DNA from: Dehalococcoidia bacterium
GTDB lineage: Bacteria; Chloroflexota; Dehalococcoidia; Bin125
Direction: 5' to 3'
Length of the DNA stretch: 64,000 nt
Assembly (NCBI GenBank): GCA_963663235.2
Contig: CAXXNO010000004.1
Coordinates: 704,001 to 768,000 of the forward strand
Part shown: piece by piece, positions 1-64,000 of the stretch
How the letters are laid out: every line of letters begins with the position of its first letter
Numbering within the stretch: position 1 is the first letter of the stretch
Program-made: the position numbers and the translations under genes
The notes under the pieces: generated by a model
What the model was told of the DNA's origin: nothing
Seen by the model: the letters and a program-made list of their open reading frames with translations, nothing else
The model's database searches: none

Positions 1-237
1 TCGCTGACCCGTGGCGGGGTGAGAGGGCCGGTTCCGGCGGGGAAAAGAAGGCCGTCCAACTACCAGCGTTCGTCGTCGCCCGCAGCCGAGCGGAGCGGAT
101 GATGACTCGATCATCGGCATCAAGCGGGATAGTGATCTCGCGATCGAAGTCGAGCCGCGTGGGTGCGGCCGGAGGTGAAGACGAAGATGCCGATCTTCAT
201 GCGCGGGCCCTCCGCATCGCGATGCGTCTGTCGCTCC

Positions 238-1087
238 TTAGCTGCGCCCTTCGATCAGCGTGGCTACCTGATCTAGCACCGGCATCACAGTCTCCGTCGG
301 GGCGCTAGGCAGCTCGAAGAGGCATCTGTCGACGCCCAGCTCTTGGTACGCGTCCAGCATGCCGGCGTCCGGCTTGGTCCACAACGTGACGCTCACCGAC
401 TTGGGATCGCGACCGATGCGCTCCGCGCGCTCGCGCAGGTCTTTCATGTCCTCGGCCATCCGGCGCGGCGGCGAGAACAGCGGCAGCCAGCCGTCGGCCC
501 ACTCCACCACACGCTGGCGGGACCACTTCGTGCTAGCACCGATGTAGATCGGCGGATGGGGCTGCTGCACCGGCTTGGGGCTCACCGTGGTGCGGGGGAT
601 ATCGACGTACTTCCCGTGATACTCCGCCTCGTCGCTTTGCCAGAGCGCTTTCATCGCCTCCACCCGCTCCCGCGCCACCTGCCAGCGCTCCTTGAAAGGC
701 GTGCCCAGCGGCTCCATCGCTTCGGCCAGCCAGCCCGCGCTGACACCGAACAGGAAGCGCCCGCCGGAGAGACGGTCCAGGCTGGCCACTTGCTTCGCCG
801 TGACGATCGGCTCCCGCTCGTTCACCAGACAGATCGCCGTCCCCACTTTCAGCGTCGTGGTGACGGCCGCGAGCGACGCTCAGCGCCACGAACGGGTCGT
901 AGGAGCGGAAGTACCGTTCCGGCATCTCGATGCTCTTCGTGCCGGGGAAGGGCGTCACCCGCTGCGAGGGAATGTGCGGGTGCTCCGGCATCCAGAGCGA
1001 ATCGAACCCGCGCTCCTCCACGGCCCGTGCCAACGCAGGGACGGGCATCGATTTGTCGGTGAAGAACGTCGAGACGCCGTATCGCAT
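238..1087 (-). CDS. LLM-class (probably F420-dependent) oxidoreductase, split by a frameshift near 870
   Basis: The N-terminus MRYGVSTF...GFDSLWMPEHPHIP...YDPFVALSVA (ORF 533..1087) continues after one extra base as AAVTTTLKVGTAICLV...SLDRLSGGRFLFGV...PKPVQQPHPPIYIG (ORF 238..846). Confidence 0.85.
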
Positions 1088-1405
1088 CCGGTCCTGGCCT
1101 TCCTTCGAGATGGCCGCGGCGGGGTTGAGGCAAACGTAGCAGGCACGCCCATTTCAGGGCGTGCTTCCTCTTCAGTACCTTCATCGACGGCTTCCGGAGC
1201 CAGGGCGTCGGCGTCTGGACCGCCGGTGGGGAGGTGGTGCGCAGCGCAGTCCGCACGGCGCTGGCCAGCTGGTTGTTCGTTGAGGAACCAGTCGACGTGG
1301 GCCGCGCGGGCGGCGGCAACCAGTTCGAGATCGGGGACAACCGACCGAGCGACGGCTATCCTACCCATCGAACAACGGTGGACGTCGCGGAGGGGAGTGC
1401 AGCCG

Positions 1406-2590
1406 ATGAGCGTGCGAGGCAAGACGGCGATCGTAGGGTTCTATGAGGTCCCGACGCTGAAGGAGTATCCCGACCGCAACACCATGAGCCTCTTGGCCGA
1501 GACCGCCAAGGGCGCGATCCGCGACGCAGGCCTGCGCAAAGAGGACATCGACGGTCTCATCTCCTCGGAGGCGCTCAATTCCATCACCCTGGCCGAGTGG
1601 CTCAACATCAAGCCACGGTATACGGCATCGATGACGGTGCACGGTTCCAGCGGGGCCAATTCGATCGCGACGGCCGCCTCCGCCATCGCCGCTGGACTCG
1701 CCAACTACGTGCTCTGCATCTTCGGCGGGTCACGGCCGCGCAGCAGCTCGCGCATTGGTGGCGCCCAGCTCCCGCGCGGTGGCGGCGGCGCCGCCAGCGG
1801 CATCACGGAGTGGGAGGCGCCGTTTGGGCCGGCCATCGGCGCCAACGCCGGCTACGGCCTGATCAAGCAGCGGTACATGTACGAGTACGGCGCGACCCAG
1901 GAGCAGTTCGCCAAGTGTGCCGTGGACGAGCGCTTCAATGCGCTCACCAATCCCAATGCCCTCTGGAAGGGGCGGCCAATCACGATTGAGGATGTCCTCA
2001 ACTCGCGCTTCATCAACGATCCGCTGCACCTGCTGGAGTCGGTCATGCCCTGCTCCGGCGCAGCGGCCGTCATCGTGACGACTGCCGAGCGCGCCCGCGC
2101 GCTCCCCAATCCACCGGTCTTTGTTCTGGGGATCGGCGGCCCCGCCACCCGCCACGACATGATCTGGCAGGAGGAGTCGGTGACGACGACACCGGTGATC
2201 CTGTCGGCCCCAACCGCGCTGCGCATGGCGGAATATAACGCCAGCGAGATGCAGTTTGCAGAGTTCTACGACTGCTACACCATTCTCGTCATGATCTGTC
2301 TGGAGGACGCCGGCATCTGCCCCAAGGGCGAGATCGGCCCCTTCTACGAGTCCACCGACACGACCTACAAGGGCACGTTCCCCATCAACACGGACGGCGG
2401 ACAGATCGCCGCCGGCCAGCCCGATGGTACGGCCGGTGGCTTCCGCCACGTTGTAGAGGCGACACGCCAAATCATGAAGAGAGCCGACGATCGCCAGGTC
2501 GAAAAAAGCGACCTGTGCCTCGTCAATGGTTGAGGCGGCACCGCCAGCGTGATGTGCACGCTGGTGCTCGGTTCGAGCGCCACCCTTTAG
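1406..2590 (+). CDS. Thiolase-fold (SCP2/Ltp2-like) protein with an in-frame UGA at 2531-2533, candidate selenocysteine; ends at 2533 without readthrough
   Basis: GGAGGGGAG RBS then MSVRGKTAIVG; motifs YDCYT and INTDGGQ; no N-terminal catalytic Cys. After LVNG-TGA the frame continues GGTASVMCTLVLGSSATL-TAG, the typical last strand of this fold. Confidence 0.85.
2542..2566 (+). promoter_or_regulatory. Candidate bacterial SECIS hairpin downstream of the thiolase UGA
   Basis: Perfect stem CCAGCGTG (2544-2551)/CACGCTGG (2557-2564), loop ATGTG beginning 18 nt after the UGA, extendable by G-U and C-G pairs. Confidence 0.5.
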
Positions 2591-2621
2591 CAGCCAAGCC
2601 GAACAAATTGGGAGGAGTGTT

Positions 2622-3038
2622 GTGGCGGACGAATACACCAAACCGATTCCGCGGCCGGAGAATATCGAACTGACCCAGCCTTTTTGGGACGCGGCGAAGC
2701 GCCACGAGCTCATCATGCCCCGCTGCCGGAAGTGCGCCAGCTACTTCTGGTACCCGCGTCCCCACTGTCCCGACTGTCTCACCGAGGACTGGGAATGGTC
2801 AGCGGTCAGCGGGCGAGGCCGGCTCTACACCTTCACCGTGGTCCGTCAGCCGCAGAACCCCGCCTTCGCGGACGACACCCCGTACGCCTACGCCGTAGTC
2901 CAGCTTGACGAAGGCGTCCGGATGTTATCGAACGTCGTCGATTGCAAGATCGACGACCTGAGCGTCGACATGCCTCTCCAGGCCACCTTCGATGACATCA
3001 CCGACGAATGGACGCTGGTGAAGTTCAAGCCGGCCTAG
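2622..3038 (+). CDS. DUF35 / ChsH2-C-like Zn-ribbon OB-fold protein (thiolase partner)
   Basis: PFWDAAKRHEL, CRKC...CPDC, SGRGRLYTFTVV, VQLDEGVRMLSNVV; GGAGGAG RBS; lies directly after the thiolase. Confidence 0.93.
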   Translation: MADEYTKPIPRPENIELTQPFWDAAKRHELIMPRCRKCASYFWYPRPHCPDCLTEDWEWSAVSGRGRLYTFTVVRQPQNPAFADDTPYAYAVVQLDEGVRMLSNVVDCKIDDLSVDMPLQATFDDITDEWTLVKFKPA

Positions 3039-3042
3039 GCGG

Positions 3043-3201
3043 CCGGGCTGCCACCCCGTCACCTTCACGCAGACCCCCGCCAGCATCCGCCGCGTCGCTC
3101 CCGAGCTGGGCGAGCACACGCAAGAGATCCTGAAGGAGCGGTTGGGGTATAACGACGAGCAGATCGCCGAGTTGGTGATCGAGGGTGTGATCACGTCGTA
3201 G
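3043..3201 (+). pseudogene. C-terminal remnant of a class III (CaiB/BaiF) CoA-transferase
   Basis: Startless frame PGCHPVTFTQTPASIRRVAPELGEHTQEILKERLGYNDEQIAELVIEGVITS*, containing the hallmark APxLGEHTxEIL. Confidence 0.8.
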
Positions 3202-3288
3202 CGCGGGGCTGCGGCCCCACGGCGGTGGAGGCCGATCCCCGAGGGTGCGCGGTCCGCGCTTCGGCCAGCCGTGGGAGGCGACCGCGGC

Positions 3289-3906
3289 TCAGCGCAGAGG
3301 GGAGAACGGCGCGGGGGTGAGAATCCTGGTCTCCTGGCTCACGAGAAACTCACGTGTGGCGGGTGGCCAGTTGGGGTCTTTGAACGCCTCGGCACGAATC
3401 TGGTCGCGGGCTTCGAGACTCTCGTAAGGCGAGATGTGGGTCCACCGGTTGAGAGCGCCGATTTCGGTGTACCAGCACGCCGCCAGCGGCGAATACTTCT
3501 CCCGATGCACGATGGCAGCGGCCCAGCGATCGATCACGGCGGGGATGGAGAGCGGTCGATAGGTGTAGGTCCGCATCTCGTAGATGTTGCCCAACTCCTG
3601 GTCGCGGTCCAGGTCGCGCATGAAGGGCGCGCCCACTCAGATCTCAGACTCCATGTTCAGTAACACGGCTGTGTGTGTGGGCGGCCAGTGCGGGTCCGCA
3701 GCGGCAGCCGCCCGCACTGCCTGCCGCTGGGCGAGGTCCTCATACGGCCAGACATGGATGGCCTGGTTGAGGGCACCCAACTCCGATCGCCAGAACGCCC
3801 CGAGCCGGGAGTATTGAGTCCGATACGGGAGGGCCTCGGCGAACCCTCTCTCGAACTCGGCGAGATCACCCGGGGCGAAGGTGTACGTGCGGACCTCGTA
3901 CAACAT
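3289..3906 (-). CDS. Two-domain NIPSNAP protein interrupted by an in-frame TGA at 3637-3639
   Basis: Two YE(V/M)RTYT...YSxLxAxW..E.GALN...H..PY repeats; ORFs 3637..3906 and 3289..3636 are contiguous in one frame (MESEI*VGAPFMR). Confidence 0.85.
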
Positions 3907-4326
3907 GGGACGACCTCCTCCACGGCAAGCGACCGCTACGGTTTCCCGGAAGATAGCGGGTGCACCAATCCGTTGTCCTGGGCGGGCGGGGCGACGGTCA
4001 GCCGAGCGCGAAGAGTAACGCCTGGCCGCGATCGGCGCTAGGCGTCGACGTGTGGTGGCTCAATATTCCGTCCGCCCGGTATCGGCTCACGGATCGCGGT
4101 CTGATCGGATCCGATCCGCCAGGTCTAGAGACGGATAAGGTTTCGGGCCGGTACACCTCGCCACGCCCATGGCTCTCCCGAGCATCGAGTGATCAGAACG
4201 TGCTCGCCCGACGTCCGGCGCATCGGCCTCTAGGGCCTGGGTGAGAAGTCCCATCGCAGGATAGTTCACCTGCACCTGGGCTAAGCGTGCAGGAACGAGG
4301 AGCATGAGGCACAGAGACTAAATCTA

Positions 4327-5382
4327 ATGACCGAGCGATTCGATACCGTCGTAGTTGGCGCCGGCCAAGCGGGACTCGCCATCGGGTACTACCTGGCAGA
4401 GCAGGGTCGCGACTTCGTCATCCTCGATGCCGACTCGGAAGTCGGGGGTACTTGGCGGCGGCGGTGGGACTCGCTCCGGCTATTCACGCCCGCCGGGCTG
4501 AGCAACCTCCCCGGGCTGCCGTTCCCCGCTCCAAGCAACCATTATCCGACCAAGAATGAAACGGCCGAGTACCTTGAACGGTACGCGGCCACCTTTCAGC
4601 TGCCGCTGTCGCTCGACACTGCGGTCGAGTCGCTGACACCGCAGGGTGCGTACTATCTCGTCAAAGCAGGGCGGCGCCTCATCGAAGCGCGCAATGTTGT
4701 GATCGCCACGGGCGCCTATCAAGCCCCGTCCGTGCCAGCGTTTGAGTCCGAACTCGATCCCGCGATCGTCCAGATCCACTCAAGTCAGTACCGCAATCCC
4801 GACACGCTGCGCGACGGCGAAGTGCTGGTAGTGGGGGCAGGAAACTCCGGGGCGCAGATCGGAATCGAGTTGGCCGCGTCCAAGCGCACCTGGCTCTCCG
4901 GCCGCGACGTCGGGCGAATCCCGCAAGAGGTCCTCGGACGACCGATCCACTGGTGGCTCTATCGCACTCGCGTGCTGACCGCTACGCGCGAATCCTGGAT
5001 CGGCCGGCGCCTGCACGGGCACGGTGGTAAAGGTGGCGTGCCGCTGATCGGAACCTCTAACGCGCGGCTTGCTGGAGCCGGCGTCGAGCGCGTTCCCCGC
5101 ACGGTCGGCGTCCGGGATGGGAAGCCCCTCCTTGAGGATGGCCGCGTCATGGATGTGGCGAACGTCGTCTGGTGCACGGGGTTCCGTCCGGATTTCAGTT
5201 GGATCAGTTCGCTGGTCCGCGGAGACGATGGCAATCCCCGCCACCACCGCGGCATCGTCCGCGGCGAGCCGGGGCTCTTTTTCTTGGGACTGATCCGCCT
5301 TCACCGACTGGACTCCTCCCTCCTCGCCGGCGTCGGCTTCGACGCCGGCGACATCGCGCAGCGCATCGCTGCTCAAACCTGA
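4327..5382 (+). CDS. Flavin-containing monooxygenase (FMO / CzcO-ArsO-like)
   Basis: GAGQAG, WDSLRLFTP, HSSQYRNP, GAGNSG and WCTGFRPD motifs. Confidence 0.9.
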   Translation: MTERFDTVVVGAGQAGLAIGYYLAEQGRDFVILDADSEVGGTWRRRWDSLRLFTPAGLSNLPGLPFPAPSNHYPTKNETAEYLERYAATFQLPLSLDTAVESLTPQGAYYLVKAGRRLIEARNVVIATGAYQAPSVPAFESELDPAIVQIHSSQYRNPDTLRDGEVLVVGAGNSGAQIGIELAASKRTWLSGRDVGRIPQEVLGRPIHWWLYRTRVLTATRESWIGRRLHGHGGKGGVPLIGTSNARLAGAGVERVPRTVGVRDGKPLLEDGRVMDVANVVWCTGFRPDFSWISSLVRGDDGNPRHHRGIVRGEPGLFFLGLIRLHRLDSSLLAGVGFDAGDIAQRIAAQT

Positions 5383-5628
5383 GCGACGTGCCGCGGGAGG
5401 TCCTCCGAGACAGCAACGCTCCTGGTTCAACCGGGCCACGGCGACTCAGCCGTTTGTCCCTGCCGCGGTGGTTGACGCGAGGGTGACAATGCCGATAGGA
5501 AGCCAAAAAGGGAGGAACACATCATGTCCCTCGAGCAGTCTGGTATCGACGCGTTGGAGCACAACACGAGGCGGCGGTCCCAGAGCGATCTGCATCGATC
5601 GCCACAGGGAGCCTAGGTCAACGAGCCG

Positions 5629-6141
5629 ATGCGAGACGGTCCTCAATCCGAGGGGGATCACGGCGGGTTGAGAGCCCAAGGTGCGGGCCCGTGGGAAGGG
5701 GCACGCGTTGCTCCGGGTTATATCGGAGCCGCGTGGCTGTTCCTGTTCCTGTTCTTCTTGAGGGTCCTGAGCCAAGCCCTTATCGAAATCTTCAACGTCA
5801 AGTTCTTGCCGCCCGTGGAGGAGTGGCGATCCGGCCTCCTTCCTTATCGCATTCTCTTGGCCGCTCAGATCCTGATCCTCGTCGTGATGGGCAAGGTGGC
5901 TACCGACTTCTCGCGAGGCTCCGGGGTCTTCGCCGAGCCGAACCCGTCGCTGGGGCGCCGCCTGCGCCGGGTCAGCTACCCGTATTTCGCGTCGATGGTG
6001 CTGCGCTACGGCATTCGCATGACGGTGCGCCCGGAGGCACGGTGGTTCGGTGGCACAATTCCCATCATCTTTCATTGCGTGCTGGCCACATACCTTTTCG
6101 TGATCGGTTCCTACCACACGCGGCGTGCCCATCTGAACTAA
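5629..6141 (+). CDS. Hypothetical membrane protein (start uncertain)
   Basis: Several hydrophobic helices; LPPVEEWRSGLLPY and GGTIPIIFH segments. Confidence 0.65.
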   Translation: MRDGPQSEGDHGGLRAQGAGPWEGARVAPGYIGAAWLFLFLFFLRVLSQALIEIFNVKFLPPVEEWRSGLLPYRILLAAQILILVVMGKVATDFSRGSGVFAEPNPSLGRRLRRVSYPYFASMVLRYGIRMTVRPEARWFGGTIPIIFHCVLATYLFVIGSYHTRRAHLN

Positions 6142-6173
6142 GCGCGACTCGCAGTTCGGAGTGACCTCCCTCC

Positions 6174-6213
6174 AAAAACAGATCCAGGTGCAGTGCGAGA
6201 CTGCACCTGGATC
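6174..6213 (-). terminator. Rho-independent terminator-like hairpin
   Basis: Perfect 14-bp stem GATCCAGGTGCAGT/ACTGCACCTGGATC followed by TGTTTTT on the minus strand; lies between convergent genes. Confidence 0.7.
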
Positions 6214-6410
6214 GGGATTCGAGGTCAAGCGCACCCGCCCGCTGGAACTCCGAAGAACGCCTCGGCAGGATCCCGTCGTTCACGCGTCGCGGGGGAGGGA
6301 ACGCGCATCGTTCTCCTTGACTCCGGTGCGAACATCACCGCCTACACCGGCGTATCGGCCATCCGCATCGCGCTGCCGCGACAGCGCCGCAGGCGCGCAG
6401 AGCGCTGGAA

Positions 6411-6734
6411 CTACGCGCTGCCGCGACTGCGGCCTGTCTGCACCCCGAGCGTCCCGTCCCACCAGCGCGGCGACCCGTTCAGCAGCGCAACCAGCTCCTG
6501 ATGCCACTGGCCCTGCGCCGGCCGACGCGCGTTGGTGTAGTAGTTGCGGCTGTTGTCCCAGTAGACGACGCCGCGGATCTCATTCGGAACCTCGCGACCC
6601 ACCGCGACGGTGGAGCGGAGAAAACCCTTAGCGTAGCGGCGCTGCTCGCGGTCCCATTTCCTGAAATGGCGCAGCACCACGCCTCGCTTCCCCGGCTTCA
6701 CCTTGGCGGTGAAGAATGAGACATGCTCAGCCAT
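6411..6734 (-). CDS. Small dimeric alpha/beta-barrel (ABM-like) protein
   Basis: MAEHVSFFTAKVKPGK...GFLRS...VVYWDN...YYTNARRPAQ; AAAGGGGGA RBS. Confidence 0.65.
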   Translation of the reverse strand: MAEHVSFFTAKVKPGKRGVVLRHFRKWDREQRRYAKGFLRSTVAVGREVPNEIRGVVYWDNSRNYYTNARRPAQGQWHQELVALLNGSPRWWDGTLGVQTGRSRGSA

Positions 6735-6864
6735 CGCGTCCCCCTTTTCGTCTTGTGCCGGAGAGAAGACTACATCGCCGCCTGTGGTGGCGCTTCCCAC
6801 CGATGCGGAAGCTCTCGCGATGACGGGCACGATCTCGCGATCGTGGGCGCTGCTACGTCGCGCT

Positions 6865-8013
6865 TCAGGCGAGGGCGGCGATCCCCGCCACGGCGATCAC
6901 TGTCCCCACGACCGCCCAGCGCGTGATCTGTTCGCGCAGGAAGATCATCGCCAGCGGCAGTCCGATGAGCGGGGAGACGGAGAACACGGCGATCGCTTGG
7001 CCCGCGCCGATCTCCTGGATGGCGACGATGATCAGCAGGCTGGAGACGCCGGTTCCGAGAATGCCATAGAGCGCCATGGCGCTCATGGTCCGCCGGTCCA
7101 CGTTGCCCGCGCGCAGGTGGGAGTTCGGCCACAGCCACGCCCCCACGCCGAGCACGCCCAGGATGAGCGGCACCCGCACGATGGCGGCGGCGGAGGGGTT
7201 GACGTCCACGGCGGCGGCGCGCAGCCACACCGTTGAGGCCGCCCCGCTGGCGCTGGCCGCCACCGCCAGCGCGATTCCGATCGCCAAGCGATGCGCAAAC
7301 GCCCAGCGCACGATCACCGGGAGCGTCGCCACCGCGGACCTCCCCACCGCGCGCGAGGAGCCGAGGAAGAGGGTCGGGAGCACGTCCCGCGGTCGCCCCT
7401 GGTCGTAGGCCGGAGCGGCCGTCGCGGATTCCATCGAGTCGGCGCCCCCACCGGCGATGCGCCACCGAGGGCGGCGGCGCGCCGGACCGTGCCGCCGCGC
7501 GGCCGTGATGGAGAGCGCCGGCGGGGCGATGCTGGGCGGGCGAGCGGAGCGTGGCTCCGGTGCGGCCCCTGCGGCACCGGCGCGGGGCCGGCCGTACAGG
7601 GCTACGAGGTAGACCCCGGTGAGCACCAGCGCCGACCCCAACCCGTCCTGCCACGTGACGGCGTCGCCGAGGAGGATCGCCGCGAAGATGAAGGTCAGCA
7701 GGACGATCAGGCCCGTGATGATGGCGAACGGCCGCACCAGCCCGAGCAGGGCGATAGCAGCCGCGGTGAGCGTCACAGTGATCCCGGTGCCGAGGAATCC
7801 CGCCATCGACAGTTGCCACATGTTGTGAAAGCTCATGGCGGCGAGGTCATCCAGCCCGCCCAGCGCGAAGAGGGCCGCCACGAAGAACGCGCCCGACCAG
7901 ATCGCCTGAATGAATATCAGCGTGAGTGTGTCGACGCGCGCCGTCTGCGATGCCAGGAAGGTGCTGGCCACCGCCCACGCGGCGGCCGTACCGAGGGCCG
8001 CGCCGATTCCCAC
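6865..8013 (-). CDS. DMT/EamA family transporter
   Basis: Two hydrophobic EamA halves (AAILLGD, MIFLREQIT) joined by a long Pro/Ala/Arg-rich loop. Confidence 0.85.
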   Translation of the reverse strand: MGIGAALGTAAAWAVASTFLASQTARVDTLTLIFIQAIWSGAFFVAALFALGGLDDLAAMSFHNMWQLSMAGFLGTGITVTLTAAAIALLGLVRPFAIITGLIVLLTFIFAAILLGDAVTWQDGLGSALVLTGVYLVALYGRPRAGAAGAAPEPRSARPPSIAPPALSITAARRHGPARRRPRWRIAGGGADSMESATAAPAYDQGRPRDVLPTLFLGSSRAVGRSAVATLPVIVRWAFAHRLAIGIALAVAASASGAASTVWLRAAAVDVNPSAAAIVRVPLILGVLGVGAWLWPNSHLRAGNVDRRTMSAMALYGILGTGVSSLLIIVAIQEIGAGQAIAVFSVSPLIGLPLAMIFLREQITRWAVVGTVIAVAGIAALA

Positions 8014-8591
8014 CGTTGTCGCTTTCCGTTTTCACGCTTTGGCCGCAGCCGCGACGATCGCGTGTCTACGCATCGTAGGCGCTGCGACTCCGTCGGCCTC
8101 ACCTTGGGGGGTGCGTCGGCTATTACAGTCAGACTCTCGCACGATGACACCCCGCCCGGCCGCCCGCCATCGTCATCGAAGACGTGCTCTGCATTGGGCC
8201 CATCAGCGGACGCGCCACGATGATGGCGCGCTGCTAGACTTTCCGGCCGGCGGCGACGCAGGACCGCATCGAGCGCTCTGACACATCGCTCGCGTGGATC
8301 GGCTCCGGTGCGTCGGGGGCCTCGGCGCAGGCACGATGAAGAGATCGCCCAATGGCCCCGAGCGATGCGAGCGCCGCGAAACCTACGCTAGATCCGGTGC
8401 AGCCCTGCGGGAATCGTCGCGTGATTCCGCGGCGACACGGCCGGGCCGTCGTTCCTCACGATCGAACGGGCAAAGACGCCGCGCGGACCGATGAACAATT
8501 ACCTTCTCGGGACCCTCTTCACGCGGCTCCGCGGCGAGGCGTCTTGCACGCCAACGCTCCCGTCTCCAGCCAGCGGCGCGATGCCTCCCGG

Positions 8592-9491
8592 TCAATAATC
8601 AACCACCGTGGTCCACGGACCCTCCTCATGCGCCTCCCAGTACCGCTGCTTCAGCGTCTTGGTCAGCGGACCCACCACCCCTTCCCCCACCGGCTCCCCA
8701 TCGATCACGGTGATCGGCATCACCCCACCCCCCGTCGTCGTCACGAAGACCTCATCCGCCCCCCGCAAGAAACTCCCATCGAACGCCTCGAGTTTCGCCG
8801 GAATCCCCTCTTGCTTCGCGAGGTCGAGCACCGAGAGCCGTGTGATCCCCTCCAGCACGCCGCGCGGCGGCGTGTACAGCGTCCCCCCGGACACCGCGAA
8901 CACGTTGAACCCCGGCCCCTCCGTGATATTGCCCTCCGCATCGGGCAGCACGGCCAATCGCCCGCCCCGGTCGTAGGTCTCGAACATGGCCCGCGTCAGG
9001 TCGCCCCAGTGGAAGTTCTTGGCCGTCGGATCGACCGACTGCTCCGAGATCCGGATCGTGTCCTGCGCGATCACCAAGTGCGACCCCGTCTCCTGTTCCT
9101 CCGGCGACACGATCCACACGTACGGCATGGAATACACATAGAAGCGATTCCGCGACCGGCGCGGGTCTCGCAGCCCTTGCTCCGGCACCCCTCGGGTCAA
9201 GATCATGCAGAGGAACGCATCGCGGATCCCCGAGCGCCGCACGCATTCGAACACAATCTCCGCCATCTCCGCGCGACTCAGAGTCGGAGTCATCCGCAGC
9301 CCACGCCAACTCCGCTCGAAGCGGTCCAAATGCGCGTCGAGGCGGAAGAACTTGCCCTTCCACACGGCCACCGCGTCGTACGTGACATCCGAGCGCAGAA
9401 AGCCCGCATCGAGAATGGAGATCGTGGCGTCCGCGACGGGCGCATACTCCCCGTCCACGTAGGCACAACCATCCGCGTAGGCATTGGTCAT
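8592..9491 (-). CDS. PLP-dependent class IV aminotransferase (R-selective amine transaminase-like)
   Basis: ISILDAGFLRSDVTYD, FFRLDAHLDRF, DPTAKNFHWGDL, EGPGFNVF, LEGITR. Confidence 0.93.
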   Translation of the reverse strand: MTNAYADGCAYVDGEYAPVADATISILDAGFLRSDVTYDAVAVWKGKFFRLDAHLDRFERSWRGLRMTPTLSRAEMAEIVFECVRRSGIRDAFLCMILTRGVPEQGLRDPRRSRNRFYVYSMPYVWIVSPEEQETGSHLVIAQDTIRISEQSVDPTAKNFHWGDLTRAMFETYDRGGRLAVLPDAEGNITEGPGFNVFAVSGGTLYTPPRGVLEGITRLSVLDLAKQEGIPAKLEAFDGSFLRGADEVFVTTTGGGVMPITVIDGEPVGEGVVGPLTKTLKQRYWEAHEEGPWTTVVDY

Positions 9492-9660
9492 GATGGCTCC
9501 TCTGCATGCGTCGGGTCCGATCCCACCAGAGTGACCGGCTGCACGCACTTTACTCCCCGAGGGGCGAGGGCTGTGCGAGCGTGGCTGGCGAGCCTACAGC
9601 CTCGCTGGAGGATCTTTTTCGCTTCGCTCCCGAGCGCAGCACAGCGCTTACGACTCCCGA

Positions 9661-9697
9661 CTTCCCAAGCAGAGGGTCGCGGGATCGAGTCTCGTTG
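9661..9697 (+). pseudogene. Degenerate 3' half of tRNA-Gly(CCC), possible att-site scar
   Basis: CTTCCCAAG-CAGAGGGTCGCGGG-ATCGAGT-CTCGTT resembles an anticodon loop, variable region and T-arm; no 5' half or CCA. Confidence 0.45.
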
Positions 9698-9982
9698 ATC
9701 AGGGCCGAGCGGGCGGCCCGGTCGCAGCCGCCGCGGCCGCGCGGACGCTGACCCGCCTTCCCGGCGCGAGCAGCGCGTCGACGGGAGAAGGGCCGACCCT
9801 GCGAGGCGTCCGAGAATCGCCGCTTCCCCTGTCCGGGTGACCGACCGCTGGCGCGAAGAGACCGGGCCGCTGGTGCTAGTATCCGTCCGCAGCCGCGGCG
9901 CTGGGCCGCCCCGGCGCGGTGCGCGACGGACTTGCGGTCCGGGTTCCCATTCAGGGCGGCGTGGACGACCAGGAGGCGGAGC

Positions 9983-11407
9983 ATGGCGACGAACAAGGAG
10001 ATCCGCACCGTCCGGGCGATCGCCGACGGGCTGGCGGCGGGCGAATTCTCGAGCCGCGAGATCACGCAGCTCCTGCTGGACCACATCGAGCGGACGGACG
10101 GCACGATCAAAGCCTTCAACCGCGTCGCGCCTGAGCACGCGCTCCAGGCGGCCGACGCGTCGGACAAGCGTCGGCGCGCCGGCGCTGCGCAGGGTCCGCT
10201 GGATGGGGTGCCGTACGCGGCCAAGGACCTGGTCGAGACGGCCGGGATCGAGACGACCTCCTCCTCGAAAGTGCTGGAGGGGCACATCCCGACCCAGAGC
10301 GCCTCCACGGTGGAGCGCCTGGACGCCGCGGGCGCGGTCTTGGTGGGGAAGACGAACACCCACCAGTTCGCCTACGGGGTGCAGACGCCGCCGACGCGCA
10401 ATCCCTGGGACATGGAGACACCGCGGGTTCCCGGCGGTTCGAGCGGCGGCACCGGCGCGGCGGTGGCCACGGGGCAGATCCCCTTCGGCCTGGGCACGGA
10501 CACCGGCGGGTCGATCCGCATCCCCGCCTGCGTGAACGGGGTCACGGGACTGAAGGCGACGTTCGGCCGGATCCCCAAAGATGGAGTCCACGTGCTCTCG
10601 TACGCCCTGGACCACATCGGGCCCCTGTGCTGGACGGCGGAGGACGCCGCTCTGGCGCTGAACGTGCTCGCCGGCTACGACGCCCGCGACCTGAACTCGT
10701 CCAAGCAGCCGACCGAGGACTACACGGCGCACTTGGGGGAGGGCGTCAGGGGCCTGCGCGTCGCCGTGCCGCGTAACTACTTCAACAGCCACTACCCGGG
10801 CGTGACGGCGCCGTTCGAGGCCGCGGTCGCCGAGTTGAAGACGGCGGGCGCGCAAGTGTTTGCGGTCACGATACCGAAGGCGATCGAGTTGGTTGAGCCG
10901 GCAGGGTTCGGCATCTCCTTGGCGGAGTCGGCGGCCTGGCACGCCGGACCGATGCGCCGGCAGGGGCCGGACTATCAGGACGACGTGCGCAGCTTTATCC
11001 AGATCGGCGAGGTGATGCTCGCCACCGACTACATCAACGCCCAGCGCTATCGCACGCGGTTCAACGCAGAGATGCGAGAACTCTGGAAGCAGGAGCGCAT
11101 CGACGTGCTGGTCACGCCGACGATGCCAGTCACCGCGGCCCGGCACGGGCAGATGGAATACGAGGCGCCGGACGGCTTCCAGGAGACGCTGATGTCGGCC
11201 TCGATCCGCTGCTGCTTGCCCTTCAACATGACCGGGCAGCCGGCCCTGACCGTGCCGTGTGGCTTCGATGAGCAAGGGCTGCCCGTAGGGCTGCAGATCG
11301 TCGCGCGGCCGTGGGCCGACGCCCTGACGCTGCGGGTGGGGCACGCCTACCAGCAAGCGACCGACTGGCACACGAAGCGTCCGCCGCTCGCGGCGCTCGG
11401 CGCCTGA
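9983..11407 (+). CDS. Amidase signature (GatA-like) enzyme, copy 1
   Basis: GPLDGVPYAAKD, GGSSGG, GTDTGGSIRIPA; AGGAGG RBS. Confidence 0.95.
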   Translation: MATNKEIRTVRAIADGLAAGEFSSREITQLLLDHIERTDGTIKAFNRVAPEHALQAADASDKRRRAGAAQGPLDGVPYAAKDLVETAGIETTSSSKVLEGHIPTQSASTVERLDAAGAVLVGKTNTHQFAYGVQTPPTRNPWDMETPRVPGGSSGGTGAAVATGQIPFGLGTDTGGSIRIPACVNGVTGLKATFGRIPKDGVHVLSYALDHIGPLCWTAEDAALALNVLAGYDARDLNSSKQPTEDYTAHLGEGVRGLRVAVPRNYFNSHYPGVTAPFEAAVAELKTAGAQVFAVTIPKAIELVEPAGFGISLAESAAWHAGPMRRQGPDYQDDVRSFIQIGEVMLATDYINAQRYRTRFNAEMRELWKQERIDVLVTPTMPVTAARHGQMEYEAPDGFQETLMSASIRCCLPFNMTGQPALTVPCGFDEQGLPVGLQIVARPWADALTLRVGHAYQQATDWHTKRPPLAALGA

Positions 11408-11641
11408 AGCGCCGCTCCCCGCGGCCGCTCGCCAGTGACGGCTGCAAGTGCTGTCGCGTCTCGCGAGCGCGGACGATCCGTTGATCGTGGTGGTCGAGTC
11501 CAGCCGACGGTCCGCGTCGATCAGGGCGGCTCGGGCTGCAGACGGGCCGCACGCCGGTGTATCGCTCGGCGCGTCGCGGCAACGCGGGCGCCGGCGCAGG
11601 ACGCCGCCGGCGGCGGCCCCTGCTCATCGAAGGCGGCCGGT

Positions 11642-12055
11642 CTAGCCGAGCGCGGCGATGCCGGCCTGCGCCACTTCCATGTCCTGCTGGTAGCTGCCAC
11701 CGCTGACACCGATCGCGCCGATGGTTTGGCCATCGCTCTGTAGGGGGTAGCCGCCGCCGATCATCATGAAGCGGGGAACGGCGAGGATGCCGTTGAGCAG
11801 CGGCGGGTCGTCCTTGATCAGGTCGAACCACTGGTCGGTGGGGAGACCGAACCCGGCGGCGGTCCAGGCTTTGTCGTTGGCGACGCCGATGCTGGGAAAC
11901 GGGGCCCCGTCCATGCGCACGAACGCCTTCAGGTAGGCGGCATCATCGAGCACTGAGATGACCACGGCAACGCCGATCTCCTTGGCTTTGGCCTCGGCGG
12001 CCGCGACGACCTGCTTCGCCGCCTCCGCGCTGATTGTCTGCTTGGCTACCGTCAT
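11642..12055 (-). CDS. GlcG/HbpS heme-binding family protein
   Basis: AFVRMDGA, KAWTAA, GGGYPL, GAIGVSGG...QDMEVA. Confidence 0.9.
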   Translation of the reverse strand: MTVAKQTISAEAAKQVVAAAEAKAKEIGVAVVISVLDDAAYLKAFVRMDGAPFPSIGVANDKAWTAAGFGLPTDQWFDLIKDDPPLLNGILAVPRFMMIGGGYPLQSDGQTIGAIGVSGGSYQQDMEVAQAGIAALG

Positions 12056-12241
12056 TGCCACGAGTGGCTCCTTTTCGCTTGGGGGCTCACGCATTCGATG
12101 CACACGGGAGGCTAACGGAGATACCACGGCGCGAACAGGGCGGGGAAGGTCAAGCCTGCTGCGGAGAACGGCCTCGACCGACGTGAACGGATGCGCCCCT
12201 ACACGAATCGCGAGGCCGAGATCGACGAGCGTCCCCCTGGC

Positions 12242-13490
12242 TCACTGCAACGGAATTCGCGCTCGGAAGCGGCACCCGGAGCCGCCGTCCTCATCCAGAA
12301 CGAGAGTGCCGTCGTGCGCCTCGAAGATCCCGCGGGCGATCGCGAGTCCGAGACCCGCGCCGGCACCGTCGCGCCACGTCGCCGCGGAAGAACGGATCGA
12401 AGACACGGGCGGCGTCCGCAGCCGGGATGCCCGGGCCGGAGTCCGCCACGGTCAATTCCAGGCCGCCGTCCAGGCGCCGTGCCGCGAGCGTGACCCGCCC
12501 GCCGGCTGGCGAATAGCGGATGGCGTTGCTGAGCAGATTGCGCAGCGCCCGCTGCATGCACCAGGGGTCGGCTTGAACCAGTGGAAGGTCCGGGCCCACC
12601 TCGCTGTGGAGCTGCACGGCGTCGTGGTCGGCTTCGGCGCGCACGCTTTCGACGGACTCGGCGACCAGCACACCCACATCGGTGGGCGTGCGTTGCAGCG
12701 CGAGGGCACCGGCCTCGATACGGGAGAGGTCGAAGAGATCCTCGATCAGGCGGTCGAGCCGTTCGAGCTCAGCTCCGATCTGTATGAGGTAGCGACGCTG
12801 GGTGTCCTCATCAAGAAGCTGATCGGCGATCGCTTCGCTCATCAGTCGGGCGCTGGCGAGCGGCGTGCGCAGGTCGTGGGAGATGGCCGCCACCAGTTCC
12901 CGTCGCTGGGCTTCCGCTCGCGTCCGCGCCGCCGTGGCGGCGCTCAGCCGTTCGGCCATCGCGTTGAACGCGCGAGCCAGATGCGCGACCTCGTCGTGGC
13001 CGTCGGTCGCGGCGCGCACCGCGACGGTATCCGTGCGGACCTGGTCAACGGTCTGGACGAGACGGCTGATCGAGTCGGAGGCCGCGCGCGCGACCTGGCC
13101 CGCGATGAGGGAGGCGACGAGGAGAGAGAAGAGGAGCAGGGCCGCGAGCAGCGTGAGGTCATGGCCGCTGAGGAACATGAAGCCCGCCGTGATGATGACG
13201 TTCACCAGCGCCAGCAGGACCCCGAAGAGGGCCGCCAGCACGATCCGTCCCCCCATCCCGGCGAGCGGGCGCCTTCGCAAATAGCGGAGGATGGCGAAGT
13301 AGGCCAGGAAAGAGACCAACGCGGAAGCGCTCAGCAGGCCTGCGATCTGGGGCAGTTCGCCCTGCGGCGGATCCATCGCCAGCCAGATGACGAACAGGCC
13401 CACGGCGATGGCGCCGAGGAGGGCGAAGGGGAGCGCCGGCATGCGACCGAGCAGGAGCGAGACGCCGTGCGCGCGGGGAACGCTACGCAT
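12242..13490 (-). CDS. Membrane HAMP sensor histidine kinase, frameshifted near 12370
   Basis: ISHDLRTPL, NLLSNAIRY, DSGPGI. The G2 box GAGLGLAIARGIFEAHDG...RIPLQ* lies in another frame ending at 12242. Confidence 0.88.
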
Positions 13491-14166
13491 CGAACCGATA
13501 CCCGACGGACCACACGGTCATGAGATGGCGCGGCCGTTGATCATCGACCTCGATCTTCACGCGGAGGCGCCGCACGTGGACGGTGACGGTGGAGGCATCG
13601 CCTTCGAAGTCCCAGCCCCAGACCTGCTCCAGAAGTTGCTCCCGGCTGAAGACCTGACTGCGATGCGAGGCAAAGAACAGGAGGAGGTCAAACTCCTTGG
13701 CGCTGAGCGCGATGGGATCGCCGTCTCGCAGAACGGTGCGAGCCGCCGGATCGATCTCGAGATTGCCCGCGATCAGCCGTCCGTTGGTCCCGGCATCCGC
13801 AGCGCTGCGGCGCAACACCGCCTTGACGCGGGCGACGAGCTCCCGCGGGCTGAAGGGCTTGACCAAGTAGTCATCGGCGCCCAGCTCAAGGCCGAGAAGA
13901 CGCTCCGGCTCGCGCCCCCGCGCGGTGAGCATGATGATGGGAACATCCGATTGGGCGCGCACACGGCGACAGACCTCTTCCCCCGGGATCTCTGGAAGCA
14001 TGAGATCGAGCACGATCAGCTCGGGCGGGTGCGTGGCGATCATGGCGAGCGCTTCCGTCCCCGACCGCGCCGTGCGGACAGTGAAGCCGTCGCGCTCCAG
14101 GTAGCGGCGGACCACGTCGAGCACGGTCGCTTCGTCGTCCACCACGAGGATCGCGGGCTGGGCCAC
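13483..14166 (-). CDS. OmpR-family response regulator
   Basis: LVVDDE, LDLMLP, GADDYLVKPFSPREL, TVTVHVRRLR, VWSVGYRF. Confidence 0.95.
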   Translation of the reverse strand: MAQPAILVVDDEATVLDVVRRYLERDGFTVRTARSGTEALAMIATHPPELIVLDLMLPEIPGEEVCRRVRAQSDVPIIMLTARGREPERLLGLELGADDYLVKPFSPRELVARVKAVLRRSAADAGTNGRLIAGNLEIDPAARTVLRDGDPIALSAKEFDLLLFFASHRSQVFSREQLLEQVWGWDFEGDASTVTVHVRRLRVKIEVDDQRPRHLMTVWSVGYRFDA

Positions 14167-14246
14167 GTCGTTGCTTCCAAGGCGGGGCAGAGGGGCGAAG
14201 CCCCCTCCACGCTCCGCGGGGCGCTCGCTTCCGCCACCCGAGCGTT

Positions 14247-15311
14247 TTAGCGCCGCGCCCTCGATAGTCGAACGATAGCACCGAGCGCGAGGACACCCAG
14301 AGCGGCGAACGCCGCGATCTGCCACGGGGCCAAGCCGCCGTCTCCATCGGCGAGACCGCCGCTCCCAGTTGACGGGAGGGCCGTGGCACGCGGCGGCCCG
14401 CCGAGCGTCGCGGTTCCCGTGGGGACGCTTCCGAGGTTCTGCTCCAGTGGCGTCAGGGTGTGGTCGAGCAGGCCCGCGGGCACTTCGCCCACGAGTGGCT
14501 TGATGGAGAAGGGTCCAGAACCCGTGGGGTCACTCCCCATCAGGTCGGGCTCCACGGAGATCACGATGAGCGAGTCGCCATCCGCGAGGTTGACCGGGGG
14601 CGCTATCGCCGCAGGCAGGTTTGCCACGAAGTCCTCCCCGGGGAAGGGAGGGCCGGAGCTCGACCCCGAGAAGGCAGCGGCGAGATCGGCGCCGCCAGGG
14701 GTTTCGAAAGGTCCCGTACTCAGCGGCGTCCCCTGCGTCACGCCCCAGCCCTCGTAGACCCACCCGGCGGGCAAGGCGGGGAGGGTGAGCGACGGTTGCG
14801 GGCCCGCGGGGTCCAAAAACCAGACGCCGGCGGCATCGTTGTCGGGGTCGTCATCCGTGGGTGTTGCGAGGATGTAACCGCCGGCGGCGGCGGAGAGGTC
14901 GACGGGGAAAGCCAGAGCGGCGCGGTCGCCGGCGCGCGGGCCGGCCAGGACGACGATGCCGCTCGGCAGATCGTCGACATCGCCGTCGGCCTCGATCGTG
15001 ACGACGATGGAATCTGCGTCGCGCAGATCGACGCCGGATCGGAAGAGGTCGATCGGCTGGCCGGCGAGCGTCAGAAGGGAACCGTCGCCGGCGAGGGCGA
15101 ACTTCCCGGTGCTGACCTTTTCCTCCCCGAAAATCGCCCAGCCTTCGTAATGCCCCGCTGCCAGGGGTTCAAGCGCCCGGAGATCGAGGCGCAGCGTGGT
15201 GGCGACCTGGGCCTGCGTCTGTTCTGTAAGGACCGGGGCGACCACGGCGGCCGAGATCGCCACGAGTCCGAGAGTGAGGACGTACAAATGCTTCCTAGTA
15301 ATGCGTCGCAC
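14247..15311 (-). CDS. Secreted/surface protein with a C-terminal LPxTG-like sorting signal
   Basis: Signal peptide; duplicated YEGW...STGxF motifs; LPSTGSGG, TM helix and RLSRARR tail. Confidence 0.8.
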   Translation of the reverse strand: MRRITRKHLYVLTLGLVAISAAVVAPVLTEQTQAQVATTLRLDLRALEPLAAGHYEGWAIFGEEKVSTGKFALAGDGSLLTLAGQPIDLFRSGVDLRDADSIVVTIEADGDVDDLPSGIVVLAGPRAGDRAALAFPVDLSAAAGGYILATPTDDDPDNDAAGVWFLDPAGPQPSLTLPALPAGWVYEGWGVTQGTPLSTGPFETPGGADLAAAFSGSSSGPPFPGEDFVANLPAAIAPPVNLADGDSLIVISVEPDLMGSDPTGSGPFSIKPLVGEVPAGLLDHTLTPLEQNLGSVPTGTATLGGPPRATALPSTGSGGLADGDGGLAPWQIAAFAALGVLALGAIVRLSRARR

Positions 15312-15436
15312 TGACCACGCTCCTTTTCCTACAGGAGCCAGTGTGCGGGGTAATTCTTACGAATCTCTAAACGAATCGACGGCGGCGATGGGGCGCAGGG
15401 CGTCACGTTTTGCCGCCTGAACCCTCTAATGGGCAG

Positions 15437-16553
15437 ATGAAAATGCGAGCGACACTCATCCTCCGAGCGCCCCTGGACCGGGTGCGCTTCGCAGTCGGCA
15501 TCGTGGACGGGTCGCGGGGCCACGAGGAGTCCGAGCAGGCCCCCGCTATCGATTGGTGCGCCGGGTGCGCCCGGGTCGCTGCCAACCTGCCACGGATCAG
15601 ACAGCGCCACCACCTCCTCCGCGTGCCGCGCCTCACGCTCCCGGGCGGGCTTCCGCCCGTCCCGGGCCCGACGCGCAGGATTGCACTCGTAGCGGTGACG
15701 GTGGCGACTATCGCGGTCGTCGGCCATTACCTGTCCGCACCAGGCATGGAGCAGACCTCCGTGTTGTACGCGTCCCCTCCGCACAGCGATGATTCCGCCG
15801 GCAAGGATCGCATCCTCACGCCGATTGAAACGCTCACCGACACGATCAATCGCGCCTTGGCGGACGGCCAGCTGACTGAGCAGGAAGCGGCGACGCTGGG
15901 CCGGCAGTGGCCGGAATTGGCCCTGGCGCAACAGTCCTTCGAGAGCGTGATCCAAGGAACGTCCATGCAGGAGCTGTTCGCCGCGCTCCTTGGGGTGACC
16001 AGACTGCAGAAACACCTCGCGGCGGCCGATGACGGCACGCCCGAGCAGATCGGCCTACTCCTGACATCGTGCAACGCTCTGGCTTCGGTCTTGCAAGATG
16101 CGATCCCGGATGAAGGCGGTAGCACAGACGGTTCCGGCGTCGCCGTCGATGGCGACGGCTATGTCCTGTACTACGTCCCGGCCAACGGCGCTACGGACTC
16201 GGCCCCCGACAACAGCGACGGCGGCGGCAACGGCAACAACGGCGGCGGCAACGGTAACGGCGGCGACAACGGTAACGGCGACAACGGCGGCAACGGCAAC
16301 GGCGGCGGACAACGGCGGCAACAACGGCGGCAACGGCAACGGCAGCGGCGACAACGGCAACGGCGACAACGGCAACGGCGACAACGGTAACGGCGACAAC
16401 GACAACGGCAACGGCGGCAACGGCAACGGCGACAACGGCAACGGCGACAACGGTAACGGCGGCGACGACGGTAACGGCGGCGACAACGGTAACGGCGGCG
16501 GCAACGGTAACGGCGGCAACAACGGTAACGGCGGCGGCAACGGTGACGATTAG
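15437..16553 (+). CDS. Membrane-anchored protein with a Gly/Asn/Asp-rich C-terminal tail, frameshifted near 16308
   Basis: TM IALVAVTVATIAVV; the GNG repeat begins in ORF 15410..16390 and continues in the frame of ORF 16098..16553 after an extra G (ggcggcggacaac). Confidence 0.6.
16209..16550 (+). repeat. Low-complexity tandem repeat (GGCAAC/GGCGACAAC/GGTAAC units) encoding G-N-G-D
   Basis: Directly visible degenerate codon-unit repeats. Confidence 0.95.
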
Positions 16554-16633
16554 CACGCCGCGCGCGTGCTTCGATCGCAGCCCCAGAATCTCCCGCCAGT
16601 GCCCTCTGGCGGGATCCGTGGGGAGCGGCCTGG

Positions 16634-17158
16634 CTACAGGTCCATTCGCTGCGCCAGTAGCTCCGCGATCATCTCCACCACCTCGGCCGGCGTCGGCACC
16701 AGGAACGCGATAAATTGGAGCAAGCCCACCGCTCGCCCCCGACGGATCAGCGCGATGTCGAGGGATATGGGAAACTTCGCTCCCTCCACCTCCAGCGTCA
16801 CCATCCCCCGGAACAGCGCGGACTCGTCCCCGAGCCGCAGGAACGGTCTTATCCCACTCGGTCCGACGGCGACCGTCGCCACTGCGCCGATGTTCTGCTC
16901 GGACAGCGCCTCGGCCAGCTCCTTGAACAACACCGCCGCCACTCGGCCCACGTCCTGCCCCGCGATCTGCTGGAACGCCACCGCCGCGTCGCCTTCGCTC
17001 TCCAGGATCACGGCGATGTGCCGCACGGCGTCCACCACCCACCCGTCCGGGAGATCCGCGAGCATTCCCCGCCGACGCCCCTGGCCGGCCCTCAGAGGCT
17101 TGTGCCCTCGATCAGGTGTTGTGGGAGCCCTTGATCGGGCCGCCCTAGATAGCGGCAT
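16634..17158 (-). CDS. Hypothetical protein (possibly a truncated fragment)
   Basis: Globular-looking ...LGDESALFRGMVTLEVEG...IALIRRGRAVGLL segment; the N-terminus looks non-coding. Confidence 0.45.
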   Translation of the reverse strand: MPLSRAARSRAPTTPDRGHKPLRAGQGRRRGMLADLPDGWVVDAVRHIAVILESEGDAAVAFQQIAGQDVGRVAAVLFKELAEALSEQNIGAVATVAVGPSGIRPFLRLGDESALFRGMVTLEVEGAKFPISLDIALIRRGRAVGLLQFIAFLVPTPAEVVEMIAELLAQRMDL

Positions 17159-17164
17159 GGCGCG

Positions 17165-17485
17165 GGGAGTCTGAACAGGCCCCCGCGATCGATCTGCACG
17201 CCGTGTGCGCCCGGGTCGCTGCCAACCGGCGACGGATCGGACAGCGCCAGCGCCTCCTCCGCGTGCCGCGCCTCACGCACCCGGGCGGGCTCCCGCCCGT
17301 CCCGGCCCGACGCTCAGGAATGCACTAGTGGCGGTGACGGTGACGGTGACGGTGAGCCGGCGATCACAGCGACGACGATGGTGACGACCGCCGCGGCGAT
17401 GACGATCGCGCTGGCAACTCGGGCGGCAACAGCGGTGGTAATCACGGCAACGGCGGCGGCGACGGTGATGATTAGCACGCCCACG
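17165..17485 (+). pseudogene. Degenerate, internally deleted duplicate of the 15437..16553 gene
   Basis: About 17170-17345 aligns by eye with about 15530-15705, and ggcggcgacggtgatgattagcacgcc matches the 3' end at about 16530-16560. Confidence 0.75.
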
Positions 17486-17564
17486 GCCGAGCGATCGATC
17501 GGCGGGGCGGGGCGGCGGATGGGCAGTATACTGCCGGGGTTCGATGGTTCCGTCGGGGGGCGTG

Positions 17565-18746
17565 ATGGACTTTTCGTTTGGCGAGAACGAGGAGCGGCTG
17601 CGGGAGGAGGTGCGGTCCTTCCTGCGCGACAACCTGCCGGAGTCGGATGTCGGCGGCGACGCCGCGCTGCGGCCGCGAACGGACCGCGAGTTCGAGCGGG
17701 CCCAGGCGATCAATCACAAACTGGCGGAGCGCGGCTGGATCGCGCCGGCGTGGCCGAAGCAGTACGGCGGGCTGGGCGCGTCGATCTTCGAACAGATGGT
17801 GTTCAACGAGGAGTTCGGCTACTACGGGGTACCGGACACGGGAACGCGGACCTTCGGCGTGGGCATGATTGGCCCGACGCTGATCATCCACGGGAGTGAA
17901 GAGCAGAAGCAGCGCTACCTGCCGCGGATCACGAGCGGGGAGGATATCTGGTGCCAGGGGTACAGCGAGCCGGGCGCCGGCTCAGACCTGGCCGGCCTGC
18001 AGACGCGCGCGGTGCGCGACGGCGACGACTACGTGATCAACGGCCACAAGATCTGGACTTCCGGCGGGCATCGCGCCAACCAGATGTTCTGTTTGGTGCG
18101 CACGAACCCCGAGGCCCCCAAGCATCGCGGGATCAGCTTCTTGATCGTCGACGACATCAAGCACGCCTCCGGCCTGGAGATCCGTCCCTTGATCAACATG
18201 GCGAACCGCCATCACTTCAACGAGGTCTTCTTTGAGGACGTGCGCGTGCCCGCGCGCAACCTGGTGGGGGAGGAAGATCGGGGCTGGTACATCGGCATGA
18301 CGTTGCTCGACTTCGAGCGATCGGGCATCGGGACGACGGCCGCCCAGCGCAAGACGCTGGAGGTGCTGGCAGCGAGGAGTCGCGAGTTGCCCGCGAGCCA
18401 GCGGGCGCGGGCGCGCATTGCGCTGGCCGATTGCGTGGTGGCCAACAACGCCTCCCGTCTCCTGGGCCTGCGCTTGGGCTCCATGCAGGCGCAGGGCCAA
18501 GTCCCGAACTATGAGGCCTCGATGGTGAAGGTGTTCCAGTCGGAGTTGGGCCAGCGGATCTACGGCTTCGGCGTCCGCATGCTCGGCCTGGCCGGCCAGC
18601 TGGTGCCGGAGGAGCCGCGCGCGCCGCTGGGCGGGGAGATCGTCGAGGCGATGATCCAGGCGGTGCCGACGACGATCTACAGCGGCACCAGCGAGATTCA
18701 GCGCAACATCATCGCCACGCGCGGGCTGGGCCTTCCGCGGGAGTAG
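17565..18746 (+). CDS. Acyl-CoA dehydrogenase
   Basis: WCQGYSEPGAGSDLA, INGHKIWTS, FNEVFFEDVRVP, GTSEIQRNIIA. Confidence 0.95.
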   Translation: MDFSFGENEERLREEVRSFLRDNLPESDVGGDAALRPRTDREFERAQAINHKLAERGWIAPAWPKQYGGLGASIFEQMVFNEEFGYYGVPDTGTRTFGVGMIGPTLIIHGSEEQKQRYLPRITSGEDIWCQGYSEPGAGSDLAGLQTRAVRDGDDYVINGHKIWTSGGHRANQMFCLVRTNPEAPKHRGISFLIVDDIKHASGLEIRPLINMANRHHFNEVFFEDVRVPARNLVGEEDRGWYIGMTLLDFERSGIGTTAAQRKTLEVLAARSRELPASQRARARIALADCVVANNASRLLGLRLGSMQAQGQVPNYEASMVKVFQSELGQRIYGFGVRMLGLAGQLVPEEPRAPLGGEIVEAMIQAVPTTIYSGTSEIQRNIIATRGLGLPRE

Positions 18747-18889
18747 CGCGCGCGGAGCGGCGCCCGCCTGGACGCCCAAGGCCTCAATCCTGCCGACCGG
18801 GCTACTCGACGACGCGACAGGCGCTGCGCCCTGTTTGTCTTGGACAGCGATGCCGTCTCGCCCTGCACCTGGACCAGTTCTTGGGGGAC

Positions 18890-19050
18890 AAGTCAGTCGA
18901 GCTCGCGCGAGCGCTCTGCGTCGGAGACCGCCGCGTCGACGTTGCCAAGCGAGCTGTGAGCAGCCGAGCGGGTGGCGTAGGTACGGGCGAGTGCGCGCTT
19001 CCCGGCGGCGGTGGGACGGGGTACCGGCGAACGCCTGGAGAATGGCGGTC
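18890..19050 (-). pseudogene. Decayed copy of the TPR protein 3' end
   Basis: cgcgcgagcgctctgcgtcg...gttgccaagcga occurs at about 18904-18953 and again at about 19700-19749. Confidence 0.55.
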
Positions 19051-19079
19051 TCTGATCCCCGCCGCGTGCCAGCCGAGCG

Positions 19080-19523
19080 ATGAGTCGTCTGTCCTATGGG
19101 GAATGGGACCAGTGCACCTCGGCTCCAGCGTCGCCACCACCGAGCATGGCGATGAACTGGAGGGACACGATGCACGATGCTCTCGTGGCAACTAACCAGA
19201 GTCTTTCGAAGAACGACACGTCGGCCCGCGAGCCCATGTGGAAGCGCTTCAAGCAGAGGCTGGGAGATGCGGCCCTGCTTCTCGTGGGAGTGGGGGCACC
19301 TCTCGCGCTCCCGATCGCCTTGGTTGTGACGAGCGACGGCCTCGCAGCCGAGATCAGCGGAGGGTTGTTGGGGCTGATGTTCTACTCGTTCGGCGTTGTT
19401 TTGATGGGGTACGTGTTCCTGTGGTGGATCACCGCTGCTCTTCTTGTCTTGGGCACAGTTTTTCTTGTCGTGACCGCTGCTCTTCTTGTCATGGGGGCGG
19501 CGAAGGCAATCCTCGCCTACTGA
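19080..19523 (+). CDS. Small hypothetical membrane protein (start uncertain)
   Basis: Three hydrophobic helices in the C-terminal half. Confidence 0.6.
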   Translation: MSRLSYGEWDQCTSAPASPPPSMAMNWRDTMHDALVATNQSLSKNDTSAREPMWKRFKQRLGDAALLLVGVGAPLALPIALVVTSDGLAAEISGGLLGLMFYSFGVVLMGYVFLWWITAALLVLGTVFLVVTAALLVMGAAKAILAY

Positions 19524-19688
19524 TGCAAGGCGCGAAACTTCTCGATGCGGTGGGCGAACTCGGCCTCGAAATCGCGCCGCGTGGCAGCCTCACCACTCGC
19601 CCCGGCCTTCGCCAAACCCCCAGCGTCCTTTGCTGCTAGCAGTCAGTGCGGCGAGGTGGCCCATCTGGGTCTGGTGTGTGGGGGCCGG

Positions 19689-20183
19689 TCAATCGAATTC
19701 GCGCGAGCGCTCTGCGTCGCGCGCCGCCGAATCGAAGTTGCCAAGCGACTCGTGTGCGACCGCGCGGGTCTCGTAGACGCCGGTGAGAATGGAGTGAAGG
19801 CGTCGATCCGGCAATCGTCGCTCCCAGAGGTCAATAGCGCGGCTGGCATCGGCGATGGCTGCGTCGAAGTTTCCGAGCTCTAACTGGGCGCGCGCGCGGT
19901 AGTCGTAGGCCAAGGCGAAGTCGGGGTCAAGATCGATCGCGGCGTCGAATCTGGCGATGGCGGCCGTCCACGCATGGCGTCCGCTGAGTTCGAACCCTGC
20001 GTCGAAATGCTCATCGGCGGCCTCAGGGCGTCCTCCAAGTGTTGAGCATGCGGCTGCCAGGACGATGAGGAGGGTGAGGAGGGCGACCGCGGGGCGGAGG
20101 AAACCGGGAGGTTGGGGGGCGTGACGGATTCGCGGAAACGAGGGAGACGCCACATCGGGCTGCCTTTCATTCGACAACGCCAT
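19689..20183 (-). CDS. TPR-repeat lipoprotein (possibly degenerate)
   Basis: Hydrophobic stretch ending LAAAC; AIDLDPDFALAYDYRARAQLELGNFDAAIADASRAIDL is a TPR. Confidence 0.7.
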   Translation of the reverse strand: MALSNERQPDVASPSFPRIRHAPQPPGFLRPAVALLTLLIVLAAACSTLGGRPEAADEHFDAGFELSGRHAWTAAIARFDAAIDLDPDFALAYDYRARAQLELGNFDAAIADASRAIDLWERRLPDRRLHSILTGVYETRAVAHESLGNFDSAARDAERSREFD

Positions 20184-20342
20184 TGTGCAAATGCGCGATG
20201 ATTGTGGAGAGTGAGAACGGTTCCGGCAACCTAGTATTCGTGCTGCGCAGGTCCCGCAGGACGGAGTGTTGTGCCCCACAGGCTTTGAAACACCACGGGC
20301 TTGCCAAGAAGAGATGAACCAGCGCCGATGCGAGGATCTGGA

Positions 20343-21161
20343 TCAAATCTCGGGGGGTCGGCCGCTGCGCCTCCCTCGGCTGACGCGGGCTGACGGCCAC
20401 ACCGTTATCCAAACCAGCCCGGGGGCTACGAACAGGAGGACCTGCGCCCAGGACGCCCCAAAACCGACTGCCCACAGCAGCACAAGCGCGACGAGGACGA
20501 GGCCAAGGAGCGTGAGCGCGGCCGCATCGTCGCGATGCCGAGCCTGAACGGCCAAAACGATCCCGATCACACCCAGCGGTAGGTAGAACAACGCGTAGAC
20601 CAGCACCAGCAGAATCAGCGCCCCCTCAAAGTCGGAAAGGCTCCAAAATACATTGGTAAAGGGGCCCGGCTTAGGCTGCGCATGCGACGCGCGCGCCAGG
20701 TGCGGCACCCACCATGCCAGCGGGACGAAGATTGCGAGGGCTCCCGCCCACCCCAGGGCTTCCGTAAGGCGGCTTACGCGACGAGAATCTGCGGTCTTCA
20801 GACTCCGCTCGCTGTTGTGGTCCATCGCCGCTCGCGCGGCGGAGCCGCGAGTTTGCGCTTCGGGGCTGACGTCCCCCCTGCATCGCGGGCAAATCCGCGC
20901 GTGTTGCGATAGCCACCACCCGTCATATTTCGGTATTCCGGCGAGTTCCACTTCCAAGGAGAGGTAGCATCGCCTGCAGTACCTCGCATCACAGTTGTTG
21001 CAGGATCTCCAGCGTAAGATGAGTCGCCCTAGCCAGCCGCGCTCCGTTCCACAGACATAGCAGGCTGCCATCCGTGACCACGATCTCCCGGCGCGGGTTC
21101 CATGCGGGTTGTCATCTGGGAGTGGATCATGCCCGTGGTCCCGGTCGCTGCGGTTTGACAT
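20343..21161 (-). CDS. Membrane protein with an N-terminal 8-Cys FYVE-like zinc finger
   Basis: CYVC-x16-CNNC-x4-CRRC-x25-CPRC followed by about 4 TM helices; AAGGGGAG RBS. Confidence 0.65.
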   Translation of the reverse strand: MSNRSDRDHGHDPLPDDNPHGTRAGRSWSRMAACYVCGTERGWLGRLILRWRSCNNCDARYCRRCYLSLEVELAGIPKYDGWWLSQHARICPRCRGDVSPEAQTRGSAARAAMDHNSERSLKTADSRRVSRLTEALGWAGALAIFVPLAWWVPHLARASHAQPKPGPFTNVFWSLSDFEGALILLVLVYALFYLPLGVIGIVLAVQARHRDDAAALTLLGLVLVALVLLWAVGFGASWAQVLLFVAPGLVWITVWPSARVSRGRRSGRPPEI

Positions 21162-21287
21162 TCGCAGGCTCCCCTTCCGCGGGCTGATCACCGACGGCCC
21201 CCGATGCCGCTGCCGAAACTGGCGGGCACGACGTGCGCCGCCCGACAACAGATGGTGGGAGCGACACACGGAGCGTTCAATGGCGGG

Positions 21288-21491
21288 TCAGAAGACCGCG
21301 ATGGCGACGCGCACGATCCAATACGCCATGGCCAAGAGCGCCAAGACGCCCCAGATGCCGAACTCGTCGTCCTTCGTATTCGCCTTCGAATCGACGGTGC
21401 CGGATGCGGCGGCTGAACCGCGCGCGCGATCCCTCATCGCGTCGCCGGCGTCGCTGGGTCCGCTCGTGTCCTCGTTGGGTAGACGTCGCAT
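21288..21491 (-). CDS. Small single-TM hypothetical protein
   Basis: GGAGGTG RBS; C-terminal hydrophobic helix. Confidence 0.45.
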   Translation of the reverse strand: MRRLPNEDTSGPSDAGDAMRDRARGSAAASGTVDSKANTKDDEFGIWGVLALLAMAYWIVRVAIAVF

Positions 21492-21703
21492 CGCTCACCT
21501 CCGTTCTGTGCAGCATGGTCGCCTGTCGCCCGACCGGCGGCGAGTGACAGATGGCCTATCCCGCAGAGGACAGGTGGCCCATTACGCAGTGCGCTCTCGA
21601 CTGGCCTCACAGCGGCCACGCCAGGCCGCACACCAGGATCGCTCCCAAGACGCCGAATGCGGCACCGATCAGAGGCGCCGTGCCGCCGACGGGCCGGCCG
21701 CGG

Positions 21704-22726
21704 TCAGCGCTGCTCGAGCCTGTAGACCCGGCGAGCGGTGTCGTGGAACATTGCGGCTCGCTCGTCGGGCGTGAAGTCACGGGTCAGCTTCTTGAACTGA
21801 TTCCAGAGGACCGTGTAACTGCACGAGGTCCTATCGACCGGGAAGTTGCTCTCGAACATGCAGCGCGCCGGGCCGAACTGCTCGATCGCGAAGAGGTACC
21901 AGTCGCGGTTGCGCTCAACCAGCTCGTCGGAAGTGGGCGGCTTGGGCCGCTTGTGCCAGCCGTAGCCGTTCACGGCCATCTGGATGCCCCCGAGTTTCAC
22001 CACCACGTTGGCGCAGGTCGCGAGCTGTGCGACGTCCGTCTTCCAGGCGCGGTAGATCTCGTCGCGCCGGCCCTCGTACGGCCCGATGCCCAGGGGGCCG
22101 CCGAGATGGTTGAGGATGATGGTGGTGTCCGGGAAGGCGCGCGCCAAGTCCGTGAGCTCCGGGATCTGGTGGTGGTACACCCAGGCATCGAAGCTGAGGC
22201 CGTTGGTCTCGAGCCGGGCGAACCCCTCGCGGAAGGTGGGGTCGCCGAGCAGTCCCTGAGGCGGATTGGTCGGGGAGCTGCGGATGGCGTCACTCGCATC
22301 CCAGCCCGCCGTATGGCGGATGCCCCGGAATCGATTCAGGCTGGCCGCGAGGTGATCTTCGAGTGTCCCGGAGATCGCGTCGCCCGCGCTAAGGTCGGCG
22401 AAGCCAACGATGCCGGCGGCCGCGCGCAGATCGCCGAACTGCCCGCTGGCGCTCTGCGCCGCGATGCCCTGGACGAACTCCGTCTCACCGACGGGGCGGA
22501 GAAGATCCGGGCCATCGGCGCGGTACATGGACTGGCATTCCACGAAGACGGTCTGGCGGACGTTGTGCCCCGCGAGATCATCGCGGAGTTCCGCCAGCAG
22601 GTAGCGTTCCGCAGGAACGTCCCAGAGGTGGTGGTGGGGATCGATGATCGGCAATTCGGGCTCGATCGCGTCCTCGTCCGTTAGCCGCAGCCACTCCGCC
22701 TTGGTCAGCTTTGCTGAAGTCGACAA
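21704..22726 (-). CDS. Amidohydrolase_2 family protein (lactonase-like)
   Basis: GGAGGAGG RBS with a TTG start; IIDPHHHLW, VGETEFV, ILNHLGGP, CMFESNFPVD. Confidence 0.92.
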   Translation of the reverse strand: MSTSAKLTKAEWLRLTDEDAIEPELPIIDPHHHLWDVPAERYLLAELRDDLAGHNVRQTVFVECQSMYRADGPDLLRPVGETEFVQGIAAQSASGQFGDLRAAAGIVGFADLSAGDAISGTLEDHLAASLNRFRGIRHTAGWDASDAIRSSPTNPPQGLLGDPTFREGFARLETNGLSFDAWVYHHQIPELTDLARAFPDTTIILNHLGGPLGIGPYEGRRDEIYRAWKTDVAQLATCANVVVKLGGIQMAVNGYGWHKRPKPPTSDELVERNRDWYLFAIEQFGPARCMFESNFPVDRTSCSYTVLWNQFKKLTRDFTPDERAAMFHDTARRVYRLEQR

Positions 22727-23086
22727 CCGGCACCTCCTCCACTTCGGCGTTACCGTGCGGACAACGTACGTTACCAGGCCGGTCCGGACGGCCCTTGCGT
22801 TTCCACCAGTTCCTCGGTCCGTCCGACCGCGGCACATGCTGATGATGCCTGGCTCGCCTCGGTCTGGGAAGCCTCTCGTTGCGCGTGGCTCGGCTCTCGA
22901 CGCGCGGGGCATCCGGAGCGCGGAGCGTCCCTGGTCCGGGTGACCGACCGACGGCGCCAAGAGACGTGGGGACGGGTGGTAGCATCGGCCGACAACCCGA
23001 GCCCTGAGTCGCTTCGGAACGGTGCGCGACGGACCGGCGGGCGGGGTTCCAATCCAGGGCCGCTCGGGCGACAGGGAGGCGAAGCG

Positions 23087-24511
23087 ATGGCGACGAACGA
23101 GGAGATCCGCACCGTCCGGGCGATCGCCGACGGGCTGGCAGCGGGCGAATTCTCGAGCCGCGAGATCACGCAGGTCTTGCTGGACCACATCGAGCGGACG
23201 GACGGGACGATCCGGGCGTTCACCCGGCTGGCACCGGAGGTGGCACGGAAGGCGGCGGCCGCGGCGGACGAACGGCGGCGCGCCGGCCGGGTCATCGGCC
23301 CGCTGGACGGCGTGCCCTACGTCGCGAAGGACATCGTGGAGACGGCGGGGATCGAGACGACAGGCTCGTCCGACATGCTCAAAGGGAACGTGCCGACTCG
23401 CAACGCTTCCGTAGTGGAACGATTCAACGCGGCGGGGGCGGTGCTGATGGGGAAGGTGAACACGCATCAGTTCGCCTTCGGGGTGCAGACGCCCCCGACC
23501 CGCAACCCGTGGGACATGGAGACCGCGCGGGTGCCGGGAGGATCGAGCGGCGGGACCGGCGCAGCGGTGGCATCCGGGCAGGTACCGATCGGGTTCGGCA
23601 CGGACACGGGCGGCTCGATCCGCATCCCGGCCTGCCTGAACGGAATCACGGGCTTGAAGGCGACCTTTGGACGGGTGCCGAAGGACGGAGTGTACGCGCA
23701 AGCGTGGTCGGCGGACCACATTGGGCCGATGTGCTGGACGGCGGAGGATGCGGCAATCGCGCTGAGCGTAGTGGCGGGGTATGACGCACGGGACATCAAC
23801 TCATCGAAGCGGCCGGTAGAGGACTACGTGGCGAAGTTGGGCGGCGGGGTGCAGGGGTTGCGGGTGGCAGTGTCGACCAACCACTTCGTCAGCCACTATC
23901 CGGGCGTGACCAACGCCTTCCAGGCGGCGGTCGATGCCTTGCGAGGGTTGGGCGGCGAGATCGTCGAGGTCACGATGCCCAAGAGCCTGGACTTCAGCCA
24001 ACCGCTGGCGTTCGCTATCGCACTGGGCGATTCGGGGGCGTGGCACGGCCCGCGCCTGCGCCGGCAAGAGAAGGACTACCAGGCCGACGTGGCCAGCTAC
24101 TTAAAGGTGGGCGAAGTCATGCTCGCCACCGATTACATCAACGCGCAGCGGTATCGCTCGCGCATCATCGCGGAGATGCGCCAGTTGTGGCGGGACCAGC
24201 GCATCGACGTGCTGGTCACCCCCACGCTGGCGGTGACCGCGGCCCAGCATGGACAGATGGAGTACAAGGCGGCCGATGGCTTTGAGGAGACGCTGATGTC
24301 AGCCTCCGTGCGTTGCACCGTGCCCTTCAACGTCACCGGTCAGCCGGCCCTGACGGTGCCGTGCGGCTTCGATGAGCAAGGGCTGCCGGTGGGGCTGCAG
24401 ATCATCGCGCGGCCGTGGGCCGAAGCCCTGATGCTGCGGGTGGGGCACGCCTACCAGCAGGCGACCGACTGGCACACGAGACGCCCGGCGATCGCGACGC
24501 TCGGCGCCTGA
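23087..24511 (+). CDS. Amidase signature enzyme, copy 2 (paralogue of 9983..11407)
   Basis: Same length (474 aa) and near-identical termini; GGSSGG and GTDTGGSIRIPA. Confidence 0.95.
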   Translation: MATNEEIRTVRAIADGLAAGEFSSREITQVLLDHIERTDGTIRAFTRLAPEVARKAAAAADERRRAGRVIGPLDGVPYVAKDIVETAGIETTGSSDMLKGNVPTRNASVVERFNAAGAVLMGKVNTHQFAFGVQTPPTRNPWDMETARVPGGSSGGTGAAVASGQVPIGFGTDTGGSIRIPACLNGITGLKATFGRVPKDGVYAQAWSADHIGPMCWTAEDAAIALSVVAGYDARDINSSKRPVEDYVAKLGGGVQGLRVAVSTNHFVSHYPGVTNAFQAAVDALRGLGGEIVEVTMPKSLDFSQPLAFAIALGDSGAWHGPRLRRQEKDYQADVASYLKVGEVMLATDYINAQRYRSRIIAEMRQLWRDQRIDVLVTPTLAVTAAQHGQMEYKAADGFEETLMSASVRCTVPFNVTGQPALTVPCGFDEQGLPVGLQIIARPWAEALMLRVGHAYQQATDWHTRRPAIATLGA

Positions 24512-24728
24512 AGCGCGAGGGCACCGTCGGAGCCGATCGGGCCGCTGCTTGCCCAGGAAGGGTCGCGGGTTCACGTGGCGGCTGCCGCCGCGGACGCCCG
24601 GGTGGACGAGAACCGTCGTCGGTGCAAGCGGCATCCGCGGCATCGTCGAGTGGGTATACTGCCGCCACTGATCGAGGAACGATCGCTCCCGCGCTGGGGG
24701 AGCCGGGTTCCGGAAAGGCTGGGGCGTC

Positions 24729-25994
24729 GTGGTCAAAGTGATGTTGCAGATTTACCCGGTGCTCCCAGCGGCAGACGAAGACGAACGGCGGGCGCTGCGC
24801 CCCATTGGCCGCAACGTGGAGCGCTACCACGACGTGATCCTTGGGTGCGATGACCTGGTCAAGGCCTGCGACGAGCTGGGGCTGTGGGGCGTGTCCACGA
24901 TCGAGCACCACTTCCACTCCGAGGGCTATGAGGTGGGGCCGAGCCCGGGCATGCTCAACATGCGCTGGGGGACACTGACGAAGAAACTCCGCGTCGGCGC
25001 GCTTGGCTACGTGATGAGCGCGCAGCACCCCATTCGGGTGGCCGAGGAGATCGCGATCCTGGACCATCTGACGGAGGGCCGGTGCTTCGTCGGGTTTGCG
25101 CGCGGCTACCAAGACCGCTGGACGAACATCATCGGCCAACACCTGGGCACGCGGGCGACCCACTCGGACGGCAGCGCCGACGACCAGATCAACCGCGACA
25201 TCTTCGAGCAGCAGGTGCAGATGGTGCTGAACGCCTGGACGCAGGAGAGCATCGAGCAGAACACACCTCTGTGGCAGATCCCCTACCCCTACGAGGAGGG
25301 GATCGACTGGTGGATGGCGGAATCCACGGAGCGCCTGGGCGCTCCGGGCGAGATAGGCGACGACGGCCGCGTTCATCGCGTGAGCGTCGTGCCAGCGCCC
25401 TACACCAAGCCGTATCCCCCCGTGTTCGTCGCGAGCAGCGGGTCGGAACGCACCGTGGAGTACTGCGGCCGGATGGGCTTTATTCCGACCTACTTCACCA
25501 ACGTCGAGAACGGCGCGGAGATGGGCCAGATCTACTTGAAAGCCACCCGCGCCGCCGGCCACGACGTGCAGTTCGGCGAGCGGCAAGCCACCACGCGCTG
25601 GCTGCAGCTGGGGGACACGCACGAAGACGCCGTCGAAGCCGTGGCGAAGTACGACGCCGAGATCCAGCGCAATTTCTACAACCAGCTTGCCCTGGTGGCC
25701 CGACAGGACCGCAAGACGCTGCCGCTGAAGAGCAGCGTCAACGCGTTCACCGAGGTGATCGAGGAGTCAGAGCAGCACTGCGTGGGCACCGTGGACGAAG
25801 TGCGCGCCAAGATGGTGCGGCAATGGCAGAAAGTGCCGTCGGAGTACTGTGTTCTGATCCTGCATTACGCGCAGCAGCCGCTGGACAGCGTGATCTGGAA
25901 CCTGGAGAAGTTCATGACGGAGATCAAGCCAGCCCTGGATGAGCTCGCTCCCACGCCCGAGACGGCGGGGGCGGCAGCGTCACCGGCGGGCTAG
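24729..25994 (+). CDS. LLM-class flavin-dependent oxidoreductase
   Basis: EHHFHSEG, HPIRVAEEIAILDHLTEGRCFVGFARGYQ, PYTKPYPP. Confidence 0.92.
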   Translation: MVKVMLQIYPVLPAADEDERRALRPIGRNVERYHDVILGCDDLVKACDELGLWGVSTIEHHFHSEGYEVGPSPGMLNMRWGTLTKKLRVGALGYVMSAQHPIRVAEEIAILDHLTEGRCFVGFARGYQDRWTNIIGQHLGTRATHSDGSADDQINRDIFEQQVQMVLNAWTQESIEQNTPLWQIPYPYEEGIDWWMAESTERLGAPGEIGDDGRVHRVSVVPAPYTKPYPPVFVASSGSERTVEYCGRMGFIPTYFTNVENGAEMGQIYLKATRAAGHDVQFGERQATTRWLQLGDTHEDAVEAVAKYDAEIQRNFYNQLALVARQDRKTLPLKSSVNAFTEVIEESEQHCVGTVDEVRAKMVRQWQKVPSEYCVLILHYAQQPLDSVIWNLEKFMTEIKPALDELAPTPETAGAAASPAG

Positions 25995-26067
25995 TCGATC
26001 GACGCGGTAGGGCCACGCACTTTCGTGAGAGCCGCGTCGACGAAGACAGCGGCCGAGGCGGGCGGGG

Positions 26068-27105
26068 TTAATCCGCGCGGAGCCGTTCTTCGATCCGCCG
26101 CAAGTTGGCGGGGTCCGGCCGGAGCTCACCAACGGCAAACGAGTGGAAGACCTCCACGACGGCGGCGTTGCAGGGCGTAGGCACGTGCACCTCGCGGCCG
26201 CGGTCCACAACGTAGCCGTTGAGATCATCGATCTCTGTGCGCCGCCCGCGGAGGACGTCTTGCAGGAAGGAAGGGCGGCCCTCGCCGAGTACTGCCGCCC
26301 CTGCGATGAGCTCCGCCTCCAGGGCCGCCCGATCGCGCCCGGCGACCGCGTCGAGGAAACGGTGCGGGGCGATGCCCCAGACGGGCTCCAGGTCATGGCC
26401 CAGCGCGCGGCCGACCTCGATCACTTCAGCGGCGAGGCGGATACAAAGCGACCGGGTGTCGGGCCGGCGCCGGACGTCGGCGGAGCCGTAGCCGGTCAGT
26501 CCGGCGATGGGGTTGGCCATGCAATTGACGGCGAGCTTGGCCCAGCGTTCCCCCGAGAGATTGGTCGTCACCTCGGCCCGCTCGACCAGACTCACGATCT
26601 CGGCGACCCGTCGGGCGCGCTCGGAGTCGCGGCCGTCGAGCTCGCCGATGCGGAACCCGAGCGTGCGGGTGTCCGTGCGCATGGCGTGCCCAGGCTCTTG
26701 GAGCCCGGCACCGATGGTGATGACGCAGCCTAGTGTGCGGTCGCGCCCCACGATGGCCGCGACCCGTTCATCGTTGATGCCGTTCTGGAAGCCGACGACG
26801 AGGCCGTCCGCGCTGAGGTAGGGGTGGATCAGTGCGGTGGCCCAGTCCGTGTCGTACGCCTTCACCGCGATGAAGGCGAGATCAAAGGGCACCGCCGTGG
26901 CCTGTAGTTCCCGGAAATGGAGCGCGGTGACTGGGATCGTGAAATCCCCGAGGGTGCCGGAGAGCCGGAGCCCGTCGCGCTTCATCTTGTCGACGTGCTC
27001 GGGCCATTGCCCAATCAGCGTGACATCGTGACCGGAGCGGGTGAGCATCCCGCCGACCACGGAGCCGATTGCGCCGACGCCAACGATTGCGATCCGCGGG
27101 CCCAT
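26068..27105 (-). CDS. panE: Ketopantoate reductase (PanE/ApbA) family
   Basis: GVGAIGS, AVKAYD, FQNGI, WAKLAVN, SFLQDVLRGRRTEIDDLNGYV. Confidence 0.88.
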   Translation of the reverse strand: MGPRIAIVGVGAIGSVVGGMLTRSGHDVTLIGQWPEHVDKMKRDGLRLSGTLGDFTIPVTALHFRELQATAVPFDLAFIAVKAYDTDWATALIHPYLSADGLVVGFQNGINDERVAAIVGRDRTLGCVITIGAGLQEPGHAMRTDTRTLGFRIGELDGRDSERARRVAEIVSLVERAEVTTNLSGERWAKLAVNCMANPIAGLTGYGSADVRRRPDTRSLCIRLAAEVIEVGRALGHDLEPVWGIAPHRFLDAVAGRDRAALEAELIAGAAVLGEGRPSFLQDVLRGRRTEIDDLNGYVVDRGREVHVPTPCNAAVVEVFHSFAVGELRPDPANLRRIEERLRAD

Positions 27106-27215
27106 CTCACCTCCCCTGCCACCAGGCGCGAGTCTAGATCGCGGTCAGGCCCGGCGGTTGCGCACGATCGGTGGCTCCGCCTCCGCGATGTGCAGCGTCG
27201 GCGCCGGTGGGCCGG

Positions 27216-28166
27216 CTAGGCCAGCCGGCGGAGCTTCTTCAGGCACTTGAGTTCGCGGGGCGGGTCCAGGTACTGGCCGCGGATCGTGAAGGCCGTCTCG
27301 GCGACGTAGATATCGCCCCGGGAGTCCACGGCGATGCCATGGGGCGCGATGAACCGTCCAGGTTGTTCGCCCTCTCGCGGGTCGCCGAAGCGGGCGAGGC
27401 GCTCGCCTTGCGGGCTGAAGATGCTCACGCGATGCCCCAGGCCCGGAGCATCGTCCACGCCAGGAAAGCCGTTCAACTCGCCGATGTAGATGTTGCCGTC
27501 TGGGCCGATGGTCAAGCCGTCCGGCCGATGGATGTTGTTCCACATGGCGAGGAACGTCCCGTCCGCGTCAAAGACCTGCACCCGGTGGCATTCGCGATCC
27601 GCCACGTAGACGCGATCCGCCGCATCCACGGCGACGTTGTGGGGCCGGATGAACTGTCCGGCATCGATACCCGGCTCGCCCCAGCTGAGGAGGTGGCGGC
27701 CGGCAGGCGTGAACTTGTGCACGCAGGCGTTCCCGTACCCGTCCGTGACATAGAGATGCCCCGTCTTAGGCGAGACGGCCGCATGCGTGGGCCGGTTGAA
27801 CGGCTTTCCGCCCCATTCCGGCGCGGGCTGGCCGGGTGTGCCGAAGGTCGCCAACCGTTCGCCCTCCGGGGACCAGCGGGTGATGGTGTGCGTGCCGTCA
27901 TCGGCGCAGTAGATCGAGTCATCAGGGCCGACAAGAATCCCGTGGGCGCGCTCGCTGAAGACGCCGGCGCCGAAGGTGGTGCGGAACGCTCCCTCGCGGT
28001 TGAAGACGATCACCGGGTTCTCCGGGTTGCGGGTCAGGACGTACACGTTGTCGGCCGAATCCACGGCGACACCGGGCGCTTCGTGGAACCGCATTCCAGC
28101 CGGGAGCGCCTCCCAGTCCTCGAGCGCCTCGTAGCGGAAGCCGCCGCTTCCAACTGTGACGACCAT
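27216..28166 (-). CDS. NHL-repeat beta-propeller (PAL-like) protein
   Basis: FNRPT, DGYGN, GQFIRPHNVAVD, ADRECHRVQVF, FIAPHGIAVDSRGDIYVAE. Confidence 0.92.
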   Translation of the reverse strand: MVVTVGSGGFRYEALEDWEALPAGMRFHEAPGVAVDSADNVYVLTRNPENPVIVFNREGAFRTTFGAGVFSERAHGILVGPDDSIYCADDGTHTITRWSPEGERLATFGTPGQPAPEWGGKPFNRPTHAAVSPKTGHLYVTDGYGNACVHKFTPAGRHLLSWGEPGIDAGQFIRPHNVAVDAADRVYVADRECHRVQVFDADGTFLAMWNNIHRPDGLTIGPDGNIYIGELNGFPGVDDAPGLGHRVSIFSPQGERLARFGDPREGEQPGRFIAPHGIAVDSRGDIYVAETAFTIRGQYLDPPRELKCLKKLRRLA

Positions 28167-28240
28167 GGTGCTTCCTCCCTCGACTGCGCGGGCGGCTGTG
28201 AGCAGATCGGACGGCCGTAAAGCGGTTCGTTCGCGGGCCG

Positions 28241-29323
28241 TTAGCCGAGGTCCGTCAAGCGCGGCATCACCTCGTTGGCGAGGAGACTCATAGAGCGCTC
28301 CCATGCCTGGCGCGGCTCCCATTCGTGCGCGACGACGAGGAGGACGCCGAAGCCGCCGGAACCCTCGTAGAGGCGGCGGATCTTTCGCTCGACGTCGTCC
28401 ACCGAGCCGACGATCCAAGTGTTATCCACCAGGTACTCGGGGGTGATCCGCTCGTTCGGCATGTCCGGATCGTCTTTAAAGAGGCCGAGCGCTTCGAACT
28501 TCTTCATGATCACGAGGTTGTAATCGACGTAGTCGCGGGCGAGCACGCCGCCAAGGGCGATCCGTCGCGCTTCCTCGGTCGAGTCTGCCACGAAGACGTC
28601 GCGGCACACCCGCCAGGTCGAGCGATCGGGCGTCCGGCCAGCAGAGCGAGCTCCCTCTTCGACGGTTCTCCAGTGGCCGCGAAGCACGCGCGGCGCACAG
28701 TAGTGGATGCTCATGGGGGACCAGCCGCGCTCACCGGCCCAGGCGAGCGAGGGGGATGTCTCGGACAGGCCGGCGACGGCGATCGGCGGGTAGGGCTTCT
28801 GGTAAGGCTTGAGGTAGAGGTGGGAGGCGACATCGTCCATCGGTTCCGTGACCTTGAAGCGCCACCAGCGATTGCCGTAATAGCCGGGCTCTAGGCCCTG
28901 CCACAGCTCGAGGATGGCGTCGACCATCGCGCGCGCGATCTCATAGTGCTCGCCGGCGACGGAGTCGACGTTGAAGGCATCCATGTCGCCGGGCGAGGCA
29001 CCGGGCCCGACCCCCCATTGGAAGCGGCCGAGCGCGAGATGGTCCAGTTGCGCGATGCGATGGGCGAGGAGGAAGGGGTTGTGATTGGGCAGGCAGCTGA
29101 CGCCGGTCCCGAGCGTGATGCGCTCCGTCCTGGCGAGCGCGTTGGCGATGAAAATCTCCGCCGAGGTGATGTTCTCCCACTCCAGGGTGAGGTGCTCGCC
29201 GATCCAGGCCTCGTCGAATCCGAGCGCGTCGAGCGTGACGACTTGGTGGAGATCGTCGTGCAGGGTCTGGGCGAGATCCGAGCCGGGCGGATGGAGCGGC
29301 TGCATGAAATAGCCAAGCTTCAT
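28241..29323 (-). CDS. LLM-class flavin-dependent oxidoreductase
   Basis: MKLGYFMQPLHPP, EAWIGEH, AQLDHL, KPYQKPYPP. Confidence 0.93.
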   Translation of the reverse strand: MKLGYFMQPLHPPGSDLAQTLHDDLHQVVTLDALGFDEAWIGEHLTLEWENITSAEIFIANALARTERITLGTGVSCLPNHNPFLLAHRIAQLDHLALGRFQWGVGPGASPGDMDAFNVDSVAGEHYEIARAMVDAILELWQGLEPGYYGNRWWRFKVTEPMDDVASHLYLKPYQKPYPPIAVAGLSETSPSLAWAGERGWSPMSIHYCAPRVLRGHWRTVEEGARSAGRTPDRSTWRVCRDVFVADSTEEARRIALGGVLARDYVDYNLVIMKKFEALGLFKDDPDMPNERITPEYLVDNTWIVGSVDDVERKIRRLYEGSGGFGVLLVVAHEWEPRQAWERSMSLLANEVMPRLTDLG

Positions 29324-30092
29324 GGGGGGTTCCTTCCCGGCTCGCCGACGCGCACGAGCCACTCGTTTCCGGATGATCGCACACCGAGCAGACCGGCGCT
29401 CGACACGACGCAGAACGCCACCGCTCAACGGACGCTCCAGGACCATGAGACCACTGCCAGTGTTTCCGCTTGGCGGCAAGGCAGGACCGGGACGAGCGCC
29501 GTTCCGATCCTGTCGAGGGTCGCGGGACCGAGTCCCGTCTCCCGCTCTTGTTCCTCCACCTCAGCCACGGCCACCAGCAAGCGGTAGATCTCGGCAGCCA
29601 GCACGGCGCGTTAGGTGGCGATCCCGGGAGGTCCCACTCGCGGTGCGACCATTGGTCGGCATCCAGCCAAGACCATCGCCAGACGCGGTGGTCGCGCACC
29701 CCGGCCTATCGTGACCCCAGGTGCTGTCCACGGCGCAGGCGTCGTCGTACGCCCCGCACCACGCGTGCTCCCAGATGGGGTGGAACAGTACGAGCCTCGC
29801 GAAACAAGGGACAGCCGTCACAGAGGCGTCGTTGGCTGGTCTTAACTATATAGCGAGGGAGAGCCAGACGGCGCCCGCCTGATCGCGCCGCGGAGCAGGA
29901 CGCAGCGTTGCGGCTCCGAGCGTCGATCACCTCGGGCTGAAGGGTGAGCAGATGCTCGGCCGTCCGACGAGCGGAGCGCCACGGCCGCTGGGCGGGGGCA
30001 CCGGCGGGCGGGATCTCGCGCGGTCCCGAGGCCGACCACACGGCCGGCCCGGTACCCGACCGCACGGCTCCAGGGGAAACGAAAGGCCCGGC

Positions 30093-33002
30093 ATGAGGGT
30101 CCTCACCGCGCGAGCGCTTGGGGTCCGGCGCCGCGTTGGGGTGGTGGCCGCGATCCTGACGGCGCTGGCCGTGCTTGGGACGTCGGTACCGCCCACGGAA
30201 GCGGCGGGCTTCGGTGCGCGGCCGTATGGCGTCTCTCAAGAAGCGTCGGCGCATGTCGAGGTGACCGCAAGCCCGATGTGGCTCGAGGTGGGGATGAGCG
30301 CGCGCCTCACGGCGACGGTCATCGACGAGGAGGGCGAGCCCGTTCTCGGCGCGCGGGTGCTGTTCACCGAGTCGCTCTCTGTCGCGGCGGTGGATACGCG
30401 GCTCAAGACGACCGATGAGAACGGCCAGGCCCACTCCGCCTTCAGCGCCGAGGGCGGCGGAGTCTTCACGATCGTAGCGGCGGTCGTGGAGATCCTCCCC
30501 GACGGCACTTGGGGCCCGACGCTGTTCCAGGACGAGATCGAGCTGCATGTCGCGGAGCCGGAACCCGAACCGGAGCCGGAGTTCGAACCCGAGTTCGTAC
30601 CCGAGTTCGAACCGGAGTTCGAACCGGAGGCAGAGCTGGAGCCGGCGGCGATCCTCCCCGCGATCCCCGCACTGCGGGCGGGGGGGCAGTTCGTCGAGTG
30701 GCTGGGCGAGCCGTCGTTCGCCGCCGACGTATTCCGGACCGTCGAGATCGCCTGGCTCTACGATCCGGTGAGGGTGGCGTGGACGTCGTACATACCGGCC
30801 CTGAACCGGACCAACTTCGCACTCCGTTGGGGCGCGGTGCTGTGGATCGTATCGGAGACCGCCCAGGAGATCCGGCTTCCCGGCGTCGCCGAGTCGATAC
30901 CGCCTCCACCGCCTCCACCGCGTCCGTCCGTGACCGGTCTCAGTTGCGATAACGACTTGAGCCACCGGGGCGAGCTCATCGCCCGGGTCCTGTTCCCGAT
31001 CGGCGACGGCAGCGCAGACATCGAGGTGATCCGCGACGGCGATTTCCCGCCGGCCGGCAGCCTGGAACTTCTGGGGATGTACGACACCTTCGACGGGATC
31101 GAGCCCGCCAGCGAGGACTGGATCGGCTACGTCTTCGATTCATCGCATTGGTGGGAAGGGCTGCTGTTCCAGGAGGGGCTGCAGTTCGACGATGGGGGGT
31201 GGTTCGAGACGCTGACCGTGCAGGTGCGCCAGGACGGGCGCTGGGTGACGGTGACGGGGCTGACGATCATTCCGGGCTACCCCTTTGGCGATAACGAGCT
31301 CTCCTACGAGACGTTCGAGCTGACGTTCGACCCCCTGGGGGGGGACGGGATCCGGATGTTTGGGGCGCCTGGCGGCATCGCCGATTTCATCTCCGTGGGG
31401 GAGCTCCGCGTCTTCGGCGACTGTGAGCGTACGTCCGAACCGCCGCCGCCACCGCCACCGCCACCGCCGCCGCCGCCGTCTTTCATCGGTAGCTGCGGCG
31501 ACAATTTGGCCAGCGATGGTCAGATCATCGCGTCGGTGACGGAGCCCACGGGCGTGGGTAGCCGGTCCATTGAGGTGATCCGGGACGGCGACTCGCCGCC
31601 GGCCGGCAGTCTCGACCGTCAGCGCATGTATGACACCTACGACGGGATCAACGACGCCGCCTACGACTGGATTGGCTACGTGTACTCCGGGTCGGTGGTT
31701 TGGGAGGAGATGCTGTTCCAGGAGGGGCTGCAGTTCTCCAACGGCGGGTGGTTCGACACGCTGACCGTGGAGGTGCGCCAGGGTGGGAGCTGGGTGGACG
31801 TGACGGGGCTAACGATCACGCCGGAGTACCCGTTCAGCGACACGGGGCTCAACTACGAAACGTACCAACTGACGTTCGATCCCATGCTGGGCGACGGCAT
31901 CCGTCTGTTAGGCGCCCCCGGCGGCGAGGCGGCCTTCATCTCGGTGGCCGAGTTGAGCGTCTTCGGAGGCTGTGAGCCGCCGCCGCCGGTTGTTGCGAGC
32001 TGCGACAACGACGTGACCGACGGCGGCCAGATCTTCGCTCTGGTGACTTCGCCGAGCGGCGGCGGCAACTTGGACTTCGGCGTCATTCGCGATGGTGACA
32101 TGCCGGAGCCCGGTGACACAGACCCGCTGCGCCACTACGACTCGTTCGACGGCTTCAACCCCGCGCTCAATGACTGGATCGGGTACGTGTACCCCGAGAC
32201 GCACGCCTTTCAAGACGTCATCTTTCAAGAGGGGCTGCAGTTCGCCGACGGCGGCTGGTTCGAGACGCTGACCGTACAGGTGCGCCAGGGCGGGAGCTGG
32301 GTGGAGGTGACGGGGCTGACGATCAGCCCGGCCTACGCCTTCGGCGACAACGGGCTCTCGTACGAGACGTACCTGCTGACGTTCGACCCGCTCTACGGCG
32401 ACGGCATCCGGATCTTTGGCGTTCCCGGCGGCGCGGCCGCATTCATCTCCGTGGCCGAGTTGCTTGTCTTCGCGGACTGTCAAACGCCGTCTTTCCGGCC
32501 ACCCCAGCCGCCGTCCAATTGTGAAGATCTCACGTACGACGGAGACATCATCGCGCGGGTGACCGCCCCGAGCGGGGCCGCGAACCCGGACATCGAAGTG
32601 ATCCGAGACGGCGACACGCCGGATCCCAGCGAGTTTGACCTCTTACGCATGTACGACACCTTCAATGGAGGGGAGCCGGCCAGCGAAGACTGGATCGGCT
32701 ACGTCTACGACTCGGTGCACGTCTGGGAGGCAGTGCTGTTCCAGGAGGGGCTGCACTTCGCCGACGGCGGCTGGTTCGACACGCTGACCGTGCAGGTGCG
32801 CCTGGGCGAGAACTGGCTGACCGTGACCGGGCTCAGGATCACGCCGGGGTATGCGTACGGCGACAATGGGATCCCCTATGAGACCTACATCCTCATGTTC
32901 GACCCGCTGCCGGGCACCGGCATCCGCATCTTCGGCGCCCCCGGTGGGGAGGCCGCCTTCATCTCCGTGAGTGAGCTGAACGTCTTTGGGGACTGCTACT
33001 AA
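30093..33002 (+). CDS. Large secreted protein: Ig-like (Big-1-like) domain, EPEF linker, and four tandem discoidin/CBM-like beta-sandwich repeats
   Basis: Signal peptide; TTDENGQA; four copies of DWIGYV...FQEGL.F..GGWF.TLTV.VR...YET..L.FDP..G.GIR..G.PGG...FISV.EL.VF separated by Pro-rich linkers. Confidence 0.85.
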   Translation: MRVLTARALGVRRRVGVVAAILTALAVLGTSVPPTEAAGFGARPYGVSQEASAHVEVTASPMWLEVGMSARLTATVIDEEGEPVLGARVLFTESLSVAAVDTRLKTTDENGQAHSAFSAEGGGVFTIVAAVVEILPDGTWGPTLFQDEIELHVAEPEPEPEPEFEPEFVPEFEPEFEPEAELEPAAILPAIPALRAGGQFVEWLGEPSFAADVFRTVEIAWLYDPVRVAWTSYIPALNRTNFALRWGAVLWIVSETAQEIRLPGVAESIPPPPPPPRPSVTGLSCDNDLSHRGELIARVLFPIGDGSADIEVIRDGDFPPAGSLELLGMYDTFDGIEPASEDWIGYVFDSSHWWEGLLFQEGLQFDDGGWFETLTVQVRQDGRWVTVTGLTIIPGYPFGDNELSYETFELTFDPLGGDGIRMFGAPGGIADFISVGELRVFGDCERTSEPPPPPPPPPPPPPSFIGSCGDNLASDGQIIASVTEPTGVGSRSIEVIRDGDSPPAGSLDRQRMYDTYDGINDAAYDWIGYVYSGSVVWEEMLFQEGLQFSNGGWFDTLTVEVRQGGSWVDVTGLTITPEYPFSDTGLNYETYQLTFDPMLGDGIRLLGAPGGEAAFISVAELSVFGGCEPPPPVVASCDNDVTDGGQIFALVTSPSGGGNLDFGVIRDGDMPEPGDTDPLRHYDSFDGFNPALNDWIGYVYPETHAFQDVIFQEGLQFADGGWFETLTVQVRQGGSWVEVTGLTISPAYAFGDNGLSYETYLLTFDPLYGDGIRIFGVPGGAAAFISVAELLVFADCQTPSFRPPQPPSNCEDLTYDGDIIARVTAPSGAANPDIEVIRDGDTPDPSEFDLLRMYDTFNGGEPASEDWIGYVYDSVHVWEAVLFQEGLHFADGGWFDTLTVQVRLGENWLTVTGLRITPGYAYGDNGIPYETYILMFDPLPGTGIRIFGAPGGEAAFISVSELNVFGDCY
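30930..33000 (+). repeat. Four intragenic repeats of about 500 bp
   Basis: Recurrent ...gaggggctgca...ggtggttcga/gctggttcga...cgctgaccgt blocks near 31170, 31720, 32225 and 32740. Confidence 0.9.
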
Positions 33003-33044
33003 GCCCGTTGGGACGACGAGGACTTGATCCGTCGCGCCGCGCGG

Positions 33045-33719
33045 CTACTCGCGGCGGCCGGGGAGCTTGGGGGCCAGCCAGTCGATGAAGCTGTCCGGGC
33101 TGCGGGTCTGCATGTAGAAGCGGCCCGGGCCCGTGAGCTTGGCGACCAGGCCTTCGCCGCTGAGCAGCGTCGACTTCCAGCCGCCGACCTTGCCGACGTC
33201 GTACTTGACCGACTCGTCGAAGGCGACCATGTGGCCGGTATCGACGGTGTAGCGCTCGCCCTCGCGCAGCTCGATGAAGTGGATTGCGCCGTAGCTGGAG
33301 ACGAAGACTGTGCCGTAGCCGGTGGCCTTTAAGAGGAAGAGGCCTTCGCGCGAGAAGAACGTCTTGCCGCCGCCCCACTTGGTGTCGATGTTGACTTCAG
33401 GGCTAGCGGCGAGGAAAGAGCCGGACTGGATGAGGAGCGCCTGGTCGCCGACCTCCAGCGCGACGATGTCGCCGGGGAGGGCCGGGGCCACCGTGACCTC
33501 ACCGGACTGTTCCGCCGTGAAGGTGTTGATGAAGAAGCTCTCGCCGCCCAGGAGGGATCGCTTGAGCCCTTTCATCAGCCCGCCCTGCACGCCGGTCGAT
33601 ATCTTGATGGTGTCGGACATGCTGACCATGGCGCCGGCTTCGGCCTGGATGCTCTCGCCGGCGGCGAGCTCGACGATGCCCAGGGCGTAGGCAGGCCCGT
33701 GCTTGATCTCGTACTTCAT
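33045..33719 (-). CDS. AIM24 / TIGR00266 family protein
   Basis: AEAGAMVSMS, GGESFFINTF, VDTGHMVAF, SGEGLV..LTGPG. Confidence 0.93.
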   Translation of the reverse strand: MKYEIKHGPAYALGIVELAAGESIQAEAGAMVSMSDTIKISTGVQGGLMKGLKRSLLGGESFFINTFTAEQSGEVTVAPALPGDIVALEVGDQALLIQSGSFLAASPEVNIDTKWGGGKTFFSREGLFLLKATGYGTVFVSSYGAIHFIELREGERYTVDTGHMVAFDESVKYDVGKVGGWKSTLLSGEGLVAKLTGPGRFYMQTRSPDSFIDWLAPKLPGRRE

Positions 33720-33809
33720 GCCGCGATCTCCGTTCGCAGTGCGTCAATACTCCCGGTAGCAGCCGCGCCCATGGTAGGCGAACCGCAGCGCCCCGAGGCG
33801 GAGAGGCCG

Positions 33810-34679
33810 CTACGCGCCGACGAGCTCTTGGTAACCGCGCAGGGCGTCGATGTGTTGCGCAGGGCCGGAAAGACCCGCGCCCATGGTGCGGACGGAGGCG
33901 TGGGTGGCGCCGAGAGCGCGCCAGCCTTCCGCGTGCGCGCGCAGGATCTGCGGACCCTCGGCGGGCTTGCCGATCTGCGCATCGATGCCGAAGGCCGCGG
34001 GGTCGCGGCCCTCGGCGCGGAGGTAGCCGTGCAGCCGCTCGATGGCCGCGCGCGCTTTGTCGTTGGGATCGATGTTGACGATCCAGCCGTCGCCGAGGCG
34101 AGCCATGCGCCGCAACACCGCCTCGACCTGCCCGCCGAACCAGATCGGGATCGACCGCCCCGGGAGCGGGTTGATGCCGGCGCGATCGACGCGGTGCCAA
34201 GCGCCGCGGAAGTCGATCGCGTCGTTGGCCCAGAGGTCACGCATGAGCGCGATCTGCTCCTCCTGGCGCTTGCCGCGGTTGTGGAAGTCCTCGGACAGGG
34301 CCTGGTACTCGACGGCGTTCCAGCCGGTGCCGACGCCGAGGCGGAGCCGCCCGCCGGAGAGGATGTCGAGCGCGGCCGCCTGCTTGGCGACGAGCGCGGT
34401 CTGTCGCTGGGGCAGGATGATGACGCCGGTCACCAACTCGATGGTGGTGGTGTGGGCGGCCAAGAAGCCCAAGGTGACGAACGCCTCGTGGAAAGGCGTG
34501 TCTTTGTCGTACGGGCCGGCCCAACCGCCGGGCCGGTCCGGGTCCGCCCCCAAGACGTGATCGTAGATCAGCAGGTGATGGTAGCCCAACGCCTCCGCCG
34601 CTTGCGCGAAGTCCTTGATGCCCGCCGGATCATTTCCGATCTCCGTCTGGGGAAACACGACACCGATCTTCATTTTCAC
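33810..34679 (-). CDS. LLM-class F420-dependent oxidoreductase
   Basis: KIGVVFPQTEIG, YDHVLGA, ILPQRQTALVAKQAAALDILSGGRLRLGVGTGWN. Confidence 0.93.
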   Translation of the reverse strand: MKMKIGVVFPQTEIGNDPAGIKDFAQAAEALGYHHLLIYDHVLGADPDRPGGWAGPYDKDTPFHEAFVTLGFLAAHTTTIELVTGVIILPQRQTALVAKQAAALDILSGGRLRLGVGTGWNAVEYQALSEDFHNRGKRQEEQIALMRDLWANDAIDFRGAWHRVDRAGINPLPGRSIPIWFGGQVEAVLRRMARLGDGWIVNIDPNDKARAAIERLHGYLRAEGRDPAAFGIDAQIGKPAEGPQILRAHAEGWRALGATHASVRTMGAGLSGPAQHIDALRGYQELVGA

Positions 34680-34797
34680 TCCTCCATGACGGAATGCCGT
34701 GCGAGCAGTCCGGCCTCACTGTTGGATAGAACCCGCGGCGCCGGGCCGACCAGCATCGAAGGAGCCGAGTGGAGCGACCATCTACCGCACCGCGGCG

Positions 34798-35829
34798 TCA
34801 GATTTCCGGCTTCCACTCGCCCGTCGCCGTGATGTCCCGCGCCGCGGGGATCACGTCTCGACCGATCCACTCCATCTGCTCGATGAGCTCATCGACGCGG
34901 GCGGAGGGGCAGGCGATGTTCAAGACCACCGATCCGTAGCCCGCGTCGGCGAAGCGGGCGAGGTCATCCAGGATCTGCTCCTTGGCGCCGGTGCAAATCG
35001 GACGGGGCTCTTTTTTGGCGAGCGGGTCGTCCGCGTCCGTGATCCGGGCCGAGGCGATGGCCGTCATCGAGAAGTTGGAGAGATCGCGGCCGATGGTCTC
35101 CGCTTCGCGGCGGATCTCGTCCTGGAGGTAGCCGAAGCGGTAGGGGTCCGGGTAGGTGTCGCCAAACATGGGGAAGAAGCCGTCGCAGAGGCGGGCGGCA
35201 CGGCGGGCCCCGACCATGGCAATGCTGCCGAAGATGATCGGTGGGTGCGGCTTCTGCACGGGCTTGGGGTCCATGGAGAGGTTGTCGAAGTCGTAGAACT
35301 TGCCGTGGAAGGAGACCACGTCATCGCTCCAGGATCGCTTGTAGATCTGGATGCACTCGTCGGTCATGGGCCCGCGCTCCTCGTAGGGCAGGTCAAGCGC
35401 ATCGAACTCCTCCTTCATCCAGCCAGCGCCGACGCCCATGATCAGGCGGCCGTTGGAGAGGACATCGACGGTGGCGAACTGGCGGGCGTCGTTGAGGGGG
35501 CCACGATAGGGCGCGATGAGCACGCAGGGGCCCAGCCTGATCCGGCTGGTCGCCGTCGCGATGGCGCCCATCACCACCGCGCCGTCCATCATGTGTGGCC
35601 GCGGAGGGTAGGCGCGCTTGCGGGACTCCGGGTTGGCCACGTGTCCGCTGGTGGTCTCCAGGGCGATGGTGACGTGGTCGCCGAACCAGAGCGAGTGAAA
35701 GCCCACCCGCTCAGCGACCTGGGCCACCTCGACGGGCCGGATCTCCGGTCCCGGGACGACGCTCAAGAACATGTCCGCGCCGTCGCGGGTCAGCAGACCG
35801 TGGGTGGGCATGAACATGCCGATATCCAT
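34798..35829 (-). CDS. LLM-class F420-dependent oxidoreductase
   Basis: SLWFGDHV, ATVDVLSNGRLIMGVGAGWMKEEF, PKPVQKPHPP. Confidence 0.93.
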   Translation of the reverse strand: MDIGMFMPTHGLLTRDGADMFLSVVPGPEIRPVEVAQVAERVGFHSLWFGDHVTIALETTSGHVANPESRKRAYPPRPHMMDGAVVMGAIATATSRIRLGPCVLIAPYRGPLNDARQFATVDVLSNGRLIMGVGAGWMKEEFDALDLPYEERGPMTDECIQIYKRSWSDDVVSFHGKFYDFDNLSMDPKPVQKPHPPIIFGSIAMVGARRAARLCDGFFPMFGDTYPDPYRFGYLQDEIRREAETIGRDLSNFSMTAIASARITDADDPLAKKEPRPICTGAKEQILDDLARFADAGYGSVVLNIACPSARVDELIEQMEWIGRDVIPAARDITATGEWKPEI

Positions 35830-36009
35830 GGGCTCGCCTTTCTCTCCGGCCTGTCGCCTGGAGCGCGACAACCGCGAGGCTAGCGCAGTTCCCCGCCGCC
35901 GCGCGAGGGGGAAGGGCGATCGCTGGACGGGCAGAGTGGCGGCCAGCGGACCGAAAGCCAGCGCTGGGCATCCGACCATCCGCCGGGGCGGGGAGCCCGG
36001 GCGTCGTGA

Positions 36010-37800
36010 TCAGTTCCCGCGAGCGGCGCGCATCTCGTCGCGGAGCTTGGTCGTGGCGGGCTCATCGACCTCGTACCGCAACGCGCGGGGATCGATCGCT
36101 GTCACCACCACGCCATACTGTGCGCGGGCCTTGGCGATGGAAACGTACTGATCGATGACGTCGTCCAAGACCCGGTCCGCGGGCCGCTCCAGCGGGTCGC
36201 CGTAGCCGCCTCCGCCGGAAGACCAGTAAGAGGCCACCTCGCCGGGGGCGATGGCCACATCGGCGCAGATGATGCCCAAGTTGCGCTCGGCCTCCGTGCC
36301 CTTCTGCAGCACCAGGCCGGCCGTCCCCCCCGCCTCCCCGGCGAAGATGCCCGGCGGACCGAAGCGCTCGCGGTTGCCGATGGAGAGGAGCGTTCCCGGG
36401 TGGAAGGGGAACCCCACCAGCAGATCCAAGCCCAACCCCCCGCGAGAGCGCCCGGGACCGCCCGAGTCCGGCAGCAGCATGTGCCGACTCCAAAGGACGG
36501 GGTAGCGCCGCTCCTGTAGCTCTACCGGGATATTGGAAGCGCTGGCGCCGAAGGCCGGCGCGGCGTCGCTGGCGCCGTCTTTGCGCTTCGTGGCGCCGAG
36601 GCCCCCAAAGCCCCAGACGTAGTTAATGAAGGGGGCCTGGAACTCCGCCCGCTCATCATAGCCGGCGAACACGGCGTTGATGACGCTATGGGTGCTCGCC
36701 GCGCCTCGCTCCGGCAGCGCCTGGCTGAGCGCGCGCATGGCACAGCTAATGACCATGTCCATGCTGGTGGGCACCAGTCCGGAGACGCCGACGGGCGGCT
36801 CCGCCCAAACGATCGATCCGCGGCGGGCGCGGATCTCGATCGCGCGCATGATCCCGGCGTTGATGGGCATCTGCGGCAGGATGGATGCGAGGCCGATGAA
36901 CAAGGCGGAGGTCGTCGCGGCGATCGTGCAGTTGATGCTGGCCTGGGCGGGGCCGTCGCTCGCGGTGAGGTCGAAGAGGGCGTGGTCGCCGGCAATCGTG
37001 AGCGCCAAGCGCACGGCTTTCGGCTCACCGGTGAGGGGGTCTTGGTCGATCCAGTCCTCCGTTGTGTAGGTCCCGTCCGGGAGGCCAGCGAAAACGGCCC
37101 GGACGAGGCGCTCCGAGTGGTTCTGCACCTCATCCATGACGGTCAGCACGGCCGGCAACCCATGCCGGTCGATCAAGGCACGGAAGCGGGTCTCGCCGGC
37201 CTTGACCGCGGCGACCTGCGCGTTCAGGTCTCCCAGGCGCTCCCACGACTGGCGCATGTTGGCGAGCAGCAAGGCGACTACGTCGTCGTTCCTGCGTCCG
37301 CGGCGATAGAGGGTAATGGCCGGGATGCGCATGCCTTCCTCGTACGCGCTGCTCGCCAAGCAGCTCAAGGATCCGGGCGCGCTGCCACCCACGTCGGACC
37401 AGTGCGCCGTCGATGTGACGAAGGCGATGAGTTCGCGCTCGTGGAAGAGCGGCTTCACGAAGTGGATGTCGTTGCAGTGGGTGCTGGCAACGTAGGGGTC
37501 GTTGATCATGTAGATATCGCCGGGCTCCATTTCGCTCAGCCCGACGGCGCGAATGACCTCCGGCACCGTGAGCAGCGTCAGCCCGACGAAGGTGGGCATA
37601 TCGAACTCGCCCTGGGCGACCAGGCCACCGCGACGGTCGTAGACGGCGCCGGCGAAGTCGTGCCCCTCGTTGACGGGGGTCGAGTAGGCCGTCTTGGCGA
37701 CCACGAGGGCCATCTCATTGCAGACGGCCGTCAAGGCGTTGCGGACCACTTCAAAAGTGATGGGGTCGACTGCGCCTCGCGTAGAGTCGCGTTGCGTCAC
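36010..37800 (-). CDS. Hydantoinase B / oxoprolinase family subunit
   Basis: DPITFEVVRNAL, NDPY..STHCND, HWSDVGG, DSGGPGRSRGG, GGGGYGDP. Confidence 0.93.
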   Translation of the reverse strand: MTQRDSTRGAVDPITFEVVRNALTAVCNEMALVVAKTAYSTPVNEGHDFAGAVYDRRGGLVAQGEFDMPTFVGLTLLTVPEVIRAVGLSEMEPGDIYMINDPYVASTHCNDIHFVKPLFHERELIAFVTSTAHWSDVGGSAPGSLSCLASSAYEEGMRIPAITLYRRGRRNDDVVALLLANMRQSWERLGDLNAQVAAVKAGETRFRALIDRHGLPAVLTVMDEVQNHSERLVRAVFAGLPDGTYTTEDWIDQDPLTGEPKAVRLALTIAGDHALFDLTASDGPAQASINCTIAATTSALFIGLASILPQMPINAGIMRAIEIRARRGSIVWAEPPVGVSGLVPTSMDMVISCAMRALSQALPERGAASTHSVINAVFAGYDERAEFQAPFINYVWGFGGLGATKRKDGASDAAPAFGASASNIPVELQERRYPVLWSRHMLLPDSGGPGRSRGGLGLDLLVGFPFHPGTLLSIGNRERFGPPGIFAGEAGGTAGLVLQKGTEAERNLGIICADVAIAPGEVASYWSSGGGGYGDPLERPADRVLDDVIDQYVSIAKARAQYGVVVTAIDPRALRYEVDEPATTKLRDEMRAARGN

Positions 37801-37896
37801 GTGCCGGCCCCAGTTTCCAGCAAGCGGACGGGGATGCGTCCCTTCTCCGCCCGCGCTTGCCTCTTTCGTTCCTAGCGGCCGCGGCTTAGCGCGGGG

Positions 37897-39559
37897 TCAC
37901 GGCGCTGGATTGTCGGGGCCACCGCCAGGCCCGGGCCCGATCGGACCGTCGATGATCGGACCGTCGTCGCCGTCGTCTTCGCCGATCGGCGAGGGTCCGG
38001 CCTGGTCGGGGTCGATGGGGGCGACCGGCGGCCCGTCGTCATCGCCGTCGCCTGTAAGGTCAGGCATGATCGGTTCGATGTCTCCAGGGGTCAGTCCGTT
38101 GCCGTCGGCGTCGTCGGGGCATGTGAATCCAGGATCGCCGCAGGCGCCGCCGTCGTCTTCGGGGAGGTCGCGCGGGTCGATCGGCTCCTGCTGCTCGCCG
38201 TCGTCGCCGTTGCATGTGACGGCGACGGTGGGTACGCAGTCGTCGCCGTCGCGGGGCCGGCCACCGGGACGGTCGCGGTCGCGGGCGGGCGGGTCATCAT
38301 CATCGCCTTGGGGGGGCACGACGGTGACGGGCGGGCTGTCGTCCTCGGGCGGGACGCGGTCGTCCGGAGGACTGTCGTCGCTGGGCTGGAGTTGATCGTC
38401 CGGCGGCGCGGGCTCATCCGGATCTTCCTGCGGGACGGGATCACTGATGGCGGGCGGGCCGGGGTCGGGCGTGGGAGCGCTGGCGACGATCGGGCCGGCG
38501 GTCCCGACGGGCGCCCAGGCCGGCTGGTAGTCCAGGTGCTCGTTGTTGGTCAGCCGGATCAGGCTGAGGCCAGCGACATCGACGACGTAGATCTCCAGGC
38601 TGAAGCGGTCCTCGGTGCTGTGGCGCTCCGTGACGAAGACGACCCACTGCTCGTCGGGCGACCAGGCCGGCTCGACGTCGAAGCCGGGATCGTCCGTCAG
38701 CCGCCGGGGGGCGATGCCGGGGGCGACCACGTAGATGTCGGGAGGGGAGGCACGCTCCGAGACGAAGACGATGGACAGGCCGAGCGGCGAGACGTCCGGA
38801 CCGTAGTCGAGCGCGGGGTTATTCGTTATCCGGAACGGCTGTTGTGATCCGTCCGCCCGGATCAGGAAGATTTCCGCCTGGCCGGACGTCTCCGGGACAA
38901 AGGCGATCTCTAGGCCATCGCGGGAGAAGGAAGGCCCGTACTCGTGCGCGTCGGCATCCGTGATACGCGTCGGCCCCGAGCCATCGGCGTTCATGACGTA
39001 GATGTCCGGATTCCCTTGGCGGTTCGAAACGAAGGCGATGCGGTCATCGACGGGTGACCAGTTCGGGCCTATGTCGAGGTCGGAGTTGTCCGTGATCCGG
39101 GTCTGGTTGGAGCCGTCCGCGTTCATCACGTAGATCTCGGAGTTGCCGTCGCGGTTGGAGACGAAGGCGATCTGCGAGGCGTCCGGCGACCAGGCGGGGC
39201 CCCAGTCGGCGGCGGGGTTCTCGGTCAGGCGGGTTTGGCCCGAGCCGTCTGCGTTCATGACGTAGATCTCAGGGTTGCCGTCGCGCTCGGAGACGAAGGC
39301 GATGCGCCCTTCCAGAGCGTCGCGATCGCCTTCCACCTTGCGCCGTGCGGGGTGCGGCTTCCGCGGCGTCGTCCGTCGCGGCAGCGCCGTCAGCGTCGGC
39401 AGCCTCGGCGGCCTCAAAGGCCGCGGTGGCCTCGCCGACGGCGTCCGTCTGGGCCGCGGTGTCGGCCTGTTCGGCGGGCGACTCGTCGGCGTCGCCGTCG
39501 CCGCCGCAGGCGGCCAAGATGATCAGGGCCACGAGCGCGAGGAATCCGAGTCGCCACAT
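37897..39559 (-). CDS. TolB-like (PD40 beta-propeller) lipoprotein with an acidic Pro/Asp tail, frameshifted near 39350
   Basis: Lipobox [18 protein letters not shown] in one frame; [19 protein letters not shown] repeats in ORF 37897..39417; joined across a C4 run. Confidence 0.85.
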
Positions 39560-39782
39560 GGCCGTGTCTCCTATCCGAACCGGCCTCGCGCGCGCCAGCG
39601 CGCGAAGAGGCGGCTCTGCAGTCGCCGACTGCCGGACCGATCCCAAGTGGACCAATGCTAGCAGCGGCGTCCAGGGCAGGCGCTGCGATGTGAACCGGAG
39701 GTCCGGCGCCTGAGACAGCGAAGGTGAAGGCCGCGCGGGCCGGGAGCGCCGGCACGGGAGCGGAAGCGAGGGGCAGGGGCGG

Positions 39783-40562
39783 TCACTCCGTTGCGGTCCA
39801 CTCGAAGCTGGCGAAGGCGCCCCCGTCGACGAGGATCTCGGCGCCCGTGATGTAGCGGGCATCGTCGCTGGCCAGGAAGGCCGTGGCAGCGGCCATGTCT
39901 TGCGGTTGCCCCAGCCGGCGCATCGGAACCTGGCGCTCGTACGCCCGCCGTATCGCGGGGTCATCCACGATCTCGCGGTTCATTTTGGTCGCGACGAGGC
40001 CCGGGAGGACGGAGTTGCAGGTGATGCCGTGCGGCCCCAGCGTGATCGCCATCGATTTCATCAGCAGATTGACGCCGGCCTTGCTGGAACAGTAGTGGGC
40101 CTGCATCCGCGAGCCGACGTAGGAAGAGAGCGAACTGGTGCTGACGATGCGCCCCGGGATTCGGCGATCGACCATGTGGCGGGCGACCGCCTGGGAGCAG
40201 AGAAAGACGCCCTTGAGGTTCACGGCCTGCGTGCGGTCCCAGACCTTCTCCGTGATGTCGAAGAACTCGTAGAAGGGGCTGACGCCCGCGTTGTTGACCA
40301 GCACGTCGATCTGGCCAAAGCGGGCCACCACGCGCTCGACCATGCGCCGGACCTGCGCGGCCTTGGCCACGTCCGCGCGGACGCTGAAGGCCGTCCCACC
40401 CCGCGCCCGGATGGTGTCCACCACCTCGCGGGCCTCTTCCGCCTCGCCGGGATGGTTGACAGCCACGTTGGCGCCCTCTTCCGCGAACCGCAGCGCGATG
40501 CCGCGTCCGATGCCCCTAGACGCACCCGTCACCAGCACCGACTTTCCCGCGAGACCCCTCAT
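39783..40562 (-). CDS. Short-chain dehydrogenase/reductase (SDR)
   Basis: TGASRGIG, NNAG, YCSSK, VDGG. Confidence 0.95.
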   Translation of the reverse strand: MRGLAGKSVLVTGASRGIGRGIALRFAEEGANVAVNHPGEAEEAREVVDTIRARGGTAFSVRADVAKAAQVRRMVERVVARFGQIDVLVNNAGVSPFYEFFDITEKVWDRTQAVNLKGVFLCSQAVARHMVDRRIPGRIVSTSSLSSYVGSRMQAHYCSSKAGVNLLMKSMAITLGPHGITCNSVLPGLVATKMNREIVDDPAIRRAYERQVPMRRLGQPQDMAAATAFLASDDARYITGAEILVDGGAFASFEWTATE

Positions 40563-40679
40563 GGTCGCCTCCCTTCAGGCCGCAAACTTCAGCTGATTGC
40601 GTCGCGACGATAGCGCGCAGCGTCAAGGGCGCGCCGGCGTTTCCCGCATGCTGGGGTTAGCGTCGCTTGACGGCCCCCT

Positions 40680-40800
40680 GCGCCGGTGGCACCCTCGGGC
40701 TGCACCTGAAGAGGTGGGCGCGCAGAGCAGGGGAAGTCCGGTGTAAACCCGGCGCTGTCCCGCAACGGTAACTCTTCCGAGAAGCCCGAACGCCTGCTTT
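40680..40800 (+). ncRNA. Cobalamin riboswitch
   Basis: GGGAAGTCCGGTGTAAACCCGGCGCTGTCCCGCAACGGTAA...AAGCCCGAACGCCTGC core upstream of cob genes. Confidence 0.9.
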
Positions 40801-40963
40801 GCGTCGCATCCCAGACTGCGCCTTCGCGGAAAGGCGGGGGGATCACGCGATCCGCTGCTCCGGCCGGGTCGCGTTTTTCGTTCCGGCGGCGGCGCGGACC
40901 AGCCCGGGAATCGATGCAGCGAACGGCTACCGCGACGCCGTCGTGTGACAGCAAGCGAGCAGC

Positions 40964-41149
40964 ATGCGCGATCAGCGTGACCGACGCCAAGGACTCGTGC
41001 CGGTTTACACCGGCGAAGGCAGAGGGAAGAGCACGGGCCGCGACGCGCCAGCGGAGCTAGTGGAGTTCGCCGACCTCATCTCGGAGGTCCGCAAGCGGAA
41101 CCTTCCGTTCGACCGGGGCATCAAAGCGCAAGCGGGGCTCGAGCTCTGA
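40964..41149 (+). pseudogene. cobO: Cob(I)alamin adenosyltransferase (CobO/BtuR) remnant with a large in-frame internal deletion
   Basis: The N-terminal P-loop GLVPVYTGEGRGKST is fused directly to the C-terminal GRDAPAELVEFADLISEV...PFDRGIKAQAGLEL; only 61 aa. Confidence 0.85.
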
Positions 41150-41155
41150 CAGCCG

Positions 41156-42247
41156 ATGAAAACGAGCGTGCACGGCACCGATCCTCAGGCGGCGGTCCCC
41201 CCGATCGGGGGACTGGACGCGCGCGCCATGGCGGCGGCACAACAACGGCTGGACCGGCTCACGAAGCCGCCGGGCTCGCTGGGGCGGCTCGAGGAGCTGG
41301 CCGTCTGGCTGGCCGGGGTGACCAAGGAAGCGCAACCACGCTTTCCGCGGAAGACGGTTGTCGTCGCGGCGGCGGACCACGGCGTCGCGGCCGCGGGCGT
41401 GAGCGCCTACCCGCAGTCGGTGACGCAGGAGATGGTGCGCAATTTCCTGCGCGGCGGCGCGGCGATCAACGTCCTGGCCCGCGCGCACGGAGCGCACGTT
41501 GTGGTGGTGGACGCGGGGCTGCGTGCGCCGGTGGAGCCGCCGGAAGGGCCGCAGCGTACGTCGTATTTCGACCGTCGCATCGGAGCGGGCACGGCCGACA
41601 TGCGCACGGCAGCGAGCATGTCCCCCGGGCAAGCCGTCGCAGCCGTGCAGGCCGGGCTGGATCTGATCCCCACGCTCCAAGAGTCCGGTCTCGACATCGT
41701 GGCGACGGGTGACATGGGCATCGGCAACACGACGGCGGCCGCGGCCATCACGGCGGCGATCACCGGCTCGGGGCCGGAGGCGGTGACGGGGCGCGGGACG
41801 GGAGTGGACGACAGAGGCCTGCGACGCAAGGTGGAAGCGGTGGAGAGCGCGTTAGCCCGGCACCGGCCCGACCCGACGGACGGCATCGACGTCCTGCACA
41901 AGGTGGGTGGATTCGAGATCGGCGTACTGGCCGGGTGCATCCTCGGCGCGGCGGCGGCCCGTATCCCCGTGGTCCTGGACGGCTTCATCAGCGCCGCCGC
42001 CGCGCTGATCGCGCAGGCGATTGCCCCGAACGCGGCTGCGTTCAGCATCGCGGCGCACCGCTCGGCCGAGCCGGGCCACGGCATCGCACTAGAGCGGCTG
42101 GGCCTGCACCCGTATCTGGACCTGGGCCTGCGACTGGGCGAAGGCACCGGCGCCGTGCTGGCCTTCGCACTGGTCGAAGACGCCTCGCGTTTGCTCGCAG
42201 AGATGGCGACGTTCGACGAAGCGAGCGTCTCCGGACCGCAGGAGTAG
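41156..42247 (+). CDS. cobT: Nicotinate-nucleotide--dimethylbenzimidazole phosphoribosyltransferase
   Basis: LTKPPGSLGRLE, ADHGV, GDMGIGNTT, LRLGEGTGA, EMATF. Confidence 0.96.
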   Translation: MKTSVHGTDPQAAVPPIGGLDARAMAAAQQRLDRLTKPPGSLGRLEELAVWLAGVTKEAQPRFPRKTVVVAAADHGVAAAGVSAYPQSVTQEMVRNFLRGGAAINVLARAHGAHVVVVDAGLRAPVEPPEGPQRTSYFDRRIGAGTADMRTAASMSPGQAVAAVQAGLDLIPTLQESGLDIVATGDMGIGNTTAAAAITAAITGSGPEAVTGRGTGVDDRGLRRKVEAVESALARHRPDPTDGIDVLHKVGGFEIGVLAGCILGAAAARIPVVLDGFISAAAALIAQAIAPNAAAFSIAAHRSAEPGHGIALERLGLHPYLDLGLRLGEGTGAVLAFALVEDASRLLAEMATFDEASVSGPQE

Positions 42248-42255
42248 TTGGACTC

Positions 42256-43083
42256 ATGGCGCGCGCGCTGGCAGGCGCACTCAAGGCGCGGCGGAAGGCG
42301 CCTTCCTGGCTCGGCTCCCCCGTCCCCGCGGTGGAGTTTCTGACCGTGCTGCGCTGGCGGCGGGCACCGTTGCACGCGAGCGACGCGGTTGCGCGCGCCC
42401 TCTGGGCGTTTCCGGTGGTCGGTCTGGTGATCGGATTGGCGATCTTCGGCGTCGAACGGGCGGGCCGCGAGTTTTTGCCAGCGCCGGGGGTCGCGGTGGT
42501 CGTGCTCATAGCGTGGGTCGTGGTGACCGGCGGGCTGCACCTGGACGGTCTGGCCGACGCCGCCGACGGACTGTTCGGCGGGCGCACCCGCGAGCAGCGG
42601 CTGACGATCATGCACGACGTCCGGACCGGGACCTGGGGAACGATCGCGGTATCACTGGCGCTGCTATCGAAGTTCGCCTTCGTGCTGGCGCTTCCGGAGG
42701 GCGGGCGGTTCGGAGCGCTGCTGCTTGCGCCGGTGGTCGGTCGTGGCCTGGTGGTGGGGGCCATGGCGGCGGCCCCGTATGCCCGTCCGGACGGGTTCGG
42801 GCGCGACCTGCATCGGACGGCCCGCTGGGCGCCAGCGCTACTCGCGGGCGCCGCGGTGCTAGGGACGGCGGTGTTCGCGTTTGGCCCCGGCACCATCATC
42901 GCGGCGCTCGCCGCGGCCGTCGTCACAGCCGCCGTCGTCGTCTACGCGCAGCGCCGGTTGGGCGGACTCACAGGCGACGTCGACGGCGCCCTGATCGAAG
43001 TCACCGAGATCGCGACGCTGCTGGCGATCAGCGCGGCGCTGGAGCGAGACTGGCTGAGCGCCTATGTCTGGGACGGCGGATAG
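42256..43083 (+). CDS. cobS: Adenosylcobinamide-GDP ribazoletransferase (cobalamin synthase)
   Basis: TGGLHLDGLADAADG, IMHDVRTG, LGGLTGDVDGA. Confidence 0.93.
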   Translation: MARALAGALKARRKAPSWLGSPVPAVEFLTVLRWRRAPLHASDAVARALWAFPVVGLVIGLAIFGVERAGREFLPAPGVAVVVLIAWVVVTGGLHLDGLADAADGLFGGRTREQRLTIMHDVRTGTWGTIAVSLALLSKFAFVLALPEGGRFGALLLAPVVGRGLVVGAMAAAPYARPDGFGRDLHRTARWAPALLAGAAVLGTAVFAFGPGTIIAALAAAVVTAAVVVYAQRRLGGLTGDVDGALIEVTEIATLLAISAALERDWLSAYVWDGG

Positions 43084-43092
43084 CAGGGGGCC

Positions 43093-43662
43093 ATGGCGGC
43101 AATCTGGCTGATCACCGGCGGCGTGCGCGCCGGCAAGAGCCGCCTCGCCGCGCGCCTGGCGGCGGAGAGTCGGGGGCCGGTCACGTACATCGCCACCGCC
43201 GAGGCGGGCGACGAGGAGATGCGCGCCCGGATCGCCGCGCATCGACGGGAGCGCCCCGAGGAATGGACGACGATCGAAGAGGCGCAGCGACTGGAGAGCG
43301 CGCTGAGGCGGGCGCCCGCCGGAACCGTCGTGGTGGACTGCCTAACGATTTGGGTCAGCAACCGCCTTCTGGCGCTGCAGCCCGACGGGTCCGCGAGCGT
43401 CGCCGACCTGAGCGCCGCGCAGCGGGTCATCGACGACGAGGTGGAGGCGGTGTTGGGCGTCGCGGCCGCGCGGGAGGGTCGTGTAGTAGTAGTGACGAAC
43501 GAGGTCGGGCAAGGGCTGATCGCCGAGTCTGTCATCGGGCGCGGGTACGTCGACACGCTGGGCCGCGTCAACCAGCGCGTCGCCGCGGCGGCCGAGCGCG
43601 TCTATCTCTGCGTCGCAGGCCTGGCCCTGGAACTCAAGTCGAGCGGGGCGGAGCCGATCTAG
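43093..43662 (+). CDS. cobU: Bifunctional adenosylcobinamide kinase / guanylyltransferase (CobU/CobP)
   Basis: TGGVRAGKS, YIATA, RIAAHRRER, VDCLTIW, VTNEVG. Confidence 0.95.
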   Translation: MAAIWLITGGVRAGKSRLAARLAAESRGPVTYIATAEAGDEEMRARIAAHRRERPEEWTTIEEAQRLESALRRAPAGTVVVDCLTIWVSNRLLALQPDGSASVADLSAAQRVIDDEVEAVLGVAAAREGRVVVVTNEVGQGLIAESVIGRGYVDTLGRVNQRVAAAAERVYLCVAGLALELKSSGAEPI

Positions 43663-44444
43663 TGGGGCTTCACGGCGCGGAAGGTCACGCCGCGAGTATC
43701 GAACTCCTTGGCGTCGGATTCGTGCTTGGAGCCGGAGAACACATCGATCTGCGGTCCCCACTCCAGGCCGACGAATCCCGCGTGATCCAGCACCCAACGC
43801 CACTCTGCTTCCAACAGAGCGCCGGCAATTCAGCCGGACCAAAGTTCGATGTCGTCCTTGGCGTCCTGCGGGAGCTCCTGGTGGACCAGGATGTCCGCGA
43901 TCTGGATGTGGCCGCCGGGCTTGAGGACGCGCGCGATCTCGCCCATCACGGCGACCTTGTCCGGACAGAGATTGATGACGCCGTTGCTGATGACCACATC
44001 CACGGACGCGTCCTCGGCCGGCAGATCCTCGGCGAAGCCCTCCCGCAGCTCGACATTCCGCAGACCGAGCGTCGCCGCTCCAGCGCGGGCCTTGTCCAGC
44101 ATCGCCGGGGTCATGTCCACGCCGATCACGCGCCCCGCCTGCCCCACCTGTCGAGCAGCCAGCAGGGTGTCGAGCCCCGCGCCGCAGCCAAGGTCCAGGA
44201 CCACGGCGCCCTCGGCAAGCCGGCCTATGGCCAGTGGGTTCCCGGTCCCCGCGAAGGACTCAACGGTCGCGGCCGGGAGTGAGTCGATGGCCGCGGAGTC
44301 GTAGCCGAGCATGGCGGTCAACGGCAGCCCAGTGTGGAAGTGGAAGCCCTGTTCGGGCTCCGTGGCCACGTCCGTGTACTTGTCCTGAATATTGCCGCGC
44401 AGCACGTCGCGGGAGACGGCAGCGGGTTTTACCAACTGGACCAT
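43659..44444 (-). CDS. ArsM-like SAM-dependent methyltransferase, probable selenoprotein (Sec at UGA 43830-43832)
   Basis: LDLGCGAG, ISNGVINLCPDK; LWSG-TGA-IAGAL occupies the WxGCIAGA Cys motif; the frame continues to TAG at 43659-43661. Confidence 0.9.
43801..43821 (-). promoter_or_regulatory. SECIS-like hairpin of the ArsM-like gene
   Basis: CGCUCUGUU-GGA-AGCAGAGUG stem-loop; the G-starting apical loop lies 17 nt after the UGA. Confidence 0.7.
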
Positions 44445-44514
44445 TGGATCCCTCCCCGATCACCTCTTGTCGAGCGATTATCGCACGTGTCATCCGGCCC
44501 GCGCGGGAGATCGG

Positions 44515-45756
44515 TCACAGCCAGCGCCAGAGCCAGCGCTGTCCCTGGGCCGTGCGCTGCCACAGATCCATGGCGCGAAACGCCTGGGCGGAGACGCTGG
44601 GCCGCGCGGCGATGGCAGCCAGCCAGGCCTTTTCGAACAGCACCTTATTCATGTGCCAGGAGCGCGTCGGTGGCTCCAGAGTCATGGCCGGCTCCGGATC
44701 CTGGAGGAAGTTGCCGCTGCCGTACGCGGCCTTACCGCCGCCGATTTCCACGAAGCAGGCGCCCCAGCCGCCGAACTCCGCTGCCGCCTCTTTGCCCTCA
44801 ATCTCGGCCGCGATCCGCCGGGCGACGACCGCGGCTTCCTCATGGGCGAAGACGCCGGCCTTGGGCAGCATCATGCCGTTGGAGAGCTTGATCGCCGCTA
44901 CATCACCGATGGCGTAGACGTTGTCGGCGCCCGTGCGGAGCGTTCTTGCGTCCACCGGGATCCAGCCGCCGGCGCCAGCCAGCGACGATTCGCCGACAGG
45001 CGTGGGGCTGCGGTGCGCGGGGACGTAGACGAGGAGATCGAACCCGGCCCGGCTGCCGTCCTGGAACTCCAGTTGACGGCTCTGCGGATCGACGTTGGCC
45101 AGCTTTGCGTCGAGTGTATAGGCGATGCGGCGTTCTTCCAAGATGCTTTGAAGCGCCTGCCCGACGGCGGGCCCGGCGACGGGCATCGGCTGGGGCTCCG
45201 GAGTGAACAGGGAAAGAGTGACGCGATCGCGAACGCCGCGCTTGCGGAACCCGGTGTCGAGCAAGAGCGCGGTCTCATACGGAGCCGCCGGGCACCTAAA
45301 CGGGAGGTCGGCGATTACGACCGCTACCGAGCCGCCGTCCAGTTCCCGCCATGCCGAGTGAAGCCGCTGCGCGCCGTCCAGCGTGTAGGGCGTCAGCCCC
45401 GCCGCCGCGAGCGCCGGGGTCTCATCGGTAGCGAGGGCAGCGCCGAGCGCGACGACCAGGTAGTCGTATGACAGCGAGCCGTTGTCCGTCCGGATAGTGC
45501 GGCCTGAAGGGTCGATGGCCTCGACGGCGGCTTGGCGGAACTCGATGCCTTTCTCGCGCAGTGGCGACAACGAGCGCGTGATCTGGGCCGGCTTCCGCCA
45601 GCCCATCATGACCCACAAGTAGGACGCTTGGAACCGGTGCTCGGCTTCGCGGTCGACGAGGACGATGCGGTGCCGGCGCTCCAGTCTCCGCCGTAATTCA
45701 TGAGCGGCGACCAGACCGCCGATCCCCGCCCCCAAGATGACGACCGTTGCGGCCAC
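44515..45756 (-). CDS. Sulfide:quinone oxidoreductase / FCSD-like FAD-dependent oxidoreductase
   Basis: GAGIGG, YDYLVVALG, FRCPAAPYE, AIGDV, LPKAGVFAH, GACFVEIG. Confidence 0.88.
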   Translation of the reverse strand: MAATVVILGAGIGGLVAAHELRRRLERRHRIVLVDREAEHRFQASYLWVMMGWRKPAQITRSLSPLREKGIEFRQAAVEAIDPSGRTIRTDNGSLSYDYLVVALGAALATDETPALAAAGLTPYTLDGAQRLHSAWRELDGGSVAVVIADLPFRCPAAPYETALLLDTGFRKRGVRDRVTLSLFTPEPQPMPVAGPAVGQALQSILEERRIAYTLDAKLANVDPQSRQLEFQDGSRAGFDLLVYVPAHRSPTPVGESSLAGAGGWIPVDARTLRTGADNVYAIGDVAAIKLSNGMMLPKAGVFAHEEAAVVARRIAAEIEGKEAAAEFGGWGACFVEIGGGKAAYGSGNFLQDPEPAMTLEPPTRSWHMNKVLFEKAWLAAIAARPSVSAQAFRAMDLWQRTAQGQRWLWRWL

Positions 45757-45888
45757 CAGACGTACCTCGTTGCGCAGTTTACGCCGATCGCCTCAAGGCA
45801 CGTCTTTGGGCTTCGGAGATCGCGCCGAGGTTCGTTGCCCGGTCGCGCGTCCGGCCTTTGCCCCCACTTCGGCGCTGCGCCCCGCGGC

Positions 45889-47181
45889 TCAGCCGGCGCG
45901 GCCGAACGCGCCCAGGGCCCCGAGGAGCACGCCCCGAGCAGCCGCGGTTCCGGGCTCGCGGCGCAGCTGTTCCAGGATGCCCAGGTCGTCGCGCTTGACA
46001 GCGCCGCCCTGCACGACGCCCACCACGCCGGTCTGCGTCAGGCGGATGTCCGCGAGCGGGTCTCCGTCCACGATCACGAAGTCGGCGAGCTTGCCCTCCG
46101 CCACGCTGCCGACCTCATTGTCGATGCGGACGGCGCGGGCGGCGTCGAGCGTACCGCTGGTGATGGCCTGCATGGGGCTCATGCCGCAGCGGACGTGGCA
46201 GTCCAACTCCAGGAGGTTATCGCCGTGGAGGCGGGCTTCGTTGCCGCCGCAGTCCGAGCCCATGGCGATGTTCACGCCCAACTCGACGGCCATGCTGTGG
46301 CGCTGGAAGATCGCCTCTTCATCGTCCTGCATCATGACGGCCCAGGGCATCTCCAGCCCGGCGCCCTTGTGGATAATGTCCACCACGTTGCCGAGCGTCG
46401 GGATGAGGTACGTCCCGTGCTGGATCATGGTGCGGCAGTTCTCCTCCGAGATGTACCAGCCGTGTTCGATGGTTTCCGCGCCGCCGGTCACGAGGTTGTT
46501 GATGCCGTCGTGGCCCATGGCGTGGGCGGCCGTGCGCCGGCCGAGCCGCTTGGCCTCGCCCATAGCGGCGGCGGCCTCCTCAGGGGTGTACTGCGGGCTC
46601 CACCAATCGCCGCAGGTCTCCGGCCCGTCGGAGCTGACGACCTTGACCACGTCCACATTGTTCTCCACCAGATAGCGGACGCGGCGGATGACCGCGTCCA
46701 CGCCGTCGGCGCCGTGGCCCGGCTGCCAGAACGACCCGTGGCCGCCGCTCATCCAGACCCCGGGACCCGCGGCGAGCATGCGGGGCCCCTGAATCTGGCC
46801 CGCGGCCTGCGCCCGCTTCATGGCGACATCGATGAAGTCGCGGGCGCCGATCTCTCGCGCCGAGGTGACGCCGACGTGCAGCGTCTTGGCAGCGGCCTCC
46901 ACGGAGTCGAGCACGGCTTTGATAATCGGGTCGCCGATCTTGAAGCTGGTGTACTCATCGCCGTGGCCGATCTGGTTGTCGCCGCCGATCATGTGGTCGT
47001 GCAGGTCGATGAAGCCGGGCAGGAGGGCCCGCCCTTCGAGGTCGACCACAACGTCGGCGGCGAGGTCGCCGCCACGCGTATTAACGGAGGCGATGCGCCC
47101 GTTCTCGACGAGAACGGCGGCGCTGTCGAAGTCGCGTCCGTCGCCGGTGATGAGATGCGCGCGAATGAAGGCCGTAGACAT
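45889..47181 (-). CDS. Metal-dependent amidohydrolase (prolidase-like)
   Basis: PGFIDLHDH, SGGHG, AAHA, TIEHG, MGSD, GKLADFVIVDGDPL. Confidence 0.92.
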   Translation of the reverse strand: MSTAFIRAHLITGDGRDFDSAAVLVENGRIASVNTRGGDLAADVVVDLEGRALLPGFIDLHDHMIGGDNQIGHGDEYTSFKIGDPIIKAVLDSVEAAAKTLHVGVTSAREIGARDFIDVAMKRAQAAGQIQGPRMLAAGPGVWMSGGHGSFWQPGHGADGVDAVIRRVRYLVENNVDVVKVVSSDGPETCGDWWSPQYTPEEAAAAMGEAKRLGRRTAAHAMGHDGINNLVTGGAETIEHGWYISEENCRTMIQHGTYLIPTLGNVVDIIHKGAGLEMPWAVMMQDDEEAIFQRHSMAVELGVNIAMGSDCGGNEARLHGDNLLELDCHVRCGMSPMQAITSGTLDAARAVRIDNEVGSVAEGKLADFVIVDGDPLADIRLTQTGVVGVVQGGAVKRDDLGILEQLRREPGTAAARGVLLGALGAFGRAG

Positions 47182-47348
47182 TCCGGATCCTTTCCCAGTC
47201 GCAGTGGCCGAGCGGCACAGAAACGCGCCCGGATTCTAGGTCATGGCGGCGGGTGCAGCTGAGGAGCGTCCGGCGTGGATGGGAGCGTCGGTGCGGCGCG
47301 GGGGTCGCCGCGCGCGAGGCGAGTGGACGGAGAGGGCGCAGGCCCAGC

Positions 47349-48017
47349 TTAGATGGCGGCGGCCTCTTGGCCGGCGGCTCCGTCGTCGGCGAGGACGAGG
47401 TGGCCCAGCTTGGCCCGCTTGGTTTCGAGGTAGCGCAGGCTCTGCGGGTTGGGCGGGGTCAGGAGGGGGAGGCGCTGGGCCACGTGCACGCCGGACGTCT
47501 CCAGAGCCGCGCACTTGGCCGGGTTGTTCGTCAGGAGGCGGACGCGGTCGATGCCGAGATCCCGCAAGATCAGCGCAGCGACGTGATAGTCGCGGGGATC
47601 GGCAGGGAAGCCCAGCGCGTGGTTGGCCTCCACCGTATCGAGGCCGCCGTCCTGGAGAGCGTAGGCGCGGATCTTGTTGAGCAGGCCGATGCCCCGGCCC
47701 TCCTGCGGCATGTAGATCAAGACGCCACCCGCGGACGCCGCGAGATACGCCAGCGCGGCCTCCATCTGGTCGCCGCAGTCGCAGCGGACGGAGCCCAGCA
47801 CATCGCCGGTGACGCACTGCGAATGGAGGCGGACCAAGGCGGGCACCGCGGTCGAAATCTCGCCCGCGCACAGGGCGAGGTAGGCCTCCGGCTCGCCGTC
47901 GGCCTGGTAGGCGGCGACGCGGAAGCGCCCGAAGCGCGTGGGCAGCACGGCCTCGGCCACGCGCGTGACAGTGCGGCTATCGGTCTGGGCCGAGAGCGGC
48001 AGGGTGGGGTTGGGCAC
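47349..48017 (-). CDS. ribA: GTP cyclohydrolase II
   Basis: VRLHSQCVTGDVLGSVRCDCG, QEGRGIGL, LLTNNP. Confidence 0.95.
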   Translation of the reverse strand: MPNPTLPLSAQTDSRTVTRVAEAVLPTRFGRFRVAAYQADGEPEAYLALCAGEISTAVPALVRLHSQCVTGDVLGSVRCDCGDQMEAALAYLAASAGGVLIYMPQEGRGIGLLNKIRAYALQDGGLDTVEANHALGFPADPRDYHVAALILRDLGIDRVRLLTNNPAKCAALETSGVHVAQRLPLLTPPNPQSLRYLETKRAKLGHLVLADDGAAGQEAAAI

Positions 48018-48024
48018 GGAGCGA

Positions 48025-50532
48025 CTATCGACGCGCAACGCCCACCCCCGAGGAACTGTCAGCCGAACGGACCGGCACCGCGGCGCCCGAGTCCTTCGCA
48101 CGCCGCTCGTAGCGCTTGCTGGGCGTCATCACGATCTGCGTGAGGGGCTCCGCGGCGAGCGACGCCTGCCTGCGCTCCGGAGGAACCGGGCCGTAGAGCG
48201 TCGTGCGCTGGAGCGGTACCCGGCCGACGGATCGGATCAACTCCTCCATCTCCGCGGGCGGGAGCTCCTGGCCGTGCGCGGCGCCAGCGGCGCGGGAGAT
48301 GCTTTCGTTCATGAGGGTGCCGCCGAGGTCGTTCACACCCGCGCGGAGGCAGGCGGCGACGCCCTGCGGCCCCAGCTTCACCCAGGAGGCCTGCACGCTG
48401 CCGAACTCCGGATGGAGGGTCAGCCGCGCGACGGCGTGCATGAGCACCGCCTCGCGGAACGTGGGGCCGCGTCGTGCGCGTCCCTTGAGGTAGACCGGCG
48501 CTTCCATGTGCACGAAGGGGAGGGGGACAAACTCCGTGAAGCCGCCGGTGCGCGCCTGGAGCGCCTTGAGGCGCAGCAAGTGTCGAGCCCAGGAGATGGG
48601 CTGCTCCATGTGGCCGTACATGATCGTGGCCGTGGTGCGGAAGCCGACGGCGTGGGCCGTTTCCATGACCTGCAGCCACTGAGCGGAGTTGATCTTGTCG
48701 GGGCAGAGGGTGGCGCGGACTTCATCGTCCAGGATCTCGGCGGCGGTGCCGGGCAGGGTGCCCAAGCCGACGTCGCGGAGCCGCTGGAGAAAGTCGGAGA
48801 GACTCTCCTTCACCGTCTCCGCCCCCTGCCAAACCTCGAGAGGCGAGAAGGCGTGGACGTGCATGCCGGGGACGGCATCCTTCACGGCGCGGCAGATGTT
48901 CAAGTACGTCTCGCCCGTGTAGTCGGGGTGGATGCCGCCCTGCATGCAGACCTCGGTGGCGCCGCGCAGCCAGGCCTCGCGGGTGCGGCGGACGATCTCC
49001 TCGATGTCCAGGTCGTAGGGAGTGCCGCGGAGATTCTCGCTGAGCTTGCCCTTGGAGAAGGCGCAGAACTGGCAGCGGAAGTAGCAGATGTTGGTGTAGT
49101 TGATGTTGCGGTTCACGACGTAGGTGACGGTGTCGCCGTTGACGCGGCGGCGGAGGTCGTCGGCCGCGTCGCAGACGGCGAAGAAGTCGTCGCCGCGAGC
49201 GCGGAAGAGGCGCACGATATCGGCTTCGTCGAGGGGCGCGCCGGCCGCCGCCTTGTCGAGCAGGCCGCGGACCTGCGGCGTGACGGCGCCGCCAGCGCTC
49301 GACGGCCGACGGTCCGCGATCAGGAGGTCGGAAGGCGGCGCCACCGTGTGGTCGCCGGGTGACCAGGGATCGACGCGGGCGAAGCCGTCGGTGTCGATGG
49401 CGCGGATCACGGGGGTGACGAGGTCGGGGTCGAGCCAGCGGTCCGCGTCGACGGCGTAAGCGGGATAGACGGCAAGGCGCTCGGTGAGCAGCTTGCCGGT
49501 CGTGGCGGTGCGCTGCTGGAGTTCCTGCAAATGGGGCCAGGGCGCCTCGGGGTTCACGTGGTCCGGGGTGACGGGGGAGACGCCGCCCCAGTCGTTGATG
49601 CCCGCGGCGATCAGGCGTGCATAGGCGTCCGGGGTGAGGTTGGGGGGCGCCTGAATGTTCATCTCCGGACCGAAGACGATGCGTGCCACGGCGACCGTCC
49701 ACAGCAGATCGTGGAGGTCCGGTTCGGGCGCGTCCGCCATCTTGGTGTCCGGCTTGGCGCGGAAGTTCTGGACGATGATCTCCTGGATGTGCCCGAACTC
49801 CTGATGCAGATCACGGAGGGCGAGAAGGGAGTCGATGCGCTCGCGGCGGGTCTCGCCGATGCCGATCAAGATCCCGGACGTAAACGGCACCTGCTGCTCG
49901 CCGGCGGCGCGCATCGTTTCCAAACGCAGGGCGGGGCGCTTATCGGGGGAGCCGTGATGCACGCCGCCGGGCCGGCAGAGCCGGTCCGAGAGGCTCTCCA
50001 GCATGATCCCCTGGGAGACGGAGACCGCGCGCAGAGCGGCGATCTCATCGGCGGAGACGACGCCGGGGTTGGCGTGGGGAAACAGACCGGTCTCGCGCAA
50101 GACGAGGCGAGACATGTCCACCAAGTAATCGATGGTGGTGTCATGGCCGAGCGCGGCCAGTTCGGTGCGCGCGACCTTGTAGCGTCGCTCCGGCTTGTCG
50201 CCGAGCGTGAAGAGGGCCTCCTTGCAGCCCGCGGCCGCCCCGGCTTGGGCGATGGCGAGCACTTGGTCCGCGGTGAGATAGGCCCGCTGTCCGCGCTTGG
50301 GTGGCTGGGCGAACGTGCAGTAATGGCAGACGTCCCGGCAGAGTTGCGTGAGCGGGATGAACACCTTGCGCGAGTAAGAGACGACGTTGCCGTGCGCGGT
50401 ATCGCGCAGGCCGGCCGCCACCGGCAAGAGGGCCGCCAGATCGGACTCATCCGCCAAGGCGCGGGCTTGGTGTGGGGTAGGGAGGTGTCCGTCCCGCACG
50501 GCAGCGAGGAGGGACTCCGTTCCAGGCAGCAT
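48025..50532 (-). CDS. fbiC: Bifunctional FO synthase (CofG-CofH fusion) for F420 biosynthesis
   Basis: Two radical-SAM motifs, CRDVCHYC and CYFRCQFC; SYSRKVFIPLT; NDLGGTLMNESISRAAG. Confidence 0.95.
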   Translation of the reverse strand: MLPGTESLLAAVRDGHLPTPHQARALADESDLAALLPVAAGLRDTAHGNVVSYSRKVFIPLTQLCRDVCHYCTFAQPPKRGQRAYLTADQVLAIAQAGAAAGCKEALFTLGDKPERRYKVARTELAALGHDTTIDYLVDMSRLVLRETGLFPHANPGVVSADEIAALRAVSVSQGIMLESLSDRLCRPGGVHHGSPDKRPALRLETMRAAGEQQVPFTSGILIGIGETRRERIDSLLALRDLHQEFGHIQEIIVQNFRAKPDTKMADAPEPDLHDLLWTVAVARIVFGPEMNIQAPPNLTPDAYARLIAAGINDWGGVSPVTPDHVNPEAPWPHLQELQQRTATTGKLLTERLAVYPAYAVDADRWLDPDLVTPVIRAIDTDGFARVDPWSPGDHTVAPPSDLLIADRRPSSAGGAVTPQVRGLLDKAAAGAPLDEADIVRLFRARGDDFFAVCDAADDLRRRVNGDTVTYVVNRNINYTNICYFRCQFCAFSKGKLSENLRGTPYDLDIEEIVRRTREAWLRGATEVCMQGGIHPDYTGETYLNICRAVKDAVPGMHVHAFSPLEVWQGAETVKESLSDFLQRLRDVGLGTLPGTAAEILDDEVRATLCPDKINSAQWLQVMETAHAVGFRTTATIMYGHMEQPISWARHLLRLKALQARTGGFTEFVPLPFVHMEAPVYLKGRARRGPTFREAVLMHAVARLTLHPEFGSVQASWVKLGPQGVAACLRAGVNDLGGTLMNESISRAAGAAHGQELPPAEMEELIRSVGRVPLQRTTLYGPVPPERRQASLAAEPLTQIVMTPSKRYERRAKDSGAAVPVRSADSSSGVGVARR

Positions 50533-50684
50533 CGCGTCGGCTCCATCCTCCGGCCGGCCGCGCCCGGGGCGGCTCGATACGGTTCTGAGTTGCATGCCAA
50601 TAGCTAGTGTTATAGTGGAACGCGGTTGACGAAGGCAAGAGCCCCGGCGACGAGGGGGCCGAGCAGTCGACGGGAGCGAGCGGG

Positions 50685-51110
50685 ATGGCCGAGCGTGAGG
50701 TGCAGTGCCCGATCGCGGCGGCGCTCGATGTCGTTGGGGACCGCTGGACGCTGCTGGTGGTGCGCGATCTGCTGCGGGGCTACACGCGATTCAGCGATCT
50801 ACGGCGGGGCGCGGAGGGGATCGCGCCGAACATCCTCTCGGACCGGCTCAAGCGGCTGGAGCGCGAAGGCATCGTGGAGCGGCGGGTATACGGCGACTAC
50901 CCGCCACGCGCGGAGTATCACCTGACCAAGAAGGGCCATGCCTTGGGCGTGGTGGTGGGGGCTCTTTCGTCCTGGGGGCAAGCGTACGGCGAGCACGACC
51001 TGGCGCTGGTGGACCTGGCCTGCGGCCACGGCGTCGATTTGGTCTACCACTGTCCCACGTGTAAGCGGGAGGCCCCGCGGACGCGGTTGCGGATTGTGCC
51101 TGCGTCGTAG
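50685..51110 (+). CDS. HxlR-family winged-helix regulator with a C-terminal Cys cluster
   Basis: CPIAAALDVVGDRWTLLVVRDL...LSDRLKRL...EYHLTKKG; CGH...CPTC. Confidence 0.92.
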   Translation: MAEREVQCPIAAALDVVGDRWTLLVVRDLLRGYTRFSDLRRGAEGIAPNILSDRLKRLEREGIVERRVYGDYPPRAEYHLTKKGHALGVVVGALSSWGQAYGEHDLALVDLACGHGVDLVYHCPTCKREAPRTRLRIVPAS

Positions 51111-51148
51111 GGAGCGGGCGGCGCCTTCAGCCAGCGACGGGAGGCGGA

Positions 51149-51916
51149 ATGCGACCGAACACCGTCAAACAGCTCTGGCGGGAGGACAAGCCCACCTTCG
51201 GGGCCTGGCTGACCTGTGGGAGCACGCTGGTCGCGGAGGAGCTGGGGACGGCCGGCTTCGACTGGCTGCTGGTCGACGGCGAACACAGTCCGGCCGACAC
51301 GCAGATGATGGTGTACATGCTCCAGGCGATCTCTATCGGCAAGTCCATCCCCATGGCGCGGGTGCCGTGGAACGACCCGGTGTGGATCAAGCGCGTGCTG
51401 GACGGTGGGGCGTACGGCGTCGTGATCCCCAACGTCAACAGCCGGGCGGAAGCGGAGCAGGCGGTGAATGCCTGCCGCTACCCCCCGGTGGGGCAGCGCG
51501 GCTACGGGCCGTACCGCGGCTGGCTGTACGGTGGACGCGACTACGCGGAGCACGCCAACGACGAGATCGCCTGCATCATCTCGATCGAGACGCCGCAAGC
51601 CGTCGAGCAGGTCGATGCGATCGTGTCGGTAGCGGGCGTCGATGCTGCCATGGTGGGCCCGGGCGACCTGGCGGTGTCGATGGGGATCGCGCCGCAGTGG
51701 AACAACCCCCACCCCGATCACGTGGCCGCCTGCACCACGGTGCTGGAGGCGTGCAAGAAGCACGGCGTCGTCGCCGGCATCTTCACGAGCGGGGCGGAGG
51801 AAGCCGTGCAACGGGCAGCCGCTGGGTGGCGCTTCCTGCCGCTGGGCGTGGACACGCAATACCTCATGCGGGCCGCATTTCGCGACCTGCGTGCCGCGCG
51901 CAAGGGCACCTCATAG
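51149..51916 (+). CDS. HpcH/HpaI class II aldolase
   Basis: GFDWLLVDGEH, KRVLDGGA, RYPPVGQRG, IET, VGPGDL. Confidence 0.93.
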   Translation: MRPNTVKQLWREDKPTFGAWLTCGSTLVAEELGTAGFDWLLVDGEHSPADTQMMVYMLQAISIGKSIPMARVPWNDPVWIKRVLDGGAYGVVIPNVNSRAEAEQAVNACRYPPVGQRGYGPYRGWLYGGRDYAEHANDEIACIISIETPQAVEQVDAIVSVAGVDAAMVGPGDLAVSMGIAPQWNNPHPDHVAACTTVLEACKKHGVVAGIFTSGAEEAVQRAAAGWRFLPLGVDTQYLMRAAFRDLRAARKGTS

Positions 51917-51983
51917 GAGCGCGGGCCGGGCACCCGAACAGACAGCAGACCCGTTCACGGTCCGGCCGCGGCTCCCGCGGAGG

Positions 51984-54179
51984 CTAAGCCGCCCGGCAGC
52001 AGTCCGCGGGCGGCACCCGTTCCCGAACCGGCACGGGCGCGTGATCAGAGACTCCCGGCACTCGGGTGGGTGAGGCAGCCGCCGACGTGCGAGCCGGCGG
52101 CGCGCTCTCGTGGGCCGACGCGGGGGCGAGATACGCGGTCGTCGAGACCGGCGCGTCGATGCCGGCGGGAGCGGTGTCGGAGACGCCCCGTCGCCACGCG
52201 GTCAGCCGGCGGAGGTGCAGGCGGGCGTAGAGGCCGAAGGGCAGCCTGTAGAGCGACTGATCGACGGCCAGCGGAATCAAGTTGCCCGAGCGCCGCATCG
52301 CCGGCGACAGCAGGTACGCGCCAGCGCCGAGGCCCGGGATCAGCGCGACGAGGGCCACGAGCCCCGTGTGCGTGTCGCGGGCCTGGCGGTAGGCGTCAGC
52401 GTCGATCTCGCCGCTCCAGTACAGCCGCGTGGCGCGGTAGCGGAAGTAGATCACGAGGCCGAAGCGAGCCAGGCTGCCGAAGGGAAAGCGCAGAGGAACG
52501 CTGATGGCCACCGCGATGCCCAGATGGCGCCCCGCGCCGCGCATGGCATCGCTGTGGAGGCGGGCGCGGAGCTCATCGGCGCGCTGTGGAGCGATGCGGC
52601 CGTCGGCGACCCAGCGGTCGAGCGGCTCAGCCATGAAGGCCAGCGCGAACTCCTCGGCGCGCAGCAGGCGGATGCGGACCGGCCGAGCGCGGCGGTCCCA
52701 GTCGAGCCAGTGCCAGAGGCGATGCCCGACCCGGCCGGGCAGGTTGGGCTCGCGGCTCTTCCAGGCCGCCGACCAGCGTTCGCCGTCGGCGACGGCGCGC
52801 TGCAAGCGGGCGAAGTCCGCCGGGCCCAGCGCCTCCCGCAGGGAGTGCTCCTCCCGGCGCAGGTAGGCGTTGAGGCGGTCGAAGTCAACATCGTCGAAGG
52901 TCGGGAAGCGACCCATCCGCAAGAGGCGCGGCAGTTGGCCGAGCGGCTGGATCAGCGGGATCAATGTGGACTCGAGGTCGATGATCTTGAGCGCGCCGTC
53001 CGGCGTGCGGATGAAGTTCGTGTGCGCGTGGGGGTTCTCCGGGTCGATCTGCCAGGTGGGGAGGCCGGCGGCGGCGAAGTTGCGGCGCAGGCCGCGGAGG
53101 ACATCGATGATGGCGGCGTTGTCGGCGGGCTCTTGGCCCTGCACGAGGTCGGTGACGAAGTGAAACTCCCCGCCCTCGACGCGAACGTCGCGCGCGGCAG
53201 CGACCATGTCGGCGCCGGTCCAGTATTGCGTGAGCAGGCCGGTGAACTCGCGGGCCGCCACGGCCGTGCGCAGCGCCTCTTCGCGGGCGGAGTAGGGGAA
53301 GGGAGCCTGGAAGGCGGCCCAGTAGAGGAGGCGCACCGGCAGCGAGGGGCGGTAGACCTTCACCGCGGTGCCGGCCACATCATCGAGGTAGACGGTGCTG
53401 GCGATAGAACCCGCGAGGCGCACGCCATCGGGCGCGTGCACGGGGCGGGAAGGGAGGAGCCGCTTGGCCAGACGAAGGCCCGGCAGGGGCAGCCGGTCGC
53501 GTCGCAGGCTCAGGTAGACCCAGGTCATGCCGATGAGCCAGAGCGCGCCCAGCAACAGCGCGGCCAGAACGTCGGAGGGCCAGTGGGCGCCGTCGGTGAG
53601 GCGCGAGAGAGCCGCGAGCAAGAGGATGGCGAGCACCGGCCCGATCACCAGAGCGCGGCTTCGCCAGGTGGGCAGGCGGACCACCGCGATGACCGCCAGC
53701 ATGCCGAAGACGGCAACCCCGGCGGTGATGTGGCCGCTGGGGAAGGAGGATCCCTCCACGACGGCCGCAACGTCCAGCAGACCCTCGGTGGGGCGGGCCC
53801 GAGAGACGAGCTCCTCGACGATCGCCTTGGGCACCCAGATGGCGGCCGTGAGGCCCATGACGATCGCTTCGACGGGCCGACCCGCCAGCCAGAAGCCCAC
53901 CACCAGCAGCGCCCAGACGACCGGCCCCTCAGGAGCGCCGGTCAAGAGCTCGCCGAAACCGACGGCGTAGTCCCAGAAGAAGAAGTCCACCGACTGCACA
54001 GCGCGCGCGATGGCGAGATCGGCGCGGGGGACGGCGTCGCCCTGGACGGCGACGATCAGTGCGGCCAGCCCTGCGGAGAGCCCGGCGGCGACGGCCAGCC
54101 AAACGGCGGTGGCGTTGTTCCGCGACCGTGCGGGGGCGAGCAGTCGAGGGGCGGCGGAGGCCGAGACTGTGTTAATCAT
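51984..54179 (-). CDS. PAP2 phosphatase fused to a kinase-like C-terminal region
   Basis: PAP2 motifs K..VSRARP, SFPSGH, SRL..GAHWPSDV; then AVKVY, HAHTNFI, KIIDLES. Confidence 0.8.
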   Translation of the reverse strand: MINTVSASAAPRLLAPARSRNNATAVWLAVAAGLSAGLAALIVAVQGDAVPRADLAIARAVQSVDFFFWDYAVGFGELLTGAPEGPVVWALLVVGFWLAGRPVEAIVMGLTAAIWVPKAIVEELVSRARPTEGLLDVAAVVEGSSFPSGHITAGVAVFGMLAVIAVVRLPTWRSRALVIGPVLAILLLAALSRLTDGAHWPSDVLAALLLGALWLIGMTWVYLSLRRDRLPLPGLRLAKRLLPSRPVHAPDGVRLAGSIASTVYLDDVAGTAVKVYRPSLPVRLLYWAAFQAPFPYSAREEALRTAVAAREFTGLLTQYWTGADMVAAARDVRVEGGEFHFVTDLVQGQEPADNAAIIDVLRGLRRNFAAAGLPTWQIDPENPHAHTNFIRTPDGALKIIDLESTLIPLIQPLGQLPRLLRMGRFPTFDDVDFDRLNAYLRREEHSLREALGPADFARLQRAVADGERWSAAWKSREPNLPGRVGHRLWHWLDWDRRARPVRIRLLRAEEFALAFMAEPLDRWVADGRIAPQRADELRARLHSDAMRGAGRHLGIAVAISVPLRFPFGSLARFGLVIYFRYRATRLYWSGEIDADAYRQARDTHTGLVALVALIPGLGAGAYLLSPAMRRSGNLIPLAVDQSLYRLPFGLYARLHLRRLTAWRRGVSDTAPAGIDAPVSTTAYLAPASAHESAPPARTSAAASPTRVPGVSDHAPVPVRERVPPADCCRAA

Positions 54180-54288
54180 CGTGCTTTGCCTTTCGTGCTC
54201 GCCGGGGGCCAGAAGCCGTGTCACGTCGTCCGCAGTGGGTGCGTCCGGCTCCATGAGTCAGGGTGCCAGTCAGTGAAGGCGATCAAGA

Positions 54289-54353
54289 CTGCCGGTCGGC
54301 CGGTTCTGAGGCCCGAAAATCGGCGGGGCCGGCCCCTGCCGATCGGCAGGGGC
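54289..54353 (-). promoter_or_regulatory. Putative NarL/LuxR-type operator, copy 1
   Basis: Perfect palindrome GCCCCTGCCGATCGGCAGGGGC (54332-54353) plus a second CTGCCG..CGGC site; the same architecture recurs at 55730-55794. Confidence 0.55.
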
Positions 54354-54382
54354 TGGGGCGGAGCCGGAGGGGCACAGGCAAA

Positions 54383-54416
54383 CGGCCGGGGCGTCCCTGG
54401 GGGAGCGCCCCGGCCG
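54383..54416 (-). terminator. Hairpin downstream of trxA
   Basis: CGGCCGGGGCG/CGCCCCGGCCG stem followed by TTT on the minus strand. Confidence 0.5.
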
Positions 54417-54456
54417 AAGGGGTGCGAGCCATCGCCCGAGCGGGGGTGGGGGGCGA

Positions 54457-54804
54457 TCAGGCGGGGGCCGCGGATCCAGCGCCGAGGACGGCCTCCAGGT
54501 TCTGGACCACGAACTGCTTGGGCCGGTAGCCCACGATCTCCTTCACCGGCCGGCCGTCGCGGAAGAGGATGAGGGCGGGGATGCTCTGGATGTGAAAGCG
54601 GCGCGCCGTCTCAGGGTTCTCGTCCGTGTTGAGCTTGAAGACGGCGAGGCGGCCATCGTACTCGGCGGCGATCTCGTCGACGATGGGGCCGACGAGGCGG
54701 CAGGGGCCGCACCAGGGCGCCCAGAAGTCGACGAGGGCGGGGAGGTCGTTCTCAAGCACCTCGGTGGCAAAGGTGGCGTCCGTAACGTGCTGTGGCTGAC
54801 TCAT
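54457..54804 (-). CDS. trxA: Thioredoxin
   Basis: VDFWAPWCGPC, IQSIP. Confidence 0.96.
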   Translation of the reverse strand: MSQPQHVTDATFATEVLENDLPALVDFWAPWCGPCRLVGPIVDEIAAEYDGRLAVFKLNTDENPETARRFHIQSIPALILFRDGRPVKEIVGYRPKQFVVQNLEAVLGAGSAAPA

Positions 54805-54860
54805 GGCGATGTTTTCCCTTCTGAGTGAGACTCAAGCGCTCGTCCACTCCCCGGACGCGG

Positions 54861-55352
54861 CTATGCGGCGGAAGCGGCCGCGGCGAGTTGCTCGACGCCG
54901 ATCTTCTCGCCCGTCTCGGCGTAGTACTTCAGGCCGGCGAGCGACTCGCGGATCGTCTTGCCGAGCTTGCGGCGGACGACCAAGCGGTCCAGCAGCGCGC
55001 CCGCGGGCCCACCCTTCATCCGGAAATTCGAGACCAGCGTAACGATCGTTCGGTCGCCGTCGGCGCTGAGGGTGAAGCTGTTATGCACGGACCTAATCAA
55101 AGGGGCGCCCTCAAAGTTGACGTCGTAGCCCATCTTGCGGCCATCCTGCCACTCCGTGATCACCTCGGTGGTCTTGCCGAAGCCATGGACATCGCACTCG
55201 CGCTCGCAGCCGATGCCCTGCGTGGCCTGCGTCGTGACGGTCGAGTGCGAGAGAGTTGGGGCCCACCTAGCGGCCCCACCGACATCGGCGAGGATCTCCC
55301 AGACATCGCTCTGGGGAGCGTCGATCGTGATCCGCTGGATGATTGTGGACAC
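54861..55352 (-). CDS. SRPBCC (polyketide cyclase-like) protein
   Basis: ITIDAPQSDVWEILAD, GIGCERECD, SLAGLKYYAETGE; GAAAGGA RBS. Confidence 0.88.
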   Translation of the reverse strand: MSTIIQRITIDAPQSDVWEILADVGGAARWAPTLSHSTVTTQATQGIGCERECDVHGFGKTTEVITEWQDGRKMGYDVNFEGAPLIRSVHNSFTLSADGDRTIVTLVSNFRMKGGPAGALLDRLVVRRKLGKTIRESLAGLKYYAETGEKIGVEQLAAAASAA

Positions 55353-55442
55353 GTTGCGATTCCTTTCTGTACACGCGGCCGGGATATCCCGGCTTGTCCC
55401 GTTCCTTGCGCTGATGAGGTTGAGCACCGGCGGGCCGAGCCA

Positions 55443-55658
55443 TCAGGCGGCCTGCGGCGGCCGCACGGGGATGGGAACCGGGACCGGCACGGGGGCCCGC
55501 AGCGGGCCGAGGGCCTGCGCGGATTCCCGCAGCGGCCGAGCGCACTGCAGGCAGCGCCATTCCTCGTCCATACGGTCGAAGAAGGCGTCGCCGCCGCAGC
55601 GGCCGCAGGCGTCAATCCGAACCCTCCGAACGGCGGTGGTCGTGGTGGGCATCGTCAT
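55443..55658 (-). CDS. Small zinc-ribbon protein
   Basis: GGAGGAG RBS; CGRCGGDAFFD...WRCLQCAR. Confidence 0.75.
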   Translation of the reverse strand: MTMPTTTTAVRRVRIDACGRCGGDAFFDRMDEEWRCLQCARPLRESAQALGPLRAPVPVPVPIPVRPPQAA

Positions 55659-55729
55659 CGCTGCGCTCCTCCCGCAGCCCCGGCGGGCTGTTCTGACTCC
55701 AGCATCGCGGAGGCCGAGCGCCCGCGCGC

Positions 55730-55794
55730 CTGCCGCGCGGCCGGTTTGCGGGCAGGAAGATCGAGGGGGCGGCGGCCCTGCCGTTTGGCGGGGC
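55730..55794 (-). promoter_or_regulatory. Putative NarL/LuxR-type operator, copy 2
   Basis: CTGCCGCGCGGCCGGTT...GCCCTGCCGTTTGGCGGGGC mirrors 54289-54353. Confidence 0.55.
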
Positions 55795-55833
55795 GGCGGT
55801 GGAGCGAGAGCAGAAGCCAGGCAGCGAAGGCGG

Positions 55834-58249
55834 TCAGGCGTCGAGGAAGCCGCGCTCCCGAGCGACATGGACGGCCTCCGTGCGCGTGGTCACGTCCAGC
55901 TTCTGGTAGAGGTTGGCGATGTGCCACTTGACCGTGCCAGCGCTGAGGGAGAGCTGGGCGGCGATCTCTTTATTGCGGGCCCCGGAGGTGAGGAGCTCCA
56001 GGCCGTCGCGCTCGCGCTTCGTGAGTTGGGAGGTGGCGGCGGCATCGAGGCGGGCGACGAGGCGATCGGCGATCACCGGAGGGATGAGGGAGCCGCCGCC
56101 GTGCACGGTGCGGATGGCCTGGGTGAGGTCGTCGCGGCCGGCATCCTTGACAAGGTAGCCGCGGGCGCCCGCGCGCAGGCCCTCAAAGATCTGCTCATCC
56201 TTGGCGAACACGGAGAGCAAGATGGTGCGGGTCTCGAGGCCCAGCTCCCGGAGGCGGCGAAGCGTGGCGACGCCGTCGAGCCTGGGCATCTGCACGTCCA
56301 GCAGGATCACGTCCGGGGAGAGCTTGCGGACCTGCTCCACGGCCGCCTCGCCGTCTGGGGCCTCACCGACCACGTCGATGCCGTTGGCCTGCTCCAGCAT
56401 GTGGCGGATACCGCGGCGGACGACCTCATGGTCATCGACGATGAGCACGTGGATGCGATCGGCCGGGTCCGCGGCGACGTTGGCCGTGACGGAGGTCTGG
56501 GTGAGGGAGGGCGGCTCCTCCGCGGCGGGGAGGGCGGGGACCACGGCCACGATCTCCGTGCCCACGCCGGGGGCGCTGCGGATGGAGATCTGCCCGTCCA
56601 CCAGCCGGGCGCGTTCCTGCATGCTGGTGAGGCCGAAGCCACGTCCCCCAGCCTCGAGGAGACCGGGCGGCGCGTCGGGGTCGAAGCCGACGCCGTCGTC
56701 CGAGATCTGGAGGCGAATATCGGTGGGGCCGTAGTCCAGCACGATGGTCACACGGGAGGCCTGGGCGTGCTGCTGGACGTTGTTCAGGGTCTCCTGCGCG
56801 ATACGGAGGAGGGTCTGCTCGCAGTGGCGGTCGATGCGGCCGGGGGCCGTGCCGCGCACGTCCACGGAGACATCGATGCCGGCGTCCTGGAATCGCGCCG
56901 CCTCGCGGCGGAGGGCCGCGGCCAAGCCGCCGGACTCGAGCGCGGCGGGCTGCAGGTCCCAGACGGAGCGTCGGGCCTCCTCCAAGCTCTCGCGTGCCTG
57001 CTGTCCGGCGGCCCGGATGGCGGCGCGCAGGTGGTCGCTGCCGGTTCCGAGCTCGTCCTCCGCCGACTCGAGCTGGATGACGATGCCGGTCAGCGACTGC
57101 GCGAGGGTGTCATGGATCTCGCGGGCGAGGCGGTTGCGCTCCTCCAAGACGGCCTTGTCCCGGGCCGCCTGCGTGGCCTCGTCATGGAGCATGGTGTGCT
57201 CCACGACAACCGCCAGGTGGTCGGCGATCTCCTGGGCGAGGTGCACCTCTCGCTCCCCGTAGAAGCCGGGCCGGTGGCTGCCGAAATTGAGCGTGCCGAA
57301 GGCGCGGCCCTTGGAGCTCAGCGGAAGGTGCATTACACAGCGGTAGTCCGAGCCACGGGCCAAGTCCCGCATGAACGGGTACACGTTGTCCTCCCCGGCA
57401 TCATGCACCAAGGGACGACCGGTCCGCATGGCGTCGCCCCAGGGCGTCCCTTCGAGCGGCATGCGGGGGCGCTCGACGTCCGGGGGCGCGGCGCCGGCGC
57501 CGGCGTAGAGCTCCGCGTAGTCGGCGCCCTCGGGCTGCACAAGGAGGACGAGGCGGTCGAACTCGACGATGCGGCGGATCTGCTCGCCGACGCGGTCGAA
57601 GACATCGGCCATCTCATGGCCGGAGCCGGCGATGCGCATCATCTCGTTGAGGAGCTGGACCCGCTCGGCCAAGCGGGCGCTCTCGGCGTCGGCGCGGATG
57701 TGGCGGATGGTGGTCATGCCGTGGCCGGCGAGCGTCTCCAGGGTGGCGCGCTGTACGGGGTCGAAGGGCTCGGCGGAGCGCGCGCCAGCGACGAGGCCGC
57801 CGAAAATCGCCTTCCACGGTGCGGAGCGGGGCGAACAGCAGGCGCTCGATCCCCGAGGCGGCGACCGCGGGGAGGGCGGCGTCCGTCACGACCACCTCAG
57901 TGGTGGACATGGTCGCGGGGGCATCCGCGGCGGCGGCGAGCGCTGCTACGTAGTCGCGGAGCTCGTCAAGGAGCGCGGCGTCCATCGGCTTGCCGCCGAG
58001 GCGCCCCTCGCAGTGCGTACGCGCGCCGTCATCGTCGCGAAGGACCATCAAGCCAAGGGGGACCGCGAGGGCGGAACTCACCGCCGACGCGGTCAGGCGG
58101 GCGACGTCTTGTTCACGGTCGACGAGCGAGAGGGCAGAGGCCACTCCCAGCAGGGCGAACTGATCGGCCGTGTCGCGCTGGCCGTGGCCGGGGCGAGCGG
58201 TGGCGGGCGCGCGCTTGGAGGTCGATCGGGTCTTGCGCCGCGCCGGCAT
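55834..58249 (-). CDS. Hybrid GAF-GAF-HisKA_3-HATPase-REC-LuxR HTH signalling protein, frameshifted near 57805
   Basis: ERNRLAREIHDTLAQ, DDGVGF, VDDHEVVRRG, LDVQMP, NKEIAAQL..TVKWH; an extra T in GATTTTC separates the N-terminal ORF 57614..58249. Confidence 0.88.
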
Positions 58250-58861
58250 CTAGGCCCGCGCAGCCAACTCCGCCAAGAGATCCGCGGGGTCCTGATGGAG
58301 AGTGTTGTGCACCAGGACCTGGCCCATGATGCAGAGCGGGTGGGAGCGGAGTGCGTCCATGACGGTATCGCCACCGAAGCGGGTGAGATCGAACTGGCAG
58401 AGGGCGATGATGGGCCAGCCATCGGCCACCTGATCGTAGAGCGCCTCCCAGCGCAGCATCTCCGCCACGGAAGTGCGGCCGGCCAGCGCCCAGCCGCCAT
58501 CGCCGGCCAGGCGGACCGTCTGGTAGCCGGCGTCGAGGCTGTCCTTGACCACGCGGTTGAAGAGCGCCTGCATGTCTTGGCGGTTCGCCTCGCCGGGGTG
58601 CAGAAAGAGGCGTCCGTTGGATTCGGCCTCGGCGGCGTCGAGACTGTGCGAGTCGAGCCAGGCGCGAAAGCGGTCCGCGGCGTCCGGGCTGGCGATGACG
58701 GCGCAGCGCTCCCCGCGGCGGAGGCCTTCCGCGATGTAGGGGCCGAGGACGCTGAACATCTCGGCGTCGCCGCGATAGAAGTGGGCGATGTGATCACCGA
58801 CGGCGACGGTCGCGCCGCCGAAACCGAGCGGAACCTCCATCGCGCCTTCTCGTGCGGCCAT
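58250..58861 (-). CDS. MEDS sensory domain protein
   Basis: GDHIAHFY, EGLRRGE, VRLAGD, WEA, ALCQFD, ALRSHP. Confidence 0.88.
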   Translation of the reverse strand: MAAREGAMEVPLGFGGATVAVGDHIAHFYRGDAEMFSVLGPYIAEGLRRGERCAVIASPDAADRFRAWLDSHSLDAAEAESNGRLFLHPGEANRQDMQALFNRVVKDSLDAGYQTVRLAGDGGWALAGRTSVAEMLRWEALYDQVADGWPIIALCQFDLTRFGGDTVMDALRSHPLCIMGQVLVHNTLHQDPADLLAELAARA

Positions 58862-58956
58862 GGCAAATCTCGCCGCTTCCCTATGTCCTGTGCGATCAGG
58901 TCAAGGATATAGCACGGAGCAGGCTCCCACAGCGAAGCCCACATCGCCGACGGCGT

Positions 58957-59772
58957 TCACGGCGTCTCTATCCGCCGGACGTAGCGCGCAACGGAGCGGC
59001 GCACGGCCTCCTTGGCACCAGCGAGGATGTTCCGGTTCCACCATGCGCCGTAGATGTGATCGAAGGGATAGGACTCCACGGCGGCGACGATGCGGCGGAC
59101 CTGAGCGGCCGACAAGGGGACCAGGTTGGGATAGCTATACATGAAGCTGACGTGGCGCCGGTCCAGGGCGACGGTGATGGAATCCCCGGCCAAGAGGGCG
59201 CCCCGACCGTCCGCGCCATCCGCCCAGTGCAGCACGGCGCTGCCGGGGAAGTGGCCGCCGCATTGGATCAGCGTCAGGCCGGGCAGGAGCTCCAGGGGCT
59301 CGCCGTCCCAATAGCGGATGACGGGATCGGGACGCATCACCCACTCGCGGTCGGCCTGGGGGATGTAGATCGGGGCGCCGTCGAAGGCGTGGCTCCAGGA
59401 GACCATGCTGTCGTAGAAGTGGGGATGGGAGAGGCAGATGCCCTGGATGCCGCCGCGTGCGGTGATGGCGCGCACGGTCTCGTCGTCGAGGTAGCTGACG
59501 CAGTCGAAGAGGATGTTGCCGGCGCCGGTCTGCACGAGGAGCGCCCGCTGGCCGATGCTGAAGGCGGGCGTGATGCCGATGCCGGTCAAGCCCGGCGCCT
59601 CGTCGCGGATCTCGTTGCGGTAGCCATCGGCCCGTAGCTGGGCCATGGTGGTCCAGCGCTGGCCCTCCCAGCCGACGTACTGGCGCTCGTCCTCGCAGAT
59701 GGCGCAGCGCGAGGGCGGATCGTCGGCGGCCGCGTACTCCACGCCGCAGGTCAGGCAGATGTAGGGTTGCAC
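58957..59772 (-). CDS. MBL-fold metallo-hydrolase
   Basis: ICLTCG...CAICEDERQY, SHPHFY, GGHFPGS, FMYSYPN. Confidence 0.92.
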   Translation of the reverse strand: MQPYICLTCGVEYAAADDPPSRCAICEDERQYVGWEGQRWTTMAQLRADGYRNEIRDEAPGLTGIGITPAFSIGQRALLVQTGAGNILFDCVSYLDDETVRAITARGGIQGICLSHPHFYDSMVSWSHAFDGAPIYIPQADREWVMRPDPVIRYWDGEPLELLPGLTLIQCGGHFPGSAVLHWADGADGRGALLAGDSITVALDRRHVSFMYSYPNLVPLSAAQVRRIVAAVESYPFDHIYGAWWNRNILAGAKEAVRRSVARYVRRIETP

Positions 59773-59849
59773 CGTTGCCTTTCTCGTTGCCCCTCCTGTA
59801 ACCCTCCCCGGGGGCCCTCCCCGTCAGCGGGCGACCGGCCGTGGGCGGG

Positions 59850-60047
59850 GAAAAACGGCCCGCACGGGTCCGACCCGTCCGTACCAGATGGGCGGTGGGG
59901 CCGGAACGGCCTCAGGGTGACAGTTACTGCCACGATTCAGACAGGATCCTGCCACGTTTCCCGCAGGTTTCCGACAGCCGGGCGCGCGTCCCGGATCGGG
60001 CGGGGGCGGATCAGCCCAGATGAGATGCCGAGCAGATCGCGAACCAC
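59850..60047 (-). ncRNA. ssrS: Probable 6S RNA (about 200 nt structured RNA)
   Basis: TATACT -10 box at 60054-60059; 5' GGUUCGCGAUCUG pairs with 3' CGGGUCGGACC; inner CCGGGA/UUCCGG and CGGC/GCCG stems around a bubble; ends at a U-tract. Confidence 0.6.
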
Positions 60048-60257
60048 GGTTCCAGTATAGACGACCCGCGGTGACAGGCGCGTGATGGGTTGTCGTCGCG
60101 GCGACCAGAGCCCCTCCGGCTCGCGCCGGAGGTTTGCGCTTTCCGCCGGAACATCGTCGAGCCGCTTCTGGACGGCAAGAGTGGGGATGCACAAGACTGA
60201 GCGAGCGGGGAGTCGCCCCGGGTGGGTGGACGAACGTCAACGAAATGGAGATTTCCG

Positions 60258-61178
60258 ATGCGACTTGGATTCGCGTTGCCGCAGGTGGGATCGATGGCCG
60301 GGCCCGACGCGCTCGTGTCGGTGGCGCAGAAGGCGGAGTCGGTGGGCTACGACTCGGTTGTCGTGCTGGACCGGATCCTGGCGCCGGTGAACCCGCGGGC
60401 GCCGTACCCGGCCTCGGCGGACGGCACGCTGCCGGAGGCGTTCCAGACCGTGCTGGACCCGCTGGAGTCGCTGGCGTTCGTGGCGGCGCAGACGAGCCGC
60501 GTGGCGCTGGAGACGAGCATCCTCAACATCCCGTTCTACAACCCGGTGCTGCTGGCGCGTCGCTTGACGACGCTGGACGTGCTGTCGAAGGGGCGGGTCC
60601 GGGTGGGGTTTGGGATGGGATGGTCGCCGGACGAGTTCCAGGCGGTCAACGCACCGGAGAAGGGGCGCGGAGAGCGAGCGGACGAATTCCTGGAGGCGCT
60701 CAAGGCGATCTGGACGACCAACCCAGTGGAGTATCTCGGCAAACATTTCCAGGTGCCCAAGTCGATCATCAACCCGAAGCCGGTGCAGAAGCCGCACCCG
60801 CCGATCTACCTCGCCGCCTACTCGCCGCCGGCGCTGCGCCGAACGGCGCGGTTCGCGGACGGCTGGAACCCCGGCGGCGTGCCCGTGGATGGGATGCGGC
60901 AGATGTTGGCGGGGATCCAGGGGATGGCCAAGGAGGCGGGCCGCGACCCGAGCGCGATCGAACTCATCGTGCGGGCGAACGTCTACGTAGTGGACGGGGC
61001 GTCCGACGACAAGCGCGGCATTTCCGTGGGCTCGCCGGAGCAGATCGGCCAGGACATCGCCGCGGTCCGGGAGTTGGGTGCGGCGGAGGTCCAGTTCGAC
61101 GTGAACTTCTCACCGACCGTGAAGTCGCTGGAGGACGTGCTGGCGTACACGGAACGGATACGGAGCCTGGCCGGATAA
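60258..61178 (+). CDS. LLM-class F420-dependent oxidoreductase
   Basis: MRLGFALPQ, LDPLESL, TTLDVLSKGR..VGFGMGWSPDE, PKPVQKPHPP. Confidence 0.93.
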   Translation: MRLGFALPQVGSMAGPDALVSVAQKAESVGYDSVVVLDRILAPVNPRAPYPASADGTLPEAFQTVLDPLESLAFVAAQTSRVALETSILNIPFYNPVLLARRLTTLDVLSKGRVRVGFGMGWSPDEFQAVNAPEKGRGERADEFLEALKAIWTTNPVEYLGKHFQVPKSIINPKPVQKPHPPIYLAAYSPPALRRTARFADGWNPGGVPVDGMRQMLAGIQGMAKEAGRDPSAIELIVRANVYVVDGASDDKRGISVGSPEQIGQDIAAVRELGAAEVQFDVNFSPTVKSLEDVLAYTERIRSLAG

Positions 61179-61220
61179 GAGGCCGCAAGCGGCCGCGAGC
61201 GGCGAGGCAGGAGGGGTGCG

Positions 61221-61655
61221 ATGGAAACGATGGAGGATCTCTTACTCAAGGGGTTCATCACCGTGCACAAGGCGCTGTACCGGATGAGCGGCGGCCGGAT
61301 CATGGGCAGCACGCGCGGCTCGCCGATCATCCTGCTCACGACGACGGGCCGGAAGAGCGGCAAGCGGCGCACGATCCCGCTGGGGTATCTCCCCGACGGG
61401 GACGGGTACGCGCTGGCGGCATCGAACGGGGGGCGATCGTACCACCCGGCGTGGTACCGCAACCTGGAGGCCAACCCGGCCGCCACGATGTGCCTGAAGA
61501 AGCGGCAGATCCCCGTGCGGGCCGAGATCACGAGCGGCGAGGAGCGGGCGCGGTTGTGGGATGCGATCAAGACGACGCACCCCGCGTTCGCGAAGTACGA
61601 AGCGAAGACCAGTCGCGAGATCCCGGTGGTGGTGCTGCGGGAGGAGCGCGCGTAG
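61221..61655 (+). CDS. Deazaflavin (F420)-dependent nitroreductase, DDN family
   Basis: LLTTTGRKSGKRRTIPL, ASNGG...HPAWYRNLEANP, REIPVVVL. Confidence 0.93.
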   Translation: METMEDLLLKGFITVHKALYRMSGGRIMGSTRGSPIILLTTTGRKSGKRRTIPLGYLPDGDGYALAASNGGRSYHPAWYRNLEANPAATMCLKKRQIPVRAEITSGEERARLWDAIKTTHPAFAKYEAKTSREIPVVVLREERA

Positions 61656-61686
61656 GGCGCGTGCGGGGTCTCGCGATGCGATCCGC

Positions 61687-62940
61687 TTGAGGCTGGGAGC
61701 CCCACGCCCGTTCTACGGGTGGGCCATTGTCGCGGCGGCGGCGGTGGCGCTGTTCGCGTCGGGGCCGGGGCAGTCGTTTGTGTTCGCGGTGTTCGTGGAC
61801 TCAATCATCGAGGACACGGGGCTGTCGCGGACGGCGATATCCGGGCTGTACTCGGTGGGGACGGGAATCGGCGCGCTGCTGGTGCTGTCGGTGGGGCGGC
61901 TGACGGACCGCTTCGGCGCGCGGCCGTTGCTGGCGTTGGGCGGGCTGGCGATGGGCGCGGCGTGCCTGGGGCTGGCGGCGGCGGACGGGCCGGGGGCGGT
62001 GTTCCTGGCGTTCGCGGGGCTGCGCGCGCTGGGGCAAGGAGCGCTGCCGGTCATTGCGACGCTGCTGACGGCGCAGTGGTTCGTGCGGCGGCGGGGGCGG
62101 GCAGTGGCGCTGACGAGCCTGGGGCTGGCGGCGGCGAACGCGGTGCTGCCGCCGCTCTCACGGGTTCTGATCGACAACATCGGCTGGCGGGAGAGCTACG
62201 TCGCGCTCGGGGTAATGGTGTGGGTGCTGGTGGTGCCGGCGGCGGTGCTGATCGTGCGGAACCGGCCGGAGGAGATGGGGCTGCACCCGGACGGCGCGCC
62301 GTTTCCCCCGGCGAGTGAGGCGGAGGCGGCGGGGGCCGGCGGGAGCGCGGCGCCGCGGCGGGTGCTGTCGTCGCCGATGTTCTGGCTGATCGCGCTGCCG
62401 ATGGCGACGCCGATGTTCGCGGGGACGGCGGTGGTGTTCCATCAGACGTCGATCTTCGAAGAGCGGGGGTTGAGCGCGACGGTGGCGGCGACGGCGTTCG
62501 TGCCGTTCGCGGTGACGTCGGCGATGTTCTCGATGCTGGCGGGGGTGGCCGTGGAGCGGCTGGGGCCGAAGTGGGTGTTCGTCATCGACATGGCGTTGCT
62601 GTTCGGGGCGTTCGTGCTGCTGCGGTTCATCTCATCGACGTTGAGCGCGACGGCGTACGCGCTGCTCCTTGGGGCGAGCGTGGGGATCTACCTGACGCTG
62701 CTGGGGACGATCCTGCCGCACTTCTACGGGCGGCACGGGCTGGGGCGGGTGCACGGTACGTCGGTGACGGTGGGGCTGCTGGGCGCGGCGGTGTCGCCGT
62801 TGCTGCTGGCGGTGTTGCAGGGCGCGACGGGGGACTACAAGTTGGCGCTGTGGCTGATTGCGGCGACGCCGGTGGTGGCGGCGATCCTGATCACGTTCGT
62901 GCGGCCGCGGGCGGGGGAGGAGGTGGTGTCGGGGGGGTGA
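61687..62940 (+). CDS. MFS transporter
   Basis: FYGWAIV, GRLTDRFGAR, WFVRRRGRA, PEEMGLHPDG; many TM helices. Confidence 0.92.
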   Translation: MRLGAPRPFYGWAIVAAAAVALFASGPGQSFVFAVFVDSIIEDTGLSRTAISGLYSVGTGIGALLVLSVGRLTDRFGARPLLALGGLAMGAACLGLAAADGPGAVFLAFAGLRALGQGALPVIATLLTAQWFVRRRGRAVALTSLGLAAANAVLPPLSRVLIDNIGWRESYVALGVMVWVLVVPAAVLIVRNRPEEMGLHPDGAPFPPASEAEAAGAGGSAAPRRVLSSPMFWLIALPMATPMFAGTAVVFHQTSIFEERGLSATVAATAFVPFAVTSAMFSMLAGVAVERLGPKWVFVIDMALLFGAFVLLRFISSTLSATAYALLLGASVGIYLTLLGTILPHFYGRHGLGRVHGTSVTVGLLGAAVSPLLLAVLQGATGDYKLALWLIAATPVVAAILITFVRPRAGEEVVSGG

Positions 62941-62978
62941 GGGGTAAAGGTGGGGTAGGGGGAGGCTAAACTCCACCT

Positions 62979-63632
62979 ATGCGCGAATATCTGTCCTTCA
63001 TGCCCGAGTACATCGGGCGAGTCCTCGTACGCTGGGCCACATTCGCGGGCGTGAGTCTACTCATCGTGATTATCGTCATCGATGCGTTTGCCACCGATAT
63101 ACCCACGGCGGTCGAAGTGGCGGTTAGTCTCGGTTCCCTTCTCATCGCGACGTACTCCGTCTTCCGGGAGGAGCGCCGAACGCGCGCTGAGCGAGAAGGC
63201 GCACTTTCGATCTCGGCTCGCTTACGTGAGAAGGCAAATTGGGAGCTCGCGGCGAGACACCTCATGTATGTGCAGGCATATGACGTCGAGTACACGGTCC
63301 ATGCGACTGGTAGTGATGTAAGAACGAAAGACGTATACGCGCGCGTCGTTGGTCGGCTAAAGAAGCGATCGTGGTGGCAGATCAAGCCATGTATTCGTGA
63401 GCGCGTGCTGGTCCCCAAGATGGAACAGGAGTTCCCGAACCAGACGGAGCGGCGACTAGAGTTGGCTGGCGATCCGTGGCACGAGGACAGGGCCTCCTTT
63501 GTGGAATGGAACAGCGGAGATCACGTCGGCATTCCGTATGAGGGCGATGCCGTCATTCAGCTTGTTGTAGAGACGATCGTCCCGAAAGGTGGGGTGTTCG
63601 TCCAGGATATTGCAGATAAGCCAAACTCGTAG
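62979..63632 (+). CDS. Hypothetical membrane-anchored protein with lower GC
   Basis: 217-aa ORF with two N-terminal TM helices; visibly more AT-rich than its flanks. Confidence 0.6.
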   Translation: MREYLSFMPEYIGRVLVRWATFAGVSLLIVIIVIDAFATDIPTAVEVAVSLGSLLIATYSVFREERRTRAEREGALSISARLREKANWELAARHLMYVQAYDVEYTVHATGSDVRTKDVYARVVGRLKKRSWWQIKPCIRERVLVPKMEQEFPNQTERRLELAGDPWHEDRASFVEWNSGDHVGIPYEGDAVIQLVVETIVPKGGVFVQDIADKPNS

Positions 63633-63836
63633 TGGGTGCTCTGTCCCGCACTGGATCGGTTGTCACGAGAGCCATGAGTATGTCAGGAAACGGGTGAAGA
63701 TCATCGCGGTTGTTGAAGCGCCGCTCAACCTCGTGCAGGTAGATGGGCAGATGCTTCGCGGTAGGGACGAAGTGGCGTCGGTTGACGGGTTCGTGCTGAC
63801 GCAGGACTAGCGGTCGCGGTGAGCGGTGCGGCGTGG

Positions 63837-64000
63837 CTAGTGCTGGACGTCGATCACGAGGCGGGTGGGGTTCGCCAGCTCGAAGATGCGGAAGGGGGCG
63901 CGCTCGTCGAGGCCGAAGACCCAGGTGACAAGGGCCTCGAAGTCGCAGGTGAGGTCGACGCTTTGGATCGTCGGCCCGAGGTTGACGTCCTGCTCCTGGA
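63837..64000 (-). CDS. C-terminal part of an AMIN-like domain protein (runs off the window)
   Basis: ...TCDFEALVTWVFGLDERAPFRIFELANPTRLVIDVQH*. Confidence 0.75.
   Translation of the reverse strand, partial: QEQDVNLGPTIQSVDLTCDFEALVTWVFGLDERAPFRIFELANPTRLVIDVQH

What the first reader, a model, noticed from the sequence alone, without database searches (positions are those of the whole stretch)
1406..3038. Candidate new selenoenzyme: thiolase-fold/DUF35 pair with UGA in the C-terminal active-site loop plus a SECIS-like hairpin
Seen: the thiolase ORF stops at LCLVNG-TGA (2531-2533), but the same frame continues GGTASVMCTLVLGSSATL-TAG (2590). Seen: a perfect 8-bp hairpin (CCAGCGTG-ATGTG-CACGCTGG) has its loop 18 nt after the UGA, close to the 17-nt spacing at the ArsM-like Sec gene in this window. 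Known: SCP2/Ltp2-type thiolase-fold proteins end in a G-x-GG loop followed by a final hydrophobic strand, so stopping at the UGA would remove a core strand. That loop carries the CxGGG catalytic Cys in classical thiolases. The protein lacks the N-terminal nucleophilic Cys (VHGSSG), has YDCY, and sits next to a DUF35 gene, as Ltp2-type retro-aldolases do. Inference: Sec is inserted in this loop, giving a thiolase-superfamily selenoprotein, a family I do not know as described. Caveat: the loop's first G is at position 3, a weaker match to the bacterial SECIS consensus.
Basis: partly seen in the sequence, partly recalled or inferred. Interest (0 to 1): 0.88.

Follow-up and report, generated by a model that had tools for sequence, protein, structure and literature searches.

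The report
Selenocysteine in a thiolase-fold aldolase
The apparent stop codon in this thiolase-like gene is most likely read as selenocysteine in the catalytic loop, which points to a widespread selenoprotein family in Dehalococcoidia/SAR202 bacteria that I could not find in print.

Summary
The ORF from 1406 meets TGA at 2531-2533, then runs 18 more codons in frame to TAG at 2588-2590. An 8-bp hairpin begins 10 nt after the TGA.

This is not a local accident. Of 76 distinct homologous loci from other Dehalococcoidia/Chloroflexota genomes, 73 have TGA at this codon and 3 have AAC. All 73 continue for exactly 18 conserved codons. The hairpin is present only in the TGA forms and shows compensatory changes. 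The genome encodes tRNA-Sec, SelA, SelB and SelD.

The protein is not a thiolase. Its closest solved relative is the retro-aldolase CtSal (PDB 9MYR). It shares CtSal's Gly at the nucleophile site, the Y-D-C-Y catalytic dyad and two Gln residues. Sec376 lies two residues before the oxyanion-hole glycine.

Caveats: no selenium incorporation has been shown. The hairpin loop (AUGUG) differs from the GG-loops of other selenoprotein genes in this genome. Relatives without TGA at 376 mostly have Asn, not Cys. The chemical role of Sec376 is inferred. I found no published thiolase-fold selenoprotein, but supplementary family lists were closed.

The parts
1406..2590 (+). Full-length gene (394 codons plus stop) of a Sal/SLP-type thiolase-fold aldolase-like selenoprotein. 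It starts at ATG 1406, has an in-frame TGA at codon 376 and ends at TAG 2588-2590.
   Evidence: Pfam Thiolase_C_1 covers residues 246-389 (profile 2-143 of 144) and NCBIfam PRK06158 covers 3-394 to the end of the profile. The AF2 model has pLDDT 89.2, and its best PDB match is 9myr_A (TM 0.86).
2531..2533 (+). TGA codon 376, read as selenocysteine (N-G-U-G-G loop).
   Evidence: TGA occurs in 73 of 76 distinct homologous loci. It lies two residues before G378, which aligns with CtSal Gly391 of the oxyanion hole. No other letter was listed here in contigs of three studies.
2534..2587 (+). An 18-codon tail, GGTASVMCTLVLGSSATL, that forms the last beta-strand of the fold.
   Evidence: The tail is exactly 18 codons in 73 of 73 TGA forms. 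Entropy at codon positions 1/2/3 is 0.56/0.38/1.25. The model has strands E370-377 and E382-389.
2544..2564 (+). Hairpin 1, the candidate SECIS. The stem is 2544-2551 with 2557-2564 and the loop is AUGUG (2552-2556). The core 5 bp conserved across the family are 2546-2550 with 2558-2562.
   Evidence: Natural MFE is -12.7 against -5.9 kcal/mol for synonymous recodings (z -2.88, n=73). Asn forms (0 of 3) and distant paralogues (0 of 19) lack the signal. Pair counts: 84.1% of cells paired, with pair 20-28 UA:48/AU:23 and pair 21-27 GC:39/CG:10.
2563..2581 (+). Hairpin 2 (GGUGCUCG-GUU-CGAGCGCC). It is a second stem-loop with a G(G)U-type loop and shares two bases with hairpin 1. Its role is open.
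   Evidence: It is lineage-dependent: 73% of cells paired in one register and 60% in another. The region gives z -2.11 in Sec forms but the signal is also kept in 2 of 3 Asn forms.
2267..2278 (+). Y288-D289-C290-Y291 motif. It is equivalent to the catalytic Tyr302/Cys304 of CtSal. Cys290 (TGC 2273-2275) is TGA in 35 homologues.
   Evidence: Alignment to 9myr. CtSal mutagenesis is from PMC12329534. Codon tally at this site: TGA 35, TGC 28, TGT 10, CCC 2.
1643..1645 (+). Gly80 at the place of the thiolase nucleophilic Cys (= CtSal Gly89).
   Evidence: Alignment. The residue is invariant in A1 and A3. PMC12329534 states that Gly occupies the nucleophile position in CtSal.
2402..2419 (+). Q333...Q338 (GGQIAAGQP), equivalent to CtSal Gln347/Gln352. 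Q338 replaces the His of the thiolase GHP motif and Tyr344 of Ltp2.
   Evidence: (alignment to 3zbg GHP).
2622..3038 (+). DUF35 partner gene (138 aa; C4 zinc ribbon plus OB fold). It has a GTG start with GGAGG upstream.
   Evidence: Pfam PF12172 and PF01796. A DUF35 homologue was found in 85 of 91 related loci, mostly directly downstream.

Best explanation
UGA 2531-2533 is decoded as selenocysteine. SelB and tRNA-Sec are recruited by a stem-loop that begins about 11-13 nt downstream (hairpin 1). The product is a full-length 394-residue protein, not the 375-residue product that gene callers annotate.

The protein is not a thiolase. It is a Sal/SLP-type thiolase-fold C-C lyase (a beta-hydroxyacyl-CoA retro-aldolase architecture) that works with the adjacent DUF35 zinc-ribbon/OB protein. 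Tyr288 and Cys290 (YDCY) correspond to the experimentally defined base/acid dyad of CtSal.

Sec376 sits in the N-G-U-G-G loop, two residues before the oxyanion-hole glycine, so it lies inside the catalytic centre.

Inferred, not shown: the selenol(ate) of Sec376 acts together with Cys290 (Sec290 in half of the family) as the chalcogen pair that shuttles the proton to and from C-alpha of the acyl-CoA enolate.

Shown: the conservation of both UGAs, the downstream coding, the hairpin with covariation, the Sec machinery and the Sal-like active-site residues.

Inferred: actual Se incorporation, DUF35 binding (by homology to solved complexes), the substrate, and the chemical role of Sec376.
For: 1. 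Codon 376 is TGA in 73 of 76 distinct loci and AAC in 3. It is never TAA or TAG. The real terminator 18 codons later is TAA 45, TAG 27, TGA 1.
2. The tail is under protein-level constraint: entropy at codon positions 1/2/3 is 0.56/0.38/1.25. It matches the end of the Pfam and NCBIfam profiles and forms the last strand of a confident model.
3. Hairpin 1: natural MFE is -12.7 against -5.9 for synonymous recodings, and 81% of 73 loci are individually at p<=0.05. The signal is absent in 3 of 3 Asn forms and 19 of 19 N/T/P/H paralogues. Compensatory pairs are 20-28 UA:48/AU:23 and 21-27 GC:39/CG:10, with 0 of 500 shuffles reaching the observed score.
4. Sec machinery in the genome: tRNA-Sec at 70.9 bits with anticodon tca, selB at 359 bits, selA at 552 bits, and selD at 358 bits, itself with an in-frame TGA. 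All 4 genomes of the 41 relatives that hold TGA forms also have selB.
5. A second TGA replaces the catalytic Cys of YDCY in 35 of 75 loci, against Cys in 38. A more stable hairpin follows it: -11.3 against -6.2 kcal/mol in the Cys forms.
6. The architecture is Sal-like. 9myr_A is the best hit by sequence (E 1.4e-75) and by fold (E 4.2e-46, TM 0.86). G80, Y288, C290, Q333, Q338 and G378 align with CtSal Gly89, Tyr302, Cys304, Gln347, Gln352 and Gly391.
7. No other letter was listed at 2531-2533 in contigs from three studies that span it.
Against: - There is no direct evidence of selenium incorporation (no proteomics, no labelling).
- The hairpin-1 loop (AUGUG) does not start with GG. Six other selenoprotein genes of the same genome have GGC, GGU, GGUC or GGA loops at nt 21-30. 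A loose 'G in the first two loop positions' rule did not separate Sec forms from controls: 0.96 against 0.67-0.68.
- At position 376, relatives without TGA mostly have Asn. Among 10 full-length close homologues: N 6, C 2, S 1, V 1. Distant homologues show N or T and no Cys in 54 of 79 loci that could be read. The usual Sec/Cys signature is therefore weak at this site, and the codons of the two Cys forms were not seen.
- The 20-28 covariation changes amino acids (Val/Thr to Glu/Ser) and may be one inherited event.
- The hairpin after TGA290 is only modestly better than synonymous recodings (z -1.36, 17% at p<=0.05).
- CtSal's oxyanion-hole Gln161 aligns with Ala146, and no hydratase gene lies beside the pair.
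- Sec as an acid/base group in a non-redox lyase has no precedent known to me (recalled).
Confidence: 0.77

Rival explanations
1. The UGA is Sec, but the enzyme has become a redox enzyme or a redox-gated one. Sec376 and Cys/Sec290 form a selenenylsulfide or diselenide. This bond either carries out reductive chemistry at C-alpha of an acyl-CoA or switches the aldolase on and off.
For: All 72 TGA376 loci that could be read at 290 have Cys (37) or Sec (35) there. When 376 is Cys, 290 is Gly (P0068, P0076). When both are lost, the pair is Pro/Asn. Both sites sit in loops that build the catalytic centre of CtSal. The known prokaryotic selenoproteins listed in the 2026 review are overwhelmingly redox motifs of the UxxC/CxxU type.
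Against: No reductase, thioredoxin-like or electron-transfer gene is conserved next to the pair; neighbours vary. The non-redox residues of CtSal (Tyr288, Gln333, Gln338, Gly378) are all kept. The distance between 290 and 376 could not be measured with the tools at hand.
Confidence: 0.17
2. The UGA is a real stop. The functional product is the 375-residue protein as annotated in the databases. The conserved downstream sequence and hairpins serve something else, such as mRNA stability or translational coupling to the DUF35 gene.
For: Public gene calls end at this codon: lengths are about 366-378 residues with 95% query coverage in most of the 120 proteins listed. Hairpin 2 is also kept in 2 of 3 Asn forms.
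Against: The stop at 376 would be TGA in 73 of 73 cases and never TAA or TAG, whereas the true terminator is TAA or TAG in 72 of 73. The tail shows coding-type third-position variation with a fixed length of 18 codons. It is homologous to the terminal strand of the fold in relatives that lack the TGA. A second TGA at codon 290 would cut the protein before a quarter of the fold in 35 homologues.
Confidence: 0.03
3. The UGA is read through, but by a standard amino acid (near-cognate Trp, Cys or Arg, or a lineage-wide reassignment), not by Sec.
For: Nothing specific. The hairpin loop departs from the GG-loops of the other selenoprotein genes of the genome.
Against: TGA serves as an ordinary terminator elsewhere in these loci and genomes (for example). 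A complete Sec machinery and several classical selenoprotein genes are present. The hairpin is tied to the TGA forms. The second TGA stands exactly at a catalytic Cys, which is the classical Sec/Cys signature.
Confidence: 0.03

Closest known systems
CtSal, the bile-acid side-chain retro-aldolase of Comamonas testosteroni, in complex with the DUF35 domain of Shy (PDB 9MYR; PMC12329534)
   Same: It is the best hit by sequence and by fold. Both have the thiolase/SCP2-like fold, Gly at the nucleophile site, the YDCY motif with catalytic Tyr and Cys, two Gln residues next to the Cys, a Gly in the C-terminal loop for the oxyanion hole, and a DUF35 partner.
   Different: CtSal has Thr389 where this protein has Sec376, and it has no selenium. 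CtSal Gln161 aligns with Ala146 here. The DUF35 partner here is a free-standing 138-aa protein with a C4 zinc ribbon (CRKC...CPDC, read). In CtSal it is the C3H1 domain at the end of a hydratase. No steroid-pathway genes lie nearby. Identity is only 37%.
TcLtp2-ChsH2(DUF35) steroid C3 side-chain aldolase (PDB 6OK1)
   Same: Both are thiolase-fold aldolases without the nucleophilic Cys, and both partner with DUF35. Tyr294 aligns with Tyr288.
   Different: Ltp2 uses YDHF and Tyr344. This protein has Cys290 and Gln338 at those places.
SCP2-type thiolases and trypanosomatid SLP (PDB 3ZBG, 5AB4-7)
   Same: HDCF/YDCF aligns with YDCY, and the folds are similar. PMC12329534 proposes that SLP shares CtSal's catalytic architecture.
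   Different: True SCP2 thiolases have the nucleophilic Cys and the GHP histidine. This protein has Gly80 and Gln338.
Known bacterial selenoprotein genes with an in-ORF SECIS (for example SelD, AhpD-like, Prx-like and ArsM in this same genome)
   Same: All have an in-frame UGA followed within about 11-16 nt by a stem-loop, and all depend on the same Sec machinery.
   Different: Their loops begin with GG and their Sec usually sits in a UxxC/CxxU-type redox motif. Here the loop is AUGUG and the Sec sits in a C-C lyase active site. No thiolase-fold family appears in the main-text table of the 2026 review.

Membership tests
Bacterial selenoprotein gene (SelB/SECIS-dependent UGA decoding) | In-frame UGA conserved at the same codon in orthologues | tested here: met
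   73 of 76 distinct loci. A second site is TGA in 35 of 75 loci.
Bacterial selenoprotein gene (SelB/SECIS-dependent UGA decoding) | Conserved coding sequence downstream of the UGA | tested here: met
   18-codon tail in 73 of 73; codon-position entropy pattern; homology to the family C-terminus.
Bacterial selenoprotein gene (SelB/SECIS-dependent UGA decoding) | Stem-loop shortly 3' of the UGA (SECIS), with conservation or covariation | tested here: met
   The stem starts 11-13 nt after the UGA. The signal is specific to TGA forms and includes compensatory pairs.
Bacterial selenoprotein gene (SelB/SECIS-dependent UGA decoding) | Apical loop with the G/GU signature recognised by SelB | tested here: inconclusive
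   The loop is AUGUG (G at positions 3 and 5), whereas six reference genes of this genome have GG-loops. A loose rule did not discriminate. Hairpin 2 has a G(G)U loop but lies 37 nt away. There was no Rfam match.
Bacterial selenoprotein gene (SelB/SECIS-dependent UGA decoding) | tRNA-Sec, SelA, SelB and SelD in the genome | tested here: met
Bacterial selenoprotein gene (SelB/SECIS-dependent UGA decoding) | Cys-containing homologues at the Sec position | tested here: inconclusive
   Position 290 is clearly met (Cys 38, Sec 35). At position 376 only 2 of 10 full-length close homologues have Cys; the others have N, S or V. Distant relatives have N or T. The codons of the Cys forms were not seen.
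Bacterial selenoprotein gene (SelB/SECIS-dependent UGA decoding) | Selenium found in the protein (75Se labelling or mass spectrometry) | not testable with these tools
   No proteomic data are at hand.
Sal-type thiolase-fold retro-aldolase (CtSal) | YDCY motif with catalytic Tyr and Cys | tested here: met
   Y288/C290 align with Tyr302/Cys304. Y288 and D289 are invariant in A3.
Sal-type thiolase-fold retro-aldolase (CtSal) | Gly in place of the thiolase nucleophilic Cys; Gln347/Gln352; Gly391 in the oxyanion hole | tested here: met
   G80, Q333, Q338 and G378.
Sal-type thiolase-fold retro-aldolase (CtSal) | Gln161 side chain in the oxyanion hole | tested here: not met
   It aligns with Ala146. 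Asn147 is next to it.
Sal-type thiolase-fold retro-aldolase (CtSal) | DUF35 partner, as the C-terminal domain of a MaoC-type hydratase (Shy) with a C3H1 zinc site | tested here: not met
   A DUF35 partner is present, but it is a free-standing 138-aa protein with four Cys ligands (sequence). No hydratase lies in the neighbourhood.
Sal-type thiolase-fold retro-aldolase (CtSal) | Retro-aldol cleavage of 22-hydroxy bile-acid CoA esters | not testable with these tools
   This needs an enzyme assay.
Thiolase (classical or SCP2 type) | Nucleophilic Cys in the N-terminal domain and His of the GHP motif | tested here: not met
   Gly80 and Gln338 occupy these places. NCBIfam thiolase models score below their cut-offs (288 against 421 bits).
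Ltp2-type aldolase | YDHF motif and second catalytic Tyr (Tyr344) | tested here: not met
   Cys290 and Gln338 occupy these places.

The most novel reading that the evidence does not exclude
This family has a two-chalcogen catalytic centre that was ancestrally built from two selenocysteines, U290 in Y-D-U-Y and U376 in N-G-U-G-G. If so, selenium is used here either as the acid/base catalyst of carbon-carbon bond cleavage in an acyl-CoA lyase, or as a diselenide that gives a thiolase-fold enzyme a new redox reaction at C-alpha. Either would be a use of Sec outside the classical thiol-oxidoreductase and metal-ligand roles. The family would also be a marker of selenium dependence in the carbon catabolism of SAR202/Dehalococcoidia.
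Probability: 0.3. Interest if true: 0.92.

Novelty: new variant of a known kind. Interest (0 to 1): 0.82.

Why it matters
- Annotation: public annotations truncate this family at codon 376, or at codon 290 in the double-Sec forms. Hundreds of genes in abundant ocean and groundwater Chloroflexota are therefore mis-called. In one scan, 273 relatives were found among GTDB species genomes.
- Enzymology: the second Sec replaces a cysteine that was shown by mutagenesis in CtSal to be indispensable as catalytic acid. This makes 'what does selenium do for proton transfer at a carbon acid?' directly testable, using natural Cys/Sec, Sec/Sec, Gly/Cys and Cys/Asn variants of one enzyme.
- Evolution: a Sec position whose relatives carry Asn rather than Cys departs from the rule used by homology-based selenoprotein finders. 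That may explain why the family is missing from the lists I could read.
- Ecology: it links selenium supply to the degradation pathways of SAR202-type bacteria.

Tried and rejected
Sequencing error or pseudogene: rejected. The TGA is shared by 73 loci from many assemblies, and no other letter was listed at the site in contigs of three studies.

Classical thiolase function: rejected, because the nucleophilic Cys and the GHP His are absent.

Ltp2-type active site: rejected.

Alternative hairpin register 13-18 with 26-31: 75% of cells are paired but there is no covariation. I did not prefer it.

Hairpin 2 as the main SECIS: not preferred. It is lineage-dependent and is retained in Asn forms. It is not excluded, because its loop (G)GU resembles the reference loops.

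Motif rule 'G in the first two loop positions': uninformative in this GC-rich sequence.

Rfam scan of 2200-2700: nothing relevant, only a chance match at E 8.7.

Genome-wide codon-usage scan for in-frame TGAs: noisy. It recovered several classical selenoprotein genes but neither this gene nor SelD, so I used it only to pick reference SECIS elements.

First window scan for TGA plus hairpin: too many spurious hits in high-GC DNA.

hhalign of the family against a classical thiolase from a relative: probability 60%, and the alignment stopped at V373. The equivalence of U376 to the CxG cysteine therefore stays unproven.

Search for the DNA of the Cys376 forms: their contigs are not in the collection, so their codons stay unseen. 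As a by-product, 54 of 79 distant loci could be read at both sites.

Conserved operon partners: none beyond DUF35.

RNA run X19: only two short contigs lay on the stretch. This is no evidence of expression.

Literature: searches listed no paper describing a thiolase-fold, DUF35-linked or Ltp2/Sal-type selenoprotein. Term look-ups in the main texts of PMC13188914, PMC12013277, PMC13326102, PMC2398784, PMC9312934 and PMC1976440 were also negative. The supplementary family lists, for example the 111 families of BSepDB, are closed and could hold it.

Complex prediction was not used. The DUF35 pairing rests on homology to solved complexes.

No earlier findings were seen.
Full report
**Observation.** An ORF starting at ATG 1406 reaches ...LCLVNG, then TGA at 2531-2533. 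The same frame continues GGTASVMCTLVLGSSATL to TAG at 2588-2590. The hairpin CCAGCGTG/ATGTG/CACGCTGG occupies 2544-2564. A DUF35 gene (zinc ribbon PF12172 plus OB fold PF01796) follows at 2622-3038. The read-through protein (P0001, 394 aa) matches Pfam Thiolase_C_1 over residues 246-389, to position 143 of 144 of the profile. It matches NCBIfam PRK06158 to its last position. The 18 residues after the TGA are therefore part of the domain.

**Is the TGA real and conserved?**
- A protein search returned mostly homologues of 55-80% identity. They cover 95% of the query and end at about 366-378 residues, that is, at this codon. Ten of the 120 listed proteins are full length.
- I fetched DNA for relatives from whole genomes and from GTDB species genomes. 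One search gave 8 loci. One search found 273 relatives, of which the best 80 were kept.
- Of 76 distinct loci that could be read, 73 have TGA at the homologous codon and 3 have AAC. L075 and L099 are cut by contig ends, and L073 is cut inside the tail.
- In all 73, the frame continues for exactly 18 codons and ends in TAA (45), TAG (27) or TGA (1).
- Variation in the tail is concentrated at third codon positions: entropy is 0.56/0.38/1.25.
- Near-identical DNA occurs in 18 public runs. Contigs from three different studies span the codon, and no other letter was listed there.
- A sequencing error, a private nonsense mutation or a true terminator is therefore excluded or very unlikely.

**Sec machinery.** The genome (91.9% complete) has all four components:
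- tRNA-Sec at 70.9 bits, called by ARAGORN as tRNA-SeC with anticodon tca;
- selB at 359 bits against a cut-off of 242;
- selA at 552 bits against 268;
- selD at 358 bits against 125, itself with an in-frame TGA.

Among 41 related genomes, the four that hold TGA forms of this gene (G000, G010, G029, G040) all have selB. However, selB is common there, being over its cut-off in 32 of 41. The genome also holds classical selenoprotein genes: two AhpD-like, one Prx-like, one SelW-like and one rhodanese-like (names from recalled motifs), plus an arsenite-methyltransferase-like gene inside the window.

**The hairpin.** I tested it in three ways.
- *Stability.* Over nt 8-38 after the UGA, the natural sequences fold at -12.7 kcal/mol on average. 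Synonymous recodings that keep each protein and each gene's own codon usage fold at -5.9. Mean z is -2.88, and 81% of the 73 loci are individually at p<=0.05.
- *Controls.* The three close Asn forms give z +1.03, and 19 more distant paralogues with N, T, P or H at the site give z +0.12. Neither group shows the signal.
- *Pair counts.* On the ungapped alignment of the 73 sequences, the helix 15-21 with 27-33 is paired in 84.1% of cells. Shuffles give 74.7% (0 of 500 reach the observed value) and slid partners give 22-55%. There are compensatory changes at 20-28 (UA 48, AU 23, unpaired 1) and at 21-27 (GC 39, CG 10).

The 21-27 exchanges involve synonymous Val codons matched to the third base of the next-but-one codon, so they act at the RNA level. 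The 20-28 exchange changes amino acids and may be a single inherited event. Kinship between loci also inflates these figures.

The core helix starts 12 nt after the UGA. The loop always holds A22-U23 and nearly always G24. These bases form a Met codon that is not conserved in relatives without TGA, which have Q, V, E or T there.

*Against.* The loop does not begin with GG. Six other selenoprotein genes of this genome have GGC, GGU, GGUC or GGA loops at nt 21-30. A loose loop rule did not discriminate. A second hairpin (2563-2581, loop G(G)UU) resembles those loops. However, it lies 37 nt from the UGA, varies in register between lineages and persists in 2 of 3 Asn forms. Which hairpin SelB uses is open.

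**A second Sec site.** While building a tree, I found that many homologues were being cut by another in-frame TGA. It stands at the Cys of the YDCY motif (Cys290 here, TGC at 2273-2275). The joint tally (codon 290 / codon 376) over 75 loci is:

| Codon 290 | Codon 376 | Loci |
|---|---|---|
| TGA | TGA | 35 |
| TGC | TGA | 27 |
| TGT | TGA | 10 |
| CCC | AAC | 2 |
| TGC | AAC | 1 |

Every locus with Sec376 has Cys or Sec at 290. The first TGA is followed by its own stem-loop (UCGAGGC-CGUGU-GCCUCGA). It folds at -11.3 kcal/mol, against -6.2 in the Cys290 forms.

On a quick maximum-likelihood tree of 92 rows:
- the Sec clade (85 rows, support 99) has double-Sec forms on the deep branches of both halves;
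- Cys290/Sec376 forms such as the window's are nested within it;
- the forms without Sec (Cys/Asn, Pro/Asn, Gly/Cys, Cys/Ser, Asn/Val) are nested in one late sub-clade;
- the outgroups are Cys/Asn and Ser/Thr.

This suggests a double-Sec ancestor with later losses. The tree comes from a short search, and the root rests on long branches.

**What the protein is.**
- The best solved relative, by sequence (E 1.4e-75) and by fold (AlphaFold model with pLDDT 89.2; Foldseek E 4.2e-46, TM 0.86), is 9MYR. This is the Sal-Shy(DUF35) aldolase of Comamonas testosteroni.
- I read the abstract, section 9 and passages of the Discussion of its paper, PMC12329534. It shows that Tyr302 and Cys304 of Y-D-C-Y are the catalytic base and acid, and that C304A, C304S and C304H are inactive.
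- It also proposes that Gln347 and Gln352 stabilise the thiolate. It proposes Gly391 (backbone) plus Gln161 as the oxyanion hole. It places a Gly where thiolases have their nucleophilic Cys.
- In the HMMER alignment, chain numbering equals CtSal numbering plus 24, checked on Cys304 and Gln161. These residues correspond to Y288, C290, Q333, Q338, G378 and G80. Only Gln161 differs (Ala146, with Asn147 next to it).
- Sec376 aligns with CtSal Thr389, two residues before the oxyanion-hole Gly. The alignment with 3ZBG confirms YDCY against HDCF and GQP against GHP.
- The gene is thus a Sal/SLP-type aldolase-like enzyme. It is not a thiolase and not an Ltp2.

An hhalign against a classical thiolase did not reach the loop, so I leave this as unconfirmed.

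**Context.** A DUF35 homologue is present in 85 of 91 related loci, usually right downstream. In the Pro/Asn paralogues it lies upstream. Other neighbours vary: an enolase-superfamily protein, CoA-transferase III, HMGL-like, acyl-CoA ligase, amidohydrolase, sulfatase and Rieske oxygenase. In the window they are a split luciferase-like monooxygenase, two NIPSNAP genes and a flavoprotein. No hydratase or steroid pathway is evident, so the substrate is unknown.

**Mechanism.**
- *Shown:* two conserved UGAs in the catalytic centre of a Sal-like enzyme, each followed by a stem-loop, in genomes with the Sec machinery.
- *Inferred:* Sec376 and Cys/Sec290 act as a pair on C-alpha of the acyl-CoA, in proton transfer during retro-aldol cleavage. 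The pattern of natural variants supports a functional link between the two positions: Cys or Sec at 290 whenever 376 is Sec, Gly290 with Cys376, and Pro290 with Asn376.
- *Main rival:* the pair is a redox-active selenenylsulfide or diselenide.

**Novelty.** Eight full-text searches listed no paper on a thiolase-fold, DUF35-linked or Sal/Ltp2-type selenoprotein. Term look-ups in six selenoproteome papers were also negative. One of these is a 2026 review whose main text tabulates the prokaryotic families with their Pfam and NCBIfam accessions. NCBIfam has no specific model for the family, and public names are 'thiolase family protein' or 'acetyl-CoA acetyltransferase' on truncated products. Supplementary lists were closed, so an entry there cannot be excluded.

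**Verdict.** This is a real and widespread, probably undescribed, selenoprotein family with one or two Sec residues in the active site of a C-C lyase. The Sec reading is strongly supported by comparative evidence, but the chemistry is still open.

Noticed in passing
window 43737-44396 (-), TGA at 43832-43830: An arsenite-methyltransferase-like gene (NF008823, 227 bits, below its cut-off) has an in-frame TGA in LWSG-U-IAGAL. A 9-bp hairpin follows, with loop GGA at nt 21-23 after the UGA. A UxxG arsenite methyltransferase selenoprotein is listed in the 2026 review, so this is a known kind.
   Followed up: partly
window 238-1087 (-): A luciferase-like monooxygenase (PF00296) is split over two frames near 846-850. 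Profile positions 25-61 lie in one frame and 70-224 in the other. This is a frameshift, a pseudogene or an assembly error.
   Followed up: partly
window 3061-3200 (+): A short ORF right after the DUF35 gene ends ...EILKERLGYNDEQIAELVIEGVITS. From memory this resembles the C-terminal end of family III CoA-transferases, and it may be a gene remnant. Pfam found nothing for its 45 residues.
   Followed up: partly
G000:C12:208722 (-), own genome, outside the window: An in-frame TGA in ...FIPPIG-U-GGKPEVS... has good coding signal on both sides. A 9-bp hairpin with a GGUC loop follows. This may be another selenoprotein gene of unknown family.
   Followed up: no
G000: C4:786926, C12:203049, C5:45281, C5:50199, C6:216247(-), C4:~103860: Further selenoprotein genes of the same genome: two AhpD-like (CxxU), one Prx-like (WUPxC), one SelW-like (CxxU), one rhodanese-like, and SelD (CGGUGSK). 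Family names come from recalled motifs, except SelD.
   Followed up: partly
own genome G000 (whole): No classical thiolase (TIGR01930) was found at E<=1e-40 in this 91.9% complete genome. Of the 20 related genomes searched, 18 have one.
   Followed up: no
L100:879-2060 and L100:~2100-3317: Two double-Sec paralogues of the aldolase-like gene lie in tandem, and a single DUF35 gene follows the second.
   Followed up: no
L044/L080 and L083 (loci from two of the genomes that also hold Sec forms): The Pro290/Asn376 paralogues have lost both chalcogen positions, and their DUF35 gene lies upstream instead of downstream. The closest Sec forms (L043/L077, L076) have no adjacent DUF35 gene within the flank.
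   Followed up: no
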